Counted from the first letter of the stretch, positions 1-64,000 are shown. The stretch: 64,000 nucleotides of DNA from Eledone cirrhosa (GCA_964016885.1 OZ024754.1:23932001-23996000), one strand, 5' to 3'. Notes: generated from the sequence alone by a model not told the origin. A program made the numbers and translations.

Positions 1-176
1 TAGCATGTATTTCATTTTCTTATGGCATTTTAAGAGGATCCGTCGAGCTGCGGATTATTGAGTCGGGTAGGATCGATATAGATCGAACCTTGAGCTAATC
101 AGAGGCGAAACGCGCGTCACCTATCAATAAATGCAATGAAGGAATAATCAATCGTCCTTTTTATCCTTTCTATATA
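1..176 (+). mobile_element. Possible PLE-type 3' end with partial HHR-like motif
   Basis: GAAA-CGCGCG-TC palindromic stem-III-like motif (107-118), then AATAAA and TA. No clean CTGANGA box is visible. Confidence 0.3.
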
Positions 177-310
177 TTACACTCTGTATAGTCGAGTGCT
201 CTCCCGGGTGAACCTGCAGTAACTCCTAGTTACACCCCCTCGATATATATATATATATATCTGTATATATATATATATGTATATATATATGTATATATAT
301 ATATATATAT

Positions 311-386
<76 letters not shown>

Positions 387-408
387 ATATATATATATAT
401 GTATATAT

Positions 409-690
409 GTCAGGTCACCAGTTGGTGCTACTGGTAACATGTATCCCAGTACAACCTGTCTCATAGTCGGGTCGTTGGCGGCTAAACTGGCAACCCCACC
501 AAGGTTTCTTGGTGAGGAGGGTGACTTTGGACATCCTGCAGGACTAAAAACAAAACCTGTCAAAGGGCAAAGGAGCTCTTAAGAATCAATGGCCATCCAA
601 AATCACCGGGAGAGATGACCCCTTAGCCTTTGTCAAGGCAGAATTCTAGGAGAAGGAAAACTCTGATATAACACCTGCAACCCTGATGGT
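409..690 (+). mobile_element. Structured RTE-type 5'UTR/SINE-like fragment
   Basis: Starts at the edge of a (TA)n tract. Nested stems ccagtt/aactgg, tactgg/ccagta and tagtcg/cggcta. Contains CTAGGAGAAGGAAAACTCTGA, which I recall from invertebrate RTE-related repeats (unverified). Confidence 0.35.
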
Positions 691-1016
691 ATCCAATGAT
701 GTTGACTTGTTCTTCTTTTTGGTAAATATCATCTTGGTTAAGAGAGTGGGACTGGCTTTGTGCAGTGCCTTTGCTCACTATAAAAGCTTCACGGCACAGG
801 CATTGCTTTATATCTGGAGATCTCTCTGCACTTGTCGTCACATGGTACCATGGGCCCAGCACTATGTGTCAATAATTGTCACAAGTGAAGTGTTTCTACC
901 AGAGTTTTCAAGTCGCTGGCTGGACTAAAAAGTCACATTCGTTCAGCGCATCGGTAGGGGTTCTCCTACATGGATATAAAGTAGTGGCCGTACTCGAAAA
1001 CGAGTTGACAGCTGCC

Positions 1017-1157
<141 letters not shown>

Positions 1158-1392
1158 TATGTATGTATACGTACATACATATATGTATACAGACGTACAG
1201 TAGCATGCATATATATATATATATATATACATACATACATGCAGGTACACATACATATATGCACGCATAAGTTTAGCAGACGCTTATTATAGCGCTTGCT
1301 TTGTTCGTTTGTCAACAAACTGAACAGCCTGAATTTATGCCATACGGTGTTAAGGCAACCACGTCACCTTTTTGTTCAACACTGACACAGGA

Positions 1393-1435
1393 ACGATGTA
1401 CTAGTTTCAAGCTTGTTAGCTATCATCAGCACCGT
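1393..1435 (-). ncRNA. Type I hammerhead ribozyme (family B)
   Basis: Reverse complement of the motif at 1830-1872. Confidence 0.85.
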
Positions 1436-1829
1436 TTACCCATCTGCCAGATAGTTGAACGTTCGAAAGTATATACTTTCCTTATGAAAATTAACGGCTG
1501 AGCAGCCTAATTTGCATATTGAGTGAGTTAAATCGGTCAGGCATACCGAAAACGATAAGTTGAAAAAAATGAAAACGAAACGAAAATGAAAACTGTACGT
1601 CTGTATACATATATGTATGTACGTATACATACATACTTACATTTAAGTAAGTGCCATACTAAGAGTGAGAAATGAAATTTCGTTTTTCGTTTTCATTTTT
1701 TTCAACTTATCGTTTTCGGTATGCCTGACCGATTTAACTCACTCAATATGCAAATTAGGCTGCTCAGCCGTTAATTTTCATAAGGAAAGTATATACTTTC
1801 GAACGTTCAACTATCTGGCAGATGGGTAA

Positions 1830-1872
1830 ACGGTGCTGATGATAGCTAACAAGCTTGAAACTAGTACATCGT
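1830..1872 (+). ncRNA. Type I hammerhead ribozyme (family B)
   Basis: acggtg-CTGATGA-t-agct-aaca-agct-t-GAAA-ctag-TA-catcgt. 6-bp stem I, palindromic ACTAGT stem III, GUA triplet. Confidence 0.88.
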
Positions 1873-2177
1873 TCCTGTGTCAGTGTTTAACAAAAAGGTG
1901 ACGTGGTTGCCTTAACACCGTATGGCATAAATTCAGGCTGTTCAGTTTGTTGACAAACGAACAAAGCAAGCGCTATAATAAGCGTCTGCTAAACTGATGC
2001 GTGCATATATGTATGTGTACCTGCATGTATGTATGTATATATATATATATATATATGCATGCTACTGTACGTCTGTATACATATATGTATGTACGTATAC
2101 ATACATACTTACATTTAAGTAAGTGCCATACTAAGAGTGAGAAATGAAATTTCGTTTTTCGTTTTCATTTTTTTCAA

Positions 2178-2222
<45 letters not shown>

Positions 2223-2237
2223 ACATATATATATATA

Positions 2238-2337
<100 letters not shown>

Positions 2338-2561
2338 CATATATATATTTTTATACTTGGGGAGGGTCATATTTGTGTAATATTGCCAGAATTAATAACA
2401 GAACACACTCACTGTTTGGTTGGTCTTCGCTTTTCGCTTCTGTGTCTTTTATATCGGTAATCTAATTTATTCGGTCCTCAATGTTGCCATTAACTGACCA
2501 ACGGTAAAAAATAATACAGATACAATATAGACACAAACACATATATAGTTTATCAAACTTC

Positions 2562-2594
2562 TTTCGTTGCACATCTGCAACATCGTCAGTGGTG
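2562..2594 (-). ncRNA. Degenerate HHR core in the PLE-A 3' end
   Basis: CTGACGA-t-gttgca-gatg-tgcaac-GAAA. Stems I and III pair poorly. Confidence 0.5.
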
Positions 2595-2868
2595 CTATTG
2601 TTTCCTCCCGTTACATTGTATGTCTACGCCATCTTTATTTAGTCTGTTTATATATTTATTTATTTATTTGTTTGTTTGTTATTTTATTTTGTCTTCTTTG
2701 CGCATGCGTTTGCGTGTGTGTATAGTGTTTTGTTTGATGTGTATTCGTGATTGGGTGACTGTGTATCGGTTAATGTATTCTATCTTTACTAGTGTGTGTT
2801 TATATGTGTTTGTTGTTATTGTGCTTGTGTATGTATTTATTTATTTATTTATCTATTTATTTATTTAT

Positions 2869-3780
2869 TTATACTTCTCTTAGGTCAGTGTTGTTTGTTT
2901 GGGTGTTGTTGTTATTCCATTCATTCTTTCTGTTTAGTCTTGGCCTTCTAAGTTCTATTTCACTGGCCTCTCTGATTTGCCTATCTGCTGGGTCATTTCT
3001 ATGTTTAGATATTATTCTAATTACTATGTTGTCTATGTTACTGTCGTGTTGTTTTCTGGCATGTTCGTATAGTACTGACCCGTTTTTTCGTCCTTTTAGT
3101 TCCCCCCAGTGTTGGTCTATCCTTTCACCTATGCTAAGAGCTGTCTCGCCTATGTATGTTGTTGTCATGTTTCTGCAAGTACCCTCTGTACATCTTATGC
3201 TATAGACTACGTTTCTAGTTTTACAGTTTATCCGGGGGTTTACCTTACATATGATACATTTCGTATTGGTACAGTGGGTTATCTTAAAATGGTAGGTTTT
3301 GCTGATCAGGGATTTTATGGTGGTTCCTGGCTTTTCTACCACCTTAATCTTTAAGTGGGTCTTTCTCAGGGCCTTTCTACACTGGTTAGCTAATTTCCCT
3401 CCAGGGGTAGCGTCCACAAACATGACACTCTGGTATCTCTGGTTGTCGTACCATGAGGTGGCTTTCCCTATCTTATGTCTAGCTCTATCTAAGCTATTCC
3501 ATGATTTGCTCCTGTATAATGGGCAAATTCCTTTCATGTCCAGTTCTATGAGGGTCTTATACTTCTCCATGGCTCCTTCGTATACTCTGACTCTATCTCT
3601 TTGGTTGTAGCCAGAGAACTGCATGCGGTTGATGAAGTGTTGGATGTGTCTTTCCATTTCTGTTGGGTCGCACATGCGGGACACATTCTTCATCACTCGC
3701 ACCAAATCTGCGATCAGAATATTAAACTTAGCACTACTGGACATTGCTGAGTTTTTGAGTATCAGGTATTTGGAGGCCAT
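2869..3780 (-). pseudogene. PLE-A thumb/linker + GIY-YIG endonuclease fragment
   Basis: 303-aa ORF with VVYSIRC/YIGET and RQIREA motifs. Upstream RT pieces lie at 3897-4310 and 4316-4590. Confidence 0.9.
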
Positions 3781-4601
3781 GGGTTTAGCATAGTGTGAGT
3801 GGAGAATTTGGGCTATCTCGTCTATAGTGTTAATCCAGAGTTCCGTGTCTAATACAGGTAGTCTATTTTTATGGTGTTTGGAAGGGTAGTCGATAGTTAC
3901 AGGTGTATGGAATTAGCTATCTGCTGGATGCTTTCCATTGTGCTACGTTCTAAATCAAACTTGTTAGTGCTCTCTAGTGGGGATGTTCTTATAACTATAT
4001 TGATATCGTCTACGTAACGAGTGTACATGATGAGGTCTATGGAGCTCTCATTGAGGAGATCTTTAAGTCTCCTTTCCCACCATACCATAAAAAGGTTGGC
4101 AACATCACCAGCTATGCTGACGCCAATGGCTGCTCCCTCATTTTGGGTGTAGATCTTCTCCTTGAACTTGAATATGTCGCCCTTTAGGGTAGTTTTGATA
4201 CTAGCCCCTATTGCATGTGCGACCATTTTTCTTACTTGATCATTGTTTTGGGGGGTCCGTATAGCTTTGGTCCACCCAATCCACCTTCCCATGGGAGTCT
4301 TTTTTGCCATTGAGGTTATGGTGGGGGGAGTCTACCTCTTATGGGTCTACTAGGGCAGAAACGTCTAAGGTCGTGGCTGTCTAGATAGTCAGTGTCGTAG
4401 GTAAATCTAAGTAGGAGGCCCAGTTCGTCTGTGTTGACGTCGCAGAACTCCACCTCACTCTCAATGATCATCTCCACACATTTTTTCACAGCAAAATCTA
4501 TGTTAATGGATGGGTACAGTGTTACCACATCCATGCTGCCTATTGTGCAGTTGGATAGGTTCCTGTTTTTGTTGCACTCACTGATTCTGCTTATATATAC
4601 A

Positions 4602-4635
<34 letters not shown>

Positions 4636-5315
4636 AATAGAAAGGAAATTGCGAAGGCGTATGTCCTCATAGCGCCACATATGGCGATGCTAAGCCGTGT
4701 CCTCAGGGAGGAGAAAACCGAAGAGAAGGGAGAGGAGAGGTAGAAAGAAAAAGAAAAGGAGGAGAGGACAAGCACGGACCTGAAAGAAAATGAGATACCT
4801 TCCGCCACAGTCAGGGAGGGCTGGCCGGGCAACCAACAAGCAAAAGGTAAAGGTAAAAAGCGAAATCACCTTCCGAAGGAGAACCAAACGCAGAGGGACC
4901 AGTGGACAACTGTTCAAAGGAAGAACAGAAAGCACCGAGACACTGGGAGCAAAAAGACCCAAGTAATGTGCAAGTTTTTCAAGAACGGGACCTGCTAGCA
5001 TGGAGAGACAGGGATGGGATGCAGATTCGCCCACCCCAGGTCTCAAACGAACTATGCCCATCCTACTCGCGCAACATGCCCCAGCCAAAGCCGAAATAAG
5101 CCGCTCCAGAAGTATGCTGATGTCGCGCGTGCTGCACCAACAAGGAGAAGGCACGCACATGCCGACGAGATACAGATAGCAGCAGCAGAGCAGAAAAATA
5201 TTTCAGTGATGGCAGAGAAGATTGTGGGACAGCTGACCTGGTTGCATCGTTTCCAGAGCCTGGGTCACCCACACCAGCACTCGAGATCGAGACCACCACA
5301 GCTAAGGGACCCAGA

Positions 5316-6578
5316 GTGGCCGCCGCTGACAGACCAGGTGTCATACCGACAGCCATTACTGTCACCCCAAAAGTCACACCAGTGCTGCTGCTGAATGTCA
5401 GAGGCCTGGTGAAACTCAGTAACATGAGTAAAATTTCCTACCTGGGAGACTTAGCCATAAGCAATCAAGCATTATGCATGGCACTAACCGAAACGCACCT
5501 GACAAACAGTAAAGCAGATGCAGAAATACATATACCAAAATATACTGTATTTCGTTCGGACAGGAAGGAGAGAACTCATGGTGGGGTTGCTCTGTATATC
5601 CGTGAAGATGTCCTACCAAATGTACTGTTGACACGTTCAAACTCAGTCTGTGACACACTGATAGTACATATGAAGCAACTACAGACAGTAATATGTGTCA
5701 CATATCGACCGCCCGATGCCCCCAGTCATGAGGGTAAATTTGAGGATAGCCTAAGTAGGATAGAAGAGGTCCTTGACAAACTGGACCAGGGTCTCAACAT
5801 TCTCCTTCTGGGAGACTTCAACCTACCAAAGGTCAAATGGCCTGAGGGCCACCTCCTCCCTGGAATGACGTCAATAGAACAGAGACAGACGGAATCCCTG
5901 CTGGCCCTCACACACAGGCTGTTCATGGAGCAAGCAATACTCCTCCCAACAAGAGGCGAAAATGTCCTGGACCTCTGTTTTACAAACAACGAAGTGCTCA
6001 TCCACAATGTAAAGATGACACCAACAATTCTCTCGGATCATAACTTAGTAGAGCTAATGATATGTGGTCCAAGAGAACCAACAGAGACAAAACCACCAAG
6101 AAGCTCCGGGACGTTATCCAGCCTTAACTTCTACAAGGCTAACTGGAAAAAGTTTAAGAGAGAAATCCGGAAGCAAACATGGAGTGAAAACACCGCCACA
6201 CAAGACACTAACACATCATTTCAACACTTCATGACAACGATACACACTATGTGCAAAAAGTTTGTCCCGGAGAAAAAGGCAAACAGACACAAAAATCTTA
6301 TTCCCAGAGATAGGAAAATCCTTATGAGACGTAGAACCAACCTCTCAAACCAGTTGAATAGTCAACAAAACAAAAACAAGAAGGAATCCTATTTGAAATG
6401 TGCACTACTTGGCACCGAGCTTGCACTCAAGCTTTCCCATGAGAATGAGAGGGCAAAGAAAGAGAACAGCGCCATAGAAAACATTAAAACAAACCCTAAA
6501 GCCTTCTTTAAATTTGCAAAAAAACTGCCTCAGTACACTGCAAGATTGGGCCACTCTTCCATACGGACGGTTCATTAA
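5316..6578 (+). pseudogene. LINE D ORF2 apurinic-like endonuclease region
   Basis: LLNVRG, TETHL, GGVALY, YRPP, GDFN, LDL and SDH motifs. Frameshift near 6521. Confidence 0.92.
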
Positions 6579-6592
6579 CCGAAACCCCCCAG

Positions 6593-7600
6593 GTGATATG
6601 TGAAATACTGAACGAACAGTACCAAAGTGCGTTCACATGTCCACTGAGGCACATGCAAATAACGAAGCCAGAGGAGTTATTTGATGCCACAACACTACAT
6701 GAAGAAATGGCCACCATCAACCACATAGACATAACGGAGGAGGATGTGGTGTACGCCATTGATGAAATTAGAAGAGACTCGGCTGCTGGACCTGATGGAT
6801 TCCCAGCAGTTCTCTTAAAAATAAGTAAGCCGGCCTTAGCAACTCCACTGAAGATGCTCTTCAGAAGCTCCTTGGCTAGCGGTGTACTACCCAGGGAGCT
6901 GAAAGAAGGCACAATATGCCCTATCCATAAAGGAGGTAGCAGGGCGGAGGCCAAAAACTATAGGCCAGTCTCCCTGACGTCGCATATCAGTAAGGTCATG
7001 GAGCGAGTCGTCAGAAAGAAACTGATCACTTTCCTCGAGGAAAATGACCGCCTGACTAGCACGCAACATGGCTTCCGCCCAGGAAGAAGCTGCCTTACAC
7101 AGCTGCTACATCACTACGACTGGGTACTGAAACAACTACTAGACGGCTCCCATGTGGACGTGATATACCTTGACTTTGCGAAGGCCTTTGACAAGGTCGA
7201 CCACGGAATGATATGTCACAAACTACACGGACTCGGCATAACTGGAAAAGTAGGTGAGTGGCTGCATGACTTCCTAAAGGACAGAAGCCAGGCAGTCGCA
7301 GCAAATGGGGCCCTTTCAAAGGAATCACCAATAACATGTGGGATGCCCCAGGGGACAGTCCTGGGACCACTACTGTTTTTGGTGGCACTCTCAGACATGC
7401 CCTCTGTAGTACATACAGCAACATCCCTCACTAGCTATGCTGATGACACTAAGGTAGCACAGGCAATCAAAAACCCGGCTGACGCTGCCCTTTTACAGCA
7501 GGATCTGGATGCCATATACAATGGGCGGAAGAAAACAACATACAGTTTAATGCTGGCAAATTCCAAGCCCTACAATACAAACCTGCAAACACAAATATAG
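6593..7600 (+). pseudogene. LINE D ORF2 reverse transcriptase region
   Basis: GPDG, NYRPVSL, QHGFR, DFAKAFD, PQG and YADD motifs. Further frameshifts and stops to ~8330. Confidence 0.92.
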
Positions 7601-8406
7601 TACAACACAACTACACAGGACCAGGAGGGACCGATATCCCCGTGTCAAAATCGATACGAGACCTGGGCATAGACATGAGCGATGATGCATCTTTTTATTC
7701 ACACATCATGAAAGTGGCGACAATGTGCAGACAACTCGCTGGCTGGATCTTGAGGACTTTCCAGACAAGAGACCGAGACACCATGTTGACACTATGGAGA
7801 ACATTTTCCTAATCCGCCCGGACTACTGCTCCCAGTTGTGGTCACCCCATAGTGTCAAACTAACCACGGAGCTTGAGGCAATCCAGCGAAGCTACACCAA
7901 GAGGATTGCCACGATGAAGGAGACAAGCTACTAGGAGAGGCTAAAGGAACTGAACCTCTACTCCTTGGAACGAAGACGGGAGAGATACGCAGTGATCTAC
8001 ATGTGGAAAATCCTGGAGGGACTAGCACCAAACTTTGGCATTGGGAGCTGGACCATCCGTCGAACAAGACATCTCTGTGTGGTGCCAGAGGTCCCATCTT
8101 CCACATCTAGAATATGGAGCAGGTATTGCAATAGCTTGGGATTCAAGGGCCCTCAACTCTTCAACAGGCTGCCGAGGGATCTGAGAGATTTAGCATGACG
8201 TGGAGGTGGATGTCTTCAAGAAACATCTCGACACCTTGTTGTCCAGGATCTCGGATGAGCCCACAGCAAGGCACGAGGGAAACCTAAGGGCAGCAACAAC
8301 ACCAGTGGCCAACCTATACAGGCTCGAGATAAAATGTGTAGCAACAAGGGCGGTGCCCCAGCATGGCCTCAGCCGGAAGGCTGAAACAGGTAAAAGAGTA
8401 AAAGAG

Positions 8407-10622
<2,216 letters not shown>

Positions 10623-11115
10623 GTTTGTTTTTGTTTTTTAATTTCCGGTTGATTCTATTTATTTATTTTATTCTATATTTTATATTTTATATTTTATTTG
10701 TAATAGTACTGTGCATTATATTTACTGTCTGGCACTTACTCACTCATCCATATACATGTCTGTCTACCAACTTTGTAATTATAAGTAATTATATATTATA
10801 TTGTATTAATTTATTTTATATAATATATTATATTATATTGTATTTTTTATTGTAATATTGATCCTTATTACTTACTGTTAATTATATGTAACATTATGAT
10901 ATGTTAAACTTTATATATCATGTAAGATGTTTGTACTTCTGTACCATCAAAATTTTTTTGAGGTATTGTACAATCAAAATTTTTCTGTACCATCAAAATT
11001 TTTTTGAGGTATTGTACAATTTATTTTTCCTCACCTACTCTGTAACCCAATATGAACTGATTTGTTAACTTGAGTACATTTATATTGTTTATGATAAATG
11101 TTAGTATATTGTATA

Positions 11116-12028
11116 CTAGCAGTAAAGCCCGGCGTTGCTCGGGGTCGCTCAGTAGCTGTGTTAAAGTTACAATGTTAAGTTTCTTTTTTGGCTTAAAAAC
11201 TGTAGTGTCTACTGTGCAGACTTGCATGTGGTGTTTTTGATTAATATTCCCTCAAACAACAATATGCCTTATGAAGTTAAGAAAACATAACGATAACCCG
11301 AATGTTATAACAAAAGAGGATGCTGGGGATAAAAACTGCACTGGTTATTTATTAACAAAGATCGAAAATGTAAACACTGCAACGCAGATAAAAACATTAG
11401 CGTAACCAAATTATCAGTTATGTCTGTCTGCACGCCTATATCACCTCTCTGCACGACTGTCTGTCTGCACGCCTATATCACCTCTCTGCACGACTGTCTG
11501 TCTGCACGCCTATATCACCTCTCTGCACGACTATCTGTCTGCACGCGTATATCACCTCTCTGCACGACTGTCTGTCTGCACGACTGTCTGTCTGCACGCC
11601 TAACGACGAAATATTTGCTTGTTTTACGTAGTCTTTAAGTAGACTTGTTTTCAAGTAAAAATATTGTTTTAAAATGCTTTTAAATGGAAATGAAGCAAAA
11701 CGGAAGCTTAGTGTTCGAACTGATGAATTTTGCAGGTCAATATTTTGCTGGCTCGACAACTGTTAAAGCCAGCGTAATTTTTTACGTAAGACGCTCAATG
11801 TAAACAGAACAAAGGGAAATAACTGATAACTTACGCTCAAAAATCGATACATTATATTCGATTTCGTCACATAGGGTGGGTCAATTTGAAATTTTTTTTT
11901 CCGATGTCTTCGCTAGGGCTCAATGTACAAGTATAGCAATTTCGGTGCAATTCCGTGAGAGATTCTAAGAGGAGATGTGTGCCAAAAATCGATAGACTGA
12001 CAGACAACCACAGTTTTATATATATAGA
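11116..12028 (-). mobile_element. Non-autonomous Helitron
   Basis: Minus strand begins A|TCTATATATATAAAA and ends with hairpin CCCGAGCAACGCCGGG, a short spacer and CTAG|T. A/T target, no TSD. Confidence 0.8.
11421..11600. repeat. 37-bp minisatellite inside the Helitron
   Basis: TGTCTGTCTGCACGCCTATATCACCTCTCTGCACGAC, about 4.5 copies. Confidence 0.9.
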
Positions 12029-12587
12029 TTGTAAATGTTAATATATTATTATTATATTATTATTGTGACATCTATATTGTTTGTGTAAATTAACCGGTGA
12101 TTATCTATTCTATTATATTGTATTATATAGTATATAATTATATTATTTATTATTTATTATTTATTATATGTGCTACTTATAATTATATCATATTATTACC
12201 TCATGTATATTGGGTAGATGTATTAGTATTATTATTATTATTATTTTCATTCCTATCATGCTTATTTTTATATTCAAATTCTTAATAAGGTTTAATTTGT
12301 GCAGTTGAAGATGGATGTGTGTATTGTTGTATGTGTATGTGTGTGTACGTGTGCGCACATATATACATATGCATATTGTATCTTTTGATTTTTATTGTAA
12401 TTTTAATGTTGGTAAAGGTATATTATAGTATATTATATTGTATTATATATAATTCCTGCTCTATATAACCACCTTTCTTTAGCTCTAGTGTTTTTTTGCT
12501 TTGGACTATATTTGTAATATGGTTCTTAATGTTATATACATCCTTAGTAATTTTTATCATATATTTTTATTATATATTTTTGTAATA

Positions 12588-12749
12588 CTTCAGTGTATGT
12601 ACACTCCATATTCTTCGGAGCTTCCGGCTTGTATCTGCCGATATTACTTCTTGTTGTTTTAATTGCCCTGATGAGTCCTTAATAGGACGAAACATTGTCG
12701 GCTAATAAAGACTTTTGATGTATTGAAGGCTTCTTTATTTTACTGTCTT

Positions 12750-12752
<3 letters not shown>
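12588..12752 (+). mobile_element. PLE-type 3' end (pLTR family F)
   Basis: HHR plus AATAAA (12704), then (TA)n. Near-identical inverted copy at 14939-15104 and a diverged copy at 14641-14800. Confidence 0.75.
12663..12705 (+). ncRNA. Canonical minimal type I hammerhead (family F)
   Basis: gcc-CTGATGA-gtcct-taat-aggac-GAAA-cattg-TC-ggc. GUC triplet. Confidence 0.92.
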
Positions 12753-13110
<358 letters not shown>

Positions 13111-13155
13111 GAAAGTTATATTTAAATTGTTGGGTTACAACTAGTAAATATTTAT

Positions 13156-13610
13156 TTCAGGGATATCATATTAACAATATGTTATGCCTTCTTCAGACAA
13201 AATACAATATAGACATTTTTATAAATAAATAGATTTGACATACCGTTCAACATCGACTTGTATTTGAAAAGTTGATTTGGCAGTGAAAAACTACTTTTCT
13301 CTATATATATCTATCCCTATCTATTTCCTCTCTCTATATATCTCTCTCTGTTTCTTTACATGAAGTTCTTCTCTTTATCTATCTTTCCATCTCTCTATTT
13401 AGTTGCATGCATTTCTTCTTTTTCTTCGTTTTCTTTCTTTCTTTCCTTCTTTCTTTCTTTCTTTCTGTTTACAATTTTTCACTGCCAAATCAACTTTTCA
13501 AATACAAGTCGATGTTGAACGGTATGTCAAATCTATTTATTTATAAAACTGTCTATATCGTATTTTGTCTGAAGAAGGCATAACATATTGTTAATATGAT
13601 ATCCCTGAAA
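13156..13610. repeat. Foldback: ~135-bp inverted arms around a pyrimidine-rich spacer
   Basis: 13156-13290 is the reverse complement of 13474-13610 with a few mismatches. The arms contain CTGAAGA-agg..cct-GAAA. Confidence 0.85.
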
Positions 13611-13664
13611 TATATATAATGAAATAAATATGGTTTTATAAATATAGTTTCCATTTATTTAATA

Positions 13665-14541
<877 letters not shown>

Positions 14542-14685
14542 AATTGAAATACTAGAGTGTGTTGGAGTTAAACACCCTCTTCATATTATAGAAATGACAG
14601 TAAAGGTATAGCTCAATGTAATTAAACAGAGCCGAAGAATTATGAAAATAAACCAAAGAAGCCTTCAATACATCAAAAGTCCTTA

Positions 14686-14728
14686 TTAGCCAACAATGTT
14701 TCGTCCTATTAAGGACTCATCAGGGCAA
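14686..14728 (-). ncRNA. Hammerhead family F, diverged copy (GUU triplet)
   Basis: Reverse complement reads gccCTGATGAgtccttaataggacGAAAcattgTTggc. Confidence 0.88.
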
Positions 14729-14859
14729 TTAAAGCTATAAGAAGCACTATCAGCCAATACAAGCCGAAAACTCAGAAGAATATGGAGGGTACATAGATTA
14801 AATCATAGGAAAATAATCGGGTAAAAATTATGAAGTAAAAAATTATCTATATATATATA

Positions 14860-14940
<81 letters not shown>

Positions 14941-14984
14941 AAGAGAGTAAAACAAAGAAGCCTTTAATACATCAAAAGTTTTTA

Positions 14985-15027
14985 TTAGCCGACAATGTTT
15001 CGTCCTATTAAGGACTCATCAGGGCAA
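14985..15027 (-). ncRNA. Hammerhead family F
   Basis: Reverse complement is identical to the 12663-12705 core. Confidence 0.9.
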
Positions 15028-15102
15028 TTAAAACAACAAGAAGCAATATCGGCAGATACAAGCCGGAAGCTCCGAAGAATATGGAGTGTACATACACTAA
15101 AG

Positions 15103-17521
15103 TGTTTATAATAAACATTTTGAAGACCTAATCGCTATAGAATAGAATACGTCACGTATTACAATTAGATTCTCGATAAAAGCAAGGGAAGTAACCTACG
15201 CGTTTCATTCTTATTAGAAATCTTCAGGATTACATATCCAGTGCTTTTATCGAGAATGACACAGCTAGAGACTTATAGAATACTTAGCTGTGTACAGGAA
15301 CTGGTTTGAAAGAGCGGTTGCCGGTCCGGCAGAAATTAGAAATTGGATTAAATGCTCTGAAATAGCGATATATATGTGAAGATAGACATAGAATATTCGA
15401 AAATATTCTGTATGTTTATAATAAACATTTTGAAGACCAATCGCTATAGAATAGAATACGTCACGTATTACAATTAGATTCTCGATAAAAGCAAGGGAAG
15501 TAACCTACGCGTTTCATTCTTATTAGAAATCTTCAGGATTACATATCCAGTGCTTTTATCGAGAATGACACAGCTAGAGACTTATAGAATACTTAGCTGT
15601 GTACAGGAACTGGTTTGAAAGAGCGGTTGCCGGTCCGGCAGAAATTAGAAATTGGATTAAATGCTCTGAAATAGCGATATATATGTGAAGATAGACATAG
15701 AATATTCGAAAATATTCTGTATGTTTATAATAAACATTTTGAAGACCTAATCGCTATAGAATAGAATACGTCACGTATTACAATTAGATTCTCGATAAAA
15801 GCAAGGGAAGTAACCTACGCGTTTCATTCTTATTAGAAATCTTCAGGATTACATATCCAGTGCTTTTATCGAGAATGACACAGCTAGAGACTTATAGAAT
15901 ACTTAGCTGTGTACAGGAACTGGTTTGAAAGAGCGGTTGCCGGTCCGGCAGAAATTAGAAATTGGATTAAATGCTCTGAAATAGCGATATATATGTGAAG
16001 ATAGACATAGAATATTCGAAAATATTCTGTATGTTTATAATAAACATTTTGAAGACCTAATCGCTATAGAATAGAATACGTCACGTATTACAATTAGATT
16101 CTCGATAAAAGCAAGGGAAGTAACCTACGCGTTTCATTCTTATTAGAAATCTTCAGGATTGCATATCCAGTGCTTTTATCGAGAATGACACAGCTAGAGA
16201 CTTATAGAATACTTAGCTGTGTACAGGAACTGGTTTGAAAGAGCGGTTGCCGGTCCGGCAGAAATTAGAAATTGGATTAAATGCTCTGAAATAGCGATAT
16301 ATATGTGAAGATAGACATAGAATATTCGAAAATATTCTGTATGTTTATAATAAACATTTTGAAGACCTAATCGCTATAGAATAGAATACGTCACGTATTA
16401 CAATTAGATTCTCGATAAAAGCAAGGGAAGTAACCTACGCGTTTCATTCTTATTAGAAATCTTCAGGATTACATATCCAGTGCTTTTATCGAGAATGACA
16501 CAGCTAGAGACTTATAGAATACTTAGCTGTGTACAGGAACTGGTTTGAAAGAGCGGTTGCCGGTCCGGCAGAAATTAGAAATTGGATTAAATGCTCTGAA
16601 ATAGCGATATATATGTGAAGATAGACATAGAATATTCGAAAATATTCTGTATGTTTATAATAAACATTTTGAAGACCTAATCGCTATAGAATAGAATACG
16701 TCACGTATTACAATTAGATTCTCGATAAAAGCAAGGGAAGTAACCTACGCGTTTCATTCTTATTAGAAATCTTCAGGATTACATATCCAGTGCTTTTATC
16801 GAGAATGACACAGCTAGAGACTTATAGAATACTTAGCTGTGTACAGGAACTAGTTTGAAAGAGCGGTTGCCGGTCCGGCAGAAATTAAAAATTGGATTAA
16901 ATGCTCTGAAATAGCGATATATATGTGAAGATAGACATAGAATATTCGAAAATATTCTGTATGTTTATAATAAACATTTTGAAGACCTAATCGCTATAGA
17001 ATAGAATACGTCACGTATTACAATTAGATTCTCGATAAAAGCAAGGGAAGTAACCTACGCGTTTCATTCTTATTAGAAATCTTCAGGATTGCATATCCAG
17101 TGCTTTTATCGAGAATGACACAGCTAGAGACTTATAGAATACTTAGCTGTGTACAGGAACTGGTTTGAAAGAGCGGTTGCCGGTCCGGCAGAAATTAGAA
17201 ATTGGATTAAATGCTCTGAAATAGCGATATATATGTGAAGATAGACATAGAATATTCGAAAATATTCTGTATGTTTATAATAAACATTTTGAAGACCTAA
17301 TCGCTATAGAATAGAATACGTCACGTATTACAATTAGATTCTCGATAAAAGCAAGGGAAGTAACCTACGCGTTTCATTCTTATTAGAAATCTTCAGGATT
17401 ACATATCCAGTGCTTTTATCGAGAATGACACAGCTAGAGACTTATAGAATACTTAGCTGTGTACAGGAACTGGTTTGAAAGAGCGGTTGCCGGTCCGGCA
17501 GAAATTAGAAATTGGATTAAA
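15103..17521 (-). repeat. Tandem array of 310-bp HHR-bearing monomers (~7.8 copies), retrozyme-like family A
   Basis: Unit starts at 15103, 15413, 15722, 16032, 16342, 16652, 16962 and 17272. Copies are nearly identical and each has one HHR. Confidence 0.95.
15191..15233 (-). ncRNA. Type I hammerhead family A (first of 8; others start at 15500, 15810, 16120, 16430, 16740, 17050, 17360)
   Basis: gtaatc-CTGAAGA-t-ttct-aata-agaa-t-GAAA-cgcg-TA-ggttac. Palindromic ACGCGT stem III. Stem I is extended by the 16-bp attctcgataaaagca/tgcttttatcgagaat helix. Confidence 0.9.
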
Positions 17522-17546
17522 TTATTCACATATATATCGATATATA

Positions 17547-17672
17547 TTCTATTCTATAGCGATTAGGTCTTCAAAATGTTTATTATAAACATACAGAATA
17601 TTTTCGAATATTCTATGTCTATCTTCACATATATATCGCTATTTCAGAGCATTTAATCCAATTTCTAATTTT
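17547..17672 (+). repeat. Inverted partial copy of the 310-bp monomer
   Basis: Reverse complement of the unit segment aattagaaattgg...gctatagaatagaata. Confidence 0.9.
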
Positions 17673-17781
17673 ACAGCTGTAGATATTGCGCTGTATCTTA
17701 TATCTAATATCAATATCTCATGGTAATTTGCATGCAATGTAAAATAGGTTTATTAATAACTTTAATATGAAATGTATTATA

Positions 17782-17869
17782 CAGGGCTACGGAGTCGGCC
17801 AAAAATTGACTGGCTCCAACTCAGGATCCGATACTCCATTATTTCCTAAATTTCAGCTCCGCAGCTCTG
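17782..17869. mobile_element. hAT-type MITE (88 bp)
   Basis: Imperfect TIRs CAGGGCTACGGAG / CTCCGCAGCTCTG. 8-bp flanks GTATTATA / TTATTATA match 7 of 8. Confidence 0.6.
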
Positions 17870-18120
17870 TTATTATATTAATTAATTTATTTTATAGTTG
17901 TAAATCATATTTTTATATGTTACACTCTAAGAATTAACTAAGTGAAATAGCGTAAAAATAAAGGCTTCGTTGGTTTAAGCTATTTTTATAAAGGATGCCA
18001 CAGTATGTACGATATATAATGATTACAATATTTTTTAGCAACAACTCTAGTCCCACACTTTTGAAGGTTTATTATAACATTCTGTGGCACTTTTGAGCTT
18101 GCGCATTTTTCATGTCTAGT

Positions 18121-18213
<93 letters not shown>

Positions 18214-18214
18214 C

Positions 18215-18413
<199 letters not shown>

Positions 18414-18416
18414 TAT

Positions 18417-19926
18417 ATCTCAGATATGCACCTGTCCAAGTCCCAGATTGATTTCATTCTGGTGAGGAAAAAGTGGCGGAATAGTGTTCTGAACACGGAA
18501 CCATACAGCTATTTCAGTACACTGGGTAGTGACCACCGGCTTGTTATGAGTGAGGTCCGCGTGAGCTTAACAAAGAGCAAGGCTCAGCCCCGGAGAACAA
18601 TCTATGACTGGGGATCTTTCAAGGAAGATGATAAGCTACAGGAGAGGTTCACAGTGGAAGTGAGAAACAGGTTTAGTGCTCTGTGTGGAGAGTCAGAGGA
18701 GAGAGAGATTGGATGGACTGAGGAGAGTGTGACGAGGAGGTACGGGCACTTCACCAATGCAGTGGCGAAAGCAAGTGAAACCCTGGTGCCGAGGAAAAAG
18801 AACAAAGGGAAGCACGTCAGCTCTGCTAACCCAAAAGTGTGTGCAGCCAGAGAACACCTGAAAGCTGCCAGGGACCAATTCTATGCTGATCCTACGGAGG
18901 AGAGGATGGAGACTGTGGAGGTGATGAGGGAAGAGCTCTGTACCGCTTACACTGAGGTCAGAGAGGAGGCACTGATAGAGAAGATCAGAAGTGTGGAGAG
19001 AGCGGTTGACAGATCTGGATGTAAGGAGAGCTGGATGATCATCAACGAGATCACAGGGAGGAAGAAAAGGTGTTCGAGTCAGATCCAGGGAACGGGGCCC
19101 AAGGATAGGAAGAGGAAATGGCTAGACCCTTTTAGGACCCTACTAGGAGAGCCACCCTCCACAGCCCAGAGCACTGGGGAGATCAGGCGGCTGTTTGAGG
19201 AACTAGATGTTGAGAAAGAGCCCTTCACCAGAGAGGAGCTTCAGAGAGCCAAGAAGAAGATCAAGGAGGGCAAGGCTCATGGAGAAGATGGAGTGGCATC
19301 AGAGGTGATGAAGAGGTGTGATTTTGATGATATCAACCTGGGGTTCTGTAACGGGGCACTGGAGAAAGGAGTTGCCCCGAATCAGTGGAGGATCAGTAAC
19401 ATCGTCCCAGTGCCAAAGAAAGGAGATCTCTCTAACACCAACAACTACCGGGGGATCTCACTGACGTCACTTGTGGCAAAGACCCTCAACAGGATGATTC
19501 TTAACAGGATCCAGCCTGAGATGGAGAAGAAGCTCAGGGACAACCAGAACGGCTTCAGAGAGGGTAGATCAACCACCAGTCACATCCTGATGCTGAGGAG
19601 GATATTAGAGGGAGCTAGAGCAAAGTGCCTTCCTGCGGTCATGGTTTTCATTGACTTTAGGAAGGCCTTTGATTCTGTGGACAGTTACTGCCTGATGAAG
19701 ATCTTACAGGCTTATGGAATCCCCAAGAGGATAGTGGACCTGATATCACTGCTCTACACCAACACCAAAGCCCAAGTCATTACACCTGATGGGATGACAG
19801 AGTTCTTTGAGATACTGGCTGGAGTGCTCCAGGGAGATACATTGGCTCCCTACCTTTTTATCATCGTAGTGGACTATTGTATGCGCCTTGCACTGGAGAA
19901 ACACCAGGACTCTGGCTTTACTGTAA
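18417..19926 (+). pseudogene. RTE-group LINE internal fragment (end of APE to RT motif B), open frame
   Basis: QIDFILV, SDH, NYRGISL, QNGFR, DFRKAFD and [10 protein letters not shown] motifs. Near-identical to part of 61128-64000. Both ends lie in (TA)n. Confidence 0.93.
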
Positions 19927-20900
<974 letters not shown>

Positions 20901-20914
20901 AACTCTGTCATCCC

Positions 20915-21145
20915 ACAGTTGAAAATTGCAAACTCGACTGTCACCACATATCATGAACCTGAAGATTGCGAAAGCATGAAAGTACTTGTTCAATTAACAC
21001 TTAGAATTTAATATTCTATCATCCTATTTCATTATAATACCATTATATATATTTTAAAAGATTGTAAATAAAACGAGTAAATCAGACAAAGTTGGAATTC
21101 CTCTTATTAATATAATCTTCTATACACAATCATACACACCCGTGT
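20915..21145 (+). mobile_element. Short HHR element (family C, ~230 bp)
   Basis: The same sequence forms the foldback at 32652-33100. Confidence 0.8.
20954..20992 (+). ncRNA. Minimal type I hammerhead (family C)
   Basis: tgaac-CTGAAGA-t-tgc-gaaa-gca-t-GAAA-gtac-TT-gttca. Palindromic AGTACT stem III. Confidence 0.87.
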
Positions 21146-21488
21146 ATATTTACCTATCTATATCTATATATATATGTATATATATATGTATATATATGTA
21201 TATATATATATGTATATATATATATGTATATATATGTATATATATATATGTATATATATGTATATATATGTATATATATATATGTATATATATGTATATA
21301 TATATAGGTATATATATATATGTATATATATGTATATATATATATGTATATATATATATGTATATATATGTATATATATATATGTATATATATATATGTA
21401 TATATATGTATATATATATATATATGTATATGTATGTATATATATATATGTATATATATATATGTATATATATGTATGTATATATATG

Positions 21489-21519
<31 letters not shown>

Positions 21520-21585
21520 GTATATATATGTATATATATATATGTATATGTATATATGTATATGTATATATGTATATGTATATAT

Positions 21586-22523
21586 GGACGGCTGGCCAAG
21601 AGACACTCCACCAGACATGACAACTGCTGCAGACTAGCCAACTGCCCCATCAACGATACAGACCTATGCCACCAGGCTTACGTAGTATACAGACTAGAGT
21701 GTGACAAATGCAACAACTTCTACGTAGGTAGCACCACCAGACCACTCCACATAAGAATAAAAGAACACCTCAATACTAACGCTTCCTCAATTAAGAAACA
21801 CCTAGTTAAATGCAAAAACACCGATAAAAACATAACAGTTAGGATAGAAACTAAGGAAAGAAACCTCGGCAATCTTAGAATTAAGGAAGCACTTATTATA
21901 GATAGAACACATCCACCAATCAATAATAGACTAGAGCTCAACACCCAATTTATAACCTGATAGGGCCTCTAGACCCATTTTTACACACCCAACACACACG
22001 CACGCGCACACACACACGCTTACACCTCCACTTATTCTCTCTCACACATACACACACAAAACCAGTTCTAACACCAGATAACACCTACCCCCCACTTTTA
22101 CGATTAGACCTATCTTCCCACACTCACACTCACACACCCACATACCTACACCTTCATGCATTCTCCCACACACATATACAGGCACGTATATGAAATTAAA
22201 AAAAACAAAAAAACAAAACAAACCCTAAACAAATCCCTCTTAAAGGGAGACTACTCTTTATCCACCTATTTTTAATTCTTTGATATTAGAGTTAGAACAG
22301 ATACTCTATACTATTTCCGGTCAGCATGGCTTGGCTAGAGATTTAAAGACGCTGGTTTGAGACCTTTACTTCCCTCCGAAGAAGAGATATTATCTCGAAA
22401 ATTAAGGACATTTAAATAAATTCAAGGTGGAAGACGATTTCTCATCAATATCTTTCACTATTGCATTCTTTTCTCTATGTCCATACCTGCATTGTTTTGG
22501 CCTTATTACACATATTCAAACGT
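21586..22523 (+). mobile_element. PLE-G 3' fragment (GIY-YIG + 3'UTR)
   Basis: [30 protein letters not shown]...RIKEA, stop at 21960. Variant HHR and AATAAA at 22371-22420. Confidence 0.9.
22371..22408 (+). ncRNA. Variant hammerhead (CCGAAGA core)
   Basis: cct-CCGAAGA-a-gagat-att-atctc-GAAA-at-TA-agg. Confidence 0.6.
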
Positions 22524-22542
22524 GTATATATATATGTATATA

Positions 22543-22584
<42 letters not shown>

Positions 22585-22599
22585 TATATATATATATAG

Positions 22600-22643
<44 letters not shown>

Positions 22644-22656
22644 GTATATACATATA

Positions 22657-22701
<45 letters not shown>

Positions 22702-22724
22702 GTATATATATATATATGTATATA

Positions 22725-22761
<37 letters not shown>

Positions 22762-22765
<4 letters not shown>

Positions 22766-23758
22766 AAGGCGGGTAAAATTCCCGAGATCCATGGACGAGT
22801 TCTCTCCAGCGGTCTCTGTCCCTCATTATCGCTGCCATATCCTGCATCTCCAACAGACCAGTGTCTGTCCTTAGGGCATCAACATATGTTAACCTTGGTC
22901 TTCCTCTTCTAGTGTGTCCATGTAGGGGCTCCCAAAGGAGAACTGAGTGCAATGTCAACTCTGGATGTCGGTGAGCATGTCCAACCAACCTCAGTCTTCT
23001 CTGTGTCACTTTTGAGCTGACTTTTGGGATGCTCCCATACAGCTCTGAGTTTTTCATCCTCAGTGTATACTGATTAAAGTTCAGAGCCATCCTCAGCATA
23101 CTCGTGTAGCACCCATCCACCATCTGAGTGAGTCTCTTGGTCAGTGTCCAAGTCTCAGACCCATACAGCAGCACAGACTCCACTACAGCAATGAAGAGGC
23201 GGATTTTCAGGTCTCTACGAAGGTCCGACTTCCACACCGATCTCAAGCTGTGACACGCCGCCCAGGCCTTGCTCTTCCTCTCAACCACATCATCTTCCGT
23301 ATTCCCAATCTTTGCTCCCAAATACAGGAAGTCCTCAACCAATTCCAGCGGCTTCCCGCCTACATTAGTGATCCCCTCTGGCTTCTCAACATTCTCTATC
23401 AGATATTTTGTTTTAGTCTCATTCATTCTCAGCCCCACACTCATCGACACAGTCTCAACCTCCCGCATCAAATCCTCTGCCTCCTTCACTGTATTTGTCA
23501 CCAAAACTATGTCGTCGGCAAATTCAGCATCCGAAACATTTTTCGCCCCAACTCTCCTGCTCTGAGCCGGTGCTACAGTAAAGCCAGAGTCCTGGTGTTT
23601 CTCCAGTGCAAGGCGCATACAATAGTCCACTACGATGATAAAAAGGTAGGGAGCCAATGTATCTCCCTGGAGCACTCCAGTCAGTATCTCAAAGAACTCT
23701 GTCATCCCATCAGGTGTAATGACTTGGGCTTTGGTGTTGGTGTAGAGCAGTGATATCA
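22762..23758 (-). pseudogene. RTE-group LINE 3' fragment (RT motifs B-C to C-terminus)
   Basis: [22 protein letters not shown] and GRPR motifs. Ends EFYPP-TAG directly into (TA)n. Confidence 0.93.
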
Positions 23759-23781
23759 TATGTATATATATACATATATAT

Positions 23782-23816
<35 letters not shown>

Positions 23817-23845
23817 TATATACATATATATATATACATATATAC

Positions 23846-23894
<49 letters not shown>

Positions 23895-23982
23895 CATATA
23901 TATATATATGTATATATATATATATGTGTGTATATATATATGTATATATGTATATATATATATATATGTGTATATATATATG

Positions 23983-24017
<35 letters not shown>

Positions 24018-24132
24018 GTATATATATATATATGTATATATATATATGTATATATATATATGTATATATATATATGTATATATATATATGTATATATATA
24101 TATGTATATATATATATGTATATATATATATG

Positions 24133-24183
<51 letters not shown>

Positions 24184-24198
24184 GTATATATATATATG

Positions 24199-24331
<133 letters not shown>

Positions 24332-24344
24332 ATATATATATGTA

Positions 24345-24756
24345 TTTCGTTTCTTAATTTGTGTAGCAAGATTCTTTATCTGAAATCGTGTGTTGAAACC
24401 GATATTGTTATACTTTGGGAGGGTCATGTTGCCAATAAGAAACACACGCACCAGTTGCTTTCACTTCAATATATTATATATTTATAAATTTATAAATTTA
24501 CAAATCTACAAACTTATAAATTTCTGGTTGGTTGGTTGGTTGGTTCCACAACCAGATAGTTGTTTATATATAGTCATAGTCCTTTCGTCACACACTCTGT
24601 GACCTCTTCAGTGACTGGGGATTCCTTTCTTTGTCTCTGTGCCTTTCCTTTCTTCTGTCCTACGCCATTTTGTTTCTGTGTGTGTGTTGTGTGCTCAGTT
24701 TGCGCATGCGCCACATCCGGATGTCTGTGTGTGTTTGTGTTCATTTATCTATTTGT

Positions 24757-24787
<31 letters not shown>

Positions 24788-24980
24788 CATGTTGTTGGTT
24801 GGTTGTTTGTTCTATGTGTGTGTGTGTTTTCATTTTGTCCTTAATTGTAAGTTGTGATGTTGCTGTTCCACTCATATTTTCTATTTAATTTTGGTTGTAA
24901 TTCTTTTATGCTTACTGCCTCTGTAATTTGCCTAAACATTGCGTCTTTTCTGTGTGTGGATTCTATTTTTATTTCTATGT
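24345..24980 (-). mobile_element. PLE-B 3' fragment (second copy)
   Basis: Near-identical to 8535-9090 and encodes the GIY-YIG C-terminus. Confidence 0.9.
24572..24616 (-). ncRNA. Hammerhead in the PLE-B 3' end (second copy)
   Basis: Same motif as 8698-8742 with one loop II change. Confidence 0.87.
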
Positions 24981-24987
24981 TATATAT

Positions 24988-25149
<162 letters not shown>

Positions 25150-25193
25150 ATACATATACATATATATATACATATATATATATATACATATAT

Positions 25194-25228
<35 letters not shown>

Positions 25229-25274
25229 TATATATACATATATATGTATATGTATATGTATATATATATATATG

Positions 25275-25325
<51 letters not shown>

Positions 25326-25424
25326 GTATATATATATGTATATATATATGTATATATATATGTATATGTATATATATATGTATATATATATATATATATG
25401 TATTTGTATATATATATGCATATG

Positions 25425-25484
<60 letters not shown>

Positions 25485-25512
25485 TGTATATATATGTATA
25501 TATATATATACG

Positions 25513-25561
<49 letters not shown>

Positions 25562-25789
25562 TTATTAAAATAACAGATTAAAGTTTAAGCAAAGAATCGC
25601 TGCTTTCACCCTTAACGGGATCTTCTGAAACTAACAAAGTCAATCTGTAAACGCAGAACTGGATATTTCAAAAAACGTTGCAACCGGAGGAAGACAGGAA
25701 GACGATACTTTGGTTCGTGGTAACGTTCGCTGGCAAAGAACGGGAAAAAACGAATTATACGTCATTAATAGGAGCGGTGAAAAACAATT

Positions 25790-26356
25790 ACACGAAATGT
25801 GTTCATATTGCAACAGACAAAGTTAGCTATTAATGAAATAAACTAATTAAAGTAAATACAATTTGTCTGTCTCGATATAAGTCAATAAAGACAAGCTTAT
25901 ATTGGCAACAGCCATGATTCCTGGACATATTCAAATCTCGAAATTCAAACCTGTTCTGTAGACGAATTTGAACCTCGAAACCCAAATAAGTTTCGCAACG
26001 GTGGAATGTGAATTGAAAAATAAAGAGAATCGAAATGGAGTTGAAATAAAAGAGTGAAATACCCAAATGAAATACCCAAATGGGTATTTCACTCTTTTAT
26101 TTCAACTCCATTTCGATTCTCTTTATATTTCAATTCACATTCCACCGTTGCGAAACTTATTTGGGTTTCGAGGTTCAAATTCGTCTACAGAACAGGTTTG
26201 AATTTCGAGATTTAAATATGTCCAGGAATCATGGCTGTTGCCAATATAAGCTTGTCTTTATTGACTTATATCGAGACAGACAAATTGTATTTACTTTAAT
26301 TAGTTTATTTCATTAATAGCTAACTTTGTCTGTTGCAATATGAACACATTTCGTGT
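25790..26356. repeat. Near-perfect palindrome with ~280-bp arms
   Basis: Identical 78-aa ORFs on opposite strands (25830-26066 -, 26080-26316 +). Duplicated GAAATACCCAAAT at the centre. Confidence 0.95.
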
Positions 26357-26385
26357 TTATCATATATTTTAAATGTATATATATA

Positions 26386-29297
26386 TAACTTTGAATAACT
26401 TTGAAATGTTTTGGCCAGTATTGGCCCAGGCCATGTCTAACTTAATAGCACCACCTGGCGAAGTCTTTCAATTCAGGATTTGGGCACCATGGCCCATTCG
26501 AGAAGAGAATTACTGTTTGCGGAGACATATCCGGGTGTGGGTGGTTTGTCCGGGATTACTTGGAGGAATTTGTCCAAAGACTTCTTGAATCTTGTGTGGT
26601 CAGTTTCTGTTTTGACGTGTCCTGGTGTGATGTTGAAGAGAGCAGGGCCGATTGAGGTGAAATAATTGTGCCGTATTGTTGTTATGAGTTGCGATTTAGA
26701 TTTTTGAATGGGACGGATAGCACGGGGCCCAAGCCTTGGGTGTATCTTGAAGGCGATGCCAACATCATTTGGGCAGTGATGATGGAACATTTTCCACATC
26801 ATGCAGATAATATAACGCTCACGGCGACGTTGGAGTGAGTAAAGTTTCAGGTTTTCCAATCGACCCCAGTAGTCAAGGTCTGACATGCCATCTATCTTTT
26901 TCGTGATTGCCCTTTGAGGAGCTTCAAGTTTCATGATACTTTGTTTCGTGTGGGGAGACCACAGTGGACAACAGTATTCAAGGTGTGGTCGGGCGAAAGT
27001 AGAGAAGAGAAGGATAATGGTGCGGGAATCTCTCGACTGGAAGGTTCTGAGGATCCAGGAACACATTCTGCGGGCCATGTCAACTTTGCTGCTTATATGC
27101 GTGGTCCAGCTTATGTTGCTGTCCACGGTTACTCCCAAGTCTCTGATGTTGTTAGATGCCACGAGAGTTTCCCCGGAGGGAAGGGAGTACGGGAGTTTCA
27201 GAGCATCCTCTTTTCCAAAGTGGATCAGTTCGAATTTGTCTTCGTTCAGTAACATGTTGTTCTTTTCTGCCCATTGGGTAACAGCCAGTAGGTCTGACTG
27301 AAGGCTTATCCGGTCATCCACGCCATTGATGACCTTTTGGAGCTTGGAATCATCAGCGAAAATTTTAATGTTGCTGTGTTTGATGATGTCAGTGATGTCA
27401 TTAATATAGATGATGAAGAGAAGTGGGCCCAACACAGTGCCTTGTGGGACTCCACTACTGACTTTGGCTGGGCTTGATTTGAATCCCTCAACTACAACAT
27501 GTTGGGTTCTGTTTGACAGGAAGCTCTTGATCCACTGCAGCAGCTTTCCAGTGACACCAATATTGGACAGCTTTCTCAGTAGAATGTTATGATCAACCCT
27601 GTCAAAGGCCTTGCTGAAATCAAGGTAGATAACATCAGTGTTGGAACCCTCTCCCAAGGCTCTCAAAATGTCATCAAAGTGATGCAGTAGTTGCGTCAGG
27701 CAATCCCTTCCATTACGGAATCCATGCTGGTTGGAGTTCAGCATATTGTTACTCTCAAGGAAGTGGGTCATTCGCGATCTCACCTCTCGCTCAAATACCT
27801 TAATGATATGAGAGGTGAGTGAGATTGGACAGTAATTCACGGCAAGGGATTTGTTTCCCTTTTTGAAAACTGGGACAACAGACTGGGATAGAAGGTTTTC
27901 TGGCACATATCCAGCATCCAGTGAGTTCCGCCACAGATTGGCAAGAGGAGAAGCAAGTTGGTGTTGACACGCCTTCAAGACACAAGCAGGGAACCTATCG
28001 GGACCTACTGCTGAATTATGCTTGATTTCCTTTATTGCCGCCAAGACATCAGGGGCGCCAAACGTTATGTCCGATAAGGTGTAATGGGGAGTAACATCGC
28101 CGATACAGCCCAGATCGGCCATATCAGGATTGCTGAAAACAGAGCAGTATTGTTTCTGCAGTATCTCACCCATGGTTTTAGCATTGTCTTCAAGAGTGCC
28201 ATTTTCATCAATTAGAGGGCCAACAGTAGAGCCAGTGATTTTGTGTTTTTTTTGCAAATGAAAAGAACACTTTGGGATTGAGTTTGATCTTCTCAATGGC
28301 CCAGGCCTCTTCAGCTCTTCTCTGATTGTTGATGAGGGACATTATGTTGTTTTGGAGGTTATGTTTTTTAATCTCTAGTGATGAAATGGCAGTCAAGTTG
28401 ATGTGTTGCTGCTGACAGTATTTCAGATTGTTGATTTTTTTGTTCGTTCTCTTAATTTTTCTGATGAGCGTTTTTCTATTTCTAGGGATTCTGCTCTTAG
28501 ATTTGTTTATAGTTCTTAATGGGGTGTGTTTAGCACATGTGTTTGTAACAGTGTCCACAAATGTCTGCCAGGACTTTTTGATGTTAGTGGGTGTATGAGT
28601 GTGCGTGAAGGACCAGTCGACATGTGCAAGATCATGACTGATCGCTTCCCAGTTTGCATTGTGGAAATCCATAGCGTCAAACGGATGGACAGGAGAAATG
28701 ACATTGGGTTTGTATATTGGACGGTGGAATCTCAGATCACAGAGAACCATGTCATGATCAGAGAGTAGAGTTTTCTCCACTGCAATATTGTGGATATTGT
28801 CAGTGTGATTGCTGAAAATTAAGTCTAGGACGTTTTTGTGGCACCTCGTTGGTTCGAGCACTAGTTGGGATAGGAAGAAATCATCCATGAAGTCAAGAAG
28901 CGATTCCACAGCTTCCCTGTCAGAGGTTGAGGCAGAAGAACCTGGTGGCAGGGTGTTTGTGGACCAGTCAACTCCGGGGAGGTTGAAGTCCCCCATCATT
29001 AAGATGTTGTCAGGGTGACACTCTTGGATGAAACACTTTATGCTGTTGAGGCATTCCTTGAAGCATGGTACAGGCGTTTGGGGTGGCCTATAGAGCCCAA
29101 CTACTAATAGGTTGTTGGTTTGACTGAATACAGTGACTGCCTCACAGTATCCATTAGTGAATATGTTCATAGCCTCTGTTGAGAAAGAATTATGGACATA
29201 AATGGCAGTTCCGCCCTTTCTTCTGCCAGCGCGATCAGCACGGATGGCTTTGAAATTTTTCACTTTCACCTCGGCTTCCAAGTGGAGGTTACTGAGG
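26386..29297 (-). mobile_element. CR1-group LINE family E, copy 1 (5'-truncated within APE)
   Basis: APE (GGTAIY, YRPP, GDFNLP, SDH) at 28208-29297 and RT ([21 protein letters not shown]) at 26473-28296, with one frameshift in an A-run. 3' tail (TTCAAAGTTA)2. Confidence 0.93.
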
Positions 29298-29309
29298 TAT
29301 ATATATATG

Positions 29310-29344
<35 letters not shown>

Positions 29345-29672
29345 GTATATATATATGTATATATATAAATATATATGTATATATATATGTATATATATAT
29401 ATGTATATATATATGTATATATATATATGTATATATATATATTTATATATATATATGTATATATATATATGTATATATATATGTATATATATATATGTAT
29501 ATACATATATATATATATATGTATATATATATGTATATATATATATGTATATATATATATGAATATATATATATGTATATATATATGTATATATATATAT
29601 ATGTATATATATATGTATATATATATATGTATGTATATATATGTATATGTATCTATCTATCTATCTATCTAT

Positions 29673-29937
29673 CTAAGGCGGGTAAAATTCCCGAGATCCA
29701 CGGACGAGTTCTCTCCAGCGGTCTCTGTCCCTCATTATTTCAGAGGGGATCACTAATGTAGGCGGGAAGCCGCTGGAATTGGTTGAGGACTTCCTGTGTT
29801 TGGGAGAAAAGATTGGGAATACGGAAGATGATGTGGTTGAGAGGAAGAGCAAGGCCTGGGCGGCGTGTCACAGCATGGGATCGGTGTGGAAGTCGGACCT
29901 TCGTAGAGACCTAAAGGTCCGCCTCTTCATTGCTGTA
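29673..29937 (-). mobile_element. Short RTE-group insertion with 5' inversion
   Basis: 29673-29737 is the RTE 3' end on - with a (TAGA)n tail. 29741-29937 is an upstream RT segment on +. Confidence 0.88.
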
Positions 29938-30128
29938 ATGTATATGTATATATGTATATATGTATATGTATATATGTATATACATGTATATATGTATATA
30001 TGTGTATATATATATATGTGTATATATATATGTGTATATATATATGTGTATATATATATGTATATATGTATATATATATATGTATATGTATATATATATG
30101 TATATATATATATGTATATATATATATG

Positions 30129-30177
<49 letters not shown>

Positions 30178-30428
30178 GTATATATATATATGTATATATA
30201 TATATGTATATATATATGTATACATATAAATATGTATACATATATATATGTATACGTATATATATATATGTATATATATATGTATACATATATATATGTA
30301 TACATATATATGTATACATATATATATGTATATATATATATGTACATATATATATGTACATATATATATGTATACATATATATATGTATACATATATATA
30401 TGTATACATATATATATGTATACATATA

Positions 30429-30487
<59 letters not shown>

Positions 30488-30654
30488 GTATATATATATG
30501 TATATATATATATATGTATATATGTATATATATATATGTATATATATATATATGTGTATATATGTATGTGTATATATGTATGTGTATATATGTATGTGTA
30601 TATATGTATATGTATATATGTATATGTATATATGTATATATGTATATATATATG

Positions 30655-30687
<33 letters not shown>

Positions 30688-30856
30688 GTATACATATATA
30701 TATGTATACATGTATATATATATATGTATACATATATATATGTATACATATATATATGTATACATATATATATGTATACATATATATATGTATACATATA
30801 TATATGTATATATATATGTATACATATATATATGTATATATATATATGTATATATG

Positions 30857-30887
<31 letters not shown>

Positions 30888-30904
30888 GTATATATATACA
30901 TATG

Positions 30905-30936
<32 letters not shown>

Positions 30937-30938
30937 CG

Positions 30939-30975
<37 letters not shown>

Positions 30976-30998
30976 GTATATATATGTATATATATATA
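29938..30998. repeat. Degenerate (TA)n/(TATATG) tract
   Basis: Direct reading. Confidence 0.97.
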
Positions 30999-31183
30999 AG
31001 TTGAAATAAAATGAAAACGAAATTTCGGCACTTACTGTGTCAGTGTTGAACAAAAAGGTGACGTGGTTGCCTTAACACCGTACGGCATAAAATTCAGGCT
31101 GTTCAGTTTGTTTACAAACGAACAAAGCGGCGTTATAATAAGCGTCCGCTAAACTGATACGTGCATATATGCATGTGTACCTG

Positions 31184-31242
<59 letters not shown>

Positions 31243-31280
31243 AGGAGGTTATAATTCACTTGAAGCATTGTGTAATGAGG

Positions 31281-31522
31281 TATAAACGTTTGAATATGTG
31301 TAATAAGTCCAAGACAATGCAGGTATGGACATAGAAAAAAGAATGCAATAGTGAAAGATATTGATGTGAATTCGTCTTTCACCTTGAATTTATTTAAATG
31401 TCCTTAATTTTCGAAAATAAATTCAAGGTGAAAGACGAATTCACATCAATATCTTTCACTATTGCATTCTTTTTTCTATGTCCATACCTGCATTGTCTTG
31501 GCCTTATTACACATATTCAATC

Positions 31523-31528
<6 letters not shown>
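31281..31528. repeat. Foldback made of the PLE-G-family 3' terminus
   Basis: Both arms match 22395-22523. Confidence 0.88.
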
Positions 31529-31575
<47 letters not shown>

Positions 31576-32005
31576 TGCTACTGTATCTCTGTATACATAT
31601 ATGTATGTACGTATACACACATACTTACATTTAAGTAAGTGCCGTACTAAGAGTGAGAAATGAAATTTCGTTTTCATTTTATTTCACCTTATCGTTTTCG
31701 GTATGCCTGACCGACTTAGCTCACTCGATATGCAAATTAGGCTGCTCAGCCGTTAATTTTCATAAGGAAGGTATATACTTTCGAATGTTCAACTATCTGG
31801 CAGAAGGGTATACGGTGCTGATGATAGCTAACAAGCTTGAAACTAGTACATCGTTCCTGTGTCAGTGTTGAACAAAAAGGTGAGGTGGTTGCCTTAACAC
31901 CGTATGGCATAAAATTCAGGCTGTTCAGTTTGTTTACAAACGAACAAAGCGGCGTTATAATAAGCGTTTGCGAAACTGATACGTGCATATATATATGTGT
32001 ACCTG

Positions 32006-32179
<174 letters not shown>

Positions 32180-32613
32180 TGCTACTGTATGTCTGTATAC
32201 ATATATGTATGTACGTATACACACATACTTACATTTAAGTAAGTGCCGTACTAAGAGTGAGAAATGAAATTTCTTTTTCATTTTATTTCAACTTATCGTT
32301 TTCGGTATGCCTGACCGACTTAGCTCACTCGATATGCAAATTAGGCTGCTCAGCCGTTAATTTTCATAAGGAAAGTATATACTTTCGAACATTCAACTAT
32401 CTGGCAGAATGGTATACGGTGCTGATGATAGCTAACAAGCTTGAAACTAGTACATCGTTCCTGTGTCAGTGTTGAACAAAAAGATGACGTGGTTGCCTTA
32501 ACACCGTACGGCATAAAATTCAAGCTGTTCAGTTTGTTTACAAAAGAACAAAGCGGCGTTATAATAAGCGTCCGCTAAACTGATACGTGCATATATGTAT
32601 GTGTACCTGTATG

Positions 32614-33199
<586 letters not shown>

Positions 33200-33636
33200 G
33201 CATGCTACTGTACGTCTGTATACATATATGTATGTACGTATACACACATACTTACATTTAAGTAAGTGCCGTACTAAGAGTGAGGAATGAAATTTCGTTT
33301 TCATTTTATTTCAACTTATCGTTTTCGGTATGCCTGACCGACCTAGCTCACTCGATATGCAAATTAGGCTGCTCAGCCGTTAATTTTCATAAGGAAAGTA
33401 TATACTTTCAAACGTTCAACTATCTGGCAGAAGGGTATACGGTGCTGATGATAGCTAACAAGCTTGAAACTAGTACATCGTTCCTGTGTCAGTGTTGAAC
33501 AAAAAGGTGACGTGGTTGCCTTAACACCGTATGGCATAAAATTCAGGGTGTTCAGTTTGTTTACAAACGAACAAAGCGGCGTTATAATAAGCGTCCGCTA
33601 AACTGATACGTGCATATATGTATGTGTACCTGTATG

Positions 33637-33669
<33 letters not shown>

Positions 33670-33729
33670 GCATGCTACTGTACGTCTGTATACATATATG
33701 TATGTACGTATACACACATACTTACATTT

Positions 33730-35150
<1,421 letters not shown>

Positions 35151-35193
35151 AAAAAGAACACAAGAGCGTCTACAACATCAAAAGATTTTTATT

Positions 35194-35240
35194 GTCTTAC
35201 AATGTTTCTTCCTTACGTAACCGTAGGATTCGTCAGAGCT
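35194..35240 (-). ncRNA. Hammerhead with weak stem I
   Basis: ct-CTGACGA-a-tcctacg-gtta-cgtaagga-a-GAAA-cattg-TA-ag, followed by AATAAA. Confidence 0.7.
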
Positions 35241-37464
35241 ATAAAAGGGGTTTGATTGGTGTTATGGACTCTACCAACCAAACATTCAAGAACAAAGAGT
35301 AAAGAGAGTAAAGAGCAAAAGTAGGGCACGATAAGTCTAATTTTGGTTTGGGAGGGTGGGGTGTGGGTCCTTGTTTACTAGCTGCGGTCATATTAATTCC
35401 CGGAGGTCGGGTGGTTAGCTGAACCATAGATGGGGTGGCGTCGATAGTATGGTGCAGAGGGTGCGCAGAGTCTACACAAACACAAAGGGCATACAATATA
35501 TGTGTTATATATAGCGGAGGAGAAAGTACATGAGGTAATTAGAAATGGAAAAAGAGTAATAATAATAATCTATAATTAATAGTGTATAATAAGGCATGGG
35601 GAAGATTACAGTATGATAAGGTATAAAAGTAAGAATAAGGTAAAATATAAAGGAGGATAAAAGTGGAAATAATAAAGATAAAAAAATATATAGAGAATAT
35701 ATAAAGAAATATAAGCGAATATTTGGAGGGGAAAACACAATGTAAAAAAACCGATTTTTTCAAATAATAATAACAAATATAATAATTATGGGGGGAGAGA
35801 ATACGGGATAGAGAAATATGATCAAGTGTGATTAGTTGAGAGAATATAAGATGATAATAGTTATGTCAAGTTTATACATCTTAATAATAAATAATCTGTG
35901 TATCAGAGTTGCAGAACCTTCAATTCACTTACGGGTTCAAGCCACGTGGCATGGTCCATTGTTTATCTGTGCTGTCATGCGCGTTTGTTTTTGACACCAC
36001 AGCAGATGCAGAAGTTCGTAAATTCCAATGCAGATAGAAATCTATTTTTGCTCACCCGGACATTGACGGAGGATCCAATATTCCTAGTTCAATATGTGTG
36101 TGGTGTTATTTTGGTCGCTCAAATCAATCACTTGGTTCGATATTATGGAGTATGGTTTTCTGGTCTTCGTAACAGTGTCAGTGGTTGTATATCTGGAAAT
36201 CACAAGGATCACAGTACTCCGGTTTGGTGTGATTATCGGTCATCCAGCTATGTTGTTGGTGGTTGGATTCAATTCTATTCGCCCCAATGTTGAACTTTGG
36301 TGTCGATAGGACATTAACGAGGCAGGGTGAGATCGCATCTGTGGTACAAAACGGTACGCAAGGAAATTCTTCGTCTTCGTTTCATCCGGGTCCAGCAGTC
36401 ACATGCAAGAACCGCTACGTAGTAATTGTGGGGTTAATCGGTCAAGTCAGCAACTGACCGAAAATTCAGACAGGCATGACAAGCACATTTAGGTCGGCAG
36501 CTTCTTTATGTGTACGTGTGTCCGACACACACAGACACATATTTATATGTATTTCAACTAAAAAAACTCAATTGATTCACCCACTGGTACTACAATCGGT
36601 CAAGACAGCAACTGGCCGACAATTCCCTTAGGAATTCAGACAGGCATGACAGGTATATTTAGGTTAGCAGCTTCTTTATGTGTACGTGTGTCCGATACAC
36701 ATATCCATATGTATTTCAACTCAAAAAATTCAGTTGATTCCCCTATTGATATTATATCTGTGCTGCTCGGATGTGCATGCTGTGGTGTTCTGGTCATGCA
36801 TAGCATTCACTGTGTTTTGCCATTACCTTGGAATGTGATGTTATGGTCATCAATAGTCCGGCAAGCGCATTTCGCTTTTATATTGCGGAAAATGGTGTTC
36901 TGGTCCTCAGTAAAGATTTGGGTCAGCAGGAGGGGTGGTGGTTCTCACTTTCAACTTCGACAATACATATGTGTTACTCTGCATATCGTGCTCCTCTCAG
37001 AGAAGAGTATTATAGGAGGAATTCGTGCCACACACCACGTATAGAGAGAATTTCTACAGAAAAGTATACATACATATACACATATCATACACACATCATA
37101 CACTGACACATACACATACACACTCATACGCATACATACATATATTCACATACATGTCACATATATACATACACACAATATAATACGCATGCATACAATA
37201 TACATATATGTATATATACATACAATATACATGCATACAATGCACGCACACATGCGTGCATGCATGCACACAAGCACGCACATCCACACATATGTCTGCG
37301 TGTGTGTGCGTGTGAGAGAGAAAAGGAGAATACACACACACACACACACGCAAAAACACCAACCTTGTAAGGGACTGTACCACCCTTAGGGTACCTATCT
37401 ATCTGGGTTACGGGTTGGGGGGGAAGCTATAGTCTAGGTGGGGATTGCGTGATATATGTTACGT

Positions 37465-39833
<2,369 letters not shown>

Positions 39834-39863
39834 GTATATATATATATACAAATATATATATAC

Positions 39864-40126
<263 letters not shown>

Positions 40127-41180
40127 CATATACATATATACATATACATATATACATATATATATATATACATATATATATACATATATATAGAAAGGAT
40201 GAATATAAAATGAAAGTGCTTTTGTTAAAAAAGGAATTTATTAGGTATTGACATATGTTTCTGTAACAGACCGAATACCTATGTATCGCTGCTTGCGTAA
40301 TCATATAATGTTAGCAAGTATTCGATAGCAAATGTATAATCAGTTGTCACTTCTTCAGAGATTTTGGATAAACTGGATAAAATCAGAAAAATTGAAGTAT
40401 TTATATTAGTAAAAGAGAAAGGAACAGAGGGGATAGAATATGACAGATGGTAAAATAATTTACTGCTAAACAAGTATATAATGGGTTTTTAATGAGAATA
40501 CCATGAGTAAATCTAAATAAGAATTTTGGGAGTGCCAATTTTAATCTCTACTTGACCAACTGGACAGTGGACAGGGCTGGTCATTTGGTGCAGAAGTATT
40601 AATTATAAAGTGTCAATTGGGGAAGGGGGAGATTTCGATTGCTACTAAATAACATCAATGCTAGTAGTCAGCTGGTATTTGCACTAGGGAATTGAATCAA
40701 GAAATCAGAAATCTCATTTTATCTATAGCAGTTTGTATTAAAAGGTAAATAATAGAAGAGTTGATAGAATTAAGACTAATAAAGAATGTTCATATCTATT
40801 TTGACAATCAAACGGGGATAAAGACAGGCGTTCAATCCTGGTAGTATTTATATTCAACCTGAAGGACCACAAGGTAAACTTCGATACTAACCCTAATATT
40901 AGACTTATATGCCCCTCTAAATCTGATATAGGTAAAATTAGCAAATATATACTAGACAGAATTATCCCCCAAGTTAAGGTTAAAGTAGAGATTAAACTAT
41001 GGGGTAACACTCATGAAGCAATAAGATGGTTTAACAACATTACTGATAAGAAAAAAATCAAAATTTATTCAGTTTGATATTGATGAATATTATTCCTCAA
41101 TTTCACCTGATACTCTACATGAAGCTCTTTCGTTCGCTAAGGATAATTCCGACCTTACGGATGCTGAAATTAAAATTATT

Positions 41181-42188
41181 ATGGAAGCGAGAAAAACTAT
41201 AGTTAAATTCGATGATAGCTACTGGGTTCGCAAAGATAGACCTTCTAATTTTGATATCACTATGGGTTCTAATGATTCGGCGGAAGTAACAGATCTTGTG
41301 GGAATTTATATCACCCACAGATTACAAGGAAAATTCAAGGATCTCCACGGTGGAATTTACCGTGACGATGCGCTCCTATTAGTTAAGCATATGAATAACC
41401 AGAATTTAGAAAGGATGCGTAAAAATATCAGAAAACTTTTTAAAGAACTAGGATTAAATATTACATTTGAATATAACCTCAAAGAGGTCAATTTCCTTGA
41501 TGTTACTTTCAATCTCAATACAGATACGATTAAACCGTTCCATAAACTAAATGAGAACCTTAAATATGTAAATACGAGTTCTAACCATCCACTCTCTATA
41601 ATTAAATCCATCCCTAGAAATGTTTCTCTTAGAATCTCCCGCCTATCGTCCAACCAACAAACCTTCAAAGAACATGCCGAGTATTATGATGATGCACTTA
41701 GGAAAGCCGGTCACCTAGATAATATAGAGTATATAGTCAATGATCACCAAAACACCCAAAATAAATCACATAGGAGTAGAAATAGCACAGAATCACCACC
41801 ATACATACACTACCGCAATAGACACAATAATAGTCGCACACCACCAAACAGAAGGCGATGTAAGGAGTATATCTGGTACAACCCGGTCTATAACAAATCT
41901 ATTAAAACCAATCTACCCTCAAAATTCTTTCGATTAGTTAGAAAACACTTTCCAACATCACATAAATATAATAAAATCTTAAACCCTAACACCATTCGAC
42001 TTTCATATTCAACCGCCCCTAATATTGAACAACATATAAAAAAGCTTAACGCAAAACGGTTGTATAAACGCCTTCCAACACATAACAATACACGTAAAAC
42101 ATTAGCTATAACATCACAAAACAACAAACAACATCCTGTCCTACATAAGCAACCTCATCAACCCATCCATGGCAATACAACAACGTAA
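41181..42188 (+). pseudogene. PLE-D RT/thumb fragment (GIY-YIG continues to ~42640)
   Basis: 335-aa ORF homologous to PLE-C. Confidence 0.9.
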
Positions 42189-43111
42189 AATTGTAATTGC
42201 AACTGTGTCCAACCAGGAATGTGTCCGTTGAACAATCAGTGTCTTGAACGCAACATCGTATACAAATGTACTATCGAATCGGATAGACAGAAGTGGTACT
42301 ATGTGGGATCTACAGCCACCTCCTTCAAATCACGCCTTTATAGACATCGTTATTCGATAAAACATGAAAACCAGCGTTATGTAACAACACTCGCAGACAA
42401 GGCTTGGCAGCTGCGTGAAAATAACCAACAATTTCACCTAAAATGGGATATAATAGCGACTGCCCCCCCCCCCCCCCCATAATCCAATGGACAGGAATTT
42501 TGTAAATTATGTAATGTAGAATTATTTTGTATTATGAAATCCAAAAACATTTTATTAAATAACAGAATAGAGCGATCGTTATACTGTAACCATCGCTTAA
42601 AATCTACATTTTCATATTATAAATACTACCAGGATTGAACGCCTGTCTCTATCCCCGTTTGATTGTCAAAATAGATATGAACATTCTTTATTAGTCTTAA
42701 TTCTATCAACTCTTCTATTATTTACCTTTTAATACAAACTGCTATAGATAAAATGAGATTTCTGATTTCTTGATTCAATTCCCTAGTGCAAATACCAGCT
42801 GACTACTAGCATTGATGTTATTTAGTAGCAATCGAAATCTCCCCCTTCCCCAATTGACACTTTATAATTAATACTTCTGCACCAAATGACCAGCCCTGTC
42901 CACTGTCCAGTTGGTCAAGTAGAGATTAAAATTGGCACTCCCAAAATTCTTATTTAGATTTACTCATGGTATTCTCATTAAAAACCCATTATATACTTGT
43001 TTAGCAGTAAATTATTTTACCATCTGTCATATTCTATCCCCTCTGTTCCTTCCTCTTTTACTAATATAAATACTTCAATTTTTCTGATTTTATCCAGTTT
43101 ATCCAAAATCT

Positions 43112-43228
43112 CTGAAGAAGTGACAACTGATTATACATTTGCTATCGAATACTTGCTAACATTATATGATTACGCAAGCAGCGATACATAGGTATTCGGT
43201 CTGTTACAGAAACATATGTCAATACCTA
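43112..43228 (+). ncRNA. HHR-like motif with ~90-nt stem II (inverted copy at 40242-40358)
   Basis: CTGAAGA-a-gtgaca...tgttac-a-GAAA-catatg-TC, then AATAAA. Stem I is not canonical. Confidence 0.5.
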
Positions 43229-43390
43229 ATAAATTCCTTTTTTAACAAAAGCACTTTCATTTTATATTCATCCTTTCTACATTTCTCCGCAATATAATTT
43301 ATACTCGTTGAGCAAACCTGCACGTACGCTGTTCATCTCTAACGTAACGATATATTATCACTACATTATTGATAACCTGAAATTTTATAC

Positions 43391-43448
<58 letters not shown>

Positions 43449-46309
43449 CACCCTCAATATATATATATATATACATCACCCTCAATATATATATATATAT
43501 ACATCACCCTCAATCCAACAAAAGACAACCCCCCAACCTCAACACTCTGTACCACAGAAATAACGCACCCAGACCACATGAACCAACAACAGAACCCTTG
43601 CTCATCAACAACCACAACACATACCACCCCCACCATCACATTCACCCTCATGAAACAACAAGCTACAGACCCACACGCAACAGACCAACAAAATATAATC
43701 ACACACAAAACTACATTCTTTTTTTAGGGAAAAGCCTGAAATACCAGGATACTCGATGCCCCCCCCCCCCTCAGGAGAAACCAACAATAATCAACCTCAC
43801 AAAGACACCTCTAACCAACACACAAATCAACATTTTAAGTAAGGGCCTGAAATTTACACCACGTAAACCAAACTTCCCCGAAATGAAGGATGACATCATG
43901 GAATACTGCCGAAAGCTGCGACTAACGGAATTCTTCCACAACGACACCAACACTGAAGACGAATCACTGGTTAGAAATAAAAGCAATTTCTGCCCACAAA
44001 AGGGAAGAAATAAAGCACTGGACACGTACTGCGAACACATCACCAACTTTCCCTATGAAAAAATTACAAATAAACACACGAAATCAAACCTATCTACACA
44101 CGAATGGGAAGAATTATTCACACTTAGAAACAACCCTGAGATAACTATCAAAGAAGCCGATAAAGGCAGTACTGTTGTCATTATGAATACGGACTACTAT
44201 AGGACCCTCGCACTTAACATTTTAGAAAACAACACATACTATGAAAAAACAGAAAACTACAAACACACCAAAACAATGGGGAACCTTTTGACCTTACTGA
44301 ATAAATACCGCAACAGCTTAACCACAAAAGAGTTTAACTATATAAGCCACTTCAAATGCAATACAAGCTCTTTTTACGGCTTACCGAAACTCCACAAATG
44401 TAAACCCATAAACGATGCATGTGACACCTCAACCAACAATTACATTGAACTAACACCACCAGAAGACCTAAAACTCAGGCCAATTATAGCAGGCCCTACA
44501 TGTGAAACCCACAGACTTAGCAACTTTCTGGACATCCTACTGAAACCCTTTCTACAACATATACAGAGCTACATACGAGATGACCTTGACATGCTTAAAC
44601 ACCTCCCTAAAACAGTAAGTGCAAATACAATTCTTGTCTCCTTTGACGTAATAAACCTCTACACAAACATACCCCACAACTATGGAATAACAGCAGTCCA
44701 ATACTGGCTTAACACACACCCATCAGAAATACCGACACGCATCAACACAGATTTTATCACTGACGGACTCCGCTTTATCCTACAAAATAACTACTTCACA
44801 TTCAATGGTTCAACATACAGACAAGTATCAGGTACGGCAATGGGCACGAAAGTAGCACCCACATATGCCAACCTAGTCATGGGATTCCATGAACAACAAA
44901 TATACAGTCAGTCCCTTCTCTTATTTGGAGACTCTTTCCACACACACCTCAAAGCCAATTGGAAAAGATATCTAGACGAGTGCTTTATCCTATGGCAAGA
45001 AGACATGAACTCACTTACTACGTTTAAAAACATGATAAACAACATAGATAATAACATACAATTCACAATGGAATCCAATCCTAAGGAATTAGCCTTCTTG
45101 GATATTCTAATCTCTGTAATAGACGGGAAATTAGATACAGATATATTCTATAAACCCACAGATTCCAAGCAATACCTCTTTTTCACATCAAGTCACCCAA
45201 AACATACAAAACATTCCTTACAATTTGGCCAAACGTATATGTACCATAGTATCAGATCCACCTAAACGGGAGCAAAGACTAAAGGAAATAAAAGACACCC
45301 TTATCTTAAGAGCCTTTCCACTTGAAATAATCAACAATGGAATAGACAGGGCAAAACACCTAAATCCCCATCAATTTAACAATCCAAAACAGAAAACCAC
45401 ACTCAACACCCTGCCATATGTATCCACTTTCAACCCCAGAAATACCGAAATGTTTGATCACCTACACAAAAACCTCCCCATCCTACTTAAAGATGTAAAA
45501 ATGAAGTCTATTCTTGAAACACACAAGATCCTTAAAAGTAAAAGACAACCCAAATCACTTAAACGCATTCTCACTGGACCAAATATACCCAAACCAATCC
45601 TCAACCCTACAGTTACCAAATGTAGTAGAACAAACTGTGGAACGTGCCTCTACCTCACTGAAGGACAAACATTTACATTCAAAGATGGCCAAACATTTAC
45701 AGTAAAAAAACAATTTCACCTGCAACTCGGAGAACTTGATTTACGCAATAACTTGCGGTGGGTGCAAACACAACTACATAGGACAGACGGGCACCTCATT
45801 ACGCAAAAGAATGACCATCCACCGCCAACAAATCCGGGACGCTAACACAAGAAAAATCCCCTTGAGCAGCCATATTGCGAACTGCGCAGGAATGACACTA
45901 CCCAACTTTAAAATCTTCCCCTTCTACAAGTGCTCAGATTCGTTCACACAGCAACAAAGAATAAACAAAGAAAATCTATTCCTTAACAAATTTAAACAAA
46001 AACTAAACGGGTTATCACCCCAATAGAATTGTCATAAAATATAAACACACATACGCACGGAATCACTACTATTAAAGACCAGAGACCAATTCTGTAGAAT
46101 CAGGTTTATTCGTTGACAGACCATGCCTTTGTGTGACCAACACATCCATGTTAAACCCTGCACGTGCACACACATATATCTATATATATATGCGCACACA
46201 GAATTTACCACTGTCGGTTGCGGGGCCCAATCTACATGAAGAACTCAATGTGATCAGAATGACTTGTATTTTAATTTCACTGTCCCAACTTCATATATTA
46301 TGGAAAAAA

Positions 46310-46473
46310 TATGTGTATGTATATATATATATATTTGGAGGCCATTTCTCTGTGTGTGGGTGTATGTATGTGTATATGTGTGTGTATGTGTGTGTGTGTG
46401 TGTGCATGTGGATGTATGTATTGTGTGTGCGTGTGTGTGTATGTATGTGTGTATCTGGATGTATGCGTATGTG

Positions 46474-46508
<35 letters not shown>

Positions 46509-46795
46509 ATATATATGTGTGTGTATGTGTGTATATATATGTGTGTGTGTGTGTATGTTTGTATGTGTGTATGTATATATATGTGTGTGTGTGTATGTAT
46601 GTGTAGGTGTGTGTGTATATATATATATATATATGTGTATATATATATGTGTGTGTGTGTGTGTATGTATGTGTGTATCTGGATGTATGTGTATGTATAT
46701 ATATGTGTGTGTATATATATATGTGTGTGTATGTGTATATATGTGTGTGTGTGTGTATGTGTGTATGTATATGTATGTGTGTGTATGTATGTGTG

Positions 46796-46832
<37 letters not shown>

Positions 46833-46890
46833 GTGTATGTATATGTATGTGTATGTATGTGTGGATGAAGGTATGTGTGTATATATAGGT
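46310..46890. repeat. Mixed (GT)/(TA)/(GTAT) microsatellite
   Basis: Direct reading. Confidence 0.95.
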
Positions 46891-47197
46891 GTAAGTGCAC
46901 TAAATCCCTTTCTATCACGCTCCACTCTCCTACCGACCACAGGAAGATATATGTATGTATATTGCTTCCACCCCCTCACTGACCAGCAGCTGGCCAGCTA
47001 GCCATTGCTAAATCTGACCTTTATAAAATAACCCACACCCCAAATAACTTCTCATTCACTACCAGAAAGGGACACAGCAGTCAACATGTTGCTACCTAGA
47101 TGAAAACTACTATGAAATCCCACAATGAATTTTATACTTGAATTTTCAAATCTCAAATTTTAACTCTTCGTATTATTAATTTTTCTTAATATTAATC

Positions 47198-47245
47198 AAC
47201 ATTTGAAAAGATGGTTTTTGCAGACCCATCGAAACCGGTCATATT
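47198..47245 (+). ncRNA. Hammerhead variant with U3-A8 core
   Basis: aacat-TTGAAAA-gatgg...ccatc-GAAA-ccgg-TC-atatt. Palindromic ACCGGT stem III. Confidence 0.72.
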
Positions 47246-47445
47246 TTATACCCTTTATTATTTCCTTACCTTATAAAATTATATGTTTTTTCACAAAAAA
47301 GTATTCTGTCTCTTATATATTCCATGTGCCATTACCAACCTCAATTTTCTCTATAACCTTCGTTTTGTGTAGAAAATTACACTTTTCATATATATATGCA
47401 TATATCTATTCCTAAAGAGTAAAAGAGTATATATATATATATGTA

Positions 47446-47582
<137 letters not shown>

Positions 47583-47631
47583 GTATATATATATGTATAT
47601 ATATATATATGTATATATATATATGTATATA

Positions 47632-47757
<126 letters not shown>

Positions 47758-47842
47758 CTCTTTTACTCTTTAGGAATAGATATATGCATATATATATGAA
47801 AAGTGTAATTTTCTACACAATATGTATATAGATATATGTATC

Positions 47843-49263
47843 ATATCATTAAGGTATTTGAGCGAGTGGTGAGATCGCGAATGACCCACTTCCTTGAGAG
47901 TAACAATATGCTGAACTCCAACCAGCATGGATTCCGTAATGGAAGGGATTGCCTGACGCAGCTACTGCATCACTTTGATGACATTTTGAGAGCCTTGGGA
48001 GAGGGTTCCAACACTGATGTTATCTACCTTGATTTCAGCAAGGCCTTTGACAGGGTTGATCATAACATTCTACTGAGAAAGCTGTCCAATATTGGTGTCA
48101 CTGGAAAGCTGCTGCAGTGGATCAAGAGCTTCCTGTCAAACAGAACCCAACATGTTGTAGTTGAGGGAGTCAAATCAAGCCCAGCCAAAGTCAGTAGTGG
48201 GGTCCCACAAGGCACTGTGTTGGGCCCACTTCTCTTCATCATCTATATTAATGACATCACTGACATCATCAAACACAGCAACATTAAAATTTTCGCTGAT
48301 GATTCCAAGCTCCAAAAGGTCATCAATGGCGTGGATGACCGGATAAGCCTTCAGTCAGACCTACTGGCTGTTACCCAATGGGCAGAAAAGAACAACATGT
48401 TACTGAACGAAGACAAATTCGAACTGATCCACTTTGGAAAAGAGGATGCTCTGAAACTCCCGTACTCCCTTCCCTCCGGGGAAACTCTCGTGGCATCTAA
48501 CAACATCAGAGACTTGGGAGTAACCGTGGACAGCAACATAAGCTGGACCACGCATATAAGCAGCAAAGTTGACATGGCCCGCAGAATGTGTTCCTGGATC
48601 CTCAGAACCTTCCAGTCGAGAGATTCCCGCACCATTATCCTTCTCTTCTCTACTTTCGCCCGACCACACCTTGAATACTGTTGTCCACTGTGGTCTCCCC
48701 ACACGAAACAAAGTATCATGAAACTTGAAGCTCCTCAAAGGGCAATCACGAAAAAATAGATGGCATGTCAGACCTTGACTACTGGGGTCGATTAGAAAAC
48801 CTGAAACTTTACTCACTCCAACGTCGCCGTGAGCGTTATATTATCTGCATGATGTGGAAAATGTTCCATCATCACTGCCCAAATGATGTTGGCATCGCCT
48901 TCAAGATACACCCAAGGCTTGGGCCCCGTGCTATCCGTCCCATTCAAAAATCTAAATCGCAACTCATAACAACAATACGGCACAATTATTTCACCTCAAT
49001 CGGCCCTGCTCTCTTCAACATCACACCAGGACACGTCAAAACAGAAACTGACCACACAAAATTCAAGAAGTCTTTGGACAAATTCCTCCAAGTAATCCCG
49101 GACAAACCACCCACACCCGGATATGTCTCCGCAAACAGTAATTCTTTTCTCGAATGGGCCATGGTGCCCAAATCCTGAATTGAAAGACTTCGCCAGGTGG
49201 TGCTATTAAGTTAGACATGGCCTGGGCCAATACTGGCCAAAACATTTCAAAGTTATTCAAAGT

Positions 49264-49265
<2 letters not shown>
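47843..49265 (+). mobile_element. CR1-group LINE family E, copy 2 (5'-truncated)
   Basis: Near-identical to the reverse complement of 26386-27810. 1-bp frameshift at ~48755. Confidence 0.93.
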
Positions 49266-49319
<54 letters not shown>

Positions 49320-49391
49320 CTTTTACTCTTTTACCTGTTTCAGCCATCCGGCTGAGGCCATGCTGGGGCACCGCCCTTGTTGCTACACATT

Positions 49392-52106
49392 TTATCTCCA
49401 GCCTGTATAGGTTGGCCACTGGTGTAGGAGGGAGTTTGTTGCTGCTGCCCTTAGGTTTCCCTCATGTCTTGCTGTGGGCTCATCCGGGATCCTGGATAAC
49501 AAGGTGTCGAGATGTTTCTTAAAGACATCCACCTCCACGTCATGCAAGTCTCTCAGATGCCTCGGCAGCCTGTTGAAGAGTTGAGGGCCCTTGAATCCCA
49601 GGCTATTGCAATACCTGCTCCTTATTCTAGATGTGGAAGACGGGACCTTTGGCACCACACAGTGACGTCCTGTTCGACGGTTGGTCCAGCTCCCAATGCC
49701 AAAGTTTGGTGCTAGTCCCTCCAGGATTTTCCACATGTAGATCACTGCGTATCTCTCCCGTCTTCGCTCCAAGGAGTAGAGGTTCAGTTCCTTCAGCCTC
49801 TCCCAGTAGCTTGTCTCCCTCATCTTGGCAATCCTCTTGGTGTAGCTTCGCTGGATTGCCTCAAGCTCCGTGGTTAGTTTGACACTATGGGGTGACCACA
49901 GCTGGGAGCAGTAGTCCAGGCGGCTTAGGACAAAAGTCCTCCACAGTGTCAACATGGTGTCTCGATCTCTTGTAAGGAAAGTCCTCAAGATCCAGCCAGC
50001 GAATCGTCTACATGTTGTCGCCACCTTCATGATGTGTGAAGAAAAAGATGCATCATCGCTCATGTCTATGCCCAGGTCTCGTATCGATTTTGACACGGAG
50101 ATATCGGCCCCTCCTGGTCCTGTGTAGCTGTGTTCCACTATATTTGTGTTTGCAGGTTTGTATTGTAGGGCTTGGAATTTGCCAGCATTAAACTGCATGT
50201 TGTTTTCTTCCGCCCATCTGTATATGGCATCCAGATCCTGCTGTAAAAGGGCAGCGTCAGCCGGGTTTTTGATTGCCTGTGCTACCTTAGTGTCATCAGC
50301 ATAGCTAGTGAGGGATGTTGTTGCATGCACCACAGAGGGCATGTCCGAGAGAGCCACCAAAAACAGTAGTGGTCCCAGGACTGTCCCCTGAGGCACCCCA
50401 CTTGTTATCGGTGTTTCCCTCGAGAGGGCCCCATTTGCTGCGACTGCCTGGCTTCTGTCCCTTAGGAAGCCATGCAGCCACTCACCTACTTTTCCAGTTA
50501 TGCCGAGTCTGTGTAGTTTGTGACATATCATTCCGTGGTCGACCTTGTCAAAGGCCTTCGCAAAGTCAAGATATATCACGTCTACATGTGAGCTGTCTAG
50601 TAGTTGTCTCAGTACCCAGTCGTAGTGATGTAGCAGCTGCGTAAGGCAGCTTCTTCCTGGGCGGAAGCCATGTTGCGTGCTAGTCAGGCGGTCATTTTCT
50701 TCGAGGAAAGTTTCTTTTGCAAATTTAAAGAAGGCCTTAGGGTTTATTTTAATGTTTTCTATGGCCCTGTTCTCTTTCTTTGCCCTCTCATTCTCATGTG
50801 AAAGTTTGAGTGCAATCTCGGTGTCAAGTAGTGCACGTTTCAAATGGGATTCCTTCTTGTTTTTGTTTTGTTGACTATTCAACTGGTTTGAGAGTTTAGT
50901 TCTACGTCTCATAAGGATTTTCCTATCTCTGGGAATAAGATTTCTGTGTCTGTTTGCCTCTTTCTCCGGGACACAGTTTTTGGATATGGTGTGTATCGTT
51001 GTCATGAAGTGTTGAAATTGTGTGTTAGTGTCTTGTGTGGCAGTGTTTTCACTCCATGTTTGCTTCCGGATTTCACTCTTAATCTTTTTCCAGTTAGCCT
51101 TGTAGAAGTTAAGGTTGGATAGCGTCCCGGAGCTTCTTGGTGGTTTTGTCTCTGTTGGTTCTCTTGGACCACATATCATTAGCTCTACTAAGTTATGATC
51201 CGAGAGAATTGTTGGTGTCACCTTTAAATTGTGGATGAGCACTTCGTTGTTTGTAAAACAGAGGTCCAGGACATTTTCGCCTCTTGTTGGGAGGAGTATT
51301 GCTTGCTCCATGAACAGCCTGTGTGTGAGGGCCAGCAGGGATTCCGTCTGTCTCTGTTCTATTGACGTCATTCCAGGGAGGCGGTGGCCCTCAGGCCATT
51401 TGACCTTTGGTAGGTTGAAGTCTCCCAGCAGTAGGATGTTGAGACCCTGGTCCAGTTTGTCAAGGACATCTTCTATCCTACTTAGGCTATGCTCAAATTT
51501 ACCCTCATGACTGGGGGCATCGGGCGGCCGATATGTGACACATATTACCGTCTGTAGTTGCTTCATATGTATTATCAGTGTGTCACAGACTGGGTTTGAA
51601 TGTGTCAACAGTACAATTGGTGTGACATCTTCACGGATATACAGAGCAACCTCACCATGAGTTCTCTCCTTCCTGTCCGAACGAAATACAGTATATTTCG
51701 GTATATGTATTTCTGCATCTGCTATACTGCTTGTCAGGTGCGTTTCGGTTAGTGCCATGCATAGTGCTTGATTGCTTATGGCTAAGTCTCCCAGGTAGGA
51801 AATTTTACTCATGTTGCTGAGTTTCACCAGGCCCCTGACATTCAGCAGCAGCACTGGTGTGACTTTTGGGGTGCCAGTAATGGCTGTCGGTATGACACCT
51901 GGTCTGGTGTCAGCGGCGGCCACTCTGGGTCCCTTAACTGCGGTGGTCTCGAGTGCTGGTGTGGATGACCCTGGCTCTGGAGACGATGCAGGCAGGTCAG
52001 CTATACCACAATCTTCTCTGCCATCACTAAAAAAATTTTCTGATCTGCTGCTGCCATCTGTATCTCGTCGGCATGTGCGTGCCTTCTCCTTGTTGGTGCA
52101 GCACAC
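49392..52106 (-). CDS. LINE D ORF2 (APE + RT lacking ~168 aa of the N-terminal RT region)
   Basis: 904-aa open frame. The junction FAKET|FLEEND is evident by comparison with copy 1. Confidence 0.88.
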
Positions 52107-52813
52107 GCGACATCAGCATACTTCTGGAGCGGCTTATTTCGGCTTTGGCTGGGGCATGTTGCGCGAGTATGATGGGCATAGTTCGTTTGAGTCATAGGGT
52201 GGGCGAAACTGCATCCCATCCCTGTCTCTCCATGCCAGCATGTCTCGTTCTTGAAAAACTTGCACATTACTTGGGGTTTTTTGCTCCCAGTGTCTCGGTG
52301 CTTTCTGTTCTTTCTTTGAACAGTTGTCCACTGGTCCCTCTGCGCTTGGTTCTGCTTCGGAAGGTGATTTCGCTTTTCACCTTTGCCCTTAGCTTGTTGG
52401 TTGCCCGGCCTGCCCTCCCTGCCTGTGGCGGAGGGTATATCATTTTCTTTCAGGTCCGTGCTTGTGCTCTCCTCCTTTTCTTTTTCTTTTTCTTTTTCTT
52501 TTTCTTTTTCTTTTTCCTCTTCCTTTTCCCTCTCCTTCTCCTCATCGCTCCCTTCGGTTTTCTTCTCCCTGAGGACACGGCTTAGCATCGCCATATGAGG
52601 CGCTATGAGGACATACGCCTTCTCAATTTCTTTTCTCTTTCTCTCTATCTGTGCCAGGGTCCTCAGAAACCCATGGCTCTTCAGGTTCTCCGCCATCTTT
52701 TTGCTTGGTGGAGACCCATCAGCCATGGTCCACCCCTTGATCAAAACCGCTAGTTCCATCTTTGACCAGTTTCGTTGACTCCTGATTTCACCTTTTTCCT
52801 GCATGCAGTCCAT
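52001..52813 (-). CDS. LINE D ORF1: Myb/SANT-like N-terminus, (KE)n tract, CCCH zinc finger; premature stop relative to copy 1
   Basis: [36 protein letters not shown] and [23 protein letters not shown]. Confidence 0.75.
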
Positions 52814-52882
52814 TTCGCTGTGGAGGGGAGAAAGAGAGACAGTGGGAAGTGTAGGGTAGAGGTTATATATATATATATATAC

Positions 52883-53023
<141 letters not shown>

Positions 53024-53026
53024 CAC

Positions 53027-53057
<31 letters not shown>

Positions 53058-53099
53058 CATATATACATATATATATACATATATATATATAATATATAC

Positions 53100-53152
<53 letters not shown>

Positions 53153-53157
53153 CATAA

Positions 53158-53212
<55 letters not shown>

Positions 53213-53291
53213 CATATATATACATATACATATATATACATATACATATATATATATACATATACATATATATATATACATATATACATAC

Positions 53292-53395
<104 letters not shown>

Positions 53396-53397
53396 AT

Positions 53398-53454
<57 letters not shown>

Positions 53455-53514
53455 CATATATATATATACATATACATATATATATATACATATATATATA
53501 TACATATATATACA

Positions 53515-53626
<112 letters not shown>

Positions 53627-53627
53627 C

Positions 53628-53663
<36 letters not shown>

Positions 53664-54074
53664 ATATGAATCTAAATTTGGCGCGGTCGGTTTGAGAAAT
53701 TAAATGTCTGATTCTGAGTTTGTCTCCTGATGATTCCTAACTCAGGACAATTCCATATTATTTGGATGTCCTAAATAAGGAAGAAACCATGGTAGAGATA
53801 TAATTACGGTATGTACGCATTTCTTCTAAGTTTAATTTTACTACTGCGGTTGATGGTATATTTGATCGGATTCTGCATGCTGCGGGAGTGTTTGATAAAT
53901 AGTGGAACGGAGCTACCGCGAACTAACTGCGATCAATTGTTTGTCAGAGATTTCCCCGTTAGAAAATTTCTTCTTAAAGCTTGCTAGATTTGATTATGTA
54001 TATGGTTAATTATGCTAATTAGAAGAAGAAATATTATATATTTTAATATCTGATTGATTCTATAGACATGATTT

Positions 54075-55313
<1,239 letters not shown>

Positions 55314-55482
55314 ATAATATGTTGAGAAGGTAACACACCAGAGAGAGATATATAGTGCGTTATCAATAATACAGGGAAAAAACCACCAGTGTATGGAATC
55401 TATAACCTATGAAAGGCAGACTATAGACACGATAATTAAAAATATAAATTAAAGCGTAAATAAATACCTTTATAACTATATA

Positions 55483-55563
55483 ACACACGTACAAATCCAA
55501 AGATATGTTTCGCCAAAAAATTTGTTGAAAGAAATGGTCTAGTCTCGGTTCATCAGCGTGTGT
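55483..55563 (-). ncRNA. Type I hammerhead family H
   Basis: Reverse complement of 56192-56272. Confidence 0.8.
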
Positions 55564-56191
55564 AAGGCCATACATTTCAGACAACACTAAGAGAATTTTA
55601 CAATTGACTGTCCAGCTACACGTGGGAGAGAGAAGTCACAGCGTGTTTAAGGGCAGTGAACCAGTGGCCTCTGAGAGACGAACTGCTAGAAAGGGCAGCC
55701 CAAAGCCACTCAGAGAAGTGTGCTCAACCAAACAGAGATAGGAAAGACTGTTGTTAGGCGCGAAATATCACGATAAATTAACGGAGGCATAGGCCGTCGT
55801 TATTCCCTGTAAATAATGTGCTCAAAGGGGAAGAGATCCTGAGCCCTTTAAAATATAATATGTTGAGAAGGTAACACACCAGAGAGAGATATATAGTGCG
55901 TTATCAATAATACAGGGAAAAGAACCACCAGTGTATGGAATCTATAACCTATGAAAGGCAGACTATAGACACGATAATTAAAAATATAAATTAAAGCGTA
56001 AATAAATACCGCTCCTAACAACAGCCTTTCCTATCTCTGTTTGGTTGAGCACACTTCTCTGAGTGGCTTTGGGCTGCCCTTTCTAGCAGTTCGTCTCTCA
56101 GCCCTTAAACACGCTGTGACTTCTCTCTCCCACGTGTAGCTGGACAGTCAATTGTAAAATTCTCTTAGTGTTGTCTGAAATGTATGGCCTT

Positions 56192-56272
56192 ACACACGCT
56201 GATGAACCGAGACTAGACCATTTCTTTCAACAAATTTTTTGGCGAAACATATCTTTGGATTTGTACGTGTGT
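56192..56272 (+). ncRNA. Type I hammerhead family H with full stem III
   Basis: acacacg-CTGATGA-accgaga...ttttggc-GAAA-catatc-tttg-gatttg-TA-cgtgtgt. 7-bp stem I. Confidence 0.82.
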
Positions 56273-56617
56273 TATATAGTTATAAAGGTATTTATTTACG
56301 CTTTAATTTATATTTTTAATTATCGTGTCTATAGTCTGCCTTTCATAGGTTATAGATTCCATTATTGATAACGCACTATATATCTCTCTCTGGTGTGTTA
56401 CCTTCTCAACATATTATATTTTAAAGGGCTCAGGATCTCTTCCCCTTTGAGCACATTATTTACAGGGAATAACGACGGCCTATGCCTCCGTTAATTTATC
56501 GTGATATATGTATACATATATATGTATACATATATATATATATGTATACATATATATATATATGTATACATATATATATATATGTATACATATATATGTA
56601 TACATATATATGTATAC

Positions 56618-56710
<93 letters not shown>

Positions 56711-56753
56711 CATATATATATACATATATATATATATACATATATATATATAC

Positions 56754-56944
<191 letters not shown>

Positions 56945-56966
56945 CATATATACATGTATATACATA

Positions 56967-56998
<32 letters not shown>

Positions 56999-56999
56999 A

Positions 57000-57185
<186 letters not shown>

Positions 57186-57782
57186 TAAACGGAATAGAAA
57201 ATGCTGACAAATTGTTCACAGTTGAAAAATGGTTTAATTAGGAATAAAAGAGTATTAGTGATTGTATGGGTTTGTATTCAGTTGTGGTTTTAAGTTTTTA
57301 AGTTTTTACCGGTTGCGCATTTTTAAATGCTTTTCAAAAATTAATTTTGAGATTTAGTGTCCGTGCTGTTTGCTCTGATCTGAATAGTTTTGGGAATTCT
57401 ACCTGTTTTTATGTTAAAAAAGTGGCTCCAGCGTTATTTTTGCGTTGCAAAAATTCTTGTGGTCAAAACAATTCTGATTGGTCGTTAGAGCTCATGTGAA
57501 TGTAAAAAGTTGATTTTGCGCCAAGACTGTTTTTATGTTAAAAAAGTGGCTCCAGCAAAAATTCTTGGTCAAAACAATTTTGATTGGTCGGTAGGGGTCG
57601 TGTGAATAAAAAATTGGTTTTGCGCTAAGATTGAGAAATGACTCTTTCACAACAAATATGTCTGTGTGTGTGTGTATGTGTGTGTGTAGTAGTAGTAGTA
57701 AGGTGTTCGATGCTGCGACAATGGCCAGCAGCGATGTGTGTCAAATGGCTATTAAGATAAGTGTGTATGTGTGTGTGTGTAT

Positions 57783-58045
57783 AGGGATGGTCAGTAAGAA
57801 TGTGTCTGAAAGCAATGGGGGGTATTTTAGCACACACACACACACACACGCACTTCTCCGTATAAAACAAAAGCTCAAAAATATCTTTTGACATGCTAAA
57901 ATACCCCCCATTGCTTTCAGACACATTCTTACTGACCATCCCTGCCACCACAAATTACTCTGCTATACACACACACACACACACTTATCTTTTGACATGC
58001 TAAAATACCCCCCATTGCTTTCAGACACATTCTTACTGACCATCC

Positions 58046-58129
<84 letters not shown>

Positions 58130-58130
58130 A
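57783..58130. repeat. ~50-bp unit in one forward and two inverted copies, linked to (CA)n
   Basis: AGGGATGGTCAGTAAGAATGTGTCTGAAAGCAATGGGGGGTATTTTAGCA at 57783 (+), ~57894 (-) and ~57998 (-). Confidence 0.85.
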
Positions 58131-58261
58131 TCTTACATATATACATATATATATATACATATATATACATATATATATATACATATATATATACATATAT
58201 ATATACATATATATGAAATATATGAAATATAAGAATCAAAGAACTGTTCAAAACATTATTG

Positions 58262-58308
58262 TGCTTACAGCTGTTTCCTCCAAACCGAGGTTTGGATTCT
58301 TCGGAGCA
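58262..58308 (-). ncRNA. Hammerhead variant (CCGAAGA core)
   Basis: Reverse complement of 60480-60526. Confidence 0.78.
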
Positions 58309-59751
58309 ATTTATTAATGCATGGACAGTTATATGACCTCCTTTTCAGCCGAGAGACATACCAATACATATTCAAACATTGATACATATTCAAACATTGT
58401 GGGTCAACATTCATTACAAAATTTAGAGTGGCAGTACACACTTCGAGATTACATTTATATTAATAGGTACAATCAAAAATCAAAGATATAGGTTAAAGTA
58501 CAACATGAAGATAAGTGGTTATATAGTGCAAATGTTATATGTGTGGCACGCATGTGCGTCTTGTTTATATAGTGTGGCAGAGAGATATGTGTGGTAGAGG
58601 CACTTAGGTAGGTAAATAAGAGTGTTAGGTTGGTAGATCTGGTGGCAAAGTCTTTATATGATTGATGTAGTCTGTGTGTGGAGAAATATTATAAGTATTA
58701 AAGATAGTGCAAGCATTAAAAGTGTTATAAGTATTGGAGATGCACAACGCAGGGATGTCAAGTAATTCATGTACTTCGGCATTTTCATGGTCAAGGGAGT
58801 GTATATTTCGATTATATGCCTTTCACATAATCCACGACAATCCAGTTAGAGATCGTAGTCTGGTGTTCTTTAGTTCGATACAGGAGGTTGTTACGTTTCG
58901 AGAGACGCCATTGAATACCGGAAGTGTGTGTGTGGCTAAGGGGAGTTAATGCATGCGGGGAGGTAACTCTGGGGTTTCTATATCTAGCCAATAAAATGTG
59001 TCCCAATATGGACCCTAAATTCTATGGTGAGGTGCACCTTCCAAGAGAGACTTTTAAAGCATAAAGTGCACTAACTATAGAGTAGTTTAACTAAATTATG
59101 CTGAAGGTGATCATATTATTATTAAGGTGGATTAACCCATCTTAAGGTGCTACAAATGGAAATTATAGATGATGAGCGAGGATTCTAAATTAATGATCTC
59201 TGTGGTTGTAGTCTGCTCATATGACCAGGCGCGGTGATTGCAGGATTGCTTCAGGACCCAATGATCTCTGGTAAGATCTGGGTCATCGCTTGCTACATTG
59301 GATGTCGAAAGATAATCGTCCCCAGGCAGGCCAAAGGTCAATCCGCAGTCCTCGCGACCCCTCTCTGACCGTCAGATCATCCATATACGTACAACCCGCA
59401 CGGCAGTTGAATTGCATTCACTCACTGCGCTCAGCAGCCCGGTCCTACTGGTCAACAGCGCTACTCGATTAAATCATTTTACATCTGTCTAAGGAAGGTG
59501 TTTCCTCTGCCCAACACCATCCAACCGATCAATTCATGCTCAAATTACCCTTAGAGCGGTGTAGTGCCGTCCAGGTGGGTGGATGTTGTCACACCTGCCG
59601 TAGAGGTATAAATGGGTATTTTCCCTGCGAAGGGTTCCAGAGGGATGTCGTTGTTTGTGTTATAATGGATCAGCTAGTGTTGGGTATGTAGTATAGGGTG
59701 TGTCTCTGGTGTTTGATGCTAGATGTGGTGTTAGGTTCCAGTCCGACATTG

Positions 59752-60216
59752 CTATATATAGGGCTTAAAGTTTTGGAAGGAATGTCTGAGGCGGTGTTGG
59801 CAAGTTGCAAACACCTCAGATTTTTTGTTAAGTAGGTTACGGTTGGAGAAGATAATATTGTGTGTCTCTAGTATACAGAGGTTACAGAATTTATTAGGTG
59901 GTTTGTACGAGGTCGCGCTGCCTATCACTTCCCATTTGAGTGTGTATGGTTTATTTTTAGATTTTAGATAGTGTATGTAGCTAGAAAGTGAGGTGGAGTT
60001 GGCTAGGCTGTGCTTTTTGAACGAGTGGATGTGCGAGTTATATCTAATTTTGAAGCAGTTAGAAGTGGAGCCTACATAGGTTTCTGAAGAGTTATTAGTC
60101 GTGACTGTGCATGAGTATATGACATCCTTGGTTAGGCATTTTTTATCTAAGGGGCAGGTTCTATTAGCTCTACAGTTACAATTATTCTGTGCGTTAGTCC
60201 GCTGGTTATAATGCAA
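59752..60216 (-). pseudogene. PLE GIY-YIG endonuclease domain (same type as PLE-C/D)
   Basis: CNCRANRTCPLDKKC, VIYSC..TYVGST and CNLCILE motifs. Confidence 0.9.
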
Positions 60217-60479
60217 TGCGGAAGTCTGTGTGGTGGATATAGGATTTTGGGTGTTCAGGTTGACAACCCTGGTGTTATTACTTATACTAGTGTTATTTCT
60301 ATTGTTACTGCCGTTGCTATTGTTGCTTGCTACAGTGGTATTTAGAGGGTTTGCATCCCGTTGTGATTTTGTAATGAATGTTGACCCACAATGTTTGAAT
60401 ATGTATCAATGTTTGAATATGTATTGGTATGTCTCTCGGCTGAAAAGGAGGTCATATAACTGTCCATGCATTAATAAAT

Positions 60480-60526
60480 TGCTCCGAAGAATCCAAACCT
60501 CGGTTTGGAGGAAACAGCTGTAAGCA
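60480..60526 (+). ncRNA. Hammerhead variant (CCGAAGA core)
   Basis: tgct-CCGAAGA-a-tccaaac-ctcg-gtttgga-g-GAAA-cagctg-TA-agca. Palindromic ACAGCTGT stem III. Confidence 0.8.
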
Positions 60527-60753
60527 CAATAATGTTTTGAACAGTTCTTTGATTCTTATATTTCATATAACTGCTCTGTAAATCATCTGATGTTTTTACA
60601 TTGAGCTACTTAACTTACTGGTAATAAGGTAGTAATACATTACTGCCTACCACTATTTAGGGTGTGTGTAAAATACTTACAACTGCTTAAGGTTTTGTGT
60701 TTACATAACCATAAATAGTATAACTAATACTATATACATATATATATATATAT

Positions 60754-60788
<35 letters not shown>

Positions 60789-60826
60789 CATATATACATA
60801 TATATATACATATATACATATACTCT

Positions 60827-60858
<32 letters not shown>

Positions 60859-60917
60859 CATTTATACATATATACATACATATATATATATATACATACA
60901 TATATATATATACATAC

Positions 60918-60982
<65 letters not shown>

Positions 60983-60993
60983 CATATATATAT

Positions 60994-61078
<85 letters not shown>

Positions 61079-61127
61079 CATATATATATATACATACATA
61101 TATATATATACATACATATATATATAT

Positions 61128-64000
61128 CTATCTAAGGCGGGTAAAATTCCCGAGATCCATGGACGAGTTCTCTCCAACGGTCTCTGTCCCTCATTATCGC
61201 TGCCATATCCTGCATCTCCAACAGACCAGTGTCTGTCCTTAGGGCATCAACATATGTTAACCTTGGTCTTCCTCTTCTAGTGTGTCCATGTAGGGGCTCC
61301 CAAAGGAGCACTGAGTGCAATGTCAACTCTGGATGTCGGTGAGCATGTCCAGCCAACCTCAGTCTCCTCTGTGTCACTTTTGAGCTGACTTTTGGGATGC
61401 TCCCATACAGCTCTGAGTTTTTCATCCTCAGTGTATACTGATTAATGTTCAGAGCCATCCTCAGCATTCTCGTGTAGCACCCATCCACCATCTGAGTGAG
61501 TCTCTTGGTCAGTGTCCAAGTCTCAGACCCATACAGCAGCACAGACTCCACTACAGCAATGAAGAGGCGGATTTTCAGGTCTCTACGAAGGTCCGACTTC
61601 CACACCGATCTCAAGCTGTGACACGCCGCCCAGGCCTTGCGCTTCCTCTCAACCACATTATCTTCCGTATTCCCAATCTTTGCTCCCAAATACAGGAAGT
61701 CCTCAACCAATTCCAGCGGCTTCCCGCCTACATTAGTGATCCCCTCTGGCTTCTCAACATTCTCTACCAGATATTCTGTTTTAGTCTCATTCATTCTCAG
61801 CCCCACACTCATCGACACAGTCTCAACCTCCCGCATCAAATCCTCTGCCTCCTTCACTGTATTTGTCACCAAAACTATGTCGTCGGCAAATTCAGCATCC
61901 GATACCTTTTTCGCCCCAACTCTCCTGCTCTGAGCCGGTGCTACAGTAAAGCCAGTGTCCTGGTGTTTCTCCAGTGCAAGGCGCATACAATAGTCCACTA
62001 CGATGATAAAAAGGTAGGGAGCCAATGTATCTCCCTGGAGCACTCCAGCCAGTATCTCAAAGAACTCTGTCATCCCATCAGGTGTAATGACTTGGGCTTT
62101 GGTGTTGGTGTAGAGCAGTGATATCAGGTCCACTATCCTCTTGGGGATTCCATAAGCCTGTAAGATCTTCATCAGGCAGTAACGGTCCACAGAATCAAAG
62201 GCCTTCCTAAAGTCAATGAAAACCATGACCGCAGGAAGGCACTTTGCTCTAGCTCCCTCTAATATCCTCCTCAGCATCAGGATGTGACTGGTGGTTGATC
62301 TACCCTCTCTGAAGCCGTTCTGGTTGTCCCTGAGCTTCTTCTCCATCTCAGGCTGGATCCTCTTAAGAATCATCCTGTTGAGGGTCTTTGCCACAAGTGA
62401 CGTCAGTGAGATCCCCGGTAGTTGTTGGTGTTAGAGAGATCTCCCTTCTTTGGCACTGGGACGATGTTACTGATCCTCCACTGATTCGGGGCAACTCCTT
62501 TCTCCAGTGCCCCGTTACAGAACCCCAGGATGATATCATCAAAATCACACCTCTTCATCACCTCTGATGCCACTCCATCTTCTCCATGAGCCTTGCCCTC
62601 CTTGATCTTCTTCTTGGCTCTCTGAAGCTCCTCTCTGGTGAAGGGCTCTGTCTCAACATCCAGTTCCTCAAACAGCCGCCTGATCTCCCCAGTGCTCCGG
62701 GCTGTGGAGGGTGGCTCTCCTAGTAGGGTCCTAAAATGGTCTGGCCATTTCCTCTTCCTATCCTTGGGCCCCGTTCCCTGGATCTGACTCGAACACCTTT
62801 TCTTCCTCCCTGTGATCTCGTTGATGATCATCCAGCTCTCCTTACATCCAGATCTGTCAACCGCTCTCTCCACACTTCTGATCTTCTCTATCAGTGCCTC
62901 CTCTCTGACCTCAGTGTAAGCGGTACAGAGCTCTTCCCTCATCACCTCCACAGTCTCCATCCTCTCCTCCGTAGGATCAGCATAGAATTGGTCCCTGGCA
63001 GCTTTCAGGTGTTCTCTGGCTGCACACACTTTTGGGTTTGCAGAGCTGACGTGCTTCCCTTTGTTCTTTTTCCTCGGCACCAGGGTTTCACTTGCTTTCG
63101 CCACTGCATTGGTGAAGTGCCCGTACCTCCTCGTCACACTCTCCTCAGTCCATCCAATCTCTCTCTCCTCTGACTCTCCACACAGAGCACTAAACCTGTT
63201 TCTCACTTCCACTGTGAACCTCTCCTGTAGCTTATCATCTTCCTTGAAAGATCCCCAGTCATAGATTGTTCTCCGGGGCTGAGCCTTGCTCTTTCTTAAG
63301 CTCACGCGGACCTCACTCATAACAAGCCGGTGGTCACTACCCAGTGTACTGAAATAGCTGTATGGTTCAGTGTTCAGAACACTATTCCGCCACTTTTTCC
63401 TCACCAGAATGATATCAATCTGGGACTTGGACAGGTGCATATCTGAGATGTAGGTCCACATCTTCCCCAGATTCTTCCTAAACCTTAGGTTGGTCGCCAT
63501 CAAGTTCGCCTCCAGCAGGGTGTCTCTCAGTAGTCTTCCATTTCGGTTGGTGTTGTTATGGAAGTACCAGCAAGGATCTTCACTGCCCTCCTTACTCAGA
63601 TGTGCATTGAAGTCCCCCAAAACAAGCAGGATATTGTGTGCCTGAGTGGTGTTGACAGCTCTACACACCTCCTCATGGAACTCCTCGGCATTCACATCAC
63701 TGTCCCCCTCGGTTGGACTATAGGCTGAGATGACTGTCAGTCTTGGGTTTCCATTGAAGGTCACCCTCAACACTCGCGGGGAGATAGGCATTATTTCCCT
63801 CACCAACAAATTGGTTTTTGCACTGAACACAAAACCCACTCCTCCCACTGCAGCATTTGTTGTGTTCTTCACTGCCGATGTAGTGATGAGCTGGCTCTTC
63901 CTCCCGATCATCACACTCCTCACGGGCTCATCGTGTAGAATCCTGTGTTCTTGGATCGCAAGTATCTGTATACCACTCTCCTCGAACAGATGTCCCAACT
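61128..64000 (-). mobile_element. RTE-group LINE, near-complete APE-RT ORF with a single 1-bp frameshift; 5' end beyond window
   Basis: ORFs 62403-63998 (LAIQEHR, GGVG, YSPT, GDFNA, SDH) and 61132-62394 (QGDTLAP, FADD). The G5 run of the 18417 copy is G4 here (~62413). Confidence 0.95.

What the first reader, a model, noticed from the sequence alone, without database searches (positions are those of the whole stretch)
14939..17672. 310-bp x8 hammerhead array fused to a PLE-type 3' end: apparent rolling-circle reverse transcript of a circular RNA
Seen: about 7.8 near-identical non-coding monomers, each with a minus-strand type I HHR (predicted cut between 15197 and 15196). The array boundaries (15103, 17521) do not coincide with the cleavage site. 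At 15103 the array joins directly, in the same orientation, to a 165-bp HHR/AATAAA pLTR-like end that abuts (TA)n. The far end is capped by an inverted partial copy. Known: animal non-LTR retrozymes are tandem 150-400-nt HHR repeats that yield circular RNAs and are proposed to use PLE enzymes, and PLE insertions often end in inversions. Inference: a PLE RT primed in (TA)n, copied a PLE 3' end, switched onto a 310-nt circle and went round about 8 times. That would be a physical record of the helper-retrozyme relationship.
Basis: partly seen in the sequence, partly recalled or inferred. Interest (0 to 1): 0.9.

Follow-up and report, generated by a model that had tools for sequence, protein, structure and literature searches.

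The report
Retrozyme arrays with Penelope insertion signature
A 310-base non-coding repeat carrying a hammerhead-ribozyme motif is scattered through this animal genome as back-to-back arrays whose outer ends sit at two fixed points about 35 bases apart, a hallmark of Penelope-type retrotransposon insertion, so it is likely a retrozyme copied into DNA by a Penelope enzyme, probably from a circular RNA.

Summary
In detail: 7.8 copies of a 310-bp unit, a minus-strand type I hammerhead in each, a Penelope-like (PLE) 3' piece on the left and an inverted copy on the right. It is one copy of a young dispersed retrozyme family. Of 107 other loci, 78 have one end near +130 and one near +165 from the predicted cut, at (TA)n; 76 are strictly head-to-head and none was classed as two like ends. 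This is the PLE two-start 'tail' signature. Variants fixed in one arm are in the other arm too (14 of 14), and 360 cut-site passages carry no added bases: one continuous template, likely a circle. The PLE join is unique to this locus. That PLE (Hydra clade) has a 101-nt tail and no detectable similarity to the unit. The right flank is a truncated repeat, so a deletion happened here anyway. Two units share a private variant, so eight laps are not shown. The helper is unidentified; cleavage and circles are untested. The scan noted a similar, ribozyme-free case in another genome. I found no paper describing this end anatomy for retrozymes.

The parts
14844..14938 (.). (TA)n tract next to the PLE end; inferred target of that PLE copy
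14939..15102 (-). 3' piece of the pLTR of a young Hydra-clade PLE ('PLE-A'), ending at its short start site (about +53 from its hammerhead cut); hammerhead at 14984-15028
   Evidence: about 99% identical to other copies; family ends at +53 and +154; 913-aa ORF in L098; motifs against PMC8557442 section 11; Rfam
15103..17522 (-). long arm of the retrozyme: 7.8 units of 310 nt; RNA-sense 3' end at phase +94 (atypical), 5' end at +154; 1-nt microhomology with the PLE piece
15191..15233 (-). first of 8 type I hammerhead motifs; predicted cuts at 15197/6, 15506/5, 15816/5, 16126/5, 16436/5, 16746/5, 17056/5, 17366/5; palindromic stem III predicted to need a second copy
   Evidence: PMC4209133 passages
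17523..17544 (.). junction scar between the two arms, made of short pieces of the unit in both orientations
   Evidence: sequence shown
17545..17671 (+). second (inverted) arm, phase +48..+174; its 3' end lies at or just past the family's long start site (+165)
17672..18119 (+). last 448 bp of a young unrelated repeat ('B', ends CTAG then T); inferred target of the second arm; its left part is absent from the window
18120..18418 (.). (TA)n tract at the natural end of repeat B
14539..14802 (-). separate, 87% identical PLE-A-type end with the long (+154) terminus; a neighbouring insertion in the same TA-rich tract, not part of the array

Best explanation
The array is one copy of a young, dispersed family of 310-nt hammerhead-bearing repeats (a non-LTR retrozyme) whose insertions end at two fixed points about 35 nt apart in (TA)n, and which is likely inserted by a Penelope-like reverse transcriptase-endonuclease copying one RNA, probably a circle, from both cut DNA strands. 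Shown: two fixed ends (about +130 and +165 from the predicted cut), head-to-head arms that pair one short with one long end, variable inner ends, TA targets, shared variants in both arms, seamless passage through cut sites. Inferred: tandem transcripts self-cleave as dimeric hammerheads, and monomers are ligated to circles that cannot cut themselves; a PLE enzyme nicks both strands in AT-rich DNA, starts one cDNA at +130 and the other at +165, runs on for a variable number of laps, and the two cDNA ends are joined by micro-homology. Later DNA-level duplication adds units to some arrays. At this locus the second arm likely primed inside repeat B, and a deletion (possibly made when the PLE-A copy inserted next door) removed the array's short end and the left part of B and fused the array to the PLE piece. 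My odds by step: PLE-type insertion of the family 0.85; circular monomer as template 0.6; deletion rather than template switch at 15102/15103 0.6.
For: 78 of 107 other loci have one short and one long end, 76 strictly head-to-head, none classed short-short or long-long. In loci not chosen by their ends: 20 of 34 short+long, the rest without a second classed end, and 12 of 13. In loci chosen by a long end, 44 of 59 had a short end opposite and none a second long end. Two adjacent internal starts explain the tail that is unique to PLEs (PMC11167929); a 30-40 bp tail sits at one end of inverted PLE insertions (PMC8557442). Coding PLEs of this genome show the same two-end pattern. A sister family (321 nt, 57% identical overall, 83-87% at +121-150 and +181-210) ends at the homologous two points. 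Variants fixed in 2 or more units of an arm are in the other arm in 14 of 14 comparisons at 9 loci, against 0.8 in shuffles. 360 cut-site passages: none with added bases, one with a 1-nt loss nearby. Inner ends are not enriched at the cut: 16 seen, 12.5 expected, 242 read-throughs. The unit folds as a circle with z about -5 and brings its ends together. Six hammerhead-region changes common in other samples keep the core and pairs. For the deletion: left part of B absent; join found only here.
Against: No cleavage, expression or circle was tested. The helper was not found: start regions of three coding PLE families tested show no significant similarity to the unit (p 0.12-0.32), and a two-family profile found no PLE pLTR in the fetched DNA. 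11 of 33 long arms carry variants that recur in some units but not all, which one circle read once does not give; they need later duplication or conversion, or a multimeric template. A homogeneous donor array read uncut would also give shared variants and seamless passages. 27 single-coverage variants were not shared between arms (read here as later mutations). L042 has a 12-nt second arm ending near +164, a possible long-long pair below the 30-nt cut-off. The right end of this locus (+171-174, in a non-TA target) is off the mode. Head-to-head joins with other PLE ends exist (L196, L048, L202), so two-RNA events may occur. The loci sampled are those most like this unit; another subfamily dominates in other samples.
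Confidence: 0.7

Rival explanations
1. One reading: one event in which a PLE enzyme primed in (TA)n on PLE-A RNA at its short site, switched after 164 nt to the retrozyme RNA and went round about eight times, while the other strand primed at the retrozyme's long site.
For: The outermost PLE-type ends here are one short (PLE-A) and one near-long (retrozyme), which keeps the pairing rule. The PLE piece, array and B piece are all young. L196 joins a retrozyme long arm head-to-head to a PLE-A-related short end; L047 joins a retrozyme arm in tandem to another PLE. Template jumps have been proposed for PLEs (PMC3846280 passages).
Against: It still needs a deletion of the left part of B, so it needs one more rare step. 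Both arms normally share one template. PLE-A has a 101-nt tail and no similarity to the unit. The join is seen once in 108 loci. Joins into decayed, pre-existing PLE sequence occur (L055). Only 1 nt of microhomology.
Confidence: 0.3
2. Same PLE-type insertion, but the template is an uncleaved linear multimer transcribed from an existing array, as for the tandem RNA of a coding PLE; the hammerhead and circles are bystanders.
For: In vitro the lizard PLE used unprocessed RNA and did not need hammerhead cleavage (PMC11167929). Eight of nine frog retrozyme dimers did not cleave in vitro (10.64898/2026.07.22.740005). Stems II and III here are weak. Arrays of 23-28 units exist as possible donors. 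Partly recurrent variants occur in 11 of 33 long arms.
Against: Several different rare variants are fixed through all units, some in both arms (for example 18 of 18 positions in L269, 7 of 7 in L194, 28 of 28 in the longest array), which points to a one-unit bottleneck at insertion. I saw no multi-variant unit pattern shared between loci (read by eye). Animal retrozyme RNA is mostly circular in the species tested (PMC7229834).
Confidence: 0.3
3. The arrays are satellites grown locally at DNA level from a solo PLE terminal repeat by unequal crossing-over, and the inverted part is a fold-back repair.
For: This scenario is discussed for retrozymes (10.64898/2026.07.22.740005). Block duplications are visible in long arrays, for example a 10-unit period in one locus.
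Against: More than 100 dispersed loci with near-identical units, each with its own TA-flanked fixed outer ends and different inner ends; many arms are shorter than one unit; no coding PLE with this sequence as pLTR was found in the fetched DNA.
Confidence: 0.05
4. The PLE-array join or the copy number at this locus is an assembly error.
For: The join is unique in the assembly among 40 scored candidates; the region is dense in repeats; long reads of this individual were not available.
Against: The tandem joint itself is read 3,323 times in an independent raw-read run. The join has clean 99-100% matches on both sides, and units carry private variants.
Confidence: 0.07

Closest known systems
Animal non-LTR retrozymes (Cervera and de la Pena 2020, PMC7229834; Li, Clavereau and Pollet 2026, 10.64898/2026.07.22.740005)
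   Same: Tandem non-coding 310-nt units, type I hammerhead in each, GC under 50%, no LTR architecture, predicted self-paired circle, co-occurrence with PLEs.
   Different: Those papers, in the parts I read, propose PLE mobilisation from co-occurrence, shared ribozymes and pLTR phylogeny, and mention larger TSDs; they do not describe two fixed start sites, short+long head-to-head arms or TA targeting. No pLTR homologue was found here. RNA untested here.
Penelope-like elements with pLTR tail (Poseidon of Anolis, PMC11167929; Hydra, Neptune and Naiad clades, PMC8557442; Adineta PLEs, PMC3846280)
   Same: Two internal reverse-transcription starts giving an optional tail, inverted 5'-truncated partner, AT-rich or (TA)n targets, hammerhead upstream of the starts.
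   Different: No ORF; multi-unit arms of a short unit. The strict pairing of short with long end is seen here in the genome, whereas the in vitro work saw no strand difference in start site.
Non-autonomous Chlamys PLEs such as MRC1 (PMC8557442, passage)
   Same: Non-coding PLE derivatives with multicopy head-to-tail insertions.
   Different: They resemble their autonomous partners at the 3' end and belong to a group said to lack canonical hammerheads; here a hammerhead is in every unit and no partner similarity was found.

Membership tests
non-LTR retrozyme | tandem units of about 150-450 bp | tested here: met
   310 bp x 7.8; arms up to 28 units elsewhere
non-LTR retrozyme | type I hammerhead in each unit | tested here: met
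   core and stems in 8 of 8 units; structure-keeping variants in other samples; Rfam below cut-off
non-LTR retrozyme | non-coding, GC under 50%, no LTR pair | tested here: met
   longest frame 79 codons, GC 34%; no tRNA gene; primer-binding site and polypurine tract not searched
non-LTR retrozyme | dispersed, mobile | tested here: met
   107 other loci analysed, 113 exact long ends; polymorphism between individuals not shown
non-LTR retrozyme | self-cleavage and circular RNA in vivo | not testable with these tools
   needs bench work or RNA reads
non-LTR retrozyme | target-site duplication longer than 4 bp when present | tested here: inconclusive
   ends lie in (TA)n, which hides duplications; no systematic search was run
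PLE-mobilised insertion | two internal start sites giving a 30-40 nt tail at one end | tested here: met
   about +130 and +165; same points in the sister family
PLE-mobilised insertion | inverted, 5'-truncated partner arm and AT-rich target | tested here: met
   76 of 107 strict head-to-head pairs; inner overlaps mostly 0-3 nt
PLE-mobilised insertion | shared cis sequence with a coding partner | tested here: not met
   not met for the three families tested by alignment and for fetched PLE loci by profile; other PLE families of the genome were not examined
pLTR of a coding PLE | unit flanks an RT-GIY-YIG ORF | tested here: not met
   outer ends abut TA tracts; ORFs touching inner ends are unrelated families at variable positions
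Hydra-clade PLE (for the 14939-15102 piece) | C-terminal GIY-YIG without CCHH, RWK-like, DKT and CxCx5C motifs, canonical hammerhead, (TA)n target | tested here: met
   913-aa ORF of L098 shows RWR, DKT, CxCx5C and CxxC before the conserved E against PMC8557442 section 11; no Pfam hit; no tree was built

The most novel reading that the evidence does not exclude
These arrays are direct genomic prints of rolling-circle, target-primed reverse transcription: one Penelope-type enzyme complex starts on a single ribozyme-made RNA circle at two fixed sites 35 nt apart, one site per DNA strand, and writes two outward-facing concatemers. This would show that PLEs mobilise animal retrozymes and that the PLE tail comes from an obligate short+long division of labour between the two strands.
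Probability: 0.5. Interest if true: 0.82.

Novelty: new member of a known kind. Interest (0 to 1): 0.62.

Why it matters
Which enzyme moves animal retrozymes, and whether the circle is the template, has been proposed but not shown in the papers I read. This family gives exact predicted start sites (+130, +165), a target (TA)n, a conserved cis region (+121-210) shared with a sister family, and a short list of intact PLE families in the same genome, so the question can be tested directly in the existing in vitro PLE assay. The strict short+long pairing on opposite strands also constrains how PLEs finish both strands, a step that is still undefined.

Tried and rejected
Rfam at gathering score: no hit in the window. 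Pfam on the PLE-A ORF: no family. Sequencing runs: no RNA holder listed, which says nothing about expression. Laying 3 contig sets and 1 RAD-seq run on 14945-15412: no listed piece bridges 15102/15103; these are not known to be the assembled individual and a hole proves nothing. Search for a second copy of the join: only this locus among 40 scored candidates. Helper search: profile of the two retrozyme families against fetched DNA and against 30 + 30 newly fetched PLE loci gave no pLTR match; start-region alignments to PLE-A (tail 101), a second Hydra family (tail about 88) and a third coding family (tail 40) were not significant; a Neptune-like family could not be added to that test because no copy continuing past its long end was matched. 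A 20-nt likeness to PLE-A (E 0.56) and a look-alike hammerhead family were set aside as chance or unlinked. AATAAA as a polyadenylation signal: not needed, the end is a family start site. End-to-end jumping on cut linear monomers: rejected, no added bases at 360 passages. Excess of short-arm inner ends at +11-14 (7 seen, 1.3 expected in one set) is uncorrected for multiple windows and not used. Literature searches for this end anatomy in retrozymes found none; subscription papers are not searched and supplements were not read.

Full report
Observation. The window lies in a 3.0-Gb animal assembly; the named relatives of its PLE protein are molluscan or other marine invertebrate, and I did not identify the host further. 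The array is as described: 7.8 units of 310 bp at 15103-17522, 0-2 differences per unit, a minus-strand type I hammerhead motif in each with the predicted cut at 15197/15196, a 164-bp PLE piece at 14939-15102 against (TA)n, and an inverted piece at 17545-17671. Below, +1 is the first base after the predicted cut. Stem III is the palindrome ACGCGU. Such short palindromic stems work as dimers in tandem transcripts and are thought to spare monomeric circles (PMC4209133, passages). Rfam gives only sub-threshold support. In runs from other samples under the same species label, six common changes in the ribozyme region fall in N7, loop II or keep stem I paired.

The family. A search of the genome gave 425 first-look candidates, 39 scored; an exact pattern for one end gave 113 hits and 0 for the control. 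I analysed 107 other loci: 34, 59 chosen by that end pattern, 14. Outer ends are RNA 3' ends at two places: a short end, about +130 (often read +139 because the unit continues with TA-like bases), and a long end, +165. 78 of 107 loci have one of each, 76 strictly head-to-head; 18 have only a long and 11 only a short end; none was classed as like-like. L042, with a 12-nt second arm ending near +164, may be an exception. The pattern does not come from how loci were chosen: 20 of 34 and 12 of 13 loci not chosen by their ends are short+long and the rest have no second classed end. Inner ends fall at many phases and usually overlap by 0-3 nt or carry short inserts. A sister family of 321 nt is 57% identical overall but 83-87% at +121-150 and +181-210, and ends at the homologous two points (22 of 24 loci show at least one such end).

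What this means. In vitro a lizard PLE nicks both strands in AT-rich DNA and starts reverse transcription at two adjacent internal sites, which explains the tail unique to PLEs (PMC11167929, parts 1-2 of 4 read). PLE insertions often carry an inverted 5'-truncated copy and a 30-40 bp tail at one end (PMC8557442 and PMC3846280, passages). Coding PLEs in this genome show the same two ends in inverted pairs. The retrozyme thus carries the full PLE insertion signature with a 35-nt tail. That a PLE enzyme made it is inference, but strong.

The template. Variants fixed in two or more units of one arm were in the other arm in 14 of 14 comparisons at 9 loci; shuffled pairs gave 0.8. So both arms come from one template or one source. 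360 passages through the cut site show no added bases, and inner ends are not enriched there (16 seen, 12.5 expected, 242 read-throughs), so the template is continuous across the cut: a circle or an uncut multimer. Different rare variants fixed through whole loci (8 of 33 long arms) point to a one-unit bottleneck and favour a circle, as does the fold (z -3.7 linear, about -5 circular) and the finding that animal retrozyme RNA is mostly circular (PMC7229834, abstract and sections 14 and 17). Against: 11 of 33 long arms have variants in some units only, including this one (units 4 and 7), and one array shows a 10-unit period. Later DNA duplication therefore adds units, and unit number is not lap number. 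The lizard PLE used uncut RNA in vitro, and eight of nine frog dimers did not cleave (10.64898/2026.07.22.740005, parts 1-3 of 5 read). I put the circle at 0.6.

This locus. It is atypical at both ends. The left piece belongs to a young Hydra-clade PLE (913-aa ORF, RWR, DKT, CxCx5C) with starts at +53 and +154 from its own ribozyme. It meets the array at +94 with one shared base. Among 107 other loci only L196 has a PLE-A-like piece within 100 bp, joined head-to-head, and a search with the join found only this locus among 40 scored candidates. The right arm ends at +171-174 inside another young repeat, B. The displaced B bases resemble +166-174 of the unit, so this can be an ordinary long start in a non-TA target. 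The left part of B, over 1.6 kb in other copies, is not in the window. A deletion therefore occurred. The simplest reading is that it also removed the array's short end and fused it to the PLE piece, perhaps when that PLE copy inserted. A template switch remains possible (0.3): it keeps the short+long rule, and joins to other PLE ends occur in L196, L048, L202 and L047 among 25 single-arm loci examined. But some such joins are to decayed sequence (L055), which points to resection into neighbours.

The helper. Not found. The genome holds many intact PLE families. Start regions of three coding families gave no significant match to the unit, and a profile found no pLTR match in the fetched DNA. 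One family has a 40-nt tail, close in length, which is a lead only.

Comparison and novelty. The element meets every retrozyme feature I could test and is a new member of that kind. PLE mobilisation and rolling-circle copying are already proposed (PMC7761336, passages). What I did not find in seven searches is the insertion anatomy for retrozymes: two fixed starts, strict short+long pairing, shared template. Subscription papers and supplements, including those of the 2026 preprint, were not seen and could bear on this. An earlier scan note describes a ribozyme-free tandem element with PLE-type ends in another genome; I did not test it.

Verdict. Real feature; family-level mechanism well supported; locus-level helper claim not supported. 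Interest 0.62, because it turns an open proposal into a precise test.

Noticed in passing
L223 (G000:C14:23498000-23507999), L141-L164, L166, L165, L177: Sister retrozyme families of about 321 nt whose hammerhead core reads UUGAUAA (C3 to U with G8 to A) and has a longer palindromic stem III; one array has about 28 units; same two insertion ends.
   Followed up: partly
L317:3557-6640 and L287-L301, L317-L336: Abundant young coding PLE family (20,908 first-look candidates) with a 40-nt tail and short+long inverted pairs, and no canonical hammerhead seen upstream of its starts; closest tail length to the retrozyme.
   Followed up: partly
window 1429, 1836, 31818, 32422, 33445; L036: Another hammerhead family, spaced about 515 bp in L036, with ends about 126 and 160 nt after its cut; likely a further retrozyme with similar geometry.
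   Followed up: partly
window 8737, 24611 (minus), 2589, 20959, 32857, 32947, 35236: At least four more hammerhead-like families in this one window; the 8737/24611 family follows a Neptune-like GIY-YIG ORF.
   Followed up: partly
window 37474-39681 (-), 40853-42623 (+), 59761-60258 (-), 43376-46000 (+): Further PLE coding remnants: three similar to the Hydra-type ORF (32-67% identity) and one from a young family with many intact copies.
   Followed up: partly
window 17672-18119; L116-L139, L282-L284: Repeat B: young, over 2 kb, non-coding in the part seen, ends CTAG followed by T (Helitron-like, label recalled), with a 212-bp internal inverted copy of its end.
   Followed up: partly
retrozyme loci L171, L174, L178, L190, L200, L203, L217: Short arms often stop at +11 to +14, the base of the long predicted stem next to the ribozyme (7 seen, 1.3 expected, uncorrected): a possible pause site or a minority of cut templates.
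   Followed up: no
L218, L219, L220 (G000:C8:39.74-39.88 Mb): Three related copies of one retrozyme locus with 1.3 to 8.7 units before an interrupting insertion or end: segmental duplicates that show unit number changing after insertion.
   Followed up: no
window 12025-12751 (+) and 14539-14802 (-): Two more PLE-A-type ends near the array, one short and one long, each against (TA)n; the TA tracts are repeat targets.
   Followed up: partly
runs X1, X2, X7, X23 laid on 14945-15412: A subfamily differing at about six unit positions is the majority in other samples; the subfamily of this window is the minority there.
   Followed up: partly
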